Origin: Candidatus Latescibacterota bacterium
GTDB lineage: Bacteria > Latescibacterota > UBA2968 > UBA8231
NCBI GenBank assembly: GCA_965243025.1
Contig: CBDETY010000003.1
Location: forward strand, 1,760,001-1,824,000
Direction of reading: 5' to 3'
DNA length: 64,000 nt
The translations under genes were made by a program, and so were the position numbers. Each line of letters opens with the position of its first letter. Within the stretch, counting starts at the first letter, position 1. Of this stretch, positions 1 through 64,000 are shown in pieces. The notes beneath the pieces are model-generated. The model was given only the letters and a program-made list of their open reading frames with translations, was not told the origin of the DNA and searched no databases.

Positions 1-1
1 T

Positions 2-1060
2 CTGGAGACTCAGTCCGATGCCGTGGGGAATCTCCTGCTCGTTTACCGGGGGAACCGGGATTCGGGATTCGTCCCCCGGGTGATATTCACCGCCCACATG
101 GACCACCCAGGTCTGCTCTACTCCCGGCCTCTCTCCCCCCGCGACCACCTGTTCGAGCTCGCCGGGAACGTGAACGTCGATCTGGCGAAGAAGAGCGAGG
201 TCGACATCTACGACCCGGCAGGAACCGCGGACCAGGTTCCGGTTCGTGGTGTCGTCGACTCGTATGCCGGGCCTGAGGGCGGACGGCCGGTTTTTTCGGT
301 CCGCACCGCCAGGGCGGATTCCGGGCTCCTGACACCGGATTCGTTCGCCATGTGGCGGCTCCCCGTGCTGCGGCAGCAGGGACGCCTTCTGAGAGGCCGC
401 GCCTGCGACGACCTCGCCGGTGTGACGGTGGGGCTCGCTGTCATGGACCATCTGCGCCGCAGTCGATCCCGGACCTGCGCCGGCCTCCTGCTGACGCGTG
501 CGGAAGAGACGGGATTCGGCGGCATGATGGCGGCCGTAAGGGGCGACTGGCTGCCGCGAGGGCCGCTCTACATCAACATTGAGTGTTCGAGCCGGCGCGC
601 CGGGGCGGAGCTCGGGGCAGGTCCGGTCATTCGCGTCGGAGACCGCATTTCGGTATTCGACCCGCGTCTCTGCGCCGGGCTGGTCGCCATGGCGGAGGGT
701 GAGGCGGAAGGCTTCGAAGGTCGGGGATTGCCATACCAGCGCAAGCTGATGGATGGGGGCGCGTGTGAAGCAACGGTCCTGGCGCTGGCCGGTTTCCAGG
801 TCGGGGCGGTTGCCCTTCCACTCGATCATTACCACAATTGGGGAAGAAAGCGCCTGCGACCCGAAGCAATCGACATCGGAGACGCCGGCGCCCTCGTCAA
901 ACTGCTGGTTCGCGCCGCGGTCTGCCGGGAAGGAGTTGCCGGCAGCGGCGAGGGGGCGCAACGCAACGTCGAGCGCAGGCTGGAAACCCGCTACCGGAGC
1001 CAGCGGCCGCGCCTGGAGGAAGCCCGTTCACCCCGTCCCTTGGGAGGAACAATGTCATGA
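2..1060 (+). CDS. M20/M28/M42-family metallopeptidase (5' truncated by window edge)
   Basis: Frame is open from the window start. Binuclear metal-ligand motifs AHMDH, ACDDLAG, RAEETG and HYHN. Confidence 0.75.
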   Translation: METQSDAVGNLLLVYRGNRDSGFVPRVIFTAHMDHPGLLYSRPLSPRDHLFELAGNVNVDLAKKSEVDIYDPAGTADQVPVRGVVDSYAGPEGGRPVFSVRTARADSGLLTPDSFAMWRLPVLRQQGRLLRGRACDDLAGVTVGLAVMDHLRRSRSRTCAGLLLTRAEETGFGGMMAAVRGDWLPRGPLYINIECSSRRAGAELGAGPVIRVGDRISVFDPRLCAGLVAMAEGEAEGFEGRGLPYQRKLMDGGACEATVLALAGFQVGAVALPLDHYHNWGRKRLRPEAIDIGDAGALVKLLVRAAVCREGVAGSGEGAQRNVERRLETRYRSQRPRLEEARSPRPLGGTMS

Positions 1061-1821
1061 TGGAAACCGTCGATCTCGGGCTGAGCGGGATCAGTACCTC
1101 GCGTCTGTGTTTCGGAACCGGTACCCATGGGTGGCACCACCGTTCGAACCAGGGCGATCTCGGCGTCGAGCGGCTTTCGTGCCTGCTGCGCTACGCCCAC
1201 GAACGCGGAATCACCTTCTGGGACACGGCCGACATGTACGGAACCCACCCCCATGTGGCCGACGCCCTCCGCCAGGTCGAGCGGGAGTCGGTGACAATAA
1301 CCACGAAAACGGTTTCGCGGACTGCTTCGGAAGTGCGTTCCGACGTCGAGCGGTTCCTGGCGGAACTCGGCACCGATTACATGGATATCCTGCTGCTCCA
1401 TTGCCTGACCTCCGCCGATTGGCCAGGGGAAATGAGCGGGCCTATGGACGTCCTCAGTGAGTTCAAATCCCGAGGTCAGGTGCGGGCCCTGGGCTGTTCC
1501 TGCCACGACTTCGGGGCGCTGAAAGCGGCTTCGGAGTGCGACTGGGTAGACGTCAATCTCGTCCGCATCAACCCGGCCGGGCACGCCATGTGCGCTTCTC
1601 CCGACCAGGTCATTCCGGTGATCGAGGCGATGGACGCCCGGGGCCAGGGAGTCTACGGGATGAAAGTCATGGGGGGTGGCAGCGAACTGGCGGCCGATCC
1701 CGGCGGGGCGATCGAGTACGTCATGGGTCTTCCCGCGGTTCACGCCTTTGTCATCGGCATGATGGACGAAGGGGAGATCGAGTCCTGCCTGGAGTTCACC
1801 AACCTCCCCGTCCTGGTCTGA
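1057..1821 (+). CDS. Aldo/keto reductase
   Basis: Motifs SRLCFGT, WDTADMYG, LGTDYMDILLLH. ATGA overlap with upstream stop; GGAGG RBS. Confidence 0.85.
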   Translation: MMETVDLGLSGISTSRLCFGTGTHGWHHRSNQGDLGVERLSCLLRYAHERGITFWDTADMYGTHPHVADALRQVERESVTITTKTVSRTASEVRSDVERFLAELGTDYMDILLLHCLTSADWPGEMSGPMDVLSEFKSRGQVRALGCSCHDFGALKAASECDWVDVNLVRINPAGHAMCASPDQVIPVIEAMDARGQGVYGMKVMGGGSELAADPGGAIEYVMGLPAVHAFVIGMMDEGEIESCLEFTNLPVLV

Positions 1822-1871
1822 ACCGCCTCGATTCCCTTCAGCCTGACCGGTTCTCGCCGAACCGGCCGGCA

Positions 1872-2648
1872 CTACACGATGGTCCAGCCTCCATCGACGA
1901 CGAGGGTGTGACCTGTCACCATGCTGGCCGCTTCGGAAGCGAGGAAGATCACCGGGGCTGAAATCTCCTCCGGTTCGGCGAGATCTCCTCGCAGCAGGTT
2001 CTTGGTTCTCACCGCTTCGCGAAACGCCGCACTCGACTTCAGGGCTCCCTCGGCCAGGGGCGAACGGGTCACCGTGGGTGCCACCGCGTTAACGCGGATT
2101 CCGAACTCCGCCCACTCCGCTGCCATCGTGCGCGTCATGTTGTTCACCCCTCCCTTCGCACCGCTGTACGGACCCCGCTCGGGAGCACCCACGACGCCTG
2201 CCTGCGAAGATATGTTGACGATACTGCCGCCTTTGCCGGCGGCGATCATCTGCCTGGCGGCGATCTGGCTGCAGAAAAAGACGTTCTTGAGATTGGCGTC
2301 GACGATCTCGTCGTAGAGCTCCTCGTCGCAGTCGAGGATCTTCCCGAGCTTGTTGTAACCGGCGTTGTTGACGAGCACGTCGAGAGGCCCTGCCTCGGCG
2401 GCCACGGCGTCGAAAAATGCCTGTATCGAGTCTACGTCAACGACGTCGAGACGGTGGCAGAAGCAGTTCCTCCCCATCTTTTCGATTTCGACGGCCAGTG
2501 TTTCCAGCTCGGTAACAGTGCGGCTGCCGACCGCCAGGTCCGCGCCGGAGCGCGCTGCATCGAGGGCGATGGTGCGACCTATACCGCGGCCGGCACCGGT
2601 GACCACGGCCATTTTATCCTTCAGTTCGAACCGTTCCAGATGTCCCAA
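1872..2648 (-). CDS. SDR family oxidoreductase (KduD/FabG-like)
   Basis: TGAGRGIG, NNAG, YSGAK, VDGG motifs. Confidence 0.9.
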   Translation of the reverse strand: MGHLERFELKDKMAVVTGAGRGIGRTIALDAARSGADLAVGSRTVTELETLAVEIEKMGRNCFCHRLDVVDVDSIQAFFDAVAAEAGPLDVLVNNAGYNKLGKILDCDEELYDEIVDANLKNVFFCSQIAARQMIAAGKGGSIVNISSQAGVVGAPERGPYSGAKGGVNNMTRTMAAEWAEFGIRVNAVAPTVTRSPLAEGALKSSAAFREAVRTKNLLRGDLAEPEEISAPVIFLASEAASMVTGHTLVVDGGWTIV

Positions 2649-2697
2649 TTCCCGTTCCTTCCGTTGGTTTGCGAGGGCCGAGGAATTTGCAGGGCTC

Positions 2698-3495
2698 TTA
2701 CGAAAGGCCCATGGCCCGCAGGTTCTTCAGGCTGGTCTCCAGGCTCTCGAAAGGGTCGCCCTGACAGTGGTCCTGCTCGACCAGAAAATGTTCGATGCCG
2801 GCTTCCCTGCACGCGTCGAGGATCGGCCCCCATTCGAGATTGCCCTGGCCCACCTCTGCGAACAGCTGGCGGGACCCGCTCATCGCCATGTCCTTGAGGT
2901 GTACCAGGTGCATGCGCCCGTTAAGCCGCCGGAGCCAGGAAACCGGGTTCCCTCCTCCGTGCTGTATCCAGTAGGTGTCCACTTCGAAGGAGAACACCTC
3001 CGGGTCGCTCTCGGCGGCGAGTATCTCCAGCCCGGTACGGCCTCCGAAGCGCTCGAGCTCGAAGCTGTGGTTGTGGTAGCTGAACGTCAGTCCGGCATCG
3101 ATCAGGGGGCGCGCCACCCGGGAGGCCTCCGCTGCGAAACGGGCGAAGCCCCCGGCGCTGCGGTAGTCCGGGGGCATGCCGCCGATGCCGACGTGCCGGC
3201 AGTTCCACAGCCGGTGTTCGGCGACCACCGCCTCGACGTCGTCCCGTATGCGGTCATAGCTGATGTGGGTGGCGACGATGGCGACCTCCGCCTCCCCGGC
3301 AAACCCGGCGATCTCCTGCGGGGTTCCCGCGCCGTGACCTGAAAGCTGGACCGTGGAATATCCCAGCTCCCTGACCTTTTTGAGGGTTGCGCGGATGTCG
3401 TCCGTGGTCCGGAGGAAATCACGGAGGGTGTAAAGTTGCGCTCCAATTGCCGGTGACACGGTCTGCGGTCTCCATTCGAGGGTAGAAGGGACCAA
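2698..3495 (-). CDS. Sugar phosphate isomerase/epimerase (xylose isomerase-like TIM barrel)
   Basis: GAQLYTLR, YHNHSFE, FEVDTYW, HLKD, VEQD motifs. Start uncertain. Confidence 0.85.
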   Translation of the reverse strand: MVPSTLEWRPQTVSPAIGAQLYTLRDFLRTTDDIRATLKKVRELGYSTVQLSGHGAGTPQEIAGFAGEAEVAIVATHISYDRIRDDVEAVVAEHRLWNCRHVGIGGMPPDYRSAGGFARFAAEASRVARPLIDAGLTFSYHNHSFELERFGGRTGLEILAAESDPEVFSFEVDTYWIQHGGGNPVSWLRRLNGRMHLVHLKDMAMSGSRQLFAEVGQGNLEWGPILDACREAGIEHFLVEQDHCQGDPFESLETSLKNLRAMGLS

Positions 3496-3525
3496 CCATA
3501 GGCAGGCTTCCTGAAACCGGTCAAA

Positions 3526-4779
3526 TCAACTCGATCGCGGTGCGGGATTTTTTTGTTGAACGAATCCCCGCAGGCCGAAGGCGACGCCGGCAATTGCCGA
3601 CAGGGCGGCCGCGGCCATGCAGCCTACGGCCACCGGGGCGCTGAAGTTCTCGGCCATTCCCCCCGCCAGGATGCGTCCCAGGGGTCCGAATCCGATGGCG
3701 ATCACCAGAGTCCCCATCGCCCGCGCCCGCATCAGGTCGGAGGACTCGACGAGGATGATCGTGCTCTGCATGACGCTGAATCCCGCATGACCGACGCCAA
3801 CAGCGACCAGAATCGAAAGAGACACCGGTAACGAGTCCGACTGGGAAAACCCGATGAGCCCCATGCAGGAGACCATGGCCGCCGTTGCGAAAATCCAGGA
3901 CAGGCTCCTGGTCTTTCGCAGCCAGGAAATCAGGAGCATGCCCCCCAGGTTTCCCAGACCGCTGGCAGCCCCGAGCATGCCGAGCCCGAAGGCATCCGTT
4001 CCGAGGATGTCACGGGCGAATACCGGCAGCAGGTCCATGTAGGGAAACGCCCACAGGTTCATGGCCACCGTGATCAGAAGCACTCCGAGGATGGTGCGGT
4101 TGCCGAAGACGTAGCGGAGGCCATCGCGGCAGCGTCTCGCCGAATCCGCCAGACCCCCGGGTCTCTGTGGGGAGCGCGACCGGGTCCGGATCCCGGCCAG
4201 TACGAGAACCGAAACGCCCGCCGATACCGTCAGGGCGGCCAGGGCCCCCCGGGTGCCGATAACGGCAACGACAGCCCCGGCCGACAGCGGCCCCAACACC
4301 CGGGTTACGCTCTGAAGCAGGTTGTCGAGGAACATCGCGTCGACCACCCTGCTCTTTCCGAGCAGGTCCGGGAACAGCGACCGGCGCGTTGGCCAGTCGA
4401 GGGACCAGACCGTGCCGGTAACCATTGCCGCCGCCGCGAGATGCCAGTAAGCCAGCGCTCCGTGCAGGTGCAGGAGCGTCACCGTGCCGATTGAGAGAAA
4501 AGTGACGCTCTGGCCGGTTACGATTACCCGGCGCCGCTGAAATCGCTCGACGATCACCGGGCCGAATATCCCTGCCAGCGGCATCGGGGCCGATCGGAAA
4601 AAACCGATCAATGCCACCCACCAGGCTGAATCGGTCAGAGCCAGCGCCAGCCATCCGATGACGACCTGCTCGACCCCCATTGCCTGCCACCAGAGGCCGT
4701 TGCTGATGAGCAGGCGCAGGAAGTCGCGGTTTCGCAGCGGTGCCAGGAAGCCGTTGTCGCCGGCCGCGGAGCTATCCAT
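3526..4779 (-). CDS. MFS transporter
   Basis: About 12 hydrophobic segments; PLRNRDF N-terminus and ERFQRRRV loop. Start trimmed to MDSS. Confidence 0.85.
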   Translation of the reverse strand: MDSSAAGDNGFLAPLRNRDFLRLLISNGLWWQAMGVEQVVIGWLALALTDSAWWVALIGFFRSAPMPLAGIFGPVIVERFQRRRVIVTGQSVTFLSIGTVTLLHLHGALAYWHLAAAAMVTGTVWSLDWPTRRSLFPDLLGKSRVVDAMFLDNLLQSVTRVLGPLSAGAVVAVIGTRGALAALTVSAGVSVLVLAGIRTRSRSPQRPGGLADSARRCRDGLRYVFGNRTILGVLLITVAMNLWAFPYMDLLPVFARDILGTDAFGLGMLGAASGLGNLGGMLLISWLRKTRSLSWIFATAAMVSCMGLIGFSQSDSLPVSLSILVAVGVGHAGFSVMQSTIILVESSDLMRARAMGTLVIAIGFGPLGRILAGGMAENFSAPVAVGCMAAAALSAIAGVAFGLRGFVQQKNPAPRSS

Positions 4780-4938
4780 GCTTCGGTTCAAGATCCGGAC
4801 CCGCAACCGCGACCGGGGCTGCATTCGCGTCTGGCCGCGGCGAACGGGTGTGCAAGTGATGGTGCGTGGAAACGAACCTCAGCCTGCCTGGCCGGGTCGC
4901 TGGCAAGGGAGGGCCGACTGCCTTGTGCGGGGCTCTCT

Positions 4939-5000
4939 TTCCGCTCACGCCGCCCGACCCGGTCTGCCGGAAGACCGGGGGCGGGCTGCTGAAAGCGGAA
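4939..5000. other. Long imperfect intergenic hairpin
   Basis: ttccgct...cccggtct-gccgga-agaccggg...agcggaa between the ftsH 3' end and the MFS gene. Confidence 0.35.
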
Positions 5001-5216
5001 CCTCTGCGGGTTCGGGCGAGCTGCCGAAGGCGAGAAAGCTCCCGGGTCGGGCACACCATCCGGGCCGGGATCCGGCGGATGGATGCTGACAATCAAACTC
5101 CGGACAAGATCTTTGCGGAAGTCGACAGATCGCTTCCCGGTCGGGGTGCCAGCCCGGATTCAGGGCTCGCAGGGGAAGCGGGAGCGTCCGGACGGCATTC
5201 TCGCTGTCAGGGCCGG

Positions 5217-7178
5217 CTATTCTTTGCTGCCTCGGTCGTCCGCAGCAGAAGGGGTTGGTGCGAGAGAGTCGGTTGCAACAGGATCGGCACCGACGGCCGG
5301 GTCGCCGGTTGTTCCATTGCCTGAGGAATCCGGGCCGGTTTCCGAATCCCCCTGTTTTTCATCCGCGGCATCGGGAAGCCGGTCAACTACTTCCCCGTTG
5401 AGCAGATGACGCAACTCTTCCCCCTCCATTATCTCCTTTTCGAACAGCACCTCCACCACCTTTTCCAGCACCTCGCGACGGTCGACGAGCACCTCCTTCG
5501 CCCTGGCGTAAGACTCGTCGATTATGCGCGCCACCTCCCCGTCGATCCGCCTTGCCGTGTCCTCGCTGTAGAGTTTCTCCCCGTTGGGAACCCCCAGAAA
5601 CGGCTGCTGCCGGCTCTCGCGATGGGCTACCAGTCCGAGCTTGTCGCTCATGCCGTATTCCTTGACCATGCTCTCGGCTATCTGGGTCGCTTTCTGAAGA
5701 TCGTTCGCCGCCCCGGTCGAAATTTCCCCGAACACGATATCCTCGGCCGCCCGTCCCCCCAGCAGGGCACAGGTGGTGTCGAGCAACTCTTCCCTGGTCA
5801 TGAGGTAGCGGTCTTCCGTCGGCATGTTCAGGGTATATCCGAGGGCACCCACACCCCTGGGGATTATGGAAATCTTCTGAACGGGATTCGCCTCCTCGAG
5901 CACTTCTCCGACGATCGCGTGACCCGCCTCGTGATAGGCGACGATGCGGCGCTCCTTCTCGTTCAGGACGCGGCTCTTGCGCTCCAGGCCGGCGACGGCT
6001 CGCTCAACCGCCTCGCTCAGCTCGTCCATGGTGATCTTCTTCTTGTCGCGCCGGGCGGCGAGCAGGGCCGCTTCGTTGACGACGTTGGCGAGGTCGGCCC
6101 CGGCGAATCCCGGAGTCTGGATCGCAACTTTTTTCAGGTCGACGTCATCGGCGAGCTTGGCTGGCCGGGCATGAATCTCGAGAATGGCGGTCCGTCCCTT
6201 TACGTCGGGACGGTCGACGGTAACGGTTCGGTCGAAGCGACCCGGCCGCAGCAGAGCGGGGTCGAGAATCTCCGGCCTGTTGGTCGCCGCCATCAGGATG
6301 ATTCCCACGTTGGTGTCGAACCCGTCGAGTTCGGTCAGGAGCTGGTTCAGGGTCTGTTCGCGCTCGTCGTGGCCTCCGAATGAACCGACTCCCCTGGCCT
6401 TGCCCAGCGCATCGAGCTCGTCGATGAAGATGATCGCGGGGGCGTGTTTTTTCGCCTGCTCGAAAAGATCGCGAACGCGCGCCGCCCCGACACCCACGAA
6501 CATCTCGACGAAATCCGAACCGCTGATCGAGAAAAACGGTACCTCGGCCTGCCCGGCCACGGCCTTTGCCAGAAGGGTTTTTCCCGTGCCTGGAGGTCCG
6601 ACGAGCAGCACCCCGCGGGGAATGCGGCCTCCCAGGGCCTGAAACCGCTCGGGAGTCTTCAGGAACTCGACAACCTCCTCCAGCTCTTCCTTGGCCTCGT
6701 CGATCCCGGCAACGTCGTCGAAGGTTATGCCCGTCCCCTTTTCCATGTACACCTTGGCCTTGCTCTTTCCGATCGACATCAGGCCGCCGGAGCCCCCGCC
6801 CATGCGGCGGGCCATCAGCATCCAGATACCGACGAAAATCAGAGCCGGGAGGATCCAGGAAAGCAGCGTCGTGAACCAGGTGCTTTCGACCTTGCCGGAA
6901 AAATCGATGCCGTGTTCGGCCAGGAGGCTGACCAGCTCCGGGTCATCTACCCGCGTCACCACGAAACTCTTCTCGGAACCATCGGAAAAATAGGTGCCTG
7001 TTATCGAGTCGGATCCGATGGAGACTTCCCGGACCGCCCCTTCGGCGACCATGGCCCGGAAATCGCTGTAGGAAAGCGTATGCACCTGGCCCTGGAGGTA
7101 ACTCTGAATGACGAGAAGGAGAAGAACGGTCAGTATCGCGTACGCGATCGACAGCTGCGTCCGGCGATCCAGTCTCAC
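5217..7178 (-). CDS. ftsH: ATP-dependent zinc metalloprotease FtsH
   Basis: Two N-terminal TM segments, [30 protein letters not shown]. Confidence 0.97.
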
Positions 7179-7304
7179 TGGAAAATCGTCCTAAGAAGTT
7201 GAAGAAACAAAAGTTACGTGCGTCTTTGGAAAATAACCTTGCCCTGTACCGGGGTCAAGAAGACCAGCCGCAACCGGAGCTGAAGCGGGACTCGGGAATC
7301 CCTG

Positions 7305-8582
7305 CTACGCCAGAAGACCCGGGGTCTCGAGGGTCTGCTTCAGACGGCCGAGGAAACGGGCACAGGCGGCACCGTCGAGGGCGCGGTGATCGGCTGCCAG
7401 CGTCATCGACATCTGGGGCCGCACCGCCATTCCGTGGTTCTCGATTGCCACCACCCTGTCCTCCAGGCTGCCGACGGCCAGTATGGCGACTTGAGGGGGA
7501 TTGATGATGGCGGTGAACCGGGAAACTCCGAGCATTCCCAGGTTTGAAATGGTGAATGTTCCCCCGGTCATGTCGTCCGGCTGCAGGCGGCCGTTCCGGG
7601 CCGCATCCACGAGCCGCCTGGACTCGGCTGCAATCTGCTCCAGTGAAAGGCCGGGGACGTTGCGGATTACCGGAACCATCAGCCCCCGAGGGGTGTCGGC
7701 GGCGATCCCGATGTTGACCTCGCCAAGCTGTGTCAGGGTGGTTCCGTTCAGCACGCTGTTGAATCGGGGCTGCTCTTCCAGAACCTTCCCGAGCGCCCGT
7801 ACGATCAGGTCGTTGTAGGAGATCTTTTTCCCCTCGATGGCATACCCCTGCCGGAACTGCTGGAGCCAGACCCCGGATATTTCCATTCCGATATGGATGT
7901 GGGGAATCTGCTGATAGCTGGCCGTAAGGCGTTCGGCGGCAACCTGCTGGGCACGAGTCAACTCGACGGGCCCCGACGCGGGGGCGGCGACCGGCGCGGC
8001 CGCAACTGTCCGTACTTCGGGAGCCCCGACAGCCTGCGGAACCGCTGGGCCCGCGTGAGCCTTCAGGTCGGAACTGACGATCCGCCCCCCGGGTCCCGTG
8101 CCCGCAACGGCTGTCAGGTCAAGGCCGAGGGCGGCCGCCATCTTGCGGGCCTTGGGGGATGCCCGATGAGGCCGCCCCGGGACCGCAGGCTGGAGCGGTT
8201 CAGGTTCAGGTGCCGGAGAAACGGTTTCGACCTTGGCTGGTGGCTCAGACGGCGAGGCGGCCGGTTCCGGGGACTGGCCTGGCTCCGGTTCCGCCTTCCC
8301 TGCCTTTGCCGCGAGCCGGGACTCGAAATCGCCGATTTCTTCCTCCGCCCCGGCGATGATGCCGATGGGAGTCGTGACTGGCACTTCTTCACCTTCCGGT
8401 ACCAGGATTCGGCGCAGGACGCCGGATGCCTGGGCTTCCACTTCCATCGTGACCTTGTCGGTGACGACCTCGAGAATCGGTTCCCCGCGCGTCACTGTTC
8501 CCCCTTCGGATACCAGCCACGCTCCTATCGTCCCGGTCTCCATGGTCAGGCCCAGCTTGGGCATGACGACTTCCGTAGCCAT
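7305..8582 (-). CDS. 2-oxoacid dehydrogenase complex E2, dihydrolipoamide acyltransferase
   Basis: Lipoyl domain (VTDKVT), E3-binding domain (ASPKARK...GTGPGGRI), catalytic DHRALDG. Confidence 0.92.
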   Translation of the reverse strand: MATEVVMPKLGLTMETGTIGAWLVSEGGTVTRGEPILEVVTDKVTMEVEAQASGVLRRILVPEGEEVPVTTPIGIIAGAEEEIGDFESRLAAKAGKAEPEPGQSPEPAASPSEPPAKVETVSPAPEPEPLQPAVPGRPHRASPKARKMAAALGLDLTAVAGTGPGGRIVSSDLKAHAGPAVPQAVGAPEVRTVAAAPVAAPASGPVELTRAQQVAAERLTASYQQIPHIHIGMEISGVWLQQFRQGYAIEGKKISYNDLIVRALGKVLEEQPRFNSVLNGTTLTQLGEVNIGIAADTPRGLMVPVIRNVPGLSLEQIAAESRRLVDAARNGRLQPDDMTGGTFTISNLGMLGVSRFTAIINPPQVAILAVGSLEDRVVAIENHGMAVRPQMSMTLAADHRALDGAACARFLGRLKQTLETPGLLA

Positions 8583-8710
8583 CGAATCTCTCTTTGTCTT
8601 TCGCCTGTCTGATTGAAGGGGTTGTATGCCTGGGGAATCGCGGCTGCCTGCCCGCGGCTTCGGATGTTTTCGGCAGTCTGGCGCTTTGGAGTGCCGGCCG
8701 GGATCTGACG

Positions 8711-9775
8711 CTACTCTGTGGCAGCCTGGTCCAGTGCTTCGAGAACCTCGCTGATCCTCAATGTCCCTATGTCTCTGGTCCGGACAACCGCGACTCGATC
8801 GTTTCCCGGATGGATCCAGCGCCTGGGATCTTCATCGAAGATGGCAACAGCGGGAACCTCGAGGAAAATCGACAGATGCAGCAGGTCGGAATTGCAGGAA
8901 ATCACTGCGCGACAACCTTCCAGAAGTGCGGCCACCTCGTACAGATCCCCAAGGTCAAGGGCGAGAATCCGGTTGCCGAAAATCGATCTAAAATAGTCGA
9001 CCTTTTTTCTCTCCGCGAGGGTAAAGAACAGGATCGCCCTTTTTCCCGCTTCCATCAGACCCCGGACGATATCCTCGACCTGACGCCTCGCCAACCCCTT
9101 CCCATCCCGGCGGGACAGGTCGATGCCGACGAGATTGCCGGTAGCGAATTCCCCGAAGAAGTAGCGGCACCGCACCTCCCATGCGCGGGCTTCGGGTACC
9201 GACCAGCCTGGGTTTTCTCCCCTTTCCAGCCGAAAAAGGTCCAACAACACCTCGTAATGCCCTCCCTCGTAGGCATTCCTGTCATTGCACTCGATCTCGA
9301 TGTTGAACCAGCCTTCCGGACCCGGGCGGCTGAATCCGACCCGCAGCCGGGCTCCGCTTCGGGCGCATACCATGCCAAGTCGAAAGCTGCAGTCCGACCC
9401 CAGGCATATTGCGAGATCGAACCTGCGGCTGCGCAGGGACCGGGTGAGTCTGCTTACGGGAGATTTCCAGAACGGACCGGCGTCCAGTTCGGCGGTGATA
9501 ATGTCGTCAAAGTCAGGTATCTGCCTTGCCAGGGTGGCCAGGTGTTCCTGGCAAACGATGGAAATCTCAGCTTCCGGATAGGACTGGCGAAGTCCCTTGT
9601 AGACCGGAATCCCGAGAAAAAAGCCTCCCGGACGGTCACTGGGAACTACCAGAATCCGCTCCGCCTTCCGGAGCTCAGATAAAACGTCAAGCGTCTCTTT
9701 CTCGGGGCGAAACACCGATCCCCATTTGAGAAGCGCCTTGTCCCACAAGGATCCGTTTTCCCAAGCCTGATTCAT
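8711..9775 (-). CDS. Glycosyltransferase family 9 (heptosyltransferase-like), divergent
   Basis: ERILVV...GLRQSYPEAEISIV, LRSRRFDLAI, SGARLRVGF, LLHLSIFLEVPAVAIF. Confidence 0.75.
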   Translation of the reverse strand: MNQAWENGSLWDKALLKWGSVFRPEKETLDVLSELRKAERILVVPSDRPGGFFLGIPVYKGLRQSYPEAEISIVCQEHLATLARQIPDFDDIITAELDAGPFWKSPVSRLTRSLRSRRFDLAICLGSDCSFRLGMVCARSGARLRVGFSRPGPEGWFNIEIECNDRNAYEGGHYEVLLDLFRLERGENPGWSVPEARAWEVRCRYFFGEFATGNLVGIDLSRRDGKGLARRQVEDIVRGLMEAGKRAILFFTLAERKKVDYFRSIFGNRILALDLGDLYEVAALLEGCRAVISCNSDLLHLSIFLEVPAVAIFDEDPRRWIHPGNDRVAVVRTRDIGTLRISEVLEALDQAATE

Positions 9776-10078
9776 CGTCCGGGGGAACCCTTCAGTTTAC
9801 CTGAGTGTCGAGGGGGTTGGCCGGCCCCCCTCCCTTCAAATTGTATTGCCCGGATTGACCTGGAATGCGGTACCGCTTGAGGTGGGGGAAAATGTCCGTG
9901 GCGGGATTTCCAGGTTGGAGAAGTTGATGGTTTACCAAATTAGATGAAAACCTCGTGGGGGGTTAGAATATCCTGCCCCTCGGGGCCATGTCAAAGGCCG
10001 CTCTGCGGCCAGCAGCAATCGACTCCCCGCTTCCCGGAAGGGTGCGGGGGAAAATGTGTGTGCAGGCACGAAAATTCC

Positions 10079-10527
10079 ATGACCGTTCCCTCCAGGGACT
10101 TCACTGCCACCACTTTCGTCGTCCAGGATGAAAAGGTTCTGTTGTTGTGGCACAACAAGATGAAAGCATGGCTCCCCCCCGGAGGTCACATAGCTGAAAA
10201 CGAGCTCCCCGAGGAGGCGGCGGTTCGGGAAGTCCTCGAGGAGGCGGGACTCGAAGTCAGGCTTCTCGGAAACCGGAAGGTCGTTGGAAACGTGACCGTG
10301 CTGACTCAGCCCTCATGCATTCTTCTCGAGGATATCGAGGCGGGACACCAGCATATCGATCTCATCTACTTTGCCGAGGTCAGCGGCTCCGGGGAGGTGC
10401 TCCTCAACGAACGTGAGGCCTCCTGTTTCAGGTGGTATGACTGCGAGCAGCTGCAGGGGGACGAGATCGCCGAAGACATCCGCCATCTCGGTCGACGGGC
10501 GATCGCCGCAGTCCGCGGCCAGGGCGC

Positions 10528-10531
<4 letters not shown>
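10079..10531 (+). CDS. NUDIX hydrolase
   Basis: Nudix box GGHIAENELPEEAAVREVLEEAG. Confidence 0.9.
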
Positions 10532-11475
<944 letters not shown>

Positions 11476-11496
11476 GCCGGACCGGAAACAGTTCCG

Positions 11497-12186
11497 CTAA
11501 TCAGCCGGGGGGCTGGTCAAGACATGGATGTCGATCCCCTGTTCCTGCCCCCGCCAGCGTACCGCCACCGTCTCCCGACTGTGGTCGAACCCCCGGTCGC
11601 GTAGTCCGGAGATGAAGTTGGCGGCAACAGGCCTGCGGGGGTCGCTGAGGTAGAGCCTTCCCCCGGGCTTGAGGAGCGATTTCAGAAGGCGGTTCAGGTT
11701 GGGGTGGTCGCGGGGTTCGTACGCGATATCGGACGCGACCAGGCACTCGCGGGGTTTTCCGACCGGGTGCCGCCAGTCGAGATAGGCGACCTGGTGACCT
11801 GGACCTGCCCGGTTCCTGACCGCGTTGTGGGTGGTGAAAATCAGTGCGTCTTCGACGTAGTCCGTCGCTTCGACGCGCCAGCCCAGGCGCGCCAGCGTTA
11901 TGCCGACGAGCCCCAGTCCACAGCCCAGCTCGACCGCATCCACGGCTGGCAAACGCCTTTCGAACAACCATCGGGAAAGGCCCAGGGCGGCAGGCCACAC
12001 CTCGGCCCAGTACGGAAACCGCGGATGGGAATCCGGCTCGCGATCGAGGAGCCGGTCGAGAAGCGCGTAGGCATCCACGGTCTCGACGATGGTGAGCTCG
12101 AGGCCTGTACCTACGGCTACGGTGGTCTCCCGGGTATCGTACTTGCCCAGGGTGCGTTTCAGCTGTCGCGGTGAATAGCGCTTCAA
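11497..12186 (-). CDS. Class I SAM-dependent methyltransferase (Methyltransf_16, protein-lysine type)
   Basis: PYWAEVWPAA, ELGCGLG, ATDY, ASDIAYE. Start uncertain (TTG at 12186). Confidence 0.8.
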   Translation of the reverse strand: MKRYSPRQLKRTLGKYDTRETTVAVGTGLELTIVETVDAYALLDRLLDREPDSHPRFPYWAEVWPAALGLSRWLFERRLPAVDAVELGCGLGLVGITLARLGWRVEATDYVEDALIFTTHNAVRNRAGPGHQVAYLDWRHPVGKPRECLVASDIAYEPRDHPNLNRLLKSLLKPGGRLYLSDPRRPVAANFISGLRDRGFDHSRETVAVRWRGQEQGIDIHVLTSPPAD

Positions 12187-12199
12187 GCGCCTGGATCCG

Positions 12200-12718
12200 T
12201 CAGTCCCGGTCGCGCTTTTCCCGAGTCCCCTGGCCTTCGCGCCACCTCCAGCCGCGGCCCTCGGATGCCCGCATGCCTTCAACGATCTCGCGAAGGTCGC
12301 GGCGAAAATGGTCCGAAAACAGGACGAGCTTTGCCCGTTGCCGGATCGTCAGGTGGCCCTCCAGGCCCTTTTTGAACTCATCGTCGGCCATCCGCAACCG
12401 TCGGTCGAGGTCGACTACCTTTTCCATGGCGGCGAGCAACTCCGAATCTTCTGGAGATTCTCCCCCCAGAATATGCCTGAGGTCGCCGGCGGCCTTTTTT
12501 CTCTGAACCCTCAGCTCTTCCATTTTGCGGTGGTGCCGGCTCAAGAGCGGAAACAGCACGGCGGCCTGGTCGACGTCGATTTCGAGCTGGTCGACGAGCC
12601 TCCACATTTTCAGGAACTGAATGCGGTCCAGGGAACGCCCGCCCTCGGAAGACAGTTGACTCCAACCCGCCTCCGGGAGAGCGAGCACGAGGATTACGAG
12701 CGCCGCGGTTGCTTTCAC
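12200..12718 (-). CDS. Secreted helical protein, Spy/CpxP-like
   Basis: Signal peptide, LTIRQRAKL (LTxxQ-type) motif, position downstream of sigma/anti-sigma pair. Confidence 0.6.
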   Translation of the reverse strand: MKATAALVILVLALPEAGWSQLSSEGGRSLDRIQFLKMWRLVDQLEIDVDQAAVLFPLLSRHHRKMEELRVQRKKAAGDLRHILGGESPEDSELLAAMEKVVDLDRRLRMADDEFKKGLEGHLTIRQRAKLVLFSDHFRRDLREIVEGMRASEGRGWRWREGQGTREKRDRD

Positions 12719-13362
12719 TCTGCCTTCTCCGCTGTCAATGCGTAAATGTCTTCCCCCTCGACCAGCAGCTGCATCTGTTCAAAAAGCTCCGATTCGCTCG
12801 CCGTTTCGAGAAGGTACCGGGAGACCTCGGAATCGAGATCGGGAGGGCTGGACTCCGCCAGGAAATCCCCTCCAAACAGCTGGACTTCGTCCCCGTACCA
12901 CAGGGAGACTGATTCCAGGAACTCGTCCACTCCCGGGGAATCCGGGGATTCTTCCCCACCCTGTTCCCCGACAAGGCCGGTACCCGCTGGCAGCCCGGGT
13001 TCGACCAGGGAGAGCCGATCGCTTGCTGCCAGGACCAGCAGCACGGCGGCGGCACCGGCGACCGCTCCGGAAAATGCAGGAGACCACCGCCTCCCCCATG
13101 ATCTCCAGCCCGCGTGTTCCTCGATTCGACGCCGCACCCGGGCCCCGAATCCCGAGGAGACGAAGGGGTCCATGGCCGGTACTGGAACTGTCGAGGTCAT
13201 GGCCAGTGTCTGCTCGAAGCCGGCCAGATTCCGCCGGCAGGCCTGGCACCGTTCGAGATGGCTTTCCACCAGGGGGCGCCGGTGGACCGGCAAACTCCCG
13301 TCCAGAAACTCGACCAGGGACTGTTCGTCGCAGACCGCAGCGCCAGGCTTGTCGGTAGACAT
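12715..13362 (-). CDS. Zinc-finger (zf-HC2) transmembrane anti-sigma factor
   Basis: HLERCQAC (HxxxCxxC), single TM segment, coupled to the ECF sigma gene. Confidence 0.85.
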   Translation of the reverse strand: MSTDKPGAAVCDEQSLVEFLDGSLPVHRRPLVESHLERCQACRRNLAGFEQTLAMTSTVPVPAMDPFVSSGFGARVRRRIEEHAGWRSWGRRWSPAFSGAVAGAAAVLLVLAASDRLSLVEPGLPAGTGLVGEQGGEESPDSPGVDEFLESVSLWYGDEVQLFGGDFLAESSPPDLDSEVSRYLLETASESELFEQMQLLVEGEDIYALTAEKAE

Positions 13363-13988
13363 TACCCCTCCTCCGCGCCGGATTCCCCAGCGGTGCTCTC
13401 GGTGAGGGCAGCGCGCAACTTGCGGACCGCGTGAAAATACCCTGCCCGGACCGACCCCTCCGACCTTCCGATCACCTCGGCGATCGCTGCGTGCGACAGG
13501 TCGTCAAAATGCCTCATCACAAAGATGCTTCTCTGCCTGGGTGGCAGGTCCCGGATCGCCGCCTGAATCGCTGCGATCCGCTGTTTCATCATCAGCTCGC
13601 TTTCGGGGTCGCAAGCATGGAGCCGACGGTGTTCAATGGCGGTCTCCGCTTCGGAATCGAGAAACAACCTGTTTCTCAGCTTTTTCCTGCGCATATGGTT
13701 GAGAGATGTATTCAAGGCAATTCTGTAGAGCCAGGTATACAGGGAGGAACGCCCGCCGAACCGGTGCAGGGATCTGTAGGCTTTCACGAAGGTTTCCTGG
13801 GCGAGGTCCGCGGCCTCGTCGGAGTCTCCGACCATGTGGGCCAAAAAGCGAAAAATCCGGTCCTGGTAGCGGCGAACGATGGCGTCGAAGGAGGATTCCC
13901 GCCCTTGCCTGAACAGGCTGACCAGCTCGGCATCTGAGGTGGTCTCACCTGGCGTGGGCTTGGTTATGGCTGTCGCCTCTCCGGTCAT
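13362..13988 (-). CDS. ECF RNA polymerase sigma factor
   Basis: DLAQETFVKAY, TWLYRIALN, LPPRQRSIF, region 4 HTH. Confidence 0.92.
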   Translation of the reverse strand: MTGEATAITKPTPGETTSDAELVSLFRQGRESSFDAIVRRYQDRIFRFLAHMVGDSDEAADLAQETFVKAYRSLHRFGGRSSLYTWLYRIALNTSLNHMRRKKLRNRLFLDSEAETAIEHRRLHACDPESELMMKQRIAAIQAAIRDLPPRQRSIFVMRHFDDLSHAAIAEVIGRSEGSVRAGYFHAVRKLRAALTESTAGESGAEEG

Positions 13989-14110
13989 GATGCATCAGCC
14001 CCAGTGCTGGCGGCGGCAGTACTCCGACTCGTTCAGGACCATTAGACAATGCAGCCGGGATGAGCGTTTAACAGGTTCCCTTTCCGCGTCCGAGGGGCCG
14101 TCGGACACGA

Positions 14111-15142
14111 TCACTTCAACCCTTCAGCCTGCTCGCTCCCGGCGGCTGACCTGGCCTCGGCGATCAGTTTTTCGTTCATCTCGAAGGTTTGATTGCCTGC
14201 CTCGGTAAGGCGGCCGGGGGGGAAATAGGACCGTCCGTACATGGGATAGGCCTCGCTGCGCAGATGAGCCAGGCCCAGGTGTGCGGAGCGCCGCCGGCGC
14301 TCGTGGCGCAACGCCCCCAGGTCGATCGTCGTCACCACGATCTTCTCTCCGGGTCCCGGGTCGGCCTGGGCAAGAATCCGGCCCTCGAAATCGACTATCA
14401 TGCTCCCTCCAGGCCAGGAGAACGGGGCGTAGTGGCAAAGCGAAGCGCCCTGGTTTGCGCCGACGACATAGGCGGTGTTCTCCAGCGCGCGACAGCGGTT
14501 TACCACCGTCCACCAGTCCATCGGCGGAGTAGCTCCCCAGGGGTCCATGTAAGCGGAAACACGAACCAGTATTTCGGCCCCGTTGGCGGTCAACTGCCGC
14601 AGCGGTTCGGGGAAGATCCAGTCGTAACAGATCGCAGCCCCTATGCGGCCGATCTGCGTCGCGGCCACCGGAAACAGCTCCTCGTCGTATCCGTCCAGAT
14701 CGTGCGGGCTGGCATGCACCTCCCAGGGGATCCAGGGATTGACCTTCCGGTACTTCGACAGGATACCCTCCGGACCGACCAGGCAGGTCGCATTGAAGAC
14801 CTTGCCGGGCCACTTCGGATCTTCTTCCAGGAAGCTTCCGGTCTGAATGTAGATTCCGAGCTCCCGGGCCTTCGCCACGTAGCGCTCGGTGTGCTCGTTC
14901 GGTATGGGGACGGTCAGCTTCGCCAGCAGGCTGTTCGCGGTCGGATAAATGGGAGCGGCGTGGCCGAATTCGGGAAAAGCGATCAACCTTACGTCGGTAA
15001 AGGGCCGGTAACCCGTCACCGCCATGTCGATCATTTCGATCATGCGGTCCGTGCTGCGGTAAATCTCGCGGCGCGACTCGGGGTTAGGCTGGTCGACCTG
15101 ACAGGCCGCCACGCCGTAGCGCAGTGAGCTGTCGGCCGTCAT
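14111..15142 (-). CDS. Nitrilase/carbon-nitrogen hydrolase family protein
   Basis: Triad motifs FPEF, KYRK, ICYD. ATGA overlap with the xdhC stop. Confidence 0.88.
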   Translation of the reverse strand: MTADSSLRYGVAACQVDQPNPESRREIYRSTDRMIEMIDMAVTGYRPFTDVRLIAFPEFGHAAPIYPTANSLLAKLTVPIPNEHTERYVAKARELGIYIQTGSFLEEDPKWPGKVFNATCLVGPEGILSKYRKVNPWIPWEVHASPHDLDGYDEELFPVAATQIGRIGAAICYDWIFPEPLRQLTANGAEILVRVSAYMDPWGATPPMDWWTVVNRCRALENTAYVVGANQGASLCHYAPFSWPGGSMIVDFEGRILAQADPGPGEKIVVTTIDLGALRHERRRRSAHLGLAHLRSEAYPMYGRSYFPPGRLTEAGNQTFEMNEKLIAEARSAAGSEQAEGLK

Positions 15143-16275
15143 GCCCCCGCTCTCTTGGTCTTCCACTCCTTCACCCTGCCCCGGCGGACCTCGATCAGCT
15201 CGGCAACGACACTTATTCCGATCTCCTCGGGAGTGTCGGCGCCGATGTTGAATCCGATCGGTGCGTAGACCTCCTCGAGGCGACTGCGGTCTCCGCCCCT
15301 GCTTTCGATACGGTTCCAGAGGATCAGCTTCTTGCGCTCACTCCCGAGCATTCCGATGTATCGCGCCGGTGTTCTGATTGCCAGTTCGACGACGATCTCG
15401 TCGTGCTGGTGACCGCGGGTGGCGGCAACGACGTAGGTCTGGTCGTCGAACGGAAGGCGCTCGAAGACCTCCTCGATCTCGGCGGCCACGCACTCGTCTG
15501 CCTCAGGGTGGCGTTCGGGGTTGGCGAACAGCGGCCGATCGTCGATTACGACGACATGAAACCCCGAGTTCTTGGCCAGGCTGCAGATCTGCGCGCCGAC
15601 GTGACCACCGCCGAAAACGTAGAGCACCGGGGGTGGCATGAAGGGCTCGAGGTACACCTCGACCCCCTCCAGTCCCGCTGCCCCGAGCGCCTCCCGGCTG
15701 CGGGAGTCGAGGCCAGGGGATTCCTCCGGCAGACTGAAAACCCGTGGTTTCTCCCGCTGCAGAACTTCCGCAGCCCATTGCTCGACGCACTCGTTCAGGG
15801 CAGCCGCGCCGAGACGCCCCAGCCGGTCTCCATCCGGGAACAGGAGCAGCTTGTCCGGCTCCCCATCAGGCAGCTTCTGCGAAGCGAGCACCGTCGCCAT
15901 CACACACTCGCGGCGCCTGGATCTGGCGTCGACTACAGCGGCAAACAGGTCCGGTTCGGTATCCGGTTCGACCGGTTCCGTGTAGATACGCACCGTTCCT
16001 CCGCAGTTGAGCCCGCTCTCACCGGCCTGCTTCTCGGTCATTGTGTAGCGCGTCGTATGCGGACGTCGGGTGGACAAGACCTCCCTGCCGACGGTGAGAA
16101 TCTCCGCTTCGAGACAGCCCCCCCCTATGGTTCCGGCGACGCTGCCGTCGTCCCGGATCAGCATCTTGGCGCGCTCACTCATGGGAATCGAACCGCTGCT
16201 TTCCACCAGGGACGCCAGGGCTCCGCGCCCGCCCTCGCGGCGCATCGCCACAACCTCCTGCAGCACGTCTTCCAT
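15139..16275 (-). CDS. xdhC: XdhC/CoxI family molybdenum cofactor chaperone
   Basis: GTIGGGCLE, GLNCGG, FGGGHVG, TRGHQHD, YIGMLGS, APIGFNIGADTPEEI. Confidence 0.9.
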   Translation of the reverse strand: MEDVLQEVVAMRREGGRGALASLVESSGSIPMSERAKMLIRDDGSVAGTIGGGCLEAEILTVGREVLSTRRPHTTRYTMTEKQAGESGLNCGGTVRIYTEPVEPDTEPDLFAAVVDARSRRRECVMATVLASQKLPDGEPDKLLLFPDGDRLGRLGAAALNECVEQWAAEVLQREKPRVFSLPEESPGLDSRSREALGAAGLEGVEVYLEPFMPPPVLYVFGGGHVGAQICSLAKNSGFHVVVIDDRPLFANPERHPEADECVAAEIEEVFERLPFDDQTYVVAATRGHQHDEIVVELAIRTPARYIGMLGSERKKLILWNRIESRGGDRSRLEEVYAPIGFNIGADTPEEIGISVVAELIEVRRGRVKEWKTKRAGA

Positions 16276-16348
16276 TGCCTTCAGTCCGATTCAGTTCTGC
16301 CGGGACCTGGACAGGTTGGCCGCTGACACGGCAACCTTTCTGCTTCCT

Positions 16349-16957
16349 TCAATCAATTGCGAAACGAGTGCCGAGGCGGAGGTAATCTGCGGGCGTGTCC
16401 AGATCTTCCAGCACCTCGGCCGCATCTACTTCCAGCTCGACAGTGTCCCCTGCGTGTCTCCCGGTGACGGTGTTGAGCCCCTTGTCCGCCGGCAAAGCAA
16501 GGATCTCGTCCCGGTAGCGGCCGCAGATGTAGACCGGATGACCCCTCTTTCCGCGATGCGTCGGCACCACAATGCCCGCTCCCGCAGACCGGGAGCAGTG
16601 GATGATCCTTGCGACGACCTCGGTGTTGAGATCGGGTTGGTCGCCGAGGCAGACAAGGTATCCGGCGGATTTCGGGTCGGCGGACCGGACTCCCGACTGC
16701 ACCGAAGTCACCATCCCCTGGCGAAACCGCTCGTTCACGACACAGGCGAGATCCCGGTTTCCCAGCCGCCGTTCGACCTCGCTGGCCCGATGGCCGAGAA
16801 CTACCACGGTAGCGAGCTCGAAATCCCGCCCGGCAACGGCGCCAAGGCGTTCGACCACAGTCTCTACCACCGTGCACCCGTCGAGGGGAAGAAGTTGCTT
16901 GAACCTCCCCATACGCCGGGACTGCCCGGCGGCCAGAACGATCGCCGTAACCAACAC
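16349..16957 (-). CDS. mocA: Molybdenum cofactor cytidylyltransferase-like nucleotidyltransferase
   Basis: LAAGQSRRMG..KQLL, LGDQP, GHPV, DLDTPADY; adjacent to xdhC. Confidence 0.8.
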   Translation of the reverse strand: MLVTAIVLAAGQSRRMGRFKQLLPLDGCTVVETVVERLGAVAGRDFELATVVVLGHRASEVERRLGNRDLACVVNERFRQGMVTSVQSGVRSADPKSAGYLVCLGDQPDLNTEVVARIIHCSRSAGAGIVVPTHRGKRGHPVYICGRYRDEILALPADKGLNTVTGRHAGDTVELEVDAAEVLEDLDTPADYLRLGTRFAID

Positions 16958-16996
16958 TATTTCAACTCTAACTTGTTGTGGAAAATAGACTAATGG

Positions 16997-17025
16997 AGTT
17001 TATCGGGAGGGTTTTCCGGTGTCAA
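16997..17025 (-). promoter_or_regulatory. sigma70-type promoter for mocA-xdhC-nitrilase
   Basis: TTGACA-17bp-TAAACT on the minus strand. Confidence 0.65.
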
Positions 17026-17308
17026 CTGGCCGTCTGCTTCCGAGCCGGCTGAATCGAACCCCACTCGCAGTCCCCCGCCCACCAACCCCGTGCCGGTGAG
17101 CGAGCTCCCGGTACTGAACCCCGAATTCCAGCCGGATTCACCCGGATCCCTGTGCACTTGCGGAATCAGGGAATCCCGGAAACTTCGGTTTCTTGCACAG
17201 ACCGTTTCACTGGCTTATCATTGAAATTTTCCCAATTTACGAACCGTACCAACATTCCGCAGGCCCGCTTTTCGCCGGGGAGGCGAGGAGAGCGCCGCCG
17301 GCAAGGAG

Positions 17309-19702
17309 ATGGTTACGACCACGCACGTATCCAGTGCCGCATCTCCGAACCCCGGCCATCGGCCCTCATCGCCGGCGGCAATGGAATCCGGGACGGATGG
17401 TTCTTCACGAATTCTGCGGATACCGAACCCTGCCATGTTTCCGAAAGTAGCTGAAGAAGTCTCGAACTCGGTCGAGAAGGAGGGCATCTCCTTCATCTTC
17501 GAAGCGCGCTCGCTTTCCGCTGTCGTTCGCTATATATACACCCCTCTCGAAGGCAATCTCTCCGACATCGAGGTTGAGATCAACAACTCCGAGGCGATCA
17601 AGTTCGCCGAGGGGGGCGGCATTGCGATCGAGATGGGCGGAAAGATCTGGTCAGCCGACGATGAAGAGGTCGAGCGGCACTTCGTTTCATGTGAGCCTGT
17701 GGGCGACTGCATCGAGGCGAGGTGGCATTGGAAGCACGGGGAAGAACTCGCCGATTTCCTGTACCGCATCCGAATCCATCAGAAGTCGCTCGTAGTCGAA
17801 CTCGAAGGCGGCAACGGCAAGGCAAGCGGTGTCGATCTCGGGTACGTTTCCGGGGCCGTTCACCCACGCGTAATCCAGGTTCCCTATTTCTCCTTCGGCG
17901 ACGGGTCGCCGCTCCTGCTCGCCACCTCAGGGGTGTTTGTCTCCAGTGTCCTGGACTGGAGCGAAACCGCTGCCGCGCAGATTTACGCCCCCCCTGCCCA
18001 CGATCCGTCGCATGAGATTCGGCTCGGCGGGGGATGCTTCTACCATCCGGCCTCCGACGGCCGCCGGCGAGCGCTGCGCGAACGCTGGATTCTGACCGTC
18101 TCACGCCAGTTCGAGGAGGTCCTTCCGACCATCCCGGTACGCCAGCGCCCATCAGGGAGCGCGGAACTCGACGACCTCGTCTGGTACCAGGTTCCGGCTC
18201 TTCCCCCCTCCGAAGAAGCCTACGTTGAGGTTTACGAGCAGCTGCGGTCGTTCAAGCAATGGGGCCTCGAACAGCTTCTCGTCAACCATCCCGCCGATGT
18301 ATGGGAAGACGGCCTCGGTATCTCGCTCGGGGGCTCCGAGGCCAAGGGGGGAGACGACGCCCTGCTCGAATACCTCGAAGCGGTCGAGGACCTCGGTTAC
18401 AGATACACCCTGGCTTCAGGGTACACGGAGTTCTCTTCGGAAACAGAAGGCTGGGACAAAAGCAGTGCCGGCCTCGGCTCGGACGGGAATCCGATCGCCA
18501 GCGGCGGCAACCGTTACCTGCTCAAGCCCTCCGCGGCGAACGACACCGCAAAATCGCATCTGCCGACGCTGTTTCAGCGTTTTGAAGGTGCAGGCGCCTT
18601 CGTCAGTGGTCACGCCGCCGCCCCGCCGTCGAGCCGAATCGATTATGACTCGAACACCCTGGACTCGGCGAGTTTTTCCAAGTCTCTCGACCAGGAGCGC
18701 CGGCTGCTTGAGGGGCTTCAGGAAATGGCCCGAGACTCATCGCGCCTGATCGTAGGCGAAGGCGGCAGCCATTGGATGTACGCGGGTCTGCTCTCCGGAT
18801 ACCTGGCCGGCCTTTCCGGACCGAATCCGTACCGAATCCCGCTCCTGCTCGATTTCGACCTCAAGCTGCTGCACGGAGCCCATGTCAACGCCGGGGTGGG
18901 AACGACCGGACTGTTCTTTGGCAAGAATCCTCCCCCCGTTTCCGAGCGCACAAGCCGCAGCGCCTGGCTCGATCGCTACATCGCCACCACTGTTGCGTAT
19001 GGACATGCCGGAGTCTTGCCCGAAATCGATGACTGGGGCCTGGCCGCGGTGATGAAAACCTACTACCTCCTGGTGAAACTTCAGAACCAGTATCTGAACA
19101 CGGAAGTCGAGTCAGTTCTCTACCATCGCGACGGCAGTATGCTCGAAGTTGCCGAGGCCCTGGTTTCCGGCGTCTATGAAGACAGCCAGGTCGAGGTGTT
19201 GTATCGAAACGGGCTGCGCGTATGCGTCAACGGCAGCTGGTCAAACGATTGGACGGTCGAGCACCAGGGCAGGGAGTACAGGCTTCCCCCGGCTTCCTTC
19301 CTCGCCCATGCCCCGGATGGTCTTCTCGTCTTTTCAGCCGACCAGGGCAACGGGCGTATCGATTTTGCGGATTGCGGTGATTTCTTCTATTGCGACACCC
19401 GCGGAGAGCGAGCTTCCCTGGGCCCGGTCTCCCTTTCGGGAGCAGCCGCCGTCAGAACGGAAGCCTGGCAGATTGACGTCTATCCCATCGAATGCGAAGG
19501 CGACATCGAAATCAGACCCGAAAACCTGTGGCCTGACCGCAGGATGCCGCGTCTTCGCATCCTCGCCTTCCAGGAGGACGAGGACCAGCCGCAGGTGATC
19601 GCAGCAAACGTCTCGGCGGCATCTGTTACCCTGGAGCCCCGCGAGGGGATATGCAAATTCCGAATCACCCTTCCGGAATGGATGGTCGAACCGGGGAAGT
19701 AG
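17309..19702 (+). CDS. Large hypothetical protein, possible glycoside hydrolase-like (GH101/GH129-type) barrel
   Basis: 797-aa ORF with natural composition and no signal peptide. Motifs KGGDDAL, GEGGSHW, DFDL, AYGHAG. True start may be 17436. Confidence 0.7.
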   Translation: MVTTTHVSSAASPNPGHRPSSPAAMESGTDGSSRILRIPNPAMFPKVAEEVSNSVEKEGISFIFEARSLSAVVRYIYTPLEGNLSDIEVEINNSEAIKFAEGGGIAIEMGGKIWSADDEEVERHFVSCEPVGDCIEARWHWKHGEELADFLYRIRIHQKSLVVELEGGNGKASGVDLGYVSGAVHPRVIQVPYFSFGDGSPLLLATSGVFVSSVLDWSETAAAQIYAPPAHDPSHEIRLGGGCFYHPASDGRRRALRERWILTVSRQFEEVLPTIPVRQRPSGSAELDDLVWYQVPALPPSEEAYVEVYEQLRSFKQWGLEQLLVNHPADVWEDGLGISLGGSEAKGGDDALLEYLEAVEDLGYRYTLASGYTEFSSETEGWDKSSAGLGSDGNPIASGGNRYLLKPSAANDTAKSHLPTLFQRFEGAGAFVSGHAAAPPSSRIDYDSNTLDSASFSKSLDQERRLLEGLQEMARDSSRLIVGEGGSHWMYAGLLSGYLAGLSGPNPYRIPLLLDFDLKLLHGAHVNAGVGTTGLFFGKNPPPVSERTSRSAWLDRYIATTVAYGHAGVLPEIDDWGLAAVMKTYYLLVKLQNQYLNTEVESVLYHRDGSMLEVAEALVSGVYEDSQVEVLYRNGLRVCVNGSWSNDWTVEHQGREYRLPPASFLAHAPDGLLVFSADQGNGRIDFADCGDFFYCDTRGERASLGPVSLSGAAAVRTEAWQIDVYPIECEGDIEIRPENLWPDRRMPRLRILAFQEDEDQPQVIAANVSAASVTLEPREGICKFRITLPEWMVEPGK

Positions 19703-19772
19703 GCGGAAATCCCCCGCTGAAAACCCGGGATTTCAGAAAGCCACCCTCCCGGCGTCTTCCACTGGCGGCGCC

Positions 19773-20867
19773 TTGGACAGGCTGCGGGGGCTGCGGATCA
19801 TTCGAGGTGTGTCCCGGCTGAACAATACACCGGCACCCGGTGACGGAAAGGGATCCGCATTCCTCAGAGTCTGCGCCGGCCAGGCGGTTCCGCGTCGGCC
19901 GGTGTGGCTGATGCGCCAGGCCGGAAGAATCCTTCAACCCTACCGCGATCTCAAGAAACAGACAGGATCGCTTTCAACCCTTTTCAATACCCCTGAGCTT
20001 GCCGCCCAGGTGACGTTGATGCCCGTCGAGATTTTGGGTGTCGATGCCGCCATCCTGTTTGCCGACATCTTCACCCCGGTCGAACCGATGGGCTGTGAGC
20101 TCGTATTCCAGCCTGGCCCGGTGTTGGCTTCTCCCGTACGCACCAGGAGCGACGTCGATCGCCTCCGCACCATCGACCCCGAGGAGGACCTGCCTCACGT
20201 GAGGCGGGAGATTGAGCTTGTCCGCGCGGGGCTTCCGCGCGGTGTGCCGCTCATCGGTTTCGCCGGCGCCCCGGTTACCCTGGCTACCTATCTCGCCGAA
20301 GGAACGGGCGCGCGCGAGTTCACCCGCTTCAGGAGGTTGCTCCACGCGGACCCGGATACCGCCGGTCTGCTTCTGGCCAAGCTTGCCGACGTGGCCATCA
20401 CCTACCTGGAAATGCAAGTCGACGCCGGAGTCGATGCCGTACAGCTCTTCGACACCTGGATTGGCCAGCTCTCAAAAGCGCAGTTCGAACGCATAGCACT
20501 GCCCGGCCTGGAACGGATCTTTGCGCGGCTCAGTCGCTTGCAGGTCCCGACCATCTATTTCGCAAATGATTCCGCTCACCTGCTGCCACTACTGCCGCGT
20601 ACCGGGGCAGATGTCTTCAGCATCGACTGGCGAACGGATATGCGACTGGCCCGCGACCTGTTCGGCCCCTCCAGGCCGCTGCAGGGCAATCTCGACCCTG
20701 CCGCCTTGTTCGCACCGAGGGAACAGGTTGTAACCGCGACCCGGGAACTGCTGGACATGACCCGTGGTACACCCCATATCTTCAACCTCGGCCACGGCGT
20801 CCATCCGGAGACACCGATCGATTCCGTGCGAGCCATGATCGATACGGTGCATGAATACGCCGGCTGA
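19773..20867 (+). CDS. hemE: Uroporphyrinogen decarboxylase
   Basis: PVWLMRQAGR, AILFADI, LIGFAGAP, QGNLDP, IFNLGHG. Start may be 19809. Confidence 0.95.
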   Translation: MDRLRGLRIIRGVSRLNNTPAPGDGKGSAFLRVCAGQAVPRRPVWLMRQAGRILQPYRDLKKQTGSLSTLFNTPELAAQVTLMPVEILGVDAAILFADIFTPVEPMGCELVFQPGPVLASPVRTRSDVDRLRTIDPEEDLPHVRREIELVRAGLPRGVPLIGFAGAPVTLATYLAEGTGAREFTRFRRLLHADPDTAGLLLAKLADVAITYLEMQVDAGVDAVQLFDTWIGQLSKAQFERIALPGLERIFARLSRLQVPTIYFANDSAHLLPLLPRTGADVFSIDWRTDMRLARDLFGPSRPLQGNLDPAALFAPREQVVTATRELLDMTRGTPHIFNLGHGVHPETPIDSVRAMIDTVHEYAG

Positions 20868-20897
20868 ACGGGGGATCCCTCTTCAGGAGAACAACCG

Positions 20898-21131
20898 ATG
20901 AACAGCGAAGAACAGGGGGTAACCAGGACGCACGTTTTTTTCTGTGTCGACAAGGAAAGGCACGCTCAGTACGGCGGCGAGAAAGTGATCGGCGCCCAGC
21001 CGAAGACGATCACCGTGCTCGGGAAGCGGGTAGATGGCTGGGTTATTACCACCGAGCTTCCGGTGATCGACAAGACCATAACCTTGAGAGAGTCGCTCGA
21101 CGGGGCCCGGGACGTGCAGGATCCCGAGTAA
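20898..21131 (+). CDS. Small hypothetical protein (77 aa)
   Basis: AGGAGA RBS; globular-looking composition; follows hemE. Confidence 0.65.
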   Translation: MNSEEQGVTRTHVFFCVDKERHAQYGGEKVIGAQPKTITVLGKRVDGWVITTELPVIDKTITLRESLDGARDVQDPE

Positions 21132-21173
21132 GCCGGCCTTCTCTACACAGCGGCGGCACGCGGTCGAACCAGT

Positions 21174-21665
21174 TCAATCCCGCCATTTGAGGCGGTCTTT
21201 ACGCCAGACTGCAACCTCCTCAGGCAGGGCGTCGAAGTCTTCACCCGGTTTCAGAAAGATCCCGCTGAAATCCCCCCGCGAGTCGAAACCGGGCCACAGT
21301 TCCGGAAACTCCTCGCGAAGCAATGTCATCGCCTGGTTCAGTATTCCCTCGGCGTGGTAGGAAAGGACACGCTCCGACTCTCCCCGGCCTGAATCCTCGA
21401 GGTGCTGGGCGAGCGGAGCGCTGAGGAAAAAATCAAAAGCGATGACGTTGGACTGGTTGAGGTAGAGGGAAACCCTGTAGGCCGGGTAACTGAGGCGAAG
21501 TCCGAGGAGTTCCAGCTTGAGGTTCAGCCAGTCGCGCTCCGTGACGGAACGGATAATCGTCAGGTCCTCCGAGCGGAGTTCTGTCGATCCCCGTGTCGGC
21601 ATGAGAAATACAGTCCCGGCGACGGCGAGGAAAATGACTGCGGTAAGGCGGCGAATTCTTGGCAT
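21174..21665 (-). CDS. Hypothetical exported protein
   Basis: N-terminal basic plus hydrophobic signal; fills the gap between genes. Confidence 0.65.
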   Translation of the reverse strand: MPRIRRLTAVIFLAVAGTVFLMPTRGSTELRSEDLTIIRSVTERDWLNLKLELLGLRLSYPAYRVSLYLNQSNVIAFDFFLSAPLAQHLEDSGRGESERVLSYHAEGILNQAMTLLREEFPELWPGFDSRGDFSGIFLKPGEDFDALPEEVAVWRKDRLKWRD

Positions 21666-21768
21666 TTTCGAACTCCGACCTTGACGTATGGGAAAAAAAA
21701 CGAGGCTCAGCGAAAACAGCCGAACCTCGCGAGTTCAGTCCCGGTTGCCTCGGACTCCTTCGGGTCCG

Positions 21769-22326
21769 CTATTCCGGGGACGAGAGCATTTCCTCCATGA
21801 AACGGACAATATCCCTGAATGAAATGTAACCGACCGGAATCCCGTCCTCGTCGACCAGTGGGACATGGCGGAAACCGTGAATCCCCATCAGATGCAGGGC
21901 ATGGCTGATGGGATCGGATGGTTTGAGCGCTGACGGTCCAGGCGTCATCAGGCTCTCGACCGGGATGGCGGGGAGGTTTTCAATCAACCCCACCACCTTG
22001 TAGAGGACGTCCCGTTCGGTAAAAATACCGGCAAGCTCACCGCTGTTCCCGGTCACCAGCACACATCCCATGTTGCGGCCCTTGAGACGCGATATCGCTT
22101 CCTCTACGGATGTCTGCAGTTTTACGCATTCTGCCGGTCGCGGGTTCAACTCGAGCAGGGGACGCGTAAAGATGCTGGTCTCCGCCGCGGTCTCGACATC
22201 CTCCATGTACTGCTCGGAGAGGCTCTGGTTGCACTCCTCGCAGACATCGGTTCCGGCGATGTTGTCGTACCCGCACGCAGGACAGATGGCACCCTGGCTT
22301 TCGACATTTCCGGAAAATCCCGTCAC
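21769..22326 (-). CDS. CBS-pair protein with N-terminal zinc ribbon
   Basis: CPACG...CEEC followed by CBS motifs GIFTERD and GFRHVPLVD. Confidence 0.85.
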   Translation of the reverse strand: MTGFSGNVESQGAICPACGYDNIAGTDVCEECNQSLSEQYMEDVETAAETSIFTRPLLELNPRPAECVKLQTSVEEAISRLKGRNMGCVLVTGNSGELAGIFTERDVLYKVVGLIENLPAIPVESLMTPGPSALKPSDPISHALHLMGIHGFRHVPLVDEDGIPVGYISFRDIVRFMEEMLSSPE

Positions 22327-22566
22327 TGCGCTGTCCCATCCAGGTGTTCTTCCCCGGCAGATGGCGAGCTCCCGGGTGTGAAGGCTCCCCGCTCACAGGG
22401 CGCCCGGGCGAGTGCCGGGGGCTGACCGCAAGCAGGGCCAACGCGGCCAGCCGCGGTGAATCGGCGCCAGGATTTCAAGGTCTGGATGGGGCAGAGCGAC
22501 AGAAACCGGGTGCCGGATTCCCGCCGCCGAAGCTCCGGCCTAGGCAAGATCACTGAGCCACTCGAA

Positions 22567-22598
22567 CCGGTTTTCCCGGAGAACCCCGGGAAAATCGG
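22567..22598. other. Inverted repeat downstream of korB
   Basis: ccggttttcccgg / ccgggaaaatcgg, 13-bp stem with one mismatch, no U-tract. Confidence 0.45.
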
Positions 22599-22611
22599 GG
22601 GCTGTCGGCCA

Positions 22612-23634
22612 TCAGATTTCCTCCCAGGTATCGGCGCTGTGCAGAAGACTGTTCAAGTCGCCCTCTCCGTTTTGCTCTATGGCCGTCTCTACCTGCGCTG
22701 TCAGGAGATCCGTGTATGCCGGTTTTTCCACGGAGCGAAGGATGCCGAAAGGCAACGGGAATTCCGGGTTCTCCATACGCGACAGCATGTACGCATAGCT
22801 GGTATTTTCCACCGCTTCCTCGTGCACGATCAAGTCACTCTCGCTCACTCCGTTGCCCAAAGCCACCACCTCGGGATGCTGGCCGCTCATGCGCACACCC
22901 ATGTCCCGGTCCTGGCCGAAGACCAGGGGCTGGCCTTCCTCGACGAAAACGATATTGTCTTCTCGCACATGGGTGTCCGTGGTGTGCTGCCATGCGGTCG
23001 GATGGTAGACTACACAATTCTGAAAAACCTCGACGAACGCGGTTCCGCTGTGCTCGGCCGCACGACGCAACACCTCGCTGAGGTGCTTGGTGTTGGTATC
23101 CTGGGTGCGGGCGACAAAGGTGGCCTCGGCTCCAATCGCCACCGAGATCGGCTGCAGGGGATAGTCGATCGAACCCATCGGGGTCGATTTCGTGCGGTGA
23201 CCGGTCAAGGATGTCGGGGAGTACTGCCCCTTCGTCAGGCCGTATACCCGATTGTTGAAGAGGATGATTTTCAGGTCGACGTTGCGCCGCAGGCAGTGCA
23301 ACAGGTGATTGCCCCCGATCGACAGCCCGTCTCCATCCCCGGTGATGACCCAGACACTCAGGTCCGGGTTGACCGCTTTCAGCCCGGTTGCAATTGTCGG
23401 CGCCCTGCCGTGGATGGAGTGTATTCCGTACGTGTCCATGTAGTAGGGAAACCGGCTCGAGCAGCCGATGCCGGAGACGAAAACGATCTTCTCCCTGGAA
23501 ACACCCACCTCGGGCAGTATTTTCTGCATCTGTGCCAGAATGGCGTAGTCACCGCATCCGGGACACCATCGCACCTCCTGGTCTGACACGAAGTCCTTTC
23601 GCGTCAACTTGGTTTCAGCAACTACCTCACTCAT
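22612..23634 (-). CDS. korB: 2-oxoacid:ferredoxin oxidoreductase beta subunit
   Basis: WCPGCGD, SGIGCSSR, GDGDG TPP motif, YGLTKGQYSPT. Confidence 0.93.
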   Translation of the reverse strand: MSEVVAETKLTRKDFVSDQEVRWCPGCGDYAILAQMQKILPEVGVSREKIVFVSGIGCSSRFPYYMDTYGIHSIHGRAPTIATGLKAVNPDLSVWVITGDGDGLSIGGNHLLHCLRRNVDLKIILFNNRVYGLTKGQYSPTSLTGHRTKSTPMGSIDYPLQPISVAIGAEATFVARTQDTNTKHLSEVLRRAAEHSGTAFVEVFQNCVVYHPTAWQHTTDTHVREDNIVFVEEGQPLVFGQDRDMGVRMSGQHPEVVALGNGVSESDLIVHEEAVENTSYAYMLSRMENPEFPLPFGILRSVEKPAYTDLLTAQVETAIEQNGEGDLNSLLHSADTWEEI

Positions 23635-23657
23635 GTCGTATTCCTGACGGCGGTTTC

Positions 23658-25532
23658 TCACTCCAGTACGTCATCGATTTTGGCGGCAATCTCCCGGATC
23701 TGGAACGGCTGCCCCTGCACCTTGCTCAACGAGATAACCCTTACCGGGTAACGCCCCTGAATCAGCAGGGCCAGCTGCCCCAGATTCAATTCCGGTACCA
23801 AAACCTGGCGGTAACGGCCGAGGACGTTTCCGAGATTGCGCGGGAACGGGTTCAGATAACGCAGGTGGGCACTGGCTACCGACTTGCCCTCAGCGGCCGC
23901 TTGACGAACCGCCGTTTTGATCGCTCCGAACGTACCTCCCCAGCCCAACACCAACAAATCGGCCTGATCGGGGCCTTCGACTTCCAGTTCGGGGATGAAA
24001 TCGGCGATGCCGGCTATCTTTTGCGCCCTCCTGGCGATGATTTCCTCGTGGTCGAGTGGAGCATACGACACATCCCCGGTACCGTCCCGCTTGCCGAGAC
24101 CGCCAATGCGGTGCTCCAGCCCCGGGGTTCCCGGCAGGACCCACGGTCTCGCCAGAGTCTCGGAGTTTCTCATATAGGGTTGGTAACCTGAAGGGTCGGT
24201 GCGGTGCTCGACGACCATCGGTTCGATCTCGTCGACATCGGGAATCTTCCAGGGTTCCGAGTTGTTGGCGAGGTAGCCATCCGACAAGAGGTAAACCGGG
24301 GTCATGTAGCGTACGGCGATGCGAAAAGCCTGAAGGGCGAGGTCGAAACACTCCCCCGAGGTAGCCGCCGCGAGCACGGGGACCGGACTTTCTCCGTTGC
24401 GGCCGTACAAAACGGACAGCAGATCAGCCTGTTCGGTTTTTGTCGGCAGACCTGTGCTCGGACCTCCGCGTTGGACATCGATCACCAGCAGAGGAAGTTC
24501 CAGAGCGACAGCCAGATTGACTCCCTCGCTCTTTAGCGAGATTCCGGGACCACTGCTCGCGGTGGCGGCCAACGCCCCGCCGAAAGCGGCGCCGATCACC
24601 GATCCGATGGCGGCGATTTCGTCTTCAGCCTGAAATGTGCGGACGTTGAAGTGCTTGAGGGTGGACAGCTCCTCGAGTATGGGACTGGCCGGTGTGATCG
24701 GATAACTCCCGTAGAAGAGCGGCTTGCTTGCCTTTCTGGCGGCGGTCACCAACCCGAGAACAAGGGCTTCGTTGCCGGTTATGCGGCGGTACGTGCCGGG
24801 CTCCACGTGCGTGCGTCCGGGGACGCGCAGGCGCGACTGAAACGTCTCGGTTGTCTCGCCGAAATGGTAGCCCGCCTTGAGAGCGCGGGTGTTTGCCTCC
24901 ACGACCTGGGGATTCTTGCCAAACTTTCTCCGGTAAAAATTCAGAGTCGTTTCGAGCGGCCGGTCGAACATCCAGAAAGCCAGCCCAAGCGCAAAGGCAT
25001 TTTTGCACAAGTCCTTTTGCTGGTTCGACATGCCATCGATGCCCTCGAGCGCCCTGCGCGTCATGGAGGTCAGGGCGACCTCATGCAATTCGTAGCCGTT
25101 GAGGGAATCCCCATTGAGCGGTGACTCGGCGTATCCGGCTTTTCGCAAGTTGGTTTTTGTGAAAGCATCGCTGTTGGCGATGATGACCCCTCCCGGCTCC
25201 AGGTCTTCCAGGTTTGCCCTGAGTGCCGCCGGGTTCATTGCCACCAGAACCTGGGGTTGATCCCCTGCCGTGAAGAGATCGGAAGAGCCGAAGTGGACCT
25301 GGAAGCCGCTCAGGCCGGGAATCGTCCCTGCAGGTGCCCGGATTTCCGCCGGGATATCGGGAAAGGTACTGACGTCGTTGCCGAAAACCGCGGAGGTGTT
25401 GGTGAACTGCTCCCCCGTCAACTGCATTCCGTCTCCGGAATCCCCGGAGAAACGGATGACGACGGATTCGCGGGTTTCGGCCCCTTCATCTTTCCCCGAG
25501 GGATGCAGCTTGGAAGGCGCCGACTCTGCCAT
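23658..25532 (-). CDS. korA: 2-oxoacid:ferredoxin oxidoreductase alpha subunit (gamma-fused)
   Basis: SGDSGDGMQL, YPITPAS, QAEDEIAA, QRGGPSTGLPTK. Confidence 0.93.
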   Translation of the reverse strand: MAESAPSKLHPSGKDEGAETRESVVIRFSGDSGDGMQLTGEQFTNTSAVFGNDVSTFPDIPAEIRAPAGTIPGLSGFQVHFGSSDLFTAGDQPQVLVAMNPAALRANLEDLEPGGVIIANSDAFTKTNLRKAGYAESPLNGDSLNGYELHEVALTSMTRRALEGIDGMSNQQKDLCKNAFALGLAFWMFDRPLETTLNFYRRKFGKNPQVVEANTRALKAGYHFGETTETFQSRLRVPGRTHVEPGTYRRITGNEALVLGLVTAARKASKPLFYGSYPITPASPILEELSTLKHFNVRTFQAEDEIAAIGSVIGAAFGGALAATASSGPGISLKSEGVNLAVALELPLLVIDVQRGGPSTGLPTKTEQADLLSVLYGRNGESPVPVLAAATSGECFDLALQAFRIAVRYMTPVYLLSDGYLANNSEPWKIPDVDEIEPMVVEHRTDPSGYQPYMRNSETLARPWVLPGTPGLEHRIGGLGKRDGTGDVSYAPLDHEEIIARRAQKIAGIADFIPELEVEGPDQADLLVLGWGGTFGAIKTAVRQAAAEGKSVASAHLRYLNPFPRNLGNVLGRYRQVLVPELNLGQLALLIQGRYPVRVISLSKVQGQPFQIREIAAKIDDVLE

Positions 25533-25624
25533 GGAGGAGCTACTCCTGCCGATCGGAGGAGAATGAAAGGAGAGGGTACCGCTGATCCACATCCAGTCCC
25601 CGGGAGCCCGCGCAGGCCATCACC

Positions 25625-26092
25625 TCACGCACCTTCCCGTGTTGTCGGAATCATCTCGGGATCCGGGGGCAAGTTGTAGATCTCTCGGGGAAAATGGTCG
25701 GTCAGAAACGTTATCATTGCCTGTTGCGACAGATTGCCGATCACGGCACCGGATTGGTCGCGGACCGGGACGTTTCGGTAATCGCCGGCGTTCATCAGCT
25801 GCAGGGCGCGACCGACCGATGTGTCGGACGTAACTGTCTGCGGATCAGCCGTCATCAGGTCATCGACCACCTGGTCGAGGGCGGACGGGTTGTCCGCCAC
25901 CTTGAGCAGAACGTCCCGTTCGGTGAAAATTCCGATCAGGCCGTTCCCGTTCTGAACCAGGATGGCACTGACTCTGCTTCGGCGCATCCGCACCAAGGCT
26001 TCACGCACTTTGGTGCCGGTCTTGACGGTTGCGAAAGAGGTGAGATCGAGGTGGGTTACTCGCTGTTGTTGCAGATCGATTTCGACGGTCAT
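25625..26092 (-). CDS. Stand-alone CBS-pair protein
   Basis: GIFTERDVL, YRNVPV; first gene upstream of korA. Confidence 0.88.
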   Translation of the reverse strand: MTVEIDLQQQRVTHLDLTSFATVKTGTKVREALVRMRRSRVSAILVQNGNGLIGIFTERDVLLKVADNPSALDQVVDDLMTADPQTVTSDTSVGRALQLMNAGDYRNVPVRDQSGAVIGNLSQQAMITFLTDHFPREIYNLPPDPEMIPTTREGA

Positions 26093-26142
26093 GGGGAGGT
26101 TTGCAAAATCGTGTAATTCGCCGAAAACACAGTGGTTACACC

Positions 26143-26170
26143 AATATACAGCCGTGCATTACAGCGTCAA
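26143..26170 (-). promoter_or_regulatory. sigma70-type promoter for CBS-korAB
   Basis: TTGACG-16bp-TATATT. Confidence 0.55.
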
Positions 26171-26222
26171 GCAATCCGCCCTTCCGACCTGTGCCGAAAG
26201 GGCTTTTTTCCGCACCTCCCCT

Positions 26223-28532
26223 TCACTGAGGGGTTCCTTCGGCCACAATCCTCCCACCATCCGCTCCGCTCCCGGGGCCAAGAACCAGGATCCAACCAGC
26301 GTTTTTCACCAGCTCGGGATGGCGGTCCGCGACGATGACGGTGGCCTTTTTCGACACAATCTCAGCGAGCAGCTCCACCAAGGCGGATGCGTCTTCCGGA
26401 TGCGCTCCCGCCAGGGGAGCATCCAGGAGCAGCAGGTCCTTCTCCGATGCCCGCCAGAGTGAGGCTGCAAGTTCGAGCCGAAGCCTCTCGGCGAACTCCA
26501 GCCTGCCTGCAGATTGGCCCAATCGGTATCCCCCCATTCCAAATCTGGAGAGCGTATCCAGGGGCGGGGCAATTCTCCCTTCCCGACTGAAATGCCGCCT
26601 TGCCTCATCCACGGTCATGTCGAGGATATCGTTCGGCGAGCGGCCGCGGTGAGTGATCTTCCCTGCTTCCTCGGAGTACCTGCCTCCTTCACAGCCGGAA
26701 CAGGGTGCGGCAACGTCCGCGAGGAAATCGATGGGCAAGCGGAGCCGGCCGGTGCCTTCGCATATTCTGCAGCGTCCACCTGGCCGGTCCAGGTGAAACC
26801 ACCCCGGTTTCAGGCCGAGGGCTACGGCAGCCGGCTGCCTGGAGAACAGGGCGGCAACCGGCCCCAGCAGTCGGATTGTTTGAACCACTGGTTCATCTTC
26901 ATGGCCCCGCAGGTCCCGCAGATCGGTCAGGCGCCGGAGGCTTGCCGTCCTGGCGGAGGCAGGGCCACGCCCCGCTCCTGCGCGCCGCAGTCCGGAGCCG
27001 CCTCCTGAACCCCCAGGCCGTATCGATGGAGCGATAATGTCTCGCAGCAGGCTGGTTGCCCCGGCTCCGGAGCCTCCGGTCACAACGACAAGCCTTCCCG
27101 TGGGAATCTCGACGTCGACCGGGCCCAAGTTGCTGTTTCCCCGGTCTCCCGGATCGCGAATGATAATCGAGGTCGCCGACTCCCCTGGTTCCGAGCAGCC
27201 GACCAGGGGGACGGCCTTCTTTCCGCCAGCACCGCCGACTACCGGATCGGGAGCGGCAAAAACCTCCCCGTGTCGGAAAGCGGAAACCCGGTCGCTTGCG
27301 GCAAACACCGCCGGGTCATTGTCCAGTACAACCACGGTGTTGCCGCCAGCGGCCAGCTCTCTGAGGACCCGAATTGCCTCCCCCAGATGGGTCTCCTCGA
27401 GTCCAGAGCAGGGCTCCACCACGTAAAGGACGCCCGTCAGTGCCCTGCTCGCAGTCAGTGCAAGCACCAGCCGCAGCCACTCTCCCGAGGCCAGGTCCCC
27501 TGTCGACCGGTGCAGCGGAAGGTGATGCAGGCCGAAACCTGAAAGACGGGACAACATGGCGGTTGCTTCTTCCAGGGCCCCTTCAGAGAGCGCGTCCCGC
27601 ATGCCGGAGGTTGAGTCGCGCACATCGCCAAGCCAGGAGATGGCCCGATCAATTCCCATCTCCAGGACAGCCTGGAGGGCACTCCCGGCCAGGGAGAATC
27701 CGACGCCGCTGCTGTCGGATACAGCATCGTCGGTTTGCAGCAACCCCTCACCCGACACGCCGGGATATTCCCGGCCGCAGGAGGTGCAGGTGAGTTGCTG
27801 GTTCAGGGGTATGGTTGCTTTCTTCACGACCAGCAGGGAGCGCCCGCCCGACATGACACGGGCGGTCCGCAAGGCTTCGCCGATGCGACCGAGGGCGTCA
27901 TCGCCGATGTCGACGCGGTCGACCACTACCTCCAGAGTATCGCCGAGCTCTGCCACGGCTTCCGAATCGACCTCCTCACTCCGCCGGACCCCCCCGTTGA
28001 CCAGGATGCGGGGAAAGCCGGCTCGCCTGATTTCCTCGAGAACTGCTGCCGGCTCGCCCCCTGCCTGCAATGCTACCGGGGCTACAACGAGTGCCCGGGT
28101 TCCCGCGAATGAGTCGACGGCATGCCGCGCCGCCTCGGCAACCCCGTAACCCGTACAGCGGCCGTCGCATGCGGGACATGTACTCTCCCCGAGGCGTTCG
28201 AACAGCACCGAAGCCAGTTCTGTGAACCGGAGGAAATCCGCGATCGTTCGGCGCGGCGGGGTTCCCGGAAGCAGTATCGCCGGTGGAAGTCCGAGGATCT
28301 CCTCCACTTCGGCTTTCTGAAGACCGGAATGGAATTCGCGTTCGAATGCGGAAAGTGCCTGCAAGTAGCGCCGTCTTCCCTCGCGGTACAGGACATCGAC
28401 GGCAAGCGTCCGGGCACCGCCACCCGCCGGACCCGTGAAGCAATTGAGCTGGCCGAGCGGAATGTCGAGATCAACCCCTTGCAGACATCCTTCGCGTGCT
28501 CCGCGGATGGCGATCACACCCTTCTCACTCAT
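26223..28532 (-). CDS. UvrA-like protein with degenerate ATPase motifs
   Basis: IRGARE..L..VDLDIP, LYREGRRRYLQALS, Zn ligands CPAC/CTSC and CRIC/CSGC, C-terminal LGPGSGADGGRIVAEGTP. Walker A motifs read GPAGGGART and GGSGAGATS. Confidence 0.85.
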   Translation of the reverse strand: MSEKGVIAIRGAREGCLQGVDLDIPLGQLNCFTGPAGGGARTLAVDVLYREGRRRYLQALSAFEREFHSGLQKAEVEEILGLPPAILLPGTPPRRTIADFLRFTELASVLFERLGESTCPACDGRCTGYGVAEAARHAVDSFAGTRALVVAPVALQAGGEPAAVLEEIRRAGFPRILVNGGVRRSEEVDSEAVAELGDTLEVVVDRVDIGDDALGRIGEALRTARVMSGGRSLLVVKKATIPLNQQLTCTSCGREYPGVSGEGLLQTDDAVSDSSGVGFSLAGSALQAVLEMGIDRAISWLGDVRDSTSGMRDALSEGALEEATAMLSRLSGFGLHHLPLHRSTGDLASGEWLRLVLALTASRALTGVLYVVEPCSGLEETHLGEAIRVLRELAAGGNTVVVLDNDPAVFAASDRVSAFRHGEVFAAPDPVVGGAGGKKAVPLVGCSEPGESATSIIIRDPGDRGNSNLGPVDVEIPTGRLVVVTGGSGAGATSLLRDIIAPSIRPGGSGGGSGLRRAGAGRGPASARTASLRRLTDLRDLRGHEDEPVVQTIRLLGPVAALFSRQPAAVALGLKPGWFHLDRPGGRCRICEGTGRLRLPIDFLADVAAPCSGCEGGRYSEEAGKITHRGRSPNDILDMTVDEARRHFSREGRIAPPLDTLSRFGMGGYRLGQSAGRLEFAERLRLELAASLWRASEKDLLLLDAPLAGAHPEDASALVELLAEIVSKKATVIVADRHPELVKNAGWILVLGPGSGADGGRIVAEGTPQ

Positions 28533-28782
28533 TGCCCCTAACGGCCCCTCCTGCAATCTCGGACAATACCCCTCGATTCATACGGGTTCCCTCCGCCTGC
28601 CCCATGGCAGCCCGTTGATAAAGTTGCTCTGCAGGCGAGGCCGAGTCATGGCGGTCGAAGACAAGGCGCGCGACCGAGTCGAATCGAGGGATTCGGGGAG
28701 GGAGCATAACGCCGGATTCGACCGCCAGGGCCGGCCGCAGCCCGGATGGACTTTTTCAACGGGCTGATAGGCATCGGGTGTC

Positions 28783-28811
28783 TTGACGCTCCCAGCCGGC
28801 TGGCGTATGAT
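28783..28811 (+). promoter_or_regulatory. sigma70-type promoter for the downstream sigma factor
   Basis: TTGACG-17bp-TATGAT. Confidence 0.7.
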
Positions 28812-28901
28812 TCGCCGTGCTGACCTCGCAGCAGGCAGCAGTTCGTTGCCGGCCGGCTTGATGCCGACTCCACTCCCCTACCGCAACTGGAGATCGAGTT
28901 C

Positions 28902-29888
28902 ATGCTGGATTCCATGCACGACGGCGAAAACGCCATCCGCCTCTACTTCAGCGACATTACCGATTCCAAGCCGCTCTCGCGCGAACGGGAGGTCGAGCTT
29001 TCGGCGCGGATAAACAAGGGTGATATGGAAGCCCGCAACGAGCTCGTGCAGGCGAACTTGCGCTTCGTCATCGACGTGGCCAAGAACTATCAGAACCGCG
29101 GCCTCTCCTTGCCGGACCTCATCAGCGCCGGCAACCTCGGCCTGTTGACTGCGGCGGAACGCTTCGACGGCACCCGGGGTTTCAAGTTCATCTCGTACGC
29201 GGTCTGGTGGATCCGCCAATCCATTTTGCAGGCGGTTGCCGACCAGGCGCGAACCGTTCGCCTTCCCCTGAACAAGCTGTCTCAGTTGCGGGAGATCTCC
29301 GAGGCAGCCCGCAAGCTCGGGCAGGGACGCGAGAACGAGCCAAACGTAGACGACATTGCGGAGGAACTCGAGATACCCGCGCAGGATGTCGTAAACACCC
29401 TGTTGAGCGGACGAAGCGTACGTTCCCTCGATGAGACCTTCGAAAAGGACGACGACCGAAACCTGCTCGATACCCTGACCGATGCCGCTCAGAGCATGCC
29501 GGACAGCGGCCTTGTGGGAGAATCCGCCCGCGCCCAGATCGATGAGATCCTGCAACACCTCGACGGGCGCGAAGGATACGTCATCCTGCGCTACTTCGGC
29601 CTTGACGGCGACGAACCGCTGACTCTCGACCAGATCGGGGACCAACTGGGCGTTACCCGAGAGCGCATCAGGCAGATCAAAGAAAGGGCGCTCAGCCGCC
29701 TGCGTCACCCGTCCTGCTATCCCCCCTTCTTCGGGGGCATCCCTCAGAACGGGCTGCCCGGGCTCGACGAACCCGAACTACCTGGTCTTCCACACCTTGA
29801 AGGGGGGCCGGCCTTCGACCCCTTTGACCCGGCTCCCCCGGAAACCGGTGCCCCGCCCGATACGGATTCAACCGACAACGACTTCTAG
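28902..29888 (+). CDS. RpoD/RpoS-family sigma70 factor lacking region 1.1, with acidic Pro-rich C-tail
   Basis: ANLRFV, DLISAGNLGL, FKFISYAVWWIRQ, TRERIRQI. Confidence 0.93.
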   Translation: MLDSMHDGENAIRLYFSDITDSKPLSREREVELSARINKGDMEARNELVQANLRFVIDVAKNYQNRGLSLPDLISAGNLGLLTAAERFDGTRGFKFISYAVWWIRQSILQAVADQARTVRLPLNKLSQLREISEAARKLGQGRENEPNVDDIAEELEIPAQDVVNTLLSGRSVRSLDETFEKDDDRNLLDTLTDAAQSMPDSGLVGESARAQIDEILQHLDGREGYVILRYFGLDGDEPLTLDQIGDQLGVTRERIRQIKERALSRLRHPSCYPPFFGGIPQNGLPGLDEPELPGLPHLEGGPAFDPFDPAPPETGAPPDTDSTDNDF

Positions 29889-30117
29889 TGTCCCGTCGCA
29901 GAAATATCTCGACATCGGGACGCCGATCCATTGAGGGGAAAAATCGCGGTTTAATGAAACCCTCATCCGGTGCGATTTTTCCCCTCAATCCCGGCTCACG
30001 GCGTTGCCTTCGATGGCCGTACACCCTCGGTACGACTCGCTCAGGCGCCTTGTGAGCCGGGCGCCCCGGCATTCCGATTCTGTCAATCTGTCTCTGCGAC
30101 GGGACACCAGCTTCCTG

Positions 30118-30960
30118 GTGCGGGCGGCTCTACCCTTCCTCGTCGCGGCGCTGCCGCTCAGGGGCATTGCGGGGGAAACCCCAACTGCTCCATTCCCTCA
30201 CCAAATCCTCGACCGCGTCCTCAAGGAGCACGTCGCTGACACAGGTGAGGTAGATTACCGCGCTCTGCAGTTACAGCAGCACGACCTCGCCGCCTACGTC
30301 GACAGCCTGGCCCTGGTCAGCCCGAAGTCCCACGGCAGTCGATTCTCAGGAACCGGAGACAGACTCGCCTACTGGATCAACGCCTACAACGGCCTGGTCC
30401 TGAAGGGGGTGGTTGCGGCGTATCCGGTGGCCAGCGTAATGGCGATCGTCACCGAGGGGTGGTTCTTCAGGGAACAGAAGTTCGTGGTAGGCGGAGTGGA
30501 GATGACCCTCGATCACCTCGAGAACCGGATCATCCGTCCGGAATTCAGGGATGCCCGTATCCACTTTGCCATCAACTGCGCGGCAGCGAGCTGTCCGCGG
30601 CTCGAGAATCGCGCCTTTGACGGTCCCACCCTCGAGCAGCGCCTCGAAGCGGCGACGAAACGCTTCTCCCGTACTGCTTCCCACGTACGTATAGACCGGG
30701 ATGCGCGGATCGTGTACCTGTCGAAAATCATGGAGTGGTTCGCCCGGGACTTCCAAGCGGATTCTTCAGCGCCGAACCAGAACGGACACGGGGCCCTGAG
30801 CCCGCAGCTACGCTTCCTCCTGCCCTATCTGCGGCCGAGCGACGCGGAATACCTCAGGGGGAATCCCGACATTGCCGTAACCTTTGTCGAATACGACTGG
30901 GCGTTGAACGACAGAGTGTATCCCGACCCTGAACCGGACCGGGATTCGGGGGCTAATTGA
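30118..30960 (+). CDS. DUF547 domain exported protein
   Basis: LAYWINAYN, DARIHFAINCAAASCP, LSKIMEWFARDF, YDWALN. Start uncertain. Confidence 0.85.
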   Translation: MRAALPFLVAALPLRGIAGETPTAPFPHQILDRVLKEHVADTGEVDYRALQLQQHDLAAYVDSLALVSPKSHGSRFSGTGDRLAYWINAYNGLVLKGVVAAYPVASVMAIVTEGWFFREQKFVVGGVEMTLDHLENRIIRPEFRDARIHFAINCAAASCPRLENRAFDGPTLEQRLEAATKRFSRTASHVRIDRDARIVYLSKIMEWFARDFQADSSAPNQNGHGALSPQLRFLLPYLRPSDAEYLRGNPDIAVTFVEYDWALNDRVYPDPEPDRDSGAN

Positions 30961-31795
30961 AAAACGGGTTGTTCGTTTTTTCTTCCCCCACGGTCGTCGC
31001 CGGCCCATGCCCGGGGTAAAGGATCACCTGGTCTTCCAGCGCGAGGATGCCTTCGCGAACCGCTTGGCGCTGCCCTTCGTAGGCGACGCGGCTTCGCGTT
31101 CCCCCGAGGGATCCGGCAAACAGGGCATCCCCCACAAATGCGAAATGGTCGTGGACGATGGTCATCCCTCCCGGTGTGTGACCGCCCGTGGCGGTCACTG
31201 TGAACTGGAGATTGCCAACCGTCACAATCTGCCCTTCTTCCAGTTCACCTTCGATCTTGGTGCGCAGATTCCCGAGCATTGGGGAATCCGCACGACTGAT
31301 GAAGGCGGGAGCACCTGTCGCCTGACATACCTCGGACAGCGCCCCCGTATGGTCTCCGTGGCCATGCGTGAGAAGCACTGAGACAATGCGGAGATCCAGC
31401 GTCTCTACGGTTTTCAGTATTTTTTCCGCCTCGAATCCCGGGTCGATGACCGTTCCCTGTCCGGTTTCGGCGCAGCCAACGACGTAACCGTTCATCAGGA
31501 AATCGCGGCCGAGCACCAGCATCTCCACGACCGCCCCGGCGACCGGACGCCCTGCCGGGAACAGCGGAAAAAACCGTTTACCCGCACTCGCCCGGAGTTT
31601 GTCGCGAGCGAGGCCCAGGATGTCGGCCAGGCGGTCAACCGCCTCGACGTGCGGGGTCAGCCGATACTCCTCGATCCGGTTCAGATCTTCCTCGCTCAGC
31701 CCGGAAAGACGGGCGAGCCGCGCTGTAGACATCTCCTGCCCGCGACGAGCTTTACCGACCACGTCCCCGAACTCGTCCTCAAGCTGCATGTACAT
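30953..31795 (-). CDS. XRE-type HTH fused to MBL-fold (glyoxalase II-like) hydrolase
   Basis: N-terminal ARRGQEMSTARLARLSGLS..L.RIE; THGHGDH, GHTPG, GDALF, PGHG. Confidence 0.85.
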   Translation of the reverse strand: MYMQLEDEFGDVVGKARRGQEMSTARLARLSGLSEEDLNRIEEYRLTPHVEAVDRLADILGLARDKLRASAGKRFFPLFPAGRPVAGAVVEMLVLGRDFLMNGYVVGCAETGQGTVIDPGFEAEKILKTVETLDLRIVSVLLTHGHGDHTGALSEVCQATGAPAFISRADSPMLGNLRTKIEGELEEGQIVTVGNLQFTVTATGGHTPGGMTIVHDHFAFVGDALFAGSLGGTRSRVAYEGQRQAVREGILALEDQVILYPGHGPATTVGEEKTNNPFFN

Positions 31796-31854
31796 GTTTG
31801 TTCCCTTTCCTGAAATCCGTGCCGGTCAGCGCCGAGGGCAAAGCCCGGGCTGTG

Positions 31855-32484
31855 CTATCCCCCCATTTCGAGGGAAGCCACCAGCTGTTCGAAATCGACG
31901 GTCCAGAGACCAACGGAAGCCTGGGAGCCAGTCAGTTTCAGGTGGTAGACGGTATTTCCTGCCCTGACAATGGCTGCAAGCATGCGGAATTCCGGTACGA
32001 CCTTGCCGGCCATGGGACCCATGCCCCCCTTCAAGGTTCCGCTGATATCGACGACAGTGGCGGTGATTCCCCTGCCCCCGGAGACTTCCCAACGGCGTGC
32101 GACTTCTGCGGTCGGAGTCCCGTCCGGCTGCTCGAACTGACCGTACCAGCGATTCACATTGTCGTCGGTGCTGCCCCCGATTCCGGAGAACACCGCCAAC
32201 TCGGCGTCGCCGGCAGCCGATCCATCGGGGGCCGGAAGAACATACTCTGCAATCCGCATGCTGCTTGAGGGAGGCCGCGACATCCACCCTTCCGGTATCC
32301 TGACGAGCAGGTTTCCCCAGCGTTCCCCGGTGCCACCAGCCGGGCGGCCGCTGACGGCGGTGCCCGTCGGAAGCGGTGTGAATCCTTTCTCCATCAAAGC
32401 CTCATCCACTGGTTTTTCGCTGTAATTCTGACTGCATGAGAACAGTGGAAAGAGGATAAGAAATAAAATTAGGTTTTCTCTCAC
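31855..32484 (-). CDS. Hypothetical lipoprotein
   Basis: Hydrophobic leader ending in an LFSC lipobox; PEGW...SSMR and NVNRWYGQF motifs. Confidence 0.7.
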   Translation of the reverse strand: MRENLILFLILFPLFSCSQNYSEKPVDEALMEKGFTPLPTGTAVSGRPAGGTGERWGNLLVRIPEGWMSRPPSSSMRIAEYVLPAPDGSAAGDAELAVFSGIGGSTDDNVNRWYGQFEQPDGTPTAEVARRWEVSGGRGITATVVDISGTLKGGMGPMAGKVVPEFRMLAAIVRAGNTVYHLKLTGSQASVGLWTVDFEQLVASLEMGG

Positions 32485-32641
32485 ATTGGTTCTCCAAGAA
32501 TGAGTTACACTGACAGGATTTTCGATCATCGGCAAAGAATATCCAGTGGTGGGAACATCCTCAAATGATACAGTCCCGTCCCTTCAGAGAAAGAAACCGG
32601 AGGAAGAACGCGAGAAATCAAAAGGGACACACAGACCCCTC

Positions 32642-33217
32642 TCAGCCTCGCTGCCGGTAGAGATCGGGATTTACCGCATTCGCCATGGCCTCCACATCGA
32701 GCCCTCCCCCGAGAAACTCACTCACCCTGCCGGCCTCACGGCGGGGGTCCGCATGCACCTGTTCAAAACGGAGGTAGAGGACCTCGAAATTCCCCGCATG
32801 CTCCCGCAGCCAATTTTGCATGGCCTCGAGGTGTTTGACGAATGCCGCACGCAGGCAGGATTCGCCCTCACGACCCGGGCTCTTTCCACGGCGAACCATC
32901 ATTTCCCGCTGCGAAGCCAGCAGCTCATCGAGGTCGCGGAGCATGAAGATCACCCGGTAGCGACGGTCCAGGGGAAGGTCCTGAAGCAGCCACGAGACCA
33001 CCTTTACCGCCATCCCCGCCCCTCGATCAAGGCAGTCCGGATTCTCGGACATCCGCTTTACCGGCTCGAACTCGAAGTACCCCTGCGGGTTGTCGCAGTC
33101 GGGAGCACGAACGCCGTCCGTGAGCAGGGGCACTCCGCCGGCCGCCAGCATTTCCATCATCATCGAGGTTCCGGATCTCGGGATCCCTGACACCACGACA
33201 GGTCCGCTTCCGATCAC
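32642..33217 (-). CDS. Sulfotransferase family protein
   Basis: 5'-PSB loop SGIPRSGTSMMM, NPQGYFE, IFMLRD...LASQ. Confidence 0.8.
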   Translation of the reverse strand: MIGSGPVVVSGIPRSGTSMMMEMLAAGGVPLLTDGVRAPDCDNPQGYFEFEPVKRMSENPDCLDRGAGMAVKVVSWLLQDLPLDRRYRVIFMLRDLDELLASQREMMVRRGKSPGREGESCLRAAFVKHLEAMQNWLREHAGNFEVLYLRFEQVHADPRREAGRVSEFLGGGLDVEAMANAVNPDLYRQRG

Positions 33218-33554
33218 GTCCCTTACGCCGTCTCCCTGGCCCTCCCGGTCTGGGAATCACTCATCCACCGAGCGCCGTCGCTTCATCGGGTTCCCGGACC
33301 TGGTGTATCGACCGGGCACAAAAAAGGACCTCGGGAAAAGGAGGTCATTCGGAAAACCGAGCCATTTCCAGGAGCCCTGGTGGAAACCGGTCATGGGGAT
33401 GGACGGAGAGGAGTCCGACTGATTCTGCCGGTGGGATGAAAACCAGTGCCGCAGCCTTTTCGTGATCCGGGCATGCAATAACCGACCCGGAAGAGGAGGT
33501 CGGCTCTCCATCCGTTCAGCAACAGCGTGCATTGCCCTGAGCCTCAACCGGAAA

Positions 33555-34181
33555 TCAGAAACTGATGACGATACCCGCACTGATCTCGTTGTACTGGACT
33601 GTGTAGTCCTCGGTTGCCAGGTCGGCTCCCGTTACTTCCTCAACCTGCCTGGAAACCTCGGCAGAAACGGCTCCCCTGACGGAAAACACCAGGTATTGGC
33701 GGAGGTCGAAACGGATATCCAACCGCTCCTGAACCCGGTAGCGGACTCCTCCGCCATAGCTCAAGGAAGTGCTCGTCTGCAGTTCGGATATCGCATCCAG
33801 AGTCTGCAGAAGGTCGGCGTCCTCGATGTTACCTGGGGGATCGGTGGCAGTCAGGGTCACCGCCCCCAGACCCACCCCCGCAAACGGCTTGAGATTGCCG
33901 GTCGGAAAATTGACCAGGAATCGCCCTTCGTAGAATACTGCGGTCGTGGTGGTTTTCTCCACACCGAGGATATCCCGGGTCGGCCGCGAGATCATCAGGG
34001 AGGTTTCTCCCCCGAAAGTCGCTCCCGATCTTCCCCAGCGCAGACCGAACCCGGGGGCGCTCTCGAGATTGACGTCCTCGTCGAACTCCACAGTTCCCGC
34101 GAAGGCAGACAGATCTGCGCCGGCGGGCGCAGTCGCCAGGGCGGCTGCAATGGCGGCGGCTGCAGCTAGGCGGGCTCGCAT
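33555..34181 (-). CDS. Small outer-membrane beta-barrel protein
   Basis: Signal peptide, amphipathic strands (PFAGVGLG, YGGGVRY), terminal Phe. Confidence 0.75.
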   Translation of the reverse strand: MRARLAAAAAIAAALATAPAGADLSAFAGTVEFDEDVNLESAPGFGLRWGRSGATFGGETSLMISRPTRDILGVEKTTTTAVFYEGRFLVNFPTGNLKPFAGVGLGAVTLTATDPPGNIEDADLLQTLDAISELQTSTSLSYGGGVRYRVQERLDIRFDLRQYLVFSVRGAVSAEVSRQVEEVTGADLATEDYTVQYNEISAGIVISF

Positions 34182-34290
34182 GGTGCAACTCCTTGTGAGA
34201 AACGTAGTTGTCGGAAATCTGACCGCTTCTGTCGAATGGTACCGAAGCCCATCTCCATCCGCAAGCAGTGGTGACTTCGTTCAGTCGAGT

Positions 34291-35061
34291 TCAGTCGAGA
34301 TTGGGCCGTTCCAGGAACACCGTCACCCCGAGGTCGGCGTACCGCGGCCTGCGGTCCGGGGTCCCGGTTCGGAAGCAGATCGCCGTTTCCGTACCGGCAA
34401 TTGATTTCGCTATCGCCCCGACACATTCCTCGACCGATCTGTACGGAGGATGGGGGTGAGCCTCGATGTCGAACCCGAGATCGGATGGCCCTATCGACAG
34501 ACAGTCGACCTCCGGTCTGGCCAGCTTGTGGGCCTGCAACGTCGCCGAAAGAGACTCTATCTGAAGCCATAGCACGCCGTTCTCGTTCCACCAGTCAGCG
34601 TAAGCCCTGGGGTCCGCCCAAGCGCCGACCTTGAGGCGCGCTCCTCCGCCGAGGCTCCGCCTCCCCAGCGGGGGGTAGTAGAAATTCTCGACCGCTTCGA
34701 AGGCGGTCCGCTCCGTCTCCGTCTGGGGCACCTCGATACCCCCGGCTCCGAAATCGAGGAAGTTGCCGATCAGCTGGCAGTGCATCGCGTGCTTGATCCG
34801 GAAGCGCACCGGAAGGTCGAACTCGTCCGCAAGCGCACAGAACTCTACCAGCTGCGAGTCCTCGACCGCCGAGTGCTGCCCGTCTGTAAACGCGAACCCG
34901 TACGACTCATGGTCCATGGCGCGCTCGAAGTACTCCCTGGCCGCATCGATCGGTGCCCCCAGACCGATGACGGTTTCTCCGTTGCGGATTCTCTGCTTCA
35001 GTCCACTCGCTTTCACGGTTTCTCCTGCTGTTCGGATGAGGGATGACCTGAGAGTCTCCAA
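34291..35061 (-). CDS. HpcH/HpaI aldolase family protein
   Basis: LKQRIRNGE, DGQHS, YPPLGRRS, QIES, IGPSDL. Confidence 0.85.
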   Translation of the reverse strand: METLRSSLIRTAGETVKASGLKQRIRNGETVIGLGAPIDAAREYFERAMDHESYGFAFTDGQHSAVEDSQLVEFCALADEFDLPVRFRIKHAMHCQLIGNFLDFGAGGIEVPQTETERTAFEAVENFYYPPLGRRSLGGGARLKVGAWADPRAYADWWNENGVLWLQIESLSATLQAHKLARPEVDCLSIGPSDLGFDIEAHPHPPYRSVEECVGAIAKSIAGTETAICFRTGTPDRRPRYADLGVTVFLERPNLD

Positions 35062-35194
35062 TCAGGGCTGAGGTTCCGGCCGCTATCGAATCCTCGACCA
35101 ACACCGGAGACACCGGGAAATCAATTGCAGGGGGCCCCGAACTCCAAACCCGGGCCCCTTGCTCCTTGTGTCCCCCTCTTCGAAGGTTGTGACC

Positions 35195-36706
35195 ATGCTG
35201 CAGCGCACCTTTCCCCCAGCTGCCGCCGCTCTCGGATGGCTTCTCGCAGCACCCGGGGCCTCGCAGCCTGCCGACACCTTGGCCTCCCCCTCGGTGGTCG
35301 GATCGATTTCCGTTTTCGGAAACAGCCGCACCCGCCCCGAAGTAATCCGGCGCGAGTTGCTTTTCGCCAGCGGCGAACGCCTGGACACCAACCTCGTGCG
35401 AGAGAGCGAGCGCAATCTCCGCCGCCTTCTGTTTCTCGGAGACGTGCGGGTGCGCCTGCTTCCGCCTGCGCCGGAAGCCGACAGCGTCGACATCTCGGTG
35501 GAAGTGAGAGACCTGTACTCCCGGGCGGTATCCCCCCTCTTCTCCGGGGAAGTGGGCGAGGTCAGCTACGGCCTCGTCGCTCTTGATTACAACTTTCTCG
35601 GCCGTGGCCAGGTAGTGAAGGCGTCCGCCCGTCACGATGCCGTATCGGGAAACAGCGCCGGGCTTTTTTTTGGCGAGCCACGGTTGCTGGGTTCACACAT
35701 CGGTTTCCGCACCCAGCTCGAGCTCGCCGAGGAAGGCCACCTCGCGACTTTTTCCCTTTCGCAGCCGTACTATTCGCTGTCGTCACCCTGGAGGTTCGGC
35801 GTGGCCTTGCGCAGTTCCGAGAGCCTGGCACGGCAGTACTCATCCGGAGAGCTGACCGCCCGCTACCGAAGCAGCCTGGGGTCCGCAGGTATCTGGGCCG
35901 GCCACTCCGCCGGAGACCGGATCAAGATCCGACCGAGTGTCCGTCTCGACATCTCCGACCAGGTCTTCGAACCGATGCCCCCCTTCCTGCATGCGCCAGA
36001 AGACCGGCGGCGGGTCGTCGTCAGCGCCGGAATCCTCATTTGGCAGCCCCGTTACGCCAAGACCCGATTTCTGCAGTCCCTGGGACGTACCCAAGACCTC
36101 CAGACCGGCAGCTGGGGGGGAGCCAGCCTCTCCCTTTCCCACCGGACACCAGGCTCGGACCGGACTTTTCCCACCCTCGCCGCGCAGGTAGCCCCCCGCC
36201 TGAACCCGCGGCCCGGCATCTACCTGTTCTCCAGCTTTTTCGCAAGCTCCCGCATTGTGGAAGGGACCTGGTCAAACTTCGTCACCACGTCCCGAATTCA
36301 GGCTTTCGTGCAGGTTTTCCAGGTTCACAGCCTGGCCTTTCGCAGCAGTTATTCCGCAATCGCTCGGCCCGACGACCCGGCACAGTACCTGCTTGGGCTG
36401 AACCGTGGCCTTCGCGGCTATCCCCCGAGGAGCTTCGACGGCCGGCAAAGGCTGCTCTTCAACCTTGAAGCCCGGCCGACGATCAAGCGCACCCCCTTCT
36501 ACGTTCTGGCAGGCGCGGTTTTTTTCGATGCCGGGGAGGCGTGGTACCCGGGAGAAGATATCGACCTGAAACCGGCGGCTGGAATCGGGGGGCGGATCGG
36601 ATGGCCGCGGATTTACGATGCCCCGATCATGCGCGCCGACCTTGCCCGCGGACTTGCCCGGGGCGGAGTCTGGCAGCTTTCCTTCGGGATCGGTCAGTAT
36701 TGGTAG
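35195..36706 (+). CDS. Omp85/TamA-family outer membrane protein with POTRA domain
   Basis: GNSRTRPEVIRREL, NFLGRGQ, LRGY lid motif, FFDAG, terminal FGIGQYW. Confidence 0.82.
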   Translation: MLQRTFPPAAAALGWLLAAPGASQPADTLASPSVVGSISVFGNSRTRPEVIRRELLFASGERLDTNLVRESERNLRRLLFLGDVRVRLLPPAPEADSVDISVEVRDLYSRAVSPLFSGEVGEVSYGLVALDYNFLGRGQVVKASARHDAVSGNSAGLFFGEPRLLGSHIGFRTQLELAEEGHLATFSLSQPYYSLSSPWRFGVALRSSESLARQYSSGELTARYRSSLGSAGIWAGHSAGDRIKIRPSVRLDISDQVFEPMPPFLHAPEDRRRVVVSAGILIWQPRYAKTRFLQSLGRTQDLQTGSWGGASLSLSHRTPGSDRTFPTLAAQVAPRLNPRPGIYLFSSFFASSRIVEGTWSNFVTTSRIQAFVQVFQVHSLAFRSSYSAIARPDDPAQYLLGLNRGLRGYPPRSFDGRQRLLFNLEARPTIKRTPFYVLAGAVFFDAGEAWYPGEDIDLKPAAGIGGRIGWPRIYDAPIMRADLARGLARGGVWQLSFGIGQYW

Positions 36707-36731
36707 GAACTGCCGGGAAGCGGACGGATTC

Positions 36732-37898
36732 TCAACGGGTCTCGCGCACCGACAAGCGCACTTTCTGGGGAGTGACCCCCAGGATTTCCAGGGTGGTTGG
36801 ATGGAGCACGTCGTCACGTGAAACGGCGAAAGTCCGGCGTTTGAGCTTGACCAGCGAGGTATTGCCGATCACCAGCTGGAAGTCCTCCGGACTTGCAAGC
36901 AGCAACTCCCGGCGCGGGCCGGCCACCTGCACCTCCACAACGTCCGGATCCACCCCTTCCAGGACATAGCCCTCCGGCATCCCCTCCACCACCACCGGAA
37001 CCGGGAGGGTGACTTGCTCGACGGTCGAGCCGGGCACAAGCACCGTCCAGCTTGCCAGGGCCAAGGCAAAGGCGACAACCGCTTCAAGCCCCCGGCGCCA
37101 AAGCTGCGGCCATTTTTGGCGGCCTGGGCCCAATCCGGAGCGCGGGCCGAGTTTCGCCAGATGCCCGCGCAGGACGTCGATCAGGTGTTCGGGATTATCG
37201 AGAACCTGCAGTTCGCCGGCACTGGCTACCGCTACCGTTCCACGCTCCTCCGACACCACCACGCAAAGCGCATCGCAGCGTTCTGCCAGCCCCCGTGCCG
37301 CGGCATGCCGCGTACCACCTGGCCCCAAGTGGGGGTGATCTTCCGAAATCGGGAGGAGAGCGGAGAAGCGTCCAAGACGGTCCCCCTGAACGAGAACCGC
37401 GCCGTCGTGGCCAGGTGACCGGGGGTCGAAAATACTGAGGAGAAGTTCCTCGCTGATGGCAGCGTCGAGGGGTATGCCCCCATGCAGATGGCGTTCAACC
37501 GGCTCGCGGCCCGGAACGACCACGAGCGCGCCGATGTGCATCCGGGCCAGGCGCAACAAGGCCCCGGCCAGGGTGGAAATACCATCGGTCCGGGTACGGG
37601 CCGGACGGCGGCGCAGCCCGAACACGGCGATCTGCTCGAAAAGCCGCCGCAGATCGTCCTGGAATACCACCACCAGCAGGATGACCACCATTGCGAAGAA
37701 GCCCTGGAAAAACCACGCGGTCAGCTGCAATTCCAGCTGCAGGGCAAGGAGATAGAACGCGCCCAGGAAACCCAGACCCAGAAGCGCCAGACCGGCATGG
37801 ACGCGGCGGGCCCAGGCCATCAAAGCCCAGAGCAGCAGGCTCACTACCCCGACATCGGCAAGCTCGTCCCACCCTATCTCGAGCAGTGAGCCCAACAT
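36732..37898 (-). CDS. dacA: Membrane diadenylate cyclase (CdaA/DacA) with C-terminal YbbR-like domain
   Basis: Three TM segments, VVFQDDLRR, HDGAV, GTRHAAA, VVSEERG, then a TM segment and a YbbR-like beta domain. Confidence 0.88.
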   Translation of the reverse strand: MLGSLLEIGWDELADVGVVSLLLWALMAWARRVHAGLALLGLGFLGAFYLLALQLELQLTAWFFQGFFAMVVILLVVVFQDDLRRLFEQIAVFGLRRRPARTRTDGISTLAGALLRLARMHIGALVVVPGREPVERHLHGGIPLDAAISEELLLSIFDPRSPGHDGAVLVQGDRLGRFSALLPISEDHPHLGPGGTRHAAARGLAERCDALCVVVSEERGTVAVASAGELQVLDNPEHLIDVLRGHLAKLGPRSGLGPGRQKWPQLWRRGLEAVVAFALALASWTVLVPGSTVEQVTLPVPVVVEGMPEGYVLEGVDPDVVEVQVAGPRRELLLASPEDFQLVIGNTSLVKLKRRTFAVSRDDVLHPTTLEILGVTPQKVRLSVRETR

Positions 37899-38079
37899 GC
37901 AACATCAATTCCGCAGGAAAGAGCCGCGGAACTCGCGGGGATCAGTGGGAACCGGGCCGCGAAAAGGAGGTGCTCCCCCTCTCGACGAGGGCCAAACCGG
38001 AAGGCGCGCCGGAAAGCTTCTTCCCTCGCATGCAGGGAGGTTGTCGCGTTGAAGGAAGGGGGGAGGAAGAGAGGTATGG

Positions 38080-38116
38080 AAAAGGCGCCCACGACCTCGG
38101 TTGTCGTGGACGCCCT
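38080..38116 (-). terminator. Intrinsic terminator after ompA-family gene
   Basis: Minus strand gggcgtccacgac-loop-gtcgtgggcgcc followed by TTTT. Confidence 0.65.
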
Positions 38117-38160
38117 CATTACCGCAACAGACAAAAAGAAATGCTTACTCGGAGAAGTGC

Positions 38161-39222
38161 TTACTCGGAGATTATTATCTCCACGCGGCGATTTTGCCCA
38201 CGCCCATCCTTGGTGGCGTTGCTGGCGACCGGTTCACTCTCACCCTTGGATTCGACACTCATGCGTCCGTCTTCGATCCCCCTGGACATCAGGTACTTCT
38301 GGACCGAAACCGCCCGCCTCATGCCCAGCCTGGAATTGTACCAGGCGCTGCCGGTACTGTCGGTGTGGCCGCGCAGCAGCACCCCCATCTCCGGTTGCCC
38401 TTCCAGATCCATGACAACCTCGTCGAGAATCCCCTTGGCTCCATCGGAGAGTTTCGAAGAGTTCAGGGCGAACAGAACCACTCTGGGAGCCGGCATCTCA
38501 ATCTCTGGCTCTTCGACGACCTCTTCCATCGGAGGTTCCGGGGCCGGTTGCTCGACAGGGGGAGGAGCCACCGGTTCGGGCATGGGAGCGACCGGGACCG
38601 GCGGCGGACCGAAGCTGCCGAGGGTCAGCCCCACCCTGCCTTGCAGGGAGGCGTCGTTCCCTCCCTCTTCCACCGCGTTGACGGCATCGCTGAGGGCCAT
38701 CTCATACCCTATGCTGACCTCCAGGGCGAGATTGTCCGAAAGTTTGTACTGGATTCCGGTGCCCAATGGAACCATCGGAACCGAGCCGATGACGTCCAGT
38801 CCAGGGGTGCGCAAAGGGGAAATCTCGGGTTGATCCCAGTCGTAACGAATCAGGCCGACGCCCCCGAAAAGGAACAGGTTCCAATCACTCCGGGTGATCG
38901 GGCTGAACAGCAGGCGGCCGCTGATGGTCGCCACATCGGTTGCGGAATCGGTGGCCAGGAAGCGCTCGAATCCCCCGTTGAGCTCGAACTGCCAGTTCGG
39001 CAGCAGACCCCGCCTCAAATAGGCAGTCCCCTGCAGGCCCATCTGGTTCTCCAACTCGGTAATGGGCAATAGGCCTCCCGCGCCGCCTCCGGCGGTGACA
39101 CCTGCCGTCCCGCCCGGGTCGAACTGGGCCGGGGCGGGCGATGCCCATATCAATCCACCCGCGATGAGCGCGAGGACCGCGAGTGAAACCTGCTGAAACG
39201 GGTGCGTGATTTTCATTTCCAT
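38161..39222 (-). CDS. OmpA family protein
   Basis: Signal peptide, beta-barrel, Pro-rich linker, GHTDSTG...N..L..RRA, NRRVEI. Confidence 0.92.
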   Translation of the reverse strand: MEMKITHPFQQVSLAVLALIAGGLIWASPAPAQFDPGGTAGVTAGGGAGGLLPITELENQMGLQGTAYLRRGLLPNWQFELNGGFERFLATDSATDVATISGRLLFSPITRSDWNLFLFGGVGLIRYDWDQPEISPLRTPGLDVIGSVPMVPLGTGIQYKLSDNLALEVSIGYEMALSDAVNAVEEGGNDASLQGRVGLTLGSFGPPPVPVAPMPEPVAPPPVEQPAPEPPMEEVVEEPEIEMPAPRVVLFALNSSKLSDGAKGILDEVVMDLEGQPEMGVLLRGHTDSTGSAWYNSRLGMRRAVSVQKYLMSRGIEDGRMSVESKGESEPVASNATKDGRGQNRRVEIIISE

Positions 39223-39371
39223 TCTCTTTCCTTATGTAGTGGAAACCTACGTCCTTAATTATAACGGAGATCGGTTAATTTGGCGCAAGTAAATTTCGAG
39301 TGCCGTCGAAAAACCAGGCACGAGAGACGGCTCACCCCCCTCTTTTGCCAGCGATTTTTTCTTCTGTCGGC

Positions 39372-42110
39372 CTACAGATCAAGACTCAGACGTCCATAGT
39401 AGAACCCGCCATTGGTGCCGAACTGGGTGACCCGCCGGCTGTACAGAAAGCCCCGGGAACCGATGTTGGCCTCTTTCCGGTGCTCCTCCGGGAAGGTGTT
39501 CAACAGGTTGTTGGCCCCGGCGGACAAGCGCACCCCCGGGAAAACCTCGCAGGCAACATCCAGATCGATGAGGGTCTTGCCCCCGAAGGTCTCGTCGTGA
39601 TCCTCTTTTATCGGTTTGTATTCAACTGAGCCGTAGTAGGTTGCGGCCGCCAGGATGCCGACACGGTTGAGGTGGTAGCGAGCGGACAGGTTGAACTTGC
39701 TCCCCGGCAAGGCGTCCTCGAAGCGGTTCCGCTCCTCGCGGTTGAACAGGGTGCTCCTGATGATTTCGCGTTCGGAGTCGTTCGGAGTCCGGCCATTCGC
39801 CTGCCGGAAGGCGGCGATGAGTTCCTCGGGGATGTTGACCGCCTCGACAGAGGTGCCGGAGAGGCTGGCGGCGGCGGAAAGGGTCAGCGCCCCGGTCCCC
39901 ACGCCGGCGCCGTACGAGGCCACCAGGTCTGCCCCGCGGCTGGAGGTATTCACCGCGTTGGCGAAAAACTGGGCCTGGGTCACCCCGGCTCCCCGGAACG
40001 GCTCGAGAATTGCGCCGAACGCATCGTTGCTTGCCGAGAAGCGGCTGGTCAGCACGATTCGGTCGTCAATGGAGATGCGGTAGAAATCGGCGCTGATCGA
40101 GAGATTCCTCCGGGGACGGGCGGTGATTCCCCCGCTGAGGTTGACCGACGTCTCCGCAGCCAAACGCCCGATGCCGAATTCCCTGGCGACGGCGCTCCGG
40201 TTGTTGGCGGTGAGCACCTCCCTCGGGACCAGTTCGCCGGTCTCCTCGTCCGCCACGAACTGCGTGCTTACACTGTTGAACCAGACCTGGTGCAGCGACG
40301 GGGCGCGGAAGCCGTTGCTTGCGGTGGCGCGCACTGCCAGCCTGTTGTGCAATCCCAGCCGCATTGCCAGCTTGCCGTTGGCCGTGCTGCCGAAGTCGCT
40401 GAACTGCTCGAAACGACCCCCGACGTCCACTGTCAGCCTTTCGGAAACCTGGTTCTCCAGGCCTGCATAAGCGCTGATGCTGTTGCGGAAGCGGTCGACC
40501 TCGTTGGCGGGCCGGAATCCGCCGAAGACCTGGGATCCTGCCGCCTTCAGACTGCCGCTGGCGGTGGTATCGTAGTCGACGCCGGCAGTCAGTCTGGAGA
40601 TATCGCCCGGGTCTCCATTACCCAGGGAATAGGACTCGAACTGGCCGGCCTCGATCCGGTAGTTCTCGACGCGGAATTCACTCCCCAGGACCAGGGTCGC
40701 CCTTTCGACCGCTTCGAGCCCCAGGGGGCGCACCAGGTCGAGATTGCCCGAGGTCTGACTGAAACCGAGTCGCCCGGCATCGAAGGAAACCGGGCTGGCG
40801 GCCCCCATGGAGGCGTTGTTGGTGTTCTCGATGTTCCACTGGAAGCTGTTGCCCCCCCGGGTCAGACTGAAATCGACGTCCCAGGCACCCCTGGCCCCGC
40901 GCACTCCGGCGCTGAAGGAGCGGTCCTCGATATCCGGGTTGATCTGGGGCAGGAAGCCGTCGGGGTAGAGTTCGAACACCACCCTTTCCGGCTGGCTGCC
41001 CGGAAGGCGGTAAAACCCCGTGGCCCTGCCCCTGCGGTACGACAGTCCCCCGGAGCTGTAGAGCTGGGCTCCACCCCCCAGCGGATACACGGCGTTGTAG
41101 AAGCTCGCGCCAACCGTCGCCTTGCTCTGGCCGATCTTCATGTTGAAGGCGTCTCCCGGCAGGCCGTTCTCATTGAGCCACGTGGTGTCGGTCCCGGTGT
41201 AATGGCCCCCGCGGGCGGTGCGGCCGCGATCGAAAAACTCCCCGGTCACGGTGATGAATCCCCCGTTCTCCAGGGCAAAACCGTAGTTCACGTCGGTCTT
41301 GACCTGGTCGCCGTCCCCTTCCCCGGTGGTTCCCATCAAGCTGTTGAGTTGGAGGCTCTCCGTGTTCTCCTTGAGAACGATGTTGATTACCCCTGCTATG
41401 GCGTCGGAGCCGTACTGGGCCGCGGCCCCGTCGCGCAGAATCTCGATGCGCTCGACCGCAGCCTTGGGAATGGCATTGAGGTCAACCCCCACGGTGCCCC
41501 GTCCGAAGGTGCCGTTGACGTGCACCAGGGCGCTGGAGTGACGCCGCTTGCCGTTGACGAGCACCAGCACCTGGTCGGGACCGAGGCCGCGAAGGCTGGC
41601 CGGGTCGATGTGATCGCTGCCGTCGGCAATGCTCTGGTGGGAGGCGTTGAAGGAGGGGGCGAGCTGGCGCAGGGTCCGGTTGATCTCGGTTTCGCCGGAT
41701 TGGCGTATCTCGCTCTCCGACAGGACATCCACCGGGGCGGGCGTTTCCAGGGCAGTGCGAACCGTCCGCGATCCGACCACCACCACTTCGTCCCCAGCCA
41801 AGGCCTGTCCGACGAGTTCGAATTCGACATCCACCGTGTCCCCGGCGGCGACCTCGACAGCCTGCCTGGCGGACTGGTAACCGATGAAGGTCACCTGCAG
41901 GGTATGGGAACCTGGAGATACTAGCAGCTGGAAACGCCCTTCCCGGTCCGAAACCGTCCCCCGGGCGGTGCCCACGACATGCAGACTGGCCCCTGGAAGA
42001 GGACCGGCGAATTCGCTGTCGGAAATCTGTCCCCTGATCGTTCCAGGCCGCGCCAGCAGCGGAGCGGCCCCCAGGAACGCAACAGCGGCAAGGTGAAACA
42101 TGGTGCGCAT
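39372..42110 (-). CDS. TonB-dependent receptor
   Basis: N-terminal carboxypeptidase-regulatory-like domain, EVVVVGSR, plug LRGLGPDQVLVLVNGKR, YGSDAIAGVINI, FRAPSL. Confidence 0.93.
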   Translation of the reverse strand: MRTMFHLAAVAFLGAAPLLARPGTIRGQISDSEFAGPLPGASLHVVGTARGTVSDREGRFQLLVSPGSHTLQVTFIGYQSARQAVEVAAGDTVDVEFELVGQALAGDEVVVVGSRTVRTALETPAPVDVLSESEIRQSGETEINRTLRQLAPSFNASHQSIADGSDHIDPASLRGLGPDQVLVLVNGKRRHSSALVHVNGTFGRGTVGVDLNAIPKAAVERIEILRDGAAAQYGSDAIAGVINIVLKENTESLQLNSLMGTTGEGDGDQVKTDVNYGFALENGGFITVTGEFFDRGRTARGGHYTGTDTTWLNENGLPGDAFNMKIGQSKATVGASFYNAVYPLGGGAQLYSSGGLSYRRGRATGFYRLPGSQPERVVFELYPDGFLPQINPDIEDRSFSAGVRGARGAWDVDFSLTRGGNSFQWNIENTNNASMGAASPVSFDAGRLGFSQTSGNLDLVRPLGLEAVERATLVLGSEFRVENYRIEAGQFESYSLGNGDPGDISRLTAGVDYDTTASGSLKAAGSQVFGGFRPANEVDRFRNSISAYAGLENQVSERLTVDVGGRFEQFSDFGSTANGKLAMRLGLHNRLAVRATASNGFRAPSLHQVWFNSVSTQFVADEETGELVPREVLTANNRSAVAREFGIGRLAAETSVNLSGGITARPRRNLSISADFYRISIDDRIVLTSRFSASNDAFGAILEPFRGAGVTQAQFFANAVNTSSRGADLVASYGAGVGTGALTLSAAASLSGTSVEAVNIPEELIAAFRQANGRTPNDSEREIIRSTLFNREERNRFEDALPGSKFNLSARYHLNRVGILAAATYYGSVEYKPIKEDHDETFGGKTLIDLDVACEVFPGVRLSAGANNLLNTFPEEHRKEANIGSRGFLYSRRVTQFGTNGGFYYGRLSLDL

Positions 42111-42255
42111 CGTTTTTTCTCTGTCTCCAGGATGGTTCCCCCAGATTCCCGGGGGGGACCGGAGCATGTCAATCCATGAACTCACGTGGTTTCGAGATAC
42201 TTACCCAGCTGTCAAACATACCAATCCAGTTTCGCCTTTTCCTGCGCCCGCCTCC

Positions 42256-43434
42256 TCACCTGGATGCAAGGCTCGTCATCAGCTCCCCAAGCCGCTCGAG
42301 TTCGCTTCCGGGCATCTCGGGATCGAACGGCAGGTAGAGGGCGTCGGCCAGCCGCTCTGCTCCAGGCGCAATGGAGCGGCCGTCCGATACCACGCCAAGC
42401 CGCTCGGACATGGCGTCGAAACCCTGTCGGCGCAGTTGGCTCTTCACCGCTTCCCGGTCGCGAACCAGAACCGGGACCATCCAGTAGGAATGGGTGCGCG
42501 CCTGGCGCGTCGGAAGCGCGACCTCGCGGCCCAGAGTGCGGAACAAGGCCCCCCCCGGTTCAGCGCGCCGGGTCACTGGCCCCTCCCCTTCCCCAAGCCT
42601 TCGTTCCAGCATGCCGAGAAGAGCCGCGCATGGACGTCGGCGGATGTAGCCCATCAGCGGCTCGCGAGGGACATTGCGCGTGAGAGCTCGTATCCAGCCT
42701 TCGCGGTCGAGTCCCAAGAGGTTTGTCGAGGAGACCAGAGCGGCGAAAATCGACGGATTCGATGCGCCTTTCAGGACGCCGTAAAGAAGCACACGGCGCA
42801 AGTACTCACTTGTCGCCTGGACCGGGTCCCGCTCCAGAAGAGCCCTCATCTCGGCGCGCAGTTGCGGCTGGCGGACCCGGGCGATGGCCCCGCCGAAGGC
42901 GGTGGCGATCTTCATGGGCCCGAAGGAAAAGAGGGTAAGGTCGGCTTTCGGGTGTCCGGACCAGCAGGGTCCCGCGTAGGCCTGGGCACAATCCTCCACC
43001 ACCGCGGCGCCATGCCGGCGGGCAACGGCTACCGCCGGATTCACGTCGACGCGGGCCCCGAAGAGGTGGGCGAGAACGATTGCCCGGGTGCGCGGCCCGA
43101 TAAGCTGCTGGAGTGCGCGCGCGTCCCACGCCGTCGTCAACGGGTCGATGTCGAGAGGTACCGGCCGCAGGCCATGCTGCCGTGCAATGTGCGGCATGTC
43201 CGGAACGGTCAGGGCACTGAAGATGATCTCGTCACCAGGGTCCCATTTCTTCGCCCTCAGGTAAAGGTCGAAGGCCGAACGCACCGTGAGACAGGCGATT
43301 GTGTTACGGTCGGCAGACCAGAGGTTCTCGATTCGTGCGGTGACGCTGTCACGCCGCGGCGCAGACAGGCAGGCCTTGAGGGCGAAACGCCAGTCCCCCC
43401 AGGTAAAGTCAAACCGCTTGCAAGGCCAGACCAT
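42256..43434 (-). CDS. DegT/DnrJ/EryC1/StrS family PLP-dependent aminotransferase
   Basis: TRAIVLAHLFG, VEDCAQA, FSFGPMK. Confidence 0.82.
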   Translation of the reverse strand: MVWPCKRFDFTWGDWRFALKACLSAPRRDSVTARIENLWSADRNTIACLTVRSAFDLYLRAKKWDPGDEIIFSALTVPDMPHIARQHGLRPVPLDIDPLTTAWDARALQQLIGPRTRAIVLAHLFGARVDVNPAVAVARRHGAAVVEDCAQAYAGPCWSGHPKADLTLFSFGPMKIATAFGGAIARVRQPQLRAEMRALLERDPVQATSEYLRRVLLYGVLKGASNPSIFAALVSSTNLLGLDREGWIRALTRNVPREPLMGYIRRRPCAALLGMLERRLGEGEGPVTRRAEPGGALFRTLGREVALPTRQARTHSYWMVPVLVRDREAVKSQLRRQGFDAMSERLGVVSDGRSIAPGAERLADALYLPFDPEMPGSELERLGELMTSLASR

Positions 43435-43597
43435 GCGTGTCGGTCAGGTGCTTCAGGTAGTCGGAAACAGAGGGGGACCCGTGGTTGCGATCTGATCGTC
43501 GAAGCGGAAGGGATGAGGAGCTGACCGCCATTCTTTACTTACCTGGAGGGAGTCCGGGGTCGTCGGCATGCACCCCAACTCAATACGTCGGGTACGG

Positions 43598-43632
43598 AAA
43601 GACCCCGAGGGAAAACACCCCTCGGGGTCTTT
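43598..43632 (-). terminator. Terminator-like hairpin downstream of tRNA-Asn
   Basis: Perfect 14-bp stem aaagaccccgaggg/ccctcggggtcttt with a 7-nt loop. Confidence 0.75.
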
Positions 43633-43661
43633 AAAAAAATGTCGCCTGAATCGGCGGAAGA

Positions 43662-43737
43662 TGGCTCCGGCGGTAGGATTCGAACCTACGACCAATCGGT
43701 TAACAGCCGACCGCTCTGCCAGCTGAGCTACGCCGGA
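43662..43737 (-). tRNA. tRNA-Asn (GTT)
   Basis: 76 nt: TCCGGCG acceptor stem, TAGCTCAGCTGGCAGAGC D-arm, CTGTTAA anticodon loop, GGTTCGAATCC T-arm, encoded CCA. Confidence 0.98.
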
Positions 43738-43760
43738 ATTTTCCTCAGGTTGAAAAGCTG

Positions 43761-43789
43761 AAAGTAGCCCCCGCCCGGGAGGCTGTCAA
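43761..43789 (-). promoter_or_regulatory. sigma70-type promoter of tRNA-Asn
   Basis: TTGACA-17bp-TACTTT. Confidence 0.7.
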
Positions 43790-43816
43790 TTCAGAAGGAC
43801 TGCTTTCCAGCCTCTT

Positions 43817-44668
43817 TCAGTCTTCGCCGTAGTACTCCTTCAACACCTCGCTTCGGTTGGGATGCCGCAGCTTCTGCAAAGCCTTCTCCTTTATCTGGCG
43901 AACCCGTTCCCGTGTACGTCCGACATGCCTTCCGATCTCTTCGAGGGTCATGGGTTGCTGTCCATCCAGACCGTAATACATCCGCAGCACGCGCGCCTCC
44001 CCTTCGGTCAGGGTCTCCATGGCGCTGCGGATCTCGTCCCTCAGCTTTACCTCCGACAGGACTTCGTCGCAGGCCGGAAGGGTCTCGTCCGGCAGCAGAT
44101 CGCCAAGGCAGCGATCGGCTTCGCCATCATCGCAGGGAGTCTCCAGAGACACCGGGCGTTGTGCCATCCGCAGCAGCAGATCCATACCGTCGGGATTGAC
44201 ATCGAGTTCGGCTGCAATCTCGTCGCTTTCCGGGGGACGCCCGAGCCGCTGCTCCAGCTTGGTGAGGACTTTGTTGACCCGGGTCAACTCCCCGATCCGG
44301 TTGAGCGGCAGCCGCACGATGCGCGACTGTTCGGCCAGCGCTTGCAGGATTGACTGCCTGATCCACCAGACGGCGTACGAAATGAACTTGAACCCCTTCG
44401 ATCCGTCGAAGCGCCTGGCGGCCACCATCAGCCCCAGGTTGCCTTCGTTTATCAGGTCCGAAAGCGGCAGTCCCAGATTCTGGTACTGCTTGGCGACACT
44501 GACGACGAAGCGAAGGTTAGCCTGCACCAGACGGGCGAGTGCGCTTTCGTCTCCCTCCTTGATCCGTTTGGCAATTTCGATTTCGTCCTTCGCCGATAAT
44601 CCGACCGAATCCTCGATCTCGTGGAAATACTGATCGACCAGGGTATCGGTCTGAAGCGTGGAAGTCAT
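43817..44668 (-). CDS. RpoD/RpoS-family sigma70 factor lacking region 1.1 (second paralogue)
   Basis: ANLRFVVSVAKQY, DLINEGNLGL, FKFISYAVWWIRQ, TRERVRQIKEKAL. Confidence 0.94.
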   Translation of the reverse strand: MTSTLQTDTLVDQYFHEIEDSVGLSAKDEIEIAKRIKEGDESALARLVQANLRFVVSVAKQYQNLGLPLSDLINEGNLGLMVAARRFDGSKGFKFISYAVWWIRQSILQALAEQSRIVRLPLNRIGELTRVNKVLTKLEQRLGRPPESDEIAAELDVNPDGMDLLLRMAQRPVSLETPCDDGEADRCLGDLLPDETLPACDEVLSEVKLRDEIRSAMETLTEGEARVLRMYYGLDGQQPMTLEEIGRHVGRTRERVRQIKEKALQKLRHPNRSEVLKEYYGED

Positions 44669-45127
44669 GGAACACACCCCTCTTTCGCAAGTGGCGAAAA
44701 TGGCGCACAATCCGCCTTGCCGCCTCGCAGGCAAGCAGATCAAGAAGACGAACTCTTCGCACTTGGCACCGCCGCTGAAATAACGGCGGCCGCTGTGCTG
44801 TCCGATCTACTCGGGGAGGAGATCGAACGCAGGGGAACTGACGGTCTGTCTCAGTGACGGTTCGTCAGTGTGGGGAAGGCGAAACAACTCCGCGCGGGGA
44901 AGCGCGAAAGGGAGCCGAGACAAACAGATACTATCTATGGGGAGTATTGAAAACTACGACATGGGTCTGAAACTGATCAACCCGAAGGAGCAATGTTTCT
45001 GGTATAGGATAGACCGGGGAGCGATTGCAACCATTGCGATGCGAGCCCTGGTCGTCGAAGGGAGATCGCGACCGAAGAAGCTCTGACGACAAAGGGAGAT
45101 CGCATCTGGGGTGTCGAATTCCGCCAA

Positions 45128-45155
45128 AATATAGCATAAGCGTCAGAAATTACAA
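45128..45155 (-). promoter_or_regulatory. Candidate promoter (extended -10) for the sigma factor gene
   Basis: TTGTAA-16bp-TATATT with TG upstream of the -10, in an AT-rich patch. Confidence 0.5.
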
Positions 45156-45564
45156 CACTTTTTTATCAGGTTCGGTTCCCGTGGATTGCCCTGACCTGGT
45201 CCGGCTCCCCCGCTGCTGGAAACGATCTCGGGGATCGAAAGTCCTCCCCTGTCAGGAAACTTCACATGCGGTGAACCGCAAAAACAAAGGAGCAAGGCAA
45301 CGGAACTGGACAATCGAATCCGGCCCCGGTTGCCCGGCAGTAACTGAATCCCCAGTCCCGATTCCGTTGAGGCAGGACCACCCCTCGACGGCCAAATCCT
45401 TTTCCCTGTCTGAAACGGGCCGGCAGGGTGTCCCGTTTTATCAGCCTGCCTCAACAATGTCGAGGACAAAGCGGATCGGCTTTCATTTCTGGTCGATGGA
45501 CAAACCTCCCAGTATATTCTGCCACCTCGGCGAGCACAGCGAAATCCAACTGCAATGAACTTCC

Positions 45565-46338
45565 TTGAGCAGCTCCGATAACTGTCCATTCCGCCTCGAC
45601 GGAAAACGCGCCGTAATTACGGGGGGGGGTCGTGGTATCGGCCGCGCCGCCGCCATCGCCCTGGCCCGCTGTGGGGCCGAGGTAACCGTGATAAGCCGCA
45701 CACGCGAGCAATTGGAAGCGACTGTCTCCGCCATCCATGAGATCGGAGGGACAGGGACCGCCCTCGTCGGCGACATCGGCGATCCGGAAAGTATCGAGGC
45801 CCTGGTCGAAAAACTGGGGAGGTATGGTACACCTGACATCCTGGTTAACAACGCAGGGGTCAGTCCAGTCGTCAAACCGACACAGGAAATCGAGCGCGAG
45901 GAGTTTGCGCAGATCCTGGGGATCAACCTGAACGGCACATTTTATCTGCTGCGCATGCTTGCGCCGGGGATGCTCGGGCGTGGGAGCGGCTCGATCATCA
46001 ACGTGACGTCGATTGCTTCCCAGCGCGCCCTGCCTTTGCTGGCAGCCTACAACGCCAGCAAAGCTGCCCTCGACGAACTGACGCGAACCATGGCAGTCGA
46101 GTGGGCGCCATCGGGAGTGCGCGTCAACTCCGTCGCCCCGGCATACATCGAAACAGAGATGACGGCCGCCGTCAGGGAGCGGGAGAAACTCAAGCGGGCA
46201 ATTGTCCGGCGCACCCCGGTCGGCCGCCTCGGCAAGCCTGAGGAGGTAGCTTGGGCGATTGTCTTTCTCGCCTCGGACGAAGCCAGCTACATCACCGGCC
46301 ATACATTGTTCGTCGACGGAGGCTGGACCTGCCTTTGA
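45565..46338 (+). CDS. SDR family oxidoreductase
   Basis: TGGGRGIG, NNAG, YNASK, VDGG. Confidence 0.9.
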   Translation: MSSSDNCPFRLDGKRAVITGGGRGIGRAAAIALARCGAEVTVISRTREQLEATVSAIHEIGGTGTALVGDIGDPESIEALVEKLGRYGTPDILVNNAGVSPVVKPTQEIEREEFAQILGINLNGTFYLLRMLAPGMLGRGSGSIINVTSIASQRALPLLAAYNASKAALDELTRTMAVEWAPSGVRVNSVAPAYIETEMTAAVREREKLKRAIVRRTPVGRLGKPEEVAWAIVFLASDEASYITGHTLFVDGGWTCL

Positions 46339-46364
46339 CTTGCCACCTCTTGGGGCCTGGGCGG

Positions 46365-47810
46365 CTACTCCTTCGACTCGGCGATCACCTGCAAAGCCAG
46401 CTGCTTGCAGCGGTCGATGTCGTAGTCGCGCAGGATCGTGATCTTCTGGGCTTCCAGCGATCCTTCGGCATGGATCGACAGCAGTTCGTTGTAGCCGCCG
46501 AAATCCGAAGCGGTCAGATCCCGCACGAGATTGAAGGCCCTCAGCCGGTCATCGGTCGCAACCCCCCCGGCGCCGCCTAGAAACCGCTCGATGTACTCAC
46601 TGGTGTCGGGATTCTCCAGGTCTTTCTCCGAGGGTCCGGTTACCACCAAGCCTCCGGCGATGTCCTGCACCCAGCAGACCGCCTGGTGGTAATTACTGGC
46701 GAAGTAGTACTTCGCCAGATTGGTCAAAATCACGTTCGGCACCGCAAGGCCGTCACCGGTGAGGCGGCAATCGAAGGCCGCGGCACGGCCGAGCCCGCGC
46801 ACGGTTTCCGTCCAGGCGATCAGCTTCGTCAGCTTTTCACGCACATGGCTGGGTTTTTCGATGCCGTTGTACTCCGCCAGAAGAGCCGCGGCCCCTATGA
46901 ACATGTCACACAGGGGTGGCTTGTACGACACCGCGGTGAAGCGGTGGAACTCGACGAAGGTATTTGCCAGAAACCCGGCCGCCTGCCACTCCCCCTTGAG
47001 AAACACGTTCTCGTTGGGAATGAAGACATCGTCGAAGACGGTCAGGGTGTCGACGAGCCGGTGGCGTGAGCTGACAGGGTGGTGAAATCGGCTCGGCTCG
47101 GGTGAGCCGAACGGACTGGCGATCAGCTTTACTCCCTCGGCGCCCACCGGGACCGCGAAGGCGACGGCGTACTCCGAGTCCGCTTCGCCGATGGCCCGCG
47201 TCGGAATGACGACGAGGTAATCGACAAAGGGTGAATTGGTGGTGTGAGCCTTTGCTCCGCGCACTACGATTCCGTCGCTGCGCTCCTCGACAATGTGCAC
47301 GTAGTAATCGGGGTGTTCCTGTTGGGAAGGCAACAGGCTGCGGTCCCCCTTGGCATCGGTCTGGGCAACCGCCAGGGCGAGATCCTCGCGCCGGCATTTA
47401 CGGTGAAATGCGGCGACCCGCTCACCGTAGTTCGTTCCCGCCTTTGCATCGACCACCCTGGAAACGAGATCGAGAGCGAAAAGAGCGTCGGTGCCGATCT
47501 CCTTTATCAGCAGCACCACGCTGCCACCCAGCCGGGTCGAACGCTCGATCATCTCCCTGCGGTTCAGCAGGTCCTCGGTACCTGCCGGCTTTTTGAAGTA
47601 ACGGCTGCTCAACTCCCCGTCCTCATCTTCGTACGCAAAGAGACCGCGATGATCGGGATCTTCGGCGAGCCGGTAGTCGAGAGCCACGTGCTCGCAGCAG
47701 ATACCGAGGTCGGGATGGCTGGTCACGTCATCGACCCGCTCCCCTTTCGAGTAGACGGCCCTTCCGTCCCGCAGTCCGGCCTTGAACTCCTCCTCCTTCC
47801 GAAGTCCCAT
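46365..47810 (-). CDS. 4-hydroxyphenylacetate 3-hydroxylase / 4-hydroxybutyryl-CoA dehydratase family flavoprotein
   Basis: GERVDDVTSHP, QTDAKGDRS, GIVVRGAKAH, VFDDVFIP, DIAGG. Confidence 0.88.
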   Translation of the reverse strand: MGLRKEEEFKAGLRDGRAVYSKGERVDDVTSHPDLGICCEHVALDYRLAEDPDHRGLFAYEDEDGELSSRYFKKPAGTEDLLNRREMIERSTRLGGSVVLLIKEIGTDALFALDLVSRVVDAKAGTNYGERVAAFHRKCRREDLALAVAQTDAKGDRSLLPSQQEHPDYYVHIVEERSDGIVVRGAKAHTTNSPFVDYLVVIPTRAIGEADSEYAVAFAVPVGAEGVKLIASPFGSPEPSRFHHPVSSRHRLVDTLTVFDDVFIPNENVFLKGEWQAAGFLANTFVEFHRFTAVSYKPPLCDMFIGAAALLAEYNGIEKPSHVREKLTKLIAWTETVRGLGRAAAFDCRLTGDGLAVPNVILTNLAKYYFASNYHQAVCWVQDIAGGLVVTGPSEKDLENPDTSEYIERFLGGAGGVATDDRLRAFNLVRDLTASDFGGYNELLSIHAEGSLEAQKITILRDYDIDRCKQLALQVIAESKE

Positions 47811-47875
47811 CGATCAGAATCCTCCTGACCCGTTTCGCATTTCGATTGCCACCCTCCTTCGCCCCTTTGGGTAAA

Positions 47876-50188
47876 TCAGTTTCTCAATGGTTTGCCGGTC
47901 TTCAGCATGTGCCGCATGCGTTCCCTCGTTGCCGCCATGCCGCAAAGCTCGAGAAAGGTCTCGCGCTCCAGGTCGAGGAAATCCTGTTCGCGGGCTCCCG
48001 CCGGAGACAGCCCGCGCCCGCAGAGTACGCCGGCAAGGCGCACCCCTACCTCGTAGTCGTGCCGGGTGATTTTTTCTGCATCGCGATCAGCGGCCAGGAC
48101 CTGCTGCAGGCGGTCGGCTTCCGGGTCACCGGCGGTTTCGACCGCCTTTTCGACGGGCGGCCGGTACCCGGAGGCGAGGTCCGAGCCGAGGCGGAGAGCT
48201 TCGGCGACAATTCCGCGGTCGTTCATGCGCAACCTGTCTTCCGCTTGAACGAGCCCCCATTGCCTGCCCTGGTGAGCATTGTCGCTGAAGCGCCCGGAAG
48301 AAACAGTTCGGAAGGCGCGATCGATGGTTCCGCCGGAACTCCGACGCGCCATCTCCTTGCAGCCGCCGGCCCCCGGTATGAGACCGACCGCTGTCTCCAC
48401 CAGTCCAATGCGAAGCTCGGCGGCAAGCACCCGGGCGGCGGCGGCCAAACAGAACTCGCAACCACCTCCCAGAGTCAGGCCGCGGGCGGCGGCGATCACG
48501 GGGAAAGGAGCGAAGCGCACCGCCATGCAGGCCTGCTGAAAATTGGCTACGTAGCTTTCCAGCCTGTCCCACCTGCCCGACTCGCTCAACTCGACTATAT
48601 AGGAAAGGTCCGCTCCGGCGGAAAAGTTGCCGCCGTCGCCGTACAGGACGAGGCACTCCAGGTCCGCCCCCGCGACAGTGCGCTCGACGAGGCCCAGCGA
48701 CTGGTTTCCGATCACGTTCAGCTTGCCCGAAAAAACCAGGACACCCGCTTCGCCCAACCGCACCAGGCGGGCGTTCTCCGCTGCATCGGCAATACCTCCG
48801 GATGCAAGCAGGTCCGCATCGCTCGGTTCGGAACCCGGAGCGGCGGCATGCCTGCTTTCGGAGAATGAAAACGCCCGCTTTCCACTGCCCTGGTTTGTGT
48901 AGAACGCCCCGGCGGAAGACCGCGAGATATCCTTCAGCAGCGGGGGTACTGAGCGAGCGCGCTTCCGAAGTTGAGCCTCAAGCCTGTCCGCCCCGATCAT
49001 GTCCGCGACTTCGAAGGGTCCGGCTTCCCAGTTGAACCCCCACCGCATGGCGCGGTCGATCCGGTCGACGCCTGAAGCCATTTCTGAGCCGTTCTCCGCT
49101 GCGTAGGCCACGACCTCGGCGAGGTGGCCGCAGGCAAATTCGGCCAGCCTTCCACTGCTGTTCATCAACCCTTCGAGGCGGTCTCGAAACCCGCGGCGGG
49201 AGGCGACCTCTCCCATCTCGCCTCCGAGGTCTGCCTTACGTCGGGGCCGGTACTGCATACTGCCGGGATCGAGGACTTCGATTTCACCAGCCGGACCCTT
49301 TCGGTAAAACCCGCCCCCGGTCTTTTCGCCGAGGAATCCCCCGGCGACCATCGAAGTCACCAATCCCGGTAACGCGAAAGTTTCCCGCCCGCGGTCGCCG
49401 GGAAGGTTGTCGTAGGCTGTCGAGGCGACATCGGCGAGCACGTCGAGCCCGATGATATCGGAGAGTCTCAGAGTCGCGCTGCGCGGCCTTCCGATCAGCA
49501 CACCGGTCACGGCATCGACCTCTTCGGCGACCAGATCCGACCGCTGCATACGGTGCAGGCAGTCCATGAGCGCAAAGACGCCGACCCGGTTGGCGATGAA
49601 GTTGGGTGTATCGCGGCACTCGACCACTCCCTTTCCGAACTCCTGTTCCAGGAAACGCGTCATCCCCGACAGGACCTGACCCCCGGTATGGGCGCAGGGA
49701 ACCACTTCGACCAACTTCATGTAGCGAGGCGGATTGAAGAAGTGGACCCCCATGAACATGCGCCGGAAAACTTCCGAGCGGTCTGTTGACATCCCGTTGA
49801 CCGACAGCCCGGAGGTATTGGTGCTGATACACTGGATCGTCGAGGAACCGGCGACCGCATCGTCGACCCGGGCGAGCAACTCTCGCTTGGCGTCGAGGTC
49901 TTCGACAATGGCCTCGACGATCCAGTTAACGGTGCGCAAGGGCCGCAAGTCCTCAAGGGACCGGCAGCGGATGGATCTGGCGATCTCGCTGGAGAAAAAC
50001 GCCGGCGGCCGGCTGTTCAGGGCGTTGGCCAACCCCTCCTCGGCCAGCCGGGTGGGGTGACCGTCATCCGGAAGGTCGTAGAGGTCGACGCTGAGTCCCC
50101 CGTTGGCGAGCAGGGCCGCGATCCGCGATCCCATCACCCCGGACCCCAGAACGGCCACCTTCGTGATCGGCTCGCTCTCCGCCGCCAT
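47876..50188 (-). CDS. 3-hydroxyacyl-CoA dehydrogenase / enoyl-CoA hydratase fusion (FadN-like)
   Basis: GSGVMG, EAIVE, TNTSG, HFFNPPRYM, FSAGADL, LGGGCE, TGKPLRN. Confidence 0.92.
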   Translation of the reverse strand: MAAESEPITKVAVLGSGVMGSRIAALLANGGLSVDLYDLPDDGHPTRLAEEGLANALNSRPPAFFSSEIARSIRCRSLEDLRPLRTVNWIVEAIVEDLDAKRELLARVDDAVAGSSTIQCISTNTSGLSVNGMSTDRSEVFRRMFMGVHFFNPPRYMKLVEVVPCAHTGGQVLSGMTRFLEQEFGKGVVECRDTPNFIANRVGVFALMDCLHRMQRSDLVAEEVDAVTGVLIGRPRSATLRLSDIIGLDVLADVASTAYDNLPGDRGRETFALPGLVTSMVAGGFLGEKTGGGFYRKGPAGEIEVLDPGSMQYRPRRKADLGGEMGEVASRRGFRDRLEGLMNSSGRLAEFACGHLAEVVAYAAENGSEMASGVDRIDRAMRWGFNWEAGPFEVADMIGADRLEAQLRKRARSVPPLLKDISRSSAGAFYTNQGSGKRAFSFSESRHAAAPGSEPSDADLLASGGIADAAENARLVRLGEAGVLVFSGKLNVIGNQSLGLVERTVAGADLECLVLYGDGGNFSAGADLSYIVELSESGRWDRLESYVANFQQACMAVRFAPFPVIAAARGLTLGGGCEFCLAAAARVLAAELRIGLVETAVGLIPGAGGCKEMARRSSGGTIDRAFRTVSSGRFSDNAHQGRQWGLVQAEDRLRMNDRGIVAEALRLGSDLASGYRPPVEKAVETAGDPEADRLQQVLAADRDAEKITRHDYEVGVRLAGVLCGRGLSPAGAREQDFLDLERETFLELCGMAATRERMRHMLKTGKPLRN

Positions 50189-50411
50189 TTCCGCCTCGAA
50201 ATCAGTTTCCAAATTTCAAACCCTCCGCCAATTGCGACCGAATGCCCCGGGGGAGTCGGCCTCATCCGAGCGAAGGAAAGACCGGGATAAAGCGCCGTGC
50301 GTATTTCGGTCGCGCGTCCTGTTTCCGGCCTGGACCGCCGCCCTCACGGGAAAAGTCGAATGGGGGAACACGTAATCAGCCGGTCCGCAACGCCGGTATA
50401 CTGCACGCTCT

Positions 50412-50732
50412 TCAGTAGTTTGACTGCAGATCGCTTCGACCGAGACGTTTCTGCAACCGCACCCGCACCGTCCAGACCGCTAACGAGGTGATTGCCGCTC
50501 CGATCACCACGAAATACAACCCTTTACCCGCTATCTGGACGAAGGTTCCTGTCGAGACAGTCGTCATCGCAATGACGAGAAGGATGGAGGTCATTATGGT
50601 AACAGTGAGCCACTTGAGCGCTTTTTGGCACATGGCAATCAGGGCGGCACAGGCCTCGGAATCGATGGCGTCTGCCCGCGGTTTTCCCCGGAGTGCCCGG
50701 GGTTTTTCCGCCTTCTTTCCGTGTCTGGTCAT
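50412..50732 (-). CDS. Hypothetical two-TM membrane protein
   Basis: Two hydrophobic segments; starts just after the dxr stop. Confidence 0.55.
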   Translation of the reverse strand: MTRHGKKAEKPRALRGKPRADAIDSEACAALIAMCQKALKWLTVTIMTSILLVIAMTTVSTGTFVQIAGKGLYFVVIGAAITSLAVWTVRVRLQKRLGRSDLQSNY

Positions 50733-50736
50733 CGTT

Positions 50737-51945
50737 TCAGGTAATTTGTGTGGTGTCCCCGCGTCGGGCGCGCCGACCCACGAGTGCGGAAGCGTGCCGT
50801 CTGGCGTCGCCGTCGGCTTCGAGCACATCGGTCAGCGACGCCACATTCCCCTGAGCCAGAGGGCCTCCCGCCTGCTCGCAGACTTCGCGGTTGATCTCGT
50901 AAATATCGAGAAAGCCGATACGCCCTTCGAGAAAGGCGGCCACCGCGACTTCGTCGGCGGCGTTGAGGGCGGCCGGTGCGCAGCCGCCCGTCCTGCCGGC
51001 TTCGCAGCACAACCGCAAACAGGGAAATCCGGTCCAGTCGGGTTCCTCGAAGTGCAAGGCTCCAACGGCGATCAGGTCGAGAGCCTCGAGGGTCGCCGGT
51101 TGTCGACCCGGATGAGTCAATGCGTACTGGATCGGCAGCTTCATGTCGGTCTTGCCCAGATGGGCGAGCCATGACCCGTCTGCAAACTCCACCATCGAGT
51201 GGACGACCGATTCCCTGTGAACGATCACGTCGATTTGATCGATCTCCACGTCGAACAGCCATGAAGCTTCGATCACCTCGAAACCCTTGTTCATCAGGGT
51301 AGCGGAATCGACGGTGATTTTGCTGCCCATCTTCCACGTCGGATGAGCCAGGGCCTGCTGCGGGGTGACCTGAACCATCTGCTCCCGCGTCAGTCCGCGG
51401 AACGGTCCGCCCGATGCCGTCAGGACGATCCGCTTCAGGCTTTCCCTGGGTTCCCCGTGGAGACACTGCCATATGGCGCTGGGTTCGCTGTCAATGGGGA
51501 GGATCTCCCCTCCGTGAGCCCTTGCCGCATCGAGAATGATCCCCCCTGCCATGACCAGCGGTTCCTTGTTGGCCATGGCGACCTTCTTGCCTGCGCAGAC
51601 CGCGTCGAGAGTCGGAAGCAACCCCGCCGCACCCACCAGCCCGTTGACGACGACGTCGATCTCGTCGATGGCCGCAATCTCCCTGAGGCCGGCGACGCCC
51701 GAGAGCACGGCGATGCTCGACGGCAGGTTGTCCCGCACTCGGGTTTCGTCCGCCCCGTCGGCGACGCAGACGTAGCGGGGCCCCCAGGCGAGGGCCCGTT
51801 CAACAAGCTTTTCTACCCGGCGTCCGGCGCTCAGGGCAACGACTGGAAACCGGTCCCGTCCGAGGCTTTCGATGACGTCGAAAGTCGAATCCCCTATGGA
51901 TCCGGTGCATCCGAGGATGGCGACCGCGGTGGAATCCGGGCTCAT
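50737..51945 (-). CDS. dxr: 1-deoxy-D-xylulose 5-phosphate reductoisomerase
   Basis: ILGCTGSIG, ANKE, PIDSE, LTASGGPF, HPTWKMGSKITVDSATLMNKG. Start could extend to 52038. Confidence 0.96.
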   Translation of the reverse strand: MSPDSTAVAILGCTGSIGDSTFDVIESLGRDRFPVVALSAGRRVEKLVERALAWGPRYVCVADGADETRVRDNLPSSIAVLSGVAGLREIAAIDEIDVVVNGLVGAAGLLPTLDAVCAGKKVAMANKEPLVMAGGIILDAARAHGGEILPIDSEPSAIWQCLHGEPRESLKRIVLTASGGPFRGLTREQMVQVTPQQALAHPTWKMGSKITVDSATLMNKGFEVIEASWLFDVEIDQIDVIVHRESVVHSMVEFADGSWLAHLGKTDMKLPIQYALTHPGRQPATLEALDLIAVGALHFEEPDWTGFPCLRLCCEAGRTGGCAPAALNAADEVAVAAFLEGRIGFLDIYEINREVCEQAGGPLAQGNVASLTDVLEADGDARRHASALVGRRARRGDTTQIT

Positions 51946-51982
51946 CGCTGGCTGCGGTCCGTCCGACCCGTCTGGTAAACCG

Positions 51983-53671
51983 TCAACCGGAAACGCCGCC
52001 GCGCGCCCTTCGTTGCTGGAGACGGCGGTGGTTTCCATGGCGGTTGTTGTTGCGCTGGCCGCTCTTCGGCCGTTGGCGACCGGTGTAACGGACCGCCCGC
52101 GTCTCCCGGACCACCATCACCTTCACCTCCCCCGCGAAGGTAAGCTCGTTCTTGACCCGTTCGGCGATGTCGAACGCCAGGATCTCCGCATCGTCATCGC
52201 TGATTCGGTCACCGCGTACCATCACGCGGATCTCGCGGCCCGCGTTGATGGCGTACACATCCTTCACCCCGTCGAACGAGTTTGCTATCTCCTCGAGCTT
52301 CATGATACGGCGGGCATATCCCTCGAGGTCTTCCCGACGCCCCCCGGGACGGCTTGAGGAAATGGCGTCGGCGGCCTTCACCAGGAAACAGATCGGGTTG
52401 AGGCGCTCGTGGTCCTCGTGATGCTCGGCGATGACTTCCTTGACGACCGGATGCTCCCCATACCGTTCCGCCAGCTCCACACCGAGGTCGATGTGGGTTC
52501 CCTTCATGTCGTGGCTGACGGTCTTGCCGATATCGTGCAGCAGTCCGGCCCTGCGCGCCAACTCGACGTCAACCCCGATGTCACCCGCCATCAGTCCCGC
52601 AAGATGGGCAACCTCCAGGCAGTGCTGCAGCTGATTCTGGCCGTAGCTGCTGCGGTATTTCAGGCGCCCTACGGTACGGGGCAGTTCCGGATGGAAGTCG
52701 GCTGCTCCGATCTCCTTCAACGCGTGTTTGCCGGCATCCACCAATTCCGACTCGAGTTCCTTCCTGGCCGCTTCGACAACTTCATCGATTCTGTTTGGCG
52801 TGAACCCCCCGTCCTTTACCAGGCGCTCCATCGAGAGCGCCGCAACCTCCCTCTTGATCGGATCGAAGGAGGAAATCAGAACGGTATCGGGAGTATCGTC
52901 GACTACGACCTTGACACCGGTAGCGTTCTCGAAGGCCCTGACGTTACGCCCCTCTTTGCCGATGATGCGGCTCTTCAGCCCTTCGTTGGGTAAGGCTACA
53001 GTCGAAGTGGAAAAGTGTTCGGCCTCTTCCACGGCGCAGCGCTGAATCGCCTGCGCAATGATTTTTCGCGCTTCGCGGTCGGACTCCTCGCGCGCCCGGG
53101 CGCGTTCGGCGCGTATCATCGCCGCCGAACTCCCCTTCACTTCAACTGCCAGGTTTTCGAGGAGCTGCTCCTTGGCCTCGTCTGCCGTCATGTTGGCGGC
53201 CATCTCCAGCCGCTGCCGGTACTGATCGCGCTCCTGGTTCAGTTCGGCGGCGGCCTCCCTTACCGCCTTGTCACGGCCTGCGACCTTTCGTTGATCGGTA
53301 TTCAGACGGGCCCATTCCTTGCGCAGATCTTCGCCTTTGCCGGTCAGGTCGCGATCCTTTTCGGCGACCGCGCTCTCCCGTCTGCTGATGGCGAGGAGCT
53401 GGTTTTCCAGATCCTTTTCCTGCTCCGCCCTGGCCTTGTACCAGCTATCCTTCTCCTCCAGGATACTGATTCTCTGCGACCGCTCTTCCTCGGCGAGCCG
53501 GCGTGCCGCGCGTTTCTCGGCTTCTTCCTCCATGCGCGCCTGGCTGCTTTTCTTCAGAAAATGGAACACCCAGAAACCGACCCCCGCACCCAAAAGCAGG
53601 AGACCGGCACAGAAGAGCGCCGCAAGCCAGACATCCATACTCGGGATGAAAGACTGCGTCGTATCTACCAT
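51983..53671 (-). CDS. rny: Ribonuclease Y
   Basis: N-terminal TM segment, coiled coil, KH (RIIGKEGRN), HD (LLHDIGK), YAINAGREIRV. Confidence 0.95.
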   Translation of the reverse strand: MVDTTQSFIPSMDVWLAALFCAGLLLLGAGVGFWVFHFLKKSSQARMEEEAEKRAARRLAEEERSQRISILEEKDSWYKARAEQEKDLENQLLAISRRESAVAEKDRDLTGKGEDLRKEWARLNTDQRKVAGRDKAVREAAAELNQERDQYRQRLEMAANMTADEAKEQLLENLAVEVKGSSAAMIRAERARAREESDREARKIIAQAIQRCAVEEAEHFSTSTVALPNEGLKSRIIGKEGRNVRAFENATGVKVVVDDTPDTVLISSFDPIKREVAALSMERLVKDGGFTPNRIDEVVEAARKELESELVDAGKHALKEIGAADFHPELPRTVGRLKYRSSYGQNQLQHCLEVAHLAGLMAGDIGVDVELARRAGLLHDIGKTVSHDMKGTHIDLGVELAERYGEHPVVKEVIAEHHEDHERLNPICFLVKAADAISSSRPGGRREDLEGYARRIMKLEEIANSFDGVKDVYAINAGREIRVMVRGDRISDDDAEILAFDIAERVKNELTFAGEVKVMVVRETRAVRYTGRQRPKSGQRNNNRHGNHRRLQQRRARGGVSG

Positions 53672-53827
53672 GGCAATTCACCGTTGACATCCAGTTAGTC
53701 GGATTTGGTCCGTAGTCCTTCAGTGGGGATTGGCGCTTTTTGAAATGCCTCCAAATCCACCTTCGGGTGTACAGGGATCCTGTCTCCACGATACCGTTGA
53801 ACGCACGGCAGGCTTCTTTCGGGGCCT

Positions 53828-55231
53828 TCACTTGCAGACCTCCCGCGCCTTTTGCAGTGCGCCGGCGATCATCGCGCGGCGCTCCTCGCTTCTGAGCCAG
53901 CGTTCGCCCACATCCTCCGAAAGCTCGTGGATGGGATCGAAAAACAGGAACAGTTCCCCGGGCCGAACCACCGGACTGAGGAACACGGCAATTCCGAGTT
54001 CTTGGTCGTAGAATTCGTGAGAGTGGACGTGCCGCTTGCCGCCGCCGCCCATTGTGTCGACGACGAAATTCGGCATGTGAAACCCCGCAGTAACCCCGCG
54101 AATCTCCTTCTCCAGCCGCTGCGCGGCGGCCAGAGTGGTGCGCAACTCCTCTACTCCTTTCACCATATCGTGAAGGAAAACGTAGTACGGCTGTACATTG
54201 ACGTAACCCAGCCGGAGGACCAGGAGCTTCATGGTGTCCACCCCGTCGTTCACCCCTCTTTGCAGTACCGCCTGATTGCGAACGACGACACCCTCGCCGG
54301 TCAGCCGATCCAGAGCGGCTTTCGTCAACGCCGTAATCTCCCGGGGGTGGTTGAAGTGGGTGTGGAGCACTACCTGCTTGTTCTCGCGGCGCCCGCGTTC
54401 GACCACACTGCGCAAGGCAGCCACCCAGGGGTCATCGGTCAGCAGCTTCTGTGGCATGACCGCCGGCCCCTTGGTCGCATAGCGCAACCTGCGAATGTGA
54501 TCGATGTCGAGAAGCCGGTCGCCGATGAGCTTCAGGTGTTGCGGCTTGAGGTTGTAAGCGTCCCCACCGCTTATGACTATGTCCTCGAGCTCGGGATGCC
54601 TGGCGACGTATGAAAAAACCTCCTCCCAGCGCTCGACATTGACCCCGAAACGGGCCTTTTCCACCTCTTCCGTATCGAGCCCGATCGAATAGGACCGGGT
54701 GCAGAACCGGCAATAGACGGGACAGGTGTCCAGCGCCAGAAACAGTCCCCGGTCGCGGTAGCGATGGGTGAGACCGGGTACCGGTGAGTCGGCCTGTTCG
54801 TTCAGGGAGTCGAGGCTGAGCTCGGGATGGTCGGGGCGAACCCGAGAAGCCAGGGGAAGGAACTGTGTGCGCAGCGGATCGCCGTACGGCTCGCTCCAAT
54901 CGATGAGGCTGACGATGTAGGGCGAGATACGAACGCTCATCGTTGCATTGCGCACGCCCAACTCCGCGTCCCGGCAGAACTCGTCGGTTACGAGATCCCC
55001 GAGAACCTCGCGGAGCTTGCGGACCGAGGTGATCGAGTTGCGGCCTTGGAAACGGTGGTCGTTGAACTCCTCGGCGCTCAACCGCGAGTAGGCCGGGATT
55101 CGACGCCAGAAGTCGTCGTCGCGAAGCTGGCGGTGGTCGTTCGCCAAGTCGGAGCCGGGGGAGGTGAGAACCTCACCGGGCGACTTGCCGACAGCCGCTG
55201 CCCACGCCGCATCCTGGACGGGGGTAGTCAT
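53828..55231 (-). CDS. KamA-family radical SAM/PLP aminomutase
   Basis: HRYRDR, CPVYCRFC, ISGGD, HFNHPRE, NQAVL, GGGGK. Confidence 0.9.
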   Translation of the reverse strand: MTTPVQDAAWAAAVGKSPGEVLTSPGSDLANDHRQLRDDDFWRRIPAYSRLSAEEFNDHRFQGRNSITSVRKLREVLGDLVTDEFCRDAELGVRNATMSVRISPYIVSLIDWSEPYGDPLRTQFLPLASRVRPDHPELSLDSLNEQADSPVPGLTHRYRDRGLFLALDTCPVYCRFCTRSYSIGLDTEEVEKARFGVNVERWEEVFSYVARHPELEDIVISGGDAYNLKPQHLKLIGDRLLDIDHIRRLRYATKGPAVMPQKLLTDDPWVAALRSVVERGRRENKQVVLHTHFNHPREITALTKAALDRLTGEGVVVRNQAVLQRGVNDGVDTMKLLVLRLGYVNVQPYYVFLHDMVKGVEELRTTLAAAQRLEKEIRGVTAGFHMPNFVVDTMGGGGKRHVHSHEFYDQELGIAVFLSPVVRPGELFLFFDPIHELSEDVGERWLRSEERRAMIAGALQKAREVCK

Positions 55232-55555
55232 TTGATCCGGGGGATTGCCCGATGCGGACGGCCGTTGAAACAACGTACCCGCCCGCGTGGGGCCCGGGAG
55301 AGAGAGGGATCTTTTCCGTTGCGAGCCTGCGACTGCAGCCTCAAGTGGGGGAATCGGGCGAATCCCCTACGAGGTTCGGGTTGTTCCGGCTGTGCCTATT
55401 CTACCGGCGTCAACCCGGGAATCGGATAAATTGCGGGCTCCCTTGGGAGTTGCCCATGCGAATCACTCAGGCCGGCTGAACCGACTGGACATTCGTCGTC
55501 CGCCAGGCCGCCGCATGGGACGAGCGTCCGAACTGCCTCTCTCCCGCCGACTCCC

Positions 55556-56164
<609 letters not shown>

Positions 56165-56299
56165 GACATATCCTTTCGTGAAATTTGAGAATTGGGGTGT
56201 GTGCTGAAGAAGTGCGCCCCCGCGCGGTCCTTCCTGCCGGCAGCGCATGTGAGCTTGAGATAAGCATTTCCGGGAACCGGTGCGAGCCGGAGGTTTGCA

Positions 56300-56683
56300 T
56301 CAGTTCTCCGCGACCTGCCGCTTGGCGAGATCGGCCAGGACTGCCCGAATGGCGTCCTCGGCGAGTACGGAACAGTGAACTTTCATTGGAGGAAGCCCGC
56401 CCAAGGCTTCAACCACGTCCTGCTTGCTGATTCGGGAAATATCTTCGAGGGTGGCGCCCGTGACCATTTCGGTCAGGATCGAACCCGCGGCAATGGCCGC
56501 CGCGCATCCGAAGGTCTTGAAAGAGGCGCGCTCCGCGCGTCCGTCCGCAATCGAAAGGTACAGGTGAAGAACGTCGCCGCAGGCCGAATTTTCAGCAATC
56601 CCGACCGCGTCGGCGTTTTCAATGACTCCGGTGTTTCGCGGATTCCGGTAATGGTCAAGGACGGTATCGCTGTAACCGGACAT
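56300..56683 (-). CDS. iscU: IscU/NifU-type Fe-S scaffold protein
   Basis: DHYRNPRN, ACGD, FGCAAAIA, KVHCSVLA. Confidence 0.92.
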   Translation of the reverse strand: MSGYSDTVLDHYRNPRNTGVIENADAVGIAENSACGDVLHLYLSIADGRAERASFKTFGCAAAIAAGSILTEMVTGATLEDISRISKQDVVEALGGLPPMKVHCSVLAEDAIRAVLADLAKRQVAEN

Positions 56684-56745
56684 GGAATTACAAACCCTTG
56701 TAACTAGCTGATAATCAGTAGGTTCCGCTGTTTTTCAAGGGCGGG

Positions 56746-56774
56746 AATGTACTCGGCCCTCATGCGGATGTCAA
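56746..56774 (-). promoter_or_regulatory. sigma70-type promoter for iscU
   Basis: TTGACA-17bp-TACATT. Confidence 0.7.
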
Positions 56775-56789
56775 CCGCGGAGATACCTT

Positions 56790-57107
56790 TCAGGCCTCCA
56801 GGTCGAGAGCACCTGCCGACCCTTTGCTGTTCTGCCAGTAAGTCCGCGCCTGCTTTACCAGATCCCACATCATCGTTTCGCAAGCAACCGCGTCTATCAA
56901 TCGGAACATGCGCTCCCTCTTCTCCTCCCCGATCAGACCAAGTCCACCCATCATCGTCAGATGGTGAACGAGGCCGGTCTGCAGCAGGGTTCGGTTCATC
57001 TCCTCGAGGCCCAGTGCACTTTTTGTCTCGAACTCTTCCATCAATCCCTCATAAAGCTCGGCGAGTTCCTTCGACAAGGTAGCCTCGATCTCGATAACCA
57101 GGTCCAT
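56790..57107 (-). CDS. Hypothetical helical protein
   Basis: About 105-aa acidic ORF starting MDLVIEIE, with typical codon use. Confidence 0.65.
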   Translation of the reverse strand: MDLVIEIEATLSKELAELYEGLMEEFETKSALGLEEMNRTLLQTGLVHHLTMMGGLGLIGEEKRERMFRLIDAVACETMMWDLVKQARTYWQNSKGSAGALDLEA

Positions 57108-57260
57108 GGCAAGGGTCCTTTTTTTCGGATTTCGTTCCGGCAGGGTTGGACGGATCCGGGAGCTGCCGGGTTCCACCCCTTGGGTAACCCTGCCGAAACC
57201 GGATCTGTACTTCCCCCGGGCGTCGACGACCGCTTACTCGGCAAAAGCCGGGATGGTCGG

Positions 57261-57413
57261 TTACCGCTCTCTCGAAACAAGACGCCAGCCGAAATACAGA
57301 AGCGCAGCTGCCACGGCGATGGAGGCGGCTGCAACCAGGATGTCGAACAACATCCTCAGCGCAAAAAAGGCGCCGACAGCCAACATCAAGGCCCCCAGAA
57401 TCCTGACCAACAT
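57261..57413 (-). CDS. Small two-TM membrane protein (50 aa)
   Basis: Strong AGGAGG RBS; MLVRILGALML...FGWRLVSRER. Confidence 0.7.
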   Translation of the reverse strand: MLVRILGALMLAVGAFFALRMLFDILVAAASIAVAAALLYFGWRLVSRER

Positions 57414-57777
57414 CTGCTGTTCAACCTCCTCTTCCGGAGCGACCTGAAGCCAACCTGACCATCGGCCGGTCTCGCCCCGTGGCAACGGGATGGGAAAGTC
57501 GCTCCAAATCCCGGGCCGGGCAATCGAATCGGTCATCTCATTTGCAAAGCGCAACGGGCAAACGCAATCGGCCGCCAATGGCCCTGTCCCCCCACCGGCC
57601 TGTCCCGAAGAGGTCGGCCCGAACCGGTGACGCCCGCCTGTCTCCGGTTTGGGCCTGCTTCCACGCCCTCGGGTCCCGGCCGGCGGATGGGAGGACCTCG
57701 GCCGTCCGTTCTGGCAGGGCTTTCCGGGGCTCGTTATCATTGACCTTCCTGTCTTTCGGCACGGGAACCTCAGTCAT

Positions 57778-59235
57778 ATGACCACGGCACCGGTTCTTGT
57801 CGGTCTTTGCCTTTACCTGTTGACGATGCTTGGCATCGGCCTGTGGGCGAGCCGGCGCATCACAGCCTCGGCTGACTACATAGTCGCCGGCAAGCGTCTG
57901 TCCCTCCTGCTGGCGACCGGCACCCTTGCGGCAACCTGGTTCGGCGGCGGACTCTGCATCGGCGCCGCGAGCGCTGCCTATTCGGGCGGATTCCTGGCGG
58001 TCATCGCCGATCCTTTCGGTGCCGCCCTGTGCCTCTTCCTGGCCGGCCTCTTCTACGTGCGCCTGCTGCGGCGCATGGGCCTGATGACGATCGCTTCCTT
58101 TTTCACCAGCCGTTTCGACGGCCGAGCGGGATTGCTGGCGAGCCTGTGCACCATCCCCGCGTACGTCGGCTGGGTGGCCTCGTTGATGGTGGCCTTCGGC
58201 AGGGTCCTGCAGTCACTGACCGGTTTCGATCCAACCACCGGCATCCTGCTGGCCGCCGCGGTGGTGTTGATCTATACCTGGGCCGGGGGCATGTGGGCGG
58301 TCACCCTGACCGACTTCGTTCAGCTGACCATCCTGACCGCGGGAATGCTGATCATAACCCCGATGTTGCTGGCGGAAATGGGAGGCTGGTCCGCCATCGC
58401 CGCGCGCATTCCAGAAGAGCGGTTCGACCTCTACCCCCGAGATGCCGGTGCTTCCGGCTGGTTCGCATATGCCCGCGACTGGCTGGTGATCGGCCTGGGC
58501 AACCTCGCCGGGCAGGATCTGGTGCAGCGCTCCCTTTCCAGCCGCGACGAACAGGTCGCCTGCCGCAGCGCTTACCTCGCCGGCCTGATCTACGTCACTA
58601 TCGGGCTGTTGCCGGTCCTGCTCGGGATGGCGGGATCGGTCATCCTTCCCGGCCTCGCCGAACCGGACCTGGTAATGATGGAGATCGCCTCCAGGTACCT
58701 GCCCGCGGCGGCGCTGGCGTTGTTCGCCGGCGCCCTCGTCTCCGCCCTGCTCAGCAGCGCCGACAGTGCCTTGCTCGCCCCAGCCAGCGTGATCGGCTGG
58801 GACGTGGTCCGCTTTTTCAACCCGAAGGCGTCGGAGAAAACCTCCCTTCGCATCGCCCGCCTTTCGGTGCTGCTGCTCGGGGCGATCTCACTCGCACTCG
58901 CCCTCCACAAGACCTCGGTCTACGACCTGATGGTCGACTCCTGGTCGGTGCTGCTGGCCACGCTGTTCGTGCCCCTCACGGGGGGGCTCTGGTGGTCGCG
59001 GGCCAACGCCACCGGTGCGCTGGCGGCGATCGTCGTCGGTCTGGTCTCCTGGCTCCTGTTCATTGTCTTCCTTCCGCAGCTGCCAGGCGACCTGCTCGCC
59101 GTGCCATTCGCCGCGGCGGCGCTGATTGGCGGAAGCCTTGCAAGCTCCCGGGTTCCGCGCCCCCTGGTCGATGCCGAGGGCCGCGTCCTGCCTCCGGGCA
59201 ACCGGTTGGGATGGCCATTCGGAAATCCGCAGTAA
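57778..59235 (+). CDS. Sodium:solute symporter family protein (choline transporter-like)
   Basis: DYIVAGKRL, ATWFGGG, GGMWAVTLTD, QDLVQR, LSSADS. Confidence 0.9.
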   Translation: MTTAPVLVGLCLYLLTMLGIGLWASRRITASADYIVAGKRLSLLLATGTLAATWFGGGLCIGAASAAYSGGFLAVIADPFGAALCLFLAGLFYVRLLRRMGLMTIASFFTSRFDGRAGLLASLCTIPAYVGWVASLMVAFGRVLQSLTGFDPTTGILLAAAVVLIYTWAGGMWAVTLTDFVQLTILTAGMLIITPMLLAEMGGWSAIAARIPEERFDLYPRDAGASGWFAYARDWLVIGLGNLAGQDLVQRSLSSRDEQVACRSAYLAGLIYVTIGLLPVLLGMAGSVILPGLAEPDLVMMEIASRYLPAAALALFAGALVSALLSSADSALLAPASVIGWDVVRFFNPKASEKTSLRIARLSVLLLGAISLALALHKTSVYDLMVDSWSVLLATLFVPLTGGLWWSRANATGALAAIVVGLVSWLLFIVFLPQLPGDLLAVPFAAAALIGGSLASSRVPRPLVDAEGRVLPPGNRLGWPFGNPQ

Positions 59236-59249
59236 TCCGCGGTTCCGCA

Positions 59250-60035
59250 ACCCGGGCAAGGGCCCCGTTCATTGCGGGAACAAACTGCTCCGCAAAACCC
59301 ATACGGCTCGTCCACCGAGGTGGCGGACAATCGCCGCACAAAGGAGGAACCGCCTTAACGCATGTCTGGCAGCACATGCCCGGTTTACACCGCAGCTTCC
59401 ACGGCGACCGCAACGAGGTGACCAACGCCCCCTGCGGCAAGTTCCTCGAACATGCGTGGGCATCGGGGGACCAACCCTGCCCCATCCGGAACGACCGGAG
59501 CCACCGGAATACAACCAGGACCTGATGACCGGGGATCTCGACGGCGACAACCAGCCTGCGGTCTGCGTTTCCCGGTACAACCCCCGCGGCTGCTTCCGGT
59601 GGGCGGGCAAGCGCCTTCCTGCCGAAGGGGAGTGGGGGTTTGCCGCACGGGGGGTGATCCTTGCAGAAAGTATCCCCGGGGAGGGGGTGAACCGGACGAC
59701 GACGGGATCTGGCGGGCGAACTGCCAGCCGGCTCGGGGACGGGGCACCGGCGGGTACCGTTGGTCCGCTCCTGTCGGATCCTTCCCCGACGGCGTCAGTC
59801 CCCCCGGCCGGCTCGACATGGCGGGGAACGTCGAGGTGTGGATCCAGGACTGGCGCTACCCCTGCTGTTTCCCGCTTGCCAGGGAAAACCGGAATCCCAC
59901 CGGCCCTGCAAACGGGCGCAACAAGGTCATCGAGGGAGGTTCGTTCGGAACCGGCAAATGGCCAATCCGGGTCGCCGCCCGCATCTACGGCCGGCCTGCC
60001 GGCCGCAGCGTTCGGCTTGGGTTCCGCTGCGCCAG
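59250..60035 (+). pseudogene. Frameshifted FGE/SUMF1 (formylglycine-generating enzyme-like) domain gene remnant
   Basis: Family motifs lie in three different frames: EVTN; QPAVCVS...GKRLPAEGEW..AARG; PVGSFP...DMAGNV...GGSF...GFRCA. Confidence 0.8.
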
Positions 60036-60057
60036 CGGTCTGCAGGAGGAGTCTGCC

Positions 60058-60540
60058 GTGAGTGGCCGGAACCTCGAGCCGCACCGTGTAGGGGTAATCG
60101 CCGATACCCACGGTTTCTTCGATACCAGGATTCCCGAACTTTTCGAGTCGGTCGATCTGATTCTCCACGCCGGGGACGTTGGAGGGCGGGATATTCTGCG
60201 CAAACTTTCAGGGACAGCCCCGGTCGTTGCGGTCCGGGGAAACGTCGATCCCGGAACCGACTGCGACGATCTCCCTGAAACCGCCTGGGTCAGCATCGGC
60301 AAGGTCGACATCTACATGACCCACATTCTCACCCCACCGCGCCCTGATTCACCCCCGCCCGTCCAGGCTCGCCTTGTCATCTTCGGGCACAGTCACCGGC
60401 AGCACCTGTCGGAATGCGGCGGGACCATGTATTTCAACCCGGCGAGCGCGGGAAGAAAGCGGTTCACGAATCCTCGCTCGGTCGGAATGCTGACGGTTGC
60501 CGGGGAGGACGTGACCGCGGCCTTCCTGTCCCTGGACTGA
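60058..60540 (+). CDS. Metallophosphoesterase (YfcE/MJ0936 family)
   Basis: ADTHG, HAGD, RGNVD, FGHSH, FNPASAG. AGGAGG RBS before GTG at 60058. Confidence 0.88.
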   Translation: MSGRNLEPHRVGVIADTHGFFDTRIPELFESVDLILHAGDVGGRDILRKLSGTAPVVAVRGNVDPGTDCDDLPETAWVSIGKVDIYMTHILTPPRPDSPPPVQARLVIFGHSHRQHLSECGGTMYFNPASAGRKRFTNPRSVGMLTVAGEDVTAAFLSLD

Positions 60541-60668
60541 CGGGGGAACCCGCAGTCCCGATGAATGGGTTGACAATACCCCTTCAGCACCAAAAACTAT
60601 CTTTTGCCGGCAACTTTCGTCCGGCCAGCGATTTCAACCCCGAACGACAGCGAACGAGGAAAACGACG

Positions 60669-62078
60669 ATGAAAATGCACGCAGGAGGCAGATGGATCGA
60701 CAAAGCGGAGAAGATCGAAGTCCTGAATCCCTTCGATGGTTCGGTGGTGGACACGGTCCCGAAGGGAGACGCTTCAGACGTCGACGCGGCGATCACCACC
60801 GCCGCAGAAGGGGCCAGGATCATGGCCGCGATGCCGGCGTACGAGCGTTACCAGATCCTTCACAAGGCTTCGGAAATCATGACCGAGCGGCTCGAGGACC
60901 TCGGGCGCACGATCACCATGGAAGAGGGCAAGGTGATTTCCGAGGGCCGCATGGAGGCCGCCCGTGCCACCGAGACGATCACCCTGTCGGCCGAGGAGGC
61001 AAAACGCCTCACGGGAGAAGTCCTTCAGCTCGACGGGGCCTCGAACGGAGCCGGCAAATTCGGGTTCACCATCCGCATCCCGGTCGGAGTCGTAGCCGCG
61101 GTCACGCCCTTCAACTTTCCCCTGAACCTCGTCTGTCACAAGGTCGGCCCGGCCCTGGCGGCCGGGAACGCCGTCGTCGTCAAGCCCGCAACCGACACCC
61201 CGCTGTCCGCCCTCAAGTTGACGGAAATCATGCTGGAGGCCGGGGTTCCTTCCGAGGCGATTCAGTGTGTGACCGGATCGGGGGGGGTGATCGGGGACGC
61301 TATCTCCCGCGACCCCCGGGTGCGCAAGATTTCCTTCACCGGCAGCAGGGACGTCGGCGAGCACATCTGCCGCCAGGCAGGGATCAAGAAAGTCACCATG
61401 GAGCTCGGTTCGAACGCCCCGGTGATCGTGATGGACGACGCGGATCTCGACAAGGTCACCGACGCCATGGCGATGACCGGATTCGCCAACGCCGGACAGG
61501 TCTGCATCTCCTCCCAGCGCGTCCTGGTCGACGACGGGGTGTACGGTGACGTCATCGATTCGCTGAAGCCCAAAGTGGAAGGCCTGGTGACCGGCGATCC
61601 GCTGGAGGATTCGATGAAGATGGGGCCGATGATCCGCGAGTCGGATGCCGCCCGAGTCAACGAGTGGATCCACGAGGCGGTAGGCGCAGGAGCGACGCTG
61701 GTCACCGGGGGCGAGCGGACCGGCACCCTTCACCAGCCGACCATCGTCGCCGACGTGAAACCGGAAATGCGCATCTCCAGCGAAGAGCTGTTCGGCCCTG
61801 CCGTCGCCCTGACCCGGGTAGACGACATCGACAGGGCCATCGCCATGGCCAACGACAGCAACTACGGCCTCAGCGCCTCGATATTCACCGAAAACGTCGA
61901 CCGTGCCTTGAAATTTGCCAGGGAGGTGCATTCCGGAAACCTCCATATCAACTTCGGCACGGTCTGGCGCGCGGACATGATGCCGTACGGCGGGGTCAAG
62001 GACAGCGGCATGGGCAAAGAGGGCCCGAAATACGCCGTTGAAGAAATGACGGAAACCAAGATGGTGGTCTTCCACTAG
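60669..62078 (+). CDS. Aldehyde dehydrogenase family protein
   Basis: TPFNFP, FTGS, MELGSN, GQVCIS, EELFGP, PYGGVKDSG. Confidence 0.95.
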   Translation: MKMHAGGRWIDKAEKIEVLNPFDGSVVDTVPKGDASDVDAAITTAAEGARIMAAMPAYERYQILHKASEIMTERLEDLGRTITMEEGKVISEGRMEAARATETITLSAEEAKRLTGEVLQLDGASNGAGKFGFTIRIPVGVVAAVTPFNFPLNLVCHKVGPALAAGNAVVVKPATDTPLSALKLTEIMLEAGVPSEAIQCVTGSGGVIGDAISRDPRVRKISFTGSRDVGEHICRQAGIKKVTMELGSNAPVIVMDDADLDKVTDAMAMTGFANAGQVCISSQRVLVDDGVYGDVIDSLKPKVEGLVTGDPLEDSMKMGPMIRESDAARVNEWIHEAVGAGATLVTGGERTGTLHQPTIVADVKPEMRISSEELFGPAVALTRVDDIDRAIAMANDSNYGLSASIFTENVDRALKFAREVHSGNLHINFGTVWRADMMPYGGVKDSGMGKEGPKYAVEEMTETKMVVFH

Positions 62079-62249
62079 GGCCCCGGGGCGCCGGGGCAAC
62101 TGACCCCGGAAAGTCCGGTGGCTTGAATAGCCGGGGCATGGGAGATTCGAAGGTCTGGCGTTTCCCTGCGGGCAGGGAAGCGGGGGACAGGGCAATCCCG
62201 GTCCCGGGCTCGACAACCGGTAGTTTCCCGCGTCCCGCCGGGAACATCA

Positions 62250-62282
62250 ATGGGGGCTCCTTCCAGGAGCTCCCATTTTTTT
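62250..62282 (+). terminator. Intrinsic terminator between convergent genes
   Basis: atgggggctcct-tcc-aggagctcccat followed by a T-run. Confidence 0.7.
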
Positions 62283-62286
62283 CGGT

Positions 62287-63132
62287 TCAGCCTCCTGCCC
62301 TGTGCAGAAATGCGGTCCGCAGGCGCCTGGCAAGCTGACCTGGTCGGCCGCATCCGATGGTTGTGCCGTCGATTTCGACTACCGGCAGCACCTCGGTCGC
62401 GGTACCGCAGAGTAAAACCTCTTCGGCGGCCAGGTACTCCCCGAGAAGGCTGAACTCCTCGCGTACCGGGATCTCCAACCCGCGCGCCAGTTCGAGGATT
62501 ACCTCGCGGGTTATGCCGGGGAGAATGTGCGGGCCCGGAGGCGCCGTTTTCAGGACGCCGCCGACAACGCAGAACGAGCTTGTCGACGCACCTTCCGTCA
62601 CCCTCCCCGCCCCGTCGACCAGCAATACCTCGAAAGCGCCGGAGGCCGCGGCTTCCTGCTTGGCCAGGACGTTGGGCAGCAGGGACACGCTCTTGATGTC
62701 GCACCGTCTCCAGCGCTGATCCTCCGAGGTGATGGCGCGCACGCCGCACTTCCAGAGTCTTTCGTCCGGCCGCAGGCATTCCCTGAAGGTCATGACGACG
62801 GTGGGAGCAATCCCGGGCGGGAACTCGTGCCCCCGCGGGGCGACTCCCCTGCTGACCTGGATGTAAATCAGGGTCTCGAGGAATCCGGCGCGCTCGATCC
62901 CCGCGGCAATCGACTCTGCAGCCCCCTGTGCGACGACGTCGTACCGGATATGCAGCGCGTCGAGACTGCGCTGCAGGCGGGCGAGGTGCCGTTCCAGCTC
63001 GAACGGCCTTCCGCCGTAGGTCGCCAGGACTTCGTACACGGCGTCGGCAAACTGAAAGCCGCGGTCTTCGACCGGGACCACGGCCTGTTCGAGAGGCAGG
63101 AATTCCCCGTTGACAAAAGCGATTTCGGGCAC
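62287..63132 (-). CDS. Class IV aminotransferase (D-amino-acid transaminase-like)
   Basis: EDRGFQFADAVYEV, DIKSVSLL, TEGAS, ILPGITR. Confidence 0.9.
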   Translation of the reverse strand: MPEIAFVNGEFLPLEQAVVPVEDRGFQFADAVYEVLATYGGRPFELERHLARLQRSLDALHIRYDVVAQGAAESIAAGIERAGFLETLIYIQVSRGVAPRGHEFPPGIAPTVVMTFRECLRPDERLWKCGVRAITSEDQRWRRCDIKSVSLLPNVLAKQEAAASGAFEVLLVDGAGRVTEGASTSSFCVVGGVLKTAPPGPHILPGITREVILELARGLEIPVREEFSLLGEYLAAEEVLLCGTATEVLPVVEIDGTTIGCGRPGQLARRLRTAFLHRAGG

Positions 63133-63159
63133 AGTCGGAGAGGTTCCGGCAGGGCGGCC

Positions 63160-63924
63160 TCAACAGGGCTGCAAGGCGGTCCAGAGAGCCCTGTAGTACC
63201 GCATCAGGCGCACCGGGTCGGAGCTCCCGGGGATTTCGGCGAGACAGAATCCCCGGTAGCCCGATTCCGAAAGCAGTTCGAACAGCCGTCTCCAGGGGTA
63301 GTCGTTCCAGAGCTCGGTGATGTGGACCAGGCGGATATCCTCCCGCAGAAGGTCGAAATTCCGGTCGATCGACCCCTCCTCGACGTCCTGGGGGTTAGAA
63401 TTCCAGCACACGAAAAGGTTGTCGGCGTCTGCAAAATCGAGGATGGCGCGGATGTTCCGGGGCTCGCAGGTGACGGGGCCGTGCACCTCGAGCCTTATCT
63501 CGACTCCGGCGTCGCGGGCGAAATCCGCACATTCCGCGAGTGAGCGGCCTATCTGCTCGAAAGTCCGCTCCCGCGGCACGCCCTCTTCGTCGTGAACGCG
63601 GTTGGGTCTCACCTTGACCCCGGCAGCCCCGAGATCTGCTGCGAGACGGACGTACTCCTTGGTTCCCTCGATGTTGCGGCGCACTTCCGCCGGGTCGACG
63701 GCGTCGTATTCGAAGGCCGACCCCAGTCCGGCCAGCTCAACCCCGGAATTCTCGAAACGGGCGCGGACCTCGGCGCGCTCCGCGGTGGAAAGCCCCACCT
63801 CGACCCCGTGGGCATGGGTGGTGCGCAGCTCGACTCCTGCGAAGCCGGTATCCTCGCAGTTGGCGATAATCGCCTCCACGTCCCAGTCTTTGGCCAGTTG
63901 ATATGTCACGAGACCCAGCCGCAT
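63160..63924 (-). CDS. Sugar phosphate isomerase/epimerase (TIM barrel)
   Basis: GFAGVELRTTHAHG, RLEVHG, VHITEL, LAEIP. Confidence 0.82.
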   Translation of the reverse strand: MRLGLVTYQLAKDWDVEAIIANCEDTGFAGVELRTTHAHGVEVGLSTAERAEVRARFENSGVELAGLGSAFEYDAVDPAEVRRNIEGTKEYVRLAADLGAAGVKVRPNRVHDEEGVPRERTFEQIGRSLAECADFARDAGVEIRLEVHGPVTCEPRNIRAILDFADADNLFVCWNSNPQDVEEGSIDRNFDLLREDIRLVHITELWNDYPWRRLFELLSESGYRGFCLAEIPGSSDPVRLMRYYRALWTALQPC

Positions 63925-64000
63925 TACATCCTCCCTTCATCGGCAGTCCGAAGCAGCCAGCCCACGGCGTTGTGCAGGAGCAGCTGCACCATCGGGTGTT
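63924..64000 (-). CDS. 3' end of an upstream CDS (possibly ThuA-like), truncated by window edge
   Basis: HPMVQLLLHNAVGWLLRTADEGRM*; TAATG overlap with the next start. Confidence 0.5.
   Translation of the reverse strand, partial: HPMVQLLLHNAVGWLLRTADEGRM

Follow-up and report, generated by a model that had tools for sequence, protein, structure and literature searches.

A UvrA-like protein in which both Walker A lysines are replaced by alanine raises two questions, namely whether such a gene is still under selection and, if it is, what a UvrA with two degenerate ATP sites could be kept for. The locus lies in a stretch of 64,000 nucleotides from a Candidatus Latescibacterota bacterium (assembly GCA_965243025.1, contig CBDETY010000003.1, positions 1,760,001 to 1,824,000), hereafter the window, to which all feature coordinates refer:

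26223..28532, minus strand: coding sequence of the UvrA paralogue, assigned by UvrA homology (769 aa; ATG at 28532, TGA stop at 26223-26225 included)

The initial annotation had described an uninterrupted, UvrA-collinear open reading frame of about 770 aa, and this was borne out by the reading frame itself and by profile search, which together show 769 aa without a break; every motif quoted there could be located in the protein. An alternative TTG start at 28556, 8 codons upstream, would give 777 aa. The protein is homologous to UvrA far above chance. TIGR00630 matches it with an E value of 2.6e-111 and 373.4 bits, under the curated cut-off of 729.8, the class I UvrA equivalog NF001503 gives 378.5 bits and does not reach its cut-off of 1147, and among solved structures T. 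maritima UvrA ranks first (3pih; E 6e-98). Foldseek with the AF2 model (pLDDT 82.7) retrieved UvrA chains at TM 0.74-0.77 and E 4.5e-53, identifying the fold as that of UvrA. A defence-system reading was rejected, PADLOC having returned only partial ABC-type matches (mad3 at residues 637-768, mad8 at 465-501) that amount to generic NBD similarity.

The clade profile matched 67 of 75 further genomes from the same taxonomic family at E<=1e-160, with collinear orthologues, and none of 92 genomes from 13 other families of the phylum. The paralogue was not found in 8 of the 75 family genomes (58-98% complete) and is accordingly dispensable in some lineages. Extracted orthologous reading frames were uninterrupted at 23/23 loci, one further frame being cut by a contig end; the internal stops flagged by the profile (mostly one TAA, in genus g14) fall at the C-terminal end, where the profile overruns a natural earlier stop, and the frames extracted from two of the stop-flagged loci (L014 and L021) are both uninterrupted. 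Frames of about 710-880 aa are intact in dozens of genera at 31-40% identity, and 35 columns of the clade are invariant, nine of them cysteines. The dN/dS ratio of the paralogue is 0.26-0.31 at dS 0.15-0.66 and ranges from 0.10 to 0.47 across nine regions of the gene, each below 0.5, as compared with 0.04-0.18 for the neighbouring genes and the main UvrA. These values indicate purifying selection and not decay, in line with the earlier view of an intact, retained paralogue. In a tree built by quick search (LG+G4, SH-aLRT only, 53 rows chosen from about 270) the clade is monophyletic (SH-aLRT 100), and a long branch parts it from all canonical and fused UvrA units; the source UvrA is not indicated by this tree. 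Protein clusters of 600-790 aa with UvrA_inter and ABC_tran occur in Myxococcota, Thermodesulfobacteriota and Fibrobacterota, and are leads by domain content only.

The proximal (N-terminal) ATP site comprises the following elements:

28407..28433, minus strand: degenerate Walker A of NBD-I, GPAGGGART, residues 34-42, with Ala40 (GCC) for Lys and Arg41 for the Mg-binding Ser
27480..27494, minus strand: signature I, LASGE, residues 347-351, near consensus
27411..27425, minus strand: degenerate Walker B of NBD-I, YVVEP, residues 370-374 (clade alignment)
27312..27326, minus strand: H-loop I region, LDNDP, residues 403-407, His absent

At the position equivalent to E. coli Lys37 in Walker A-I, lysine is found in 0/40 rows of one clade alignment and 0/55 of another, and the residue that follows is Arg in 44 of the 55 rows, His in 4 and Lys in 1. 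To judge from its motifs, the proximal site is degenerate in every clade member, the changes affecting Walker A-I, Q-loop I, Walker B-I and signature II.

The distal (C-terminal) site is made up as follows:

27051..27077, minus strand: Walker A of NBD-II, GGSGAGATS, residues 486-494, with Ala492 (GCA) for Lys in the window's genus-level subclade only
26964..27017, minus strand: Gly/Arg-rich low-confidence linker, residues 506-523, which with the following stretch stands in place of the canonical Q-loop II segment
26487..26501, minus strand: degenerate signature II, LEFAE, residues 678-682 (clade alignment)
26415..26435, minus strand: Walker B of NBD-II, LLLLDAP, residues 700-706, Asp704 retained and Ala705 for the catalytic Glu
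26316..26333, minus strand: H-loop II region, VADRHP, residues 734-739 (clade alignment)

The C-terminal K-to-A change is present in 16 of 44 clade rows, each sharing 65% identity or more with the window protein, and the remaining 28 rows, all distant members, carry GK[ST]; on this pattern the distal Walker A lysine is lost once, restricted to the window's genus-level subclade. LSGGE at signature II is found in 0/44 rows and the catalytic Glu II is retained in 3/44. Among 55 clade rows, Glu at the E. coli Glu858 equivalent is outnumbered by each of Ala, Arg, His, Asn, Asp and Gln, and Q-loop II (DQSPIGRTPRSNPATY) is missing from every clade row displayed. As far as the alignments tell, then, the distal site is without its Q-loop family-wide and without its catalytic Glu in nearly all members, and most of them retain the P-loop Lys and the Walker B Asp. 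The two functional ABC sites of class I UvrA are not found in the window protein (A40, A492, YVVEP, LLDAP, LEFAE, both Q-loops missing). In E. coli UvrA, K37A and K646A disrupt the proximal and the distal ATPase activity, respectively (PMC3025350). The claim that both ATP sites are dead holds insofar as both are degenerate and the N-terminal Lys is lost family-wide (0/55), but the C-terminal K-to-A change is confined to one genus-level subclade, the lysine being kept in 28 of 44 rows, so that only the first of the two substitutions is conserved among orthologues. ATPase activity is probably absent.

The Zn modules and the site of the insertion domain map as follows:

28155..28178, minus strand: Zn module 1, first knuckle, C119-x2-C122-x3-C126 (CPAC), C126 being an extra clade-invariant Cys
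27777..27788, minus strand: Zn module 1, second knuckle, CTSC, C249 and C252 (clade alignment)
27711..27749, minus strand: junction lacking the insertion domain and Zn module 2, residues 262-274, a low-confidence loop in the model
26691..26771, minus strand: Zn module 3, CRIC at 588 and CSGC at 611 (C588, C591, C611, C614), clade-invariant
27837..28124, minus strand: UvrB-binding domain PF17760, residues 137-232, with invariant G172, R175, D205, R206, R216 and R225 and a charge-inverted helix, EALRTARVM

The Zn pairs CPAC/CTSC and CRIC/CSGC and the UvrB-binding segment had been said to remain, and they do: the Zn1 cysteines are present in 55/55 clade rows, those of Zn3 are invariant, and PF17760 matches the window protein with 47.4 bits (cut-off 23.3). 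The proposed deletion of the insertion domain is equally well founded. PF17755 gave no match in the window protein even at E<=1, nothing in the alignment corresponds to residues 271-349 and 353-411 of E. coli UvrA (leaving the 271-411 region missing), and all four Zn2 cysteines (C277, C280, C406 and C409 in E. coli) are missing in 55/55 clade rows. The DNA-binding arginines R712, R722, R724 and R730 of E. coli correspond to A560, V570, L572 and W578 in the window protein, two of the four being lost across nearly the whole clade, and the net charge of the signature-II region is -2.1 in the clade (-7 to 3; 55 rows) versus +4.8 in canonical UvrA (3 to 8; 9 rows). An E. coli UvrA mutated in the four arginines is reported to support neither global repair nor TCR (PMC3025350), and Ecm16 without its insertion domain not to bind DNA (PMC10192343). 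Judged by these residues and domains, the damage-sensing apparatus is gone: signature domain II has lost its basic patch, and both the insertion domain and Zn2 are missing. A role as a DNA-binding scaffold, one of those initially suggested, is disfavoured by the loss of all four arginines and of the positive patch in the window protein.

In the UvrB-binding domain the R216 equivalent is invariant in 55/55 clade rows; G172, R175, D205 and R206 are invariant too, and E219 nearly so. Two proteins only of this genome carry a UvrB_inter domain, UvrB and Mfd. A predicted complex of residues 115-260 with UvrB domain 2 from the same genome had a score of 0.62, the best control reaching 0.02, a mark that 58/80 solved complexes and 2/110 mismatched pairs attained. 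At least 97% of the contacts agree between runs, the partner pLDDT is at least 83, and the predicted interface includes residues 172-174, 204-208, 216, 219-220 and 223. Because similar UvrA-UvrB complexes have been solved (3fpn, 3uwx, 9gy7, 9ga3), this pass may reflect model memory, and the prediction is one of likeness to UvrA-UvrB, not of binding. With contact residues taken from PMC3025350 and PMC3458569, Arg is found in 48/55 clade rows at the position of E. coli E222, the contact Glu that 9/9 canonical rows carry, and the net charge of the contact helix is +3.2 (+2 to +5) in the clade versus -1.4 (-2 to -1) in canonical UvrA, which suggests that the partner or the binding mode may differ; domain 2 of the genome's own UvrB retains the usual arginines. 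UvrB position 225, adjoining the predicted interface, is Asp in 12/14 members of family f1 and His in 7/8 from other families, a single phylogenetic split and hence no evidence for co-evolution of the paralogue with UvrB. The UvrB/Mfd decoy put forward at the outset is therefore plausible in that the interface residues are conserved and the UvrB complex model passes, but the exchange of the contact Glu speaks against it.

Overall, the reading that we favour, with a confidence slightly short of even, is that the paralogue is a functional pseudo-ATPase, derived from UvrA and maintained by selection, whose docking partner is UvrB and possibly also Mfd. Its motif losses, its fold and its dN/dS of 0.26-0.31 place it among pseudo-ATPase derivatives, a descriptive class and not a curated family. 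[quoted passage not shown] It counts against this reading that none of the neighbouring genes suggests a link to DNA repair. The distal site may, in most family members, have kept nucleotide binding for use as a conformational switch, and the K-to-A change suggests that in the window genus even distal nucleotide binding was given up. Since the ATPase and damage-sensing parts are lost and the UvrB docking piece is kept, a non-enzymatic repair helper or regulator is probable.

A more specific version, which we consider rather unlikely, is that of a natural 'anti-UvrA', a nucleotide-independent adaptor that would use its remodelled, positively charged docking helix to capture UvrB or to compete for Mfd domain 2, and would thereby apportion UvrB between global repair and TCR, or deliver it to a substrate unseen by canonical UvrA. 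It would mirror, by analogy, the dead UvrB module of Mfd (D1a, D1b, D2), a precedent from NER itself in which a paralogous module no longer has its ATPase motifs but persists as a partner-docking surface (PMC7835731); that module is UvrB-derived, fused into a translocase and binds UvrA, whereas the paralogue is UvrA-derived and stand-alone and would bind UvrB or Mfd. The clade-invariant fifth Cys beside Zn1 could make docking redox-sensitive.

Another explanation takes the UvrA fold to have been repurposed outside NER to serve some new ligand or partner, in a redox or metabolite role, for instance, with the genes found downstream:

25625..26092, minus strand: CBS-domain gene, immediately downstream; a conserved neighbour, functional link not implied
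22612..25592, minus strand: 2-oxoacid:ferredoxin oxidoreductase, alpha (23658-25592) and beta (22612-23661), further downstream, conserved neighbours

The co-directional order of paralogue, CBS gene and korA is conserved (CBS at 18/23 and korA at 20/23 loci) even at 31-40% protein identity, and the clade has novelties not seen in canonical UvrA, namely C126 (CxxCxxxC), R225 and, in 48/55 rows, R222. On this reading the charge-inverted helix that once bound UvrB and the extra Zn1 Cys would form a new site in a protein whose DNA-binding and ATPase features are gone. However, synteny spans the whole neighbourhood, unrelated genes upstream (MBL-fold, DUF547, sigma factor) included, so that the genes may adjoin through inherited order and not as an operon. 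Between the paralogue and the CBS gene lie 66-181 nt, with a promoter-like site in the window, where a terminator scan found a weak stem only (5 pairs), such matches being no commoner than in shuffled sequence. In the complex model, moreover, it is the invariant residues that touch UvrB. We regard such a repurposing as possible but doubtful.

More doubtful still is a UvrA dedicated to TCR, brought by Mfd to stalled RNA polymerase and loading UvrB without damage sensing of its own, as a natural counterpart of E. coli mutants in which the proximal ATPase is inactive or the insertion domain removed. Two such engineered proteins, delta290-400 and K37A (Manelyte et al. 2010; PMC3025350), share with the paralogue the loss of the insertion domain or of the proximal ATPase and the retention of the UvrB-binding domain. 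In that study both kept TCR better than global repair, delta290-400, K37A and G502D were all more biased to template-strand repair, K646A was weak but not null, and the UvrB-binding domain was essential. The paralogue unites exactly those losses with a kept UvrB-binding domain, and the genome has Mfd. Beyond this it has lost the distal catalytic residues and the arginines that bind DNA, both of which the delta290-400 and K37A mutants kept; the four-arginine mutant is TCR-dead (PMC3025350), and here these positions are A, V, L and W, two of them lost nearly clade-wide. The Q-loop and catalytic Glu of the distal site are degenerate family-wide, and it is the distal site of UvrA that participates in Mfd-RNAP engagement according to PMC7835731.

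Improbable to a similar degree is a mixed dimer in which the paralogue, itself non-catalytic, would pair with canonical UvrA and modulate the activity of that enzyme. Active proteins are commonly accompanied by pseudoenzyme paralogues that act as their partners, and the overall UvrA fold and the NBD cores appear to be kept in the model. The genome does contain canonical UvrA elsewhere, a point left for checking in the initial annotation: its other NER genes encode a fused double UvrA, a third UvrA, UvrB, UvrC and Mfd. The main UvrA is a single chain of two complete UvrA units (2044-aa ORF; 1348 + 1192 bits), and this double protein plausibly fills its own dimer interface, which argues against a mixed dimer.

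We hold it very unlikely that the paralogue is still an ATPase or NTP-binding enzyme working through non-canonical residues, such as the nearly invariant Arg at Walker A +1 of site I: Arg41 is found in 44/55 rows, the glycine-rich loops are retained and signature I is near consensus, but each site has lost several independent elements (Lys, Q-loop Gln, catalytic Glu, partner signature and often the H-loop His). A functionless, incipient pseudogene is scarcely credible, for although dN is 0.17 versus 0.03-0.09 in neighbouring genes, with omega about 2-5 times theirs, and the paralogue was not found in 8 of the 75 family genomes, this reading is contradicted by the low omega in every region, the 35 invariant columns and the intact frames across genera.

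Returning to the UvrB-docking pseudo-ATPase that we favour, its relation to known UvrA proteins can be summarized as follows. With class I UvrA (E. coli, T. maritima 3pih) it has in common the collinear tandem-ABC fold, Zn1, Zn3 and the UvrB-binding domain, including the R216 equivalent and VVDR and QRRY-type segments; it differs in being without the insertion domain, Zn2 and the DNA-binding arginines, in having two degenerate ATP sites, Arg at the E222 equivalent and an extra Zn1 Cys, and in a score of about half the curated cut-off. Class IIa UvrA proteins (Ecm16, DrrC, D. radiodurans UvrA2) likewise coexist with canonical UvrA and have lost one accessory domain, but as described in PMC9328131 and PMC10192343 they are without Zn1 and the UvrB-binding domain and keep the insertion domain, DNA binding and an ATPase requirement. 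The paralogue is the reverse, having kept Zn1 and the UvrB-binding domain, lost the insertion domain and probably also DNA binding and ATPase activity. Among the published full texts searched, no description of such a UvrA derivative was found.

Thus, whereas the known class II paralogues (Ecm16, DrrC, UvrA2) are, in the accounts cited above, active ATPases without a UvrB-binding domain, the present family has kept the UvrB-docking module, is without the insertion domain and the DNA-binding patch, and appears to have given up ATP hydrolysis, and is yet maintained across a whole bacterial family. The distal P-loop Lys, kept in most members and lost in the window genus, provides a natural pair for the question of a nucleotide switch. 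Provided that the paralogue does bind UvrB or Mfd, it would offer a ready separation-of-function variant, setting partner recruitment apart from damage sensing by UvrA, and would represent a rare natural pseudoenzyme regulator within bacterial nucleotide excision repair.

On the minus strand lies an uninterrupted coding sequence of 769 residues, the UvrA paralogue of about 770 residues recognised in the initial annotation; profile and structure matches bear out its identity, and the motifs quoted for it were all found in place.

26223-28532, minus strand: UvrA paralogue, ATG at 28532 to TGA at 26223-26225
residues 34-42: Walker A-I, GPAGGGART, with Ala40 (codon GCC)
residue 347: signature I, LASGE
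residue 370: Walker B-I, YVVEP
residue 403: H-loop I region, LDNDP
residues 486-494: Walker A-II, GGSGAGATS, with Ala492 (codon GCA)
residue 678: signature II, LEFAE
residue 700: Walker B-II, LLLLDAP
residue 734: H-loop II region, VADRHP
cysteine pairs CPAC/CTSC and CRIC/CSGC: present

Translation from an alternative start (TTG, 28556) would lengthen the protein by 8 residues. It is clearly a UvrA, though an aberrant one: its matches to the NCBIfam UvrA equivalogs have E ~1e-111 to 1e-113 with 373-378 bits, below the cut-offs of 730 and 1147, and Pfam returned a UvrB-interaction domain (residues 137-232, 47 bits), an ABC_tran fragment and nothing else. Its closest solved structures are UvrA chains (3pih, E 6e-98), and an AlphaFold2 model built from 38 homologues (pLDDT 82.7, pTM 0.76) matched UvrA chains from UvrA-UvrB complexes with TM 0.74-0.77.

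Of 24 further genomes from the family of the window's genome, 22 gave a collinear full-length match (33-72% identity) to the window protein as query, while genome G018 carries the paralogue in two pieces at contig ends and genome G011 (90% complete) gave no match; the 16 genomes drawn from other families within this class returned ordinary UvrAs alone. A profile built from the clade of the paralogue and its orthologues matched 68 of 168 genomes of the phylum at E<=1e-160, namely the window's own and 67 of 75 other family genomes (the remaining 8 being 58-98% complete), and none of 92 genomes from 13 other families at that threshold. Among the best 150 matches listed from a library of 1.84 billion representatives, at least 22 are single-unit proteins of 711-812 aa scoring 768-1000 bits against this profile, and canonical or fused UvrA units score at most 512 bits; further clade members may lie below these 150. 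In a tree of 53 rows, a branch with SH-aLRT 100 separates the clade from all other rows. In the loci of genus g14 (about 25 species; e.g. L081) the orthologue's C-terminus is about 15 residues shorter and the profile alignment runs through a TAA, taken to be a natural earlier end on a check in locus L021 alone.

The surroundings of the paralogue and the other UvrA genes of the window's genome are as follows.

17309-19702, plus strand: 797-aa ORF, no Pfam family at E<=1e-5
21769-22326, minus strand: second CBS gene
22612-23661, minus strand: 2-oxoacid:ferredoxin oxidoreductase beta (korB)
23658-25592, minus strand: 2-oxoacid:ferredoxin oxidoreductase alpha (korA)
25625-26092, minus strand: CBS-domain gene, next downstream of the paralogue on the same strand
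upstream of the paralogue, divergent: sigma-70-family gene
30004-30960, plus strand: DUF547 gene, homologues upstream in 12/23 loci
30953-31795, minus strand: HTH and metallo-beta-lactamase-fold gene, homologues upstream in 16/23 loci
G000:C3:6248402-6254017, outside the window: double UvrA (loci L001, L002, L044)
G000:C3:2702404-2705115: third UvrA (locus L003), 886 bits, more divergent, LSSGE signature

Within 21769-26092 the kor genes are thus bracketed by CBS genes on one strand. Of 23 loci, 18 have a CBS gene after the paralogue (gap 66-181 nt) and 20 have korA downstream. Because the whole neighbourhood is syntenic, unrelated upstream genes included, and a promoter-like site lies in the paralogue-CBS gap of the window, we read the paralogue-CBS-kor arrangement as conserved gene order; an operon is not demonstrated.

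Elsewhere in this 6.8 Mb genome, which holds four other sets of NER genes, uvrA was found as both the double and the third UvrA. The main one is the double UvrA, a single ORF whose 2044 aa comprise two complete units scoring 1348 and 1192 bits; relatives, including other families of the class, have ORFs of the same layout (~1890-1990 aa). The third UvrA retains the Walker A GKS, the R216/E222 equivalents and the Q-loop. Some metagenomic fused double UvrAs, P0198 (residues 839-1609) and P0160 (847-1611), have a short second unit whose Walker B and signature sequences are degenerate (VLDRT, EVSSGE and VLEVPA being examples), so that partial degeneration of a UvrA unit occurs inside fusions too.

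Against two genus-level orthologues, dN/dS of the paralogue was 0.26-0.31 (dS 0.15-0.66), not near the value of 1 by which the initial annotation would have recognised an incipient pseudogene. Control genes of the same genomes gave 0.16-0.18 (double UvrA), 0.08-0.15 (CBS neighbour), 0.04-0.08 (korA) and 0.06-0.11 (sigma factor), and the third UvrA gave 0.23 in one pair (versus genome G002). As omega is 0.10-0.47 in each of nine regions of the paralogue, these substitution rates indicate a gene under selection, clearly constrained though faster-evolving than housekeeping genes.

In a motif alignment of 50 rows (45 clade, 5 canonical), the N-terminal P-loop Lys is found in none of the 40 clade rows covering the P-loop, versus all five canonical rows. 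In a 55-row clade set, Lys never stands at the position of E. coli K37, which is taken by Ala (30), Ser (10), Cys (4) or other residues, and the Mg-binding Ser that follows is Arg in 44. Q-loop I, Walker B-I and H-loop I are likewise degenerate in the 50-row alignment. In the head-to-tail ABC arrangement the proximal site is completed by signature II, and here no clade row has LSGGE: all read L-E/D-x-x-E. Judged by these combined losses, the proximal (N-terminal) site is dead family-wide.

At the distal (C-terminal) site, 28 of 44 rows have a GK[ST] Walker A and the other 16 have GAGATS; the latter are exactly the rows with 65% identity or more to the window protein. In the tree, the Ala rows group together with 100% support, their sister having GKT, and among the best 150 library matches listed 21 of 22 representatives keep the Lys, the lone Ala one belonging to the window's genus-level subclade. 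On this distribution the change is one loss on one branch; of the two Lys losses initially noted, the N-terminal one holds throughout the clade and the C-terminal one is confined to this subclade. Hydrolysis of ATP at the distal site is unlikely in any member of the family, since just 3 of 44 rows have the catalytic Glu, every clade row shown has another sequence in place of the Q-loop II segment DQSPIGRTPRSNPATY, and the H-loop His varies. The Walker B Asp (44/55) and a signature I close to consensus remain; nucleotide may still be bound at the distal site by most members, and the window's genus would have dropped even the distal P-loop Lys. Passages of Manelyte et al. 2010 (PMC3025350) report that K37A and K646A disrupt the proximal and distal ATPase activities of E. 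coli UvrA.

The DNA-binding parts have fared no better. Residues 271-349 and 353-411 of E. coli UvrA have no counterpart in the paralogue, a stretch spanning the insertion domain as set by the delta290-400 construct described in PMC3025350; the Pfam search of the window protein gave no match to PF17755 (UvrA DNA-binding/insertion domain), confirming the deletion suspected earlier. The four Zn2 cysteines are absent from all 55 clade rows. According to PMC3025350, E. coli UvrA jointly mutated at R712, R722, R724 and R730 loses DNA binding as well as both modes of repair; the window protein has Ala, Val, Leu and Trp at these positions, where the clade most often has Ala (41), Arg or Gln (17 each), Arg (32) and Trp (44). 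Net charge around these positions is +4.8 in canonical UvrAs (3 to 8; n=9), -2.1 in the clade (-7 to 3; n=55) and +1 in the window protein. Given these losses, and the report in PMC10192343 that Ecm16, of class II, no longer binds DNA once its insertion domain alone is removed, the paralogue is unlikely to bind DNA or sense damage as canonical UvrA does, and the DNA-binding scaffold initially suggested is likewise unlikely.

What the clade keeps lies elsewhere. The 35 columns invariant among 38 clade sequences include Zn1 (C119, C122, C249, C252), Zn3 (C588, C591, C611, C614, with GGRC and G-x-G around) and P152, G172, R175, D205, R206, R216, R225 and G230 of the UvrB-binding domain, in agreement with the zinc-ligand pairs and UvrB-binding segment seen at the outset. 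The Zn1 knuckle (residues 119-126, 28155-28178) reads CxxCxxxC, its third Cys (C126) being clade-invariant and replaced by Ile, Leu or Val in canonical UvrAs; zinc, an iron-sulfur cluster and a redox switch would fit this sequence alike and cannot be told apart by it. The genome encodes one UvrB, plus Mfd and UvrC; UvrB and Mfd are its only proteins with a UvrB_inter (domain 2) match, and the paralogue holds one of its four UvrA_inter domains.

The R216A/E222A pair is reported in PMC3025350 to disrupt the UvrB/Mfd interaction surface of E. coli UvrA. The R216 equivalent is Arg in 55/55 clade rows and that of E222 has become Arg in 48/55; the docking helix reads EALRTARVM versus the canonical ESFETALEL, with a net charge of +3.2 (+2 to +5) in the clade versus -1.4 (-2 to -1). 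Complex prediction with paralogue residues 115-260 (clade alignment) and UvrB domain 2 (residues 150-255; alignment of 22 UvrBs covering this genome group) gave a median score of 0.62, the best of three controls reaching 0.02; 58 of 80 solved complexes reach the mark for this score, as do 2 of 110 mismatched pairs. Three runs shared at least 97% of contacts (partner pLDDT >=83). The confidently predicted interface comprises paralogue residues 146, 166, 169-170, 172-174, 184, 186, 204-208, 216, 219-220 and 223, thereby taking in the invariant G172, D205, R206 and R216 and leaving R222 and R225 outside the named contacts, and UvrB residues 167, 192, 194-197, 199, 210, 213-216 and 227-231, with the invariant FRVRGD arginines. 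As UvrA-UvrB interaction-domain or full complexes are already solved (3fpn, 3uwx, 9gy7, 9ga3), the score may mirror likeness to them and not binding by the paralogue; the UvrB docking envisaged initially thus gains from the score and the invariant interface residues, and is tempered by this likeness and by the E222-to-Arg change. At UvrB position 225 (numbering of the genome's own UvrB, locus L039), in domain 2 and adjoining the predicted interface, 12 of 14 genomes within the paralogue-bearing family have Asp and 7 of 8 from other families have His, one phylogenetic split and only a lead.

Overall, comparison of the aligned members establishes a family-wide derivative of UvrA that is under selection, lacks the catalytic residues at both ATP sites as well as the insertion domain, Zn2 and the basic DNA patch, and has Zn1, Zn3 and a UvrB-binding-type domain; the initial interpretation is partly supported and made more precise. 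The family falls outside both class I and class II UvrAs. As portrayed in passages of PMC9328131 and PMC10192343, class IIa/IIb proteins (Ecm16, DrrC, UvrA2) lack Zn1 and the UvrB-binding domain and keep the insertion domain, and Ecm16 depends on its own ATPase activity, so that the paralogue family is their reverse on all four points. No description of an ATPase-dead UvrA paralogue bearing a UvrB-binding domain was found in the full texts covered, supplements and the 2013 classification cited by PMC9328131 lying outside this scope. The charge inversion in the docking helix, the additional Zn1 cysteine and the non-repair neighbourhood leave room for a repurposed role outside NER. That the paralogue is a transcription-coupled-repair specialist is an attractive sharpening of a repair role, as E. 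coli UvrA without the insertion domain or the proximal ATPase is reported in PMC3025350 to keep template-strand repair better than global repair, but the loss here of the DNA-binding arginines essential for both modes in that report counts against it. [quoted passage not shown] We infer that the paralogue would be incapable of ATP-driven damage search and would work by protein docking, most likely to UvrB domain 2 and perhaps to the homologous domain of Mfd, as an accessory or regulator of excision repair.
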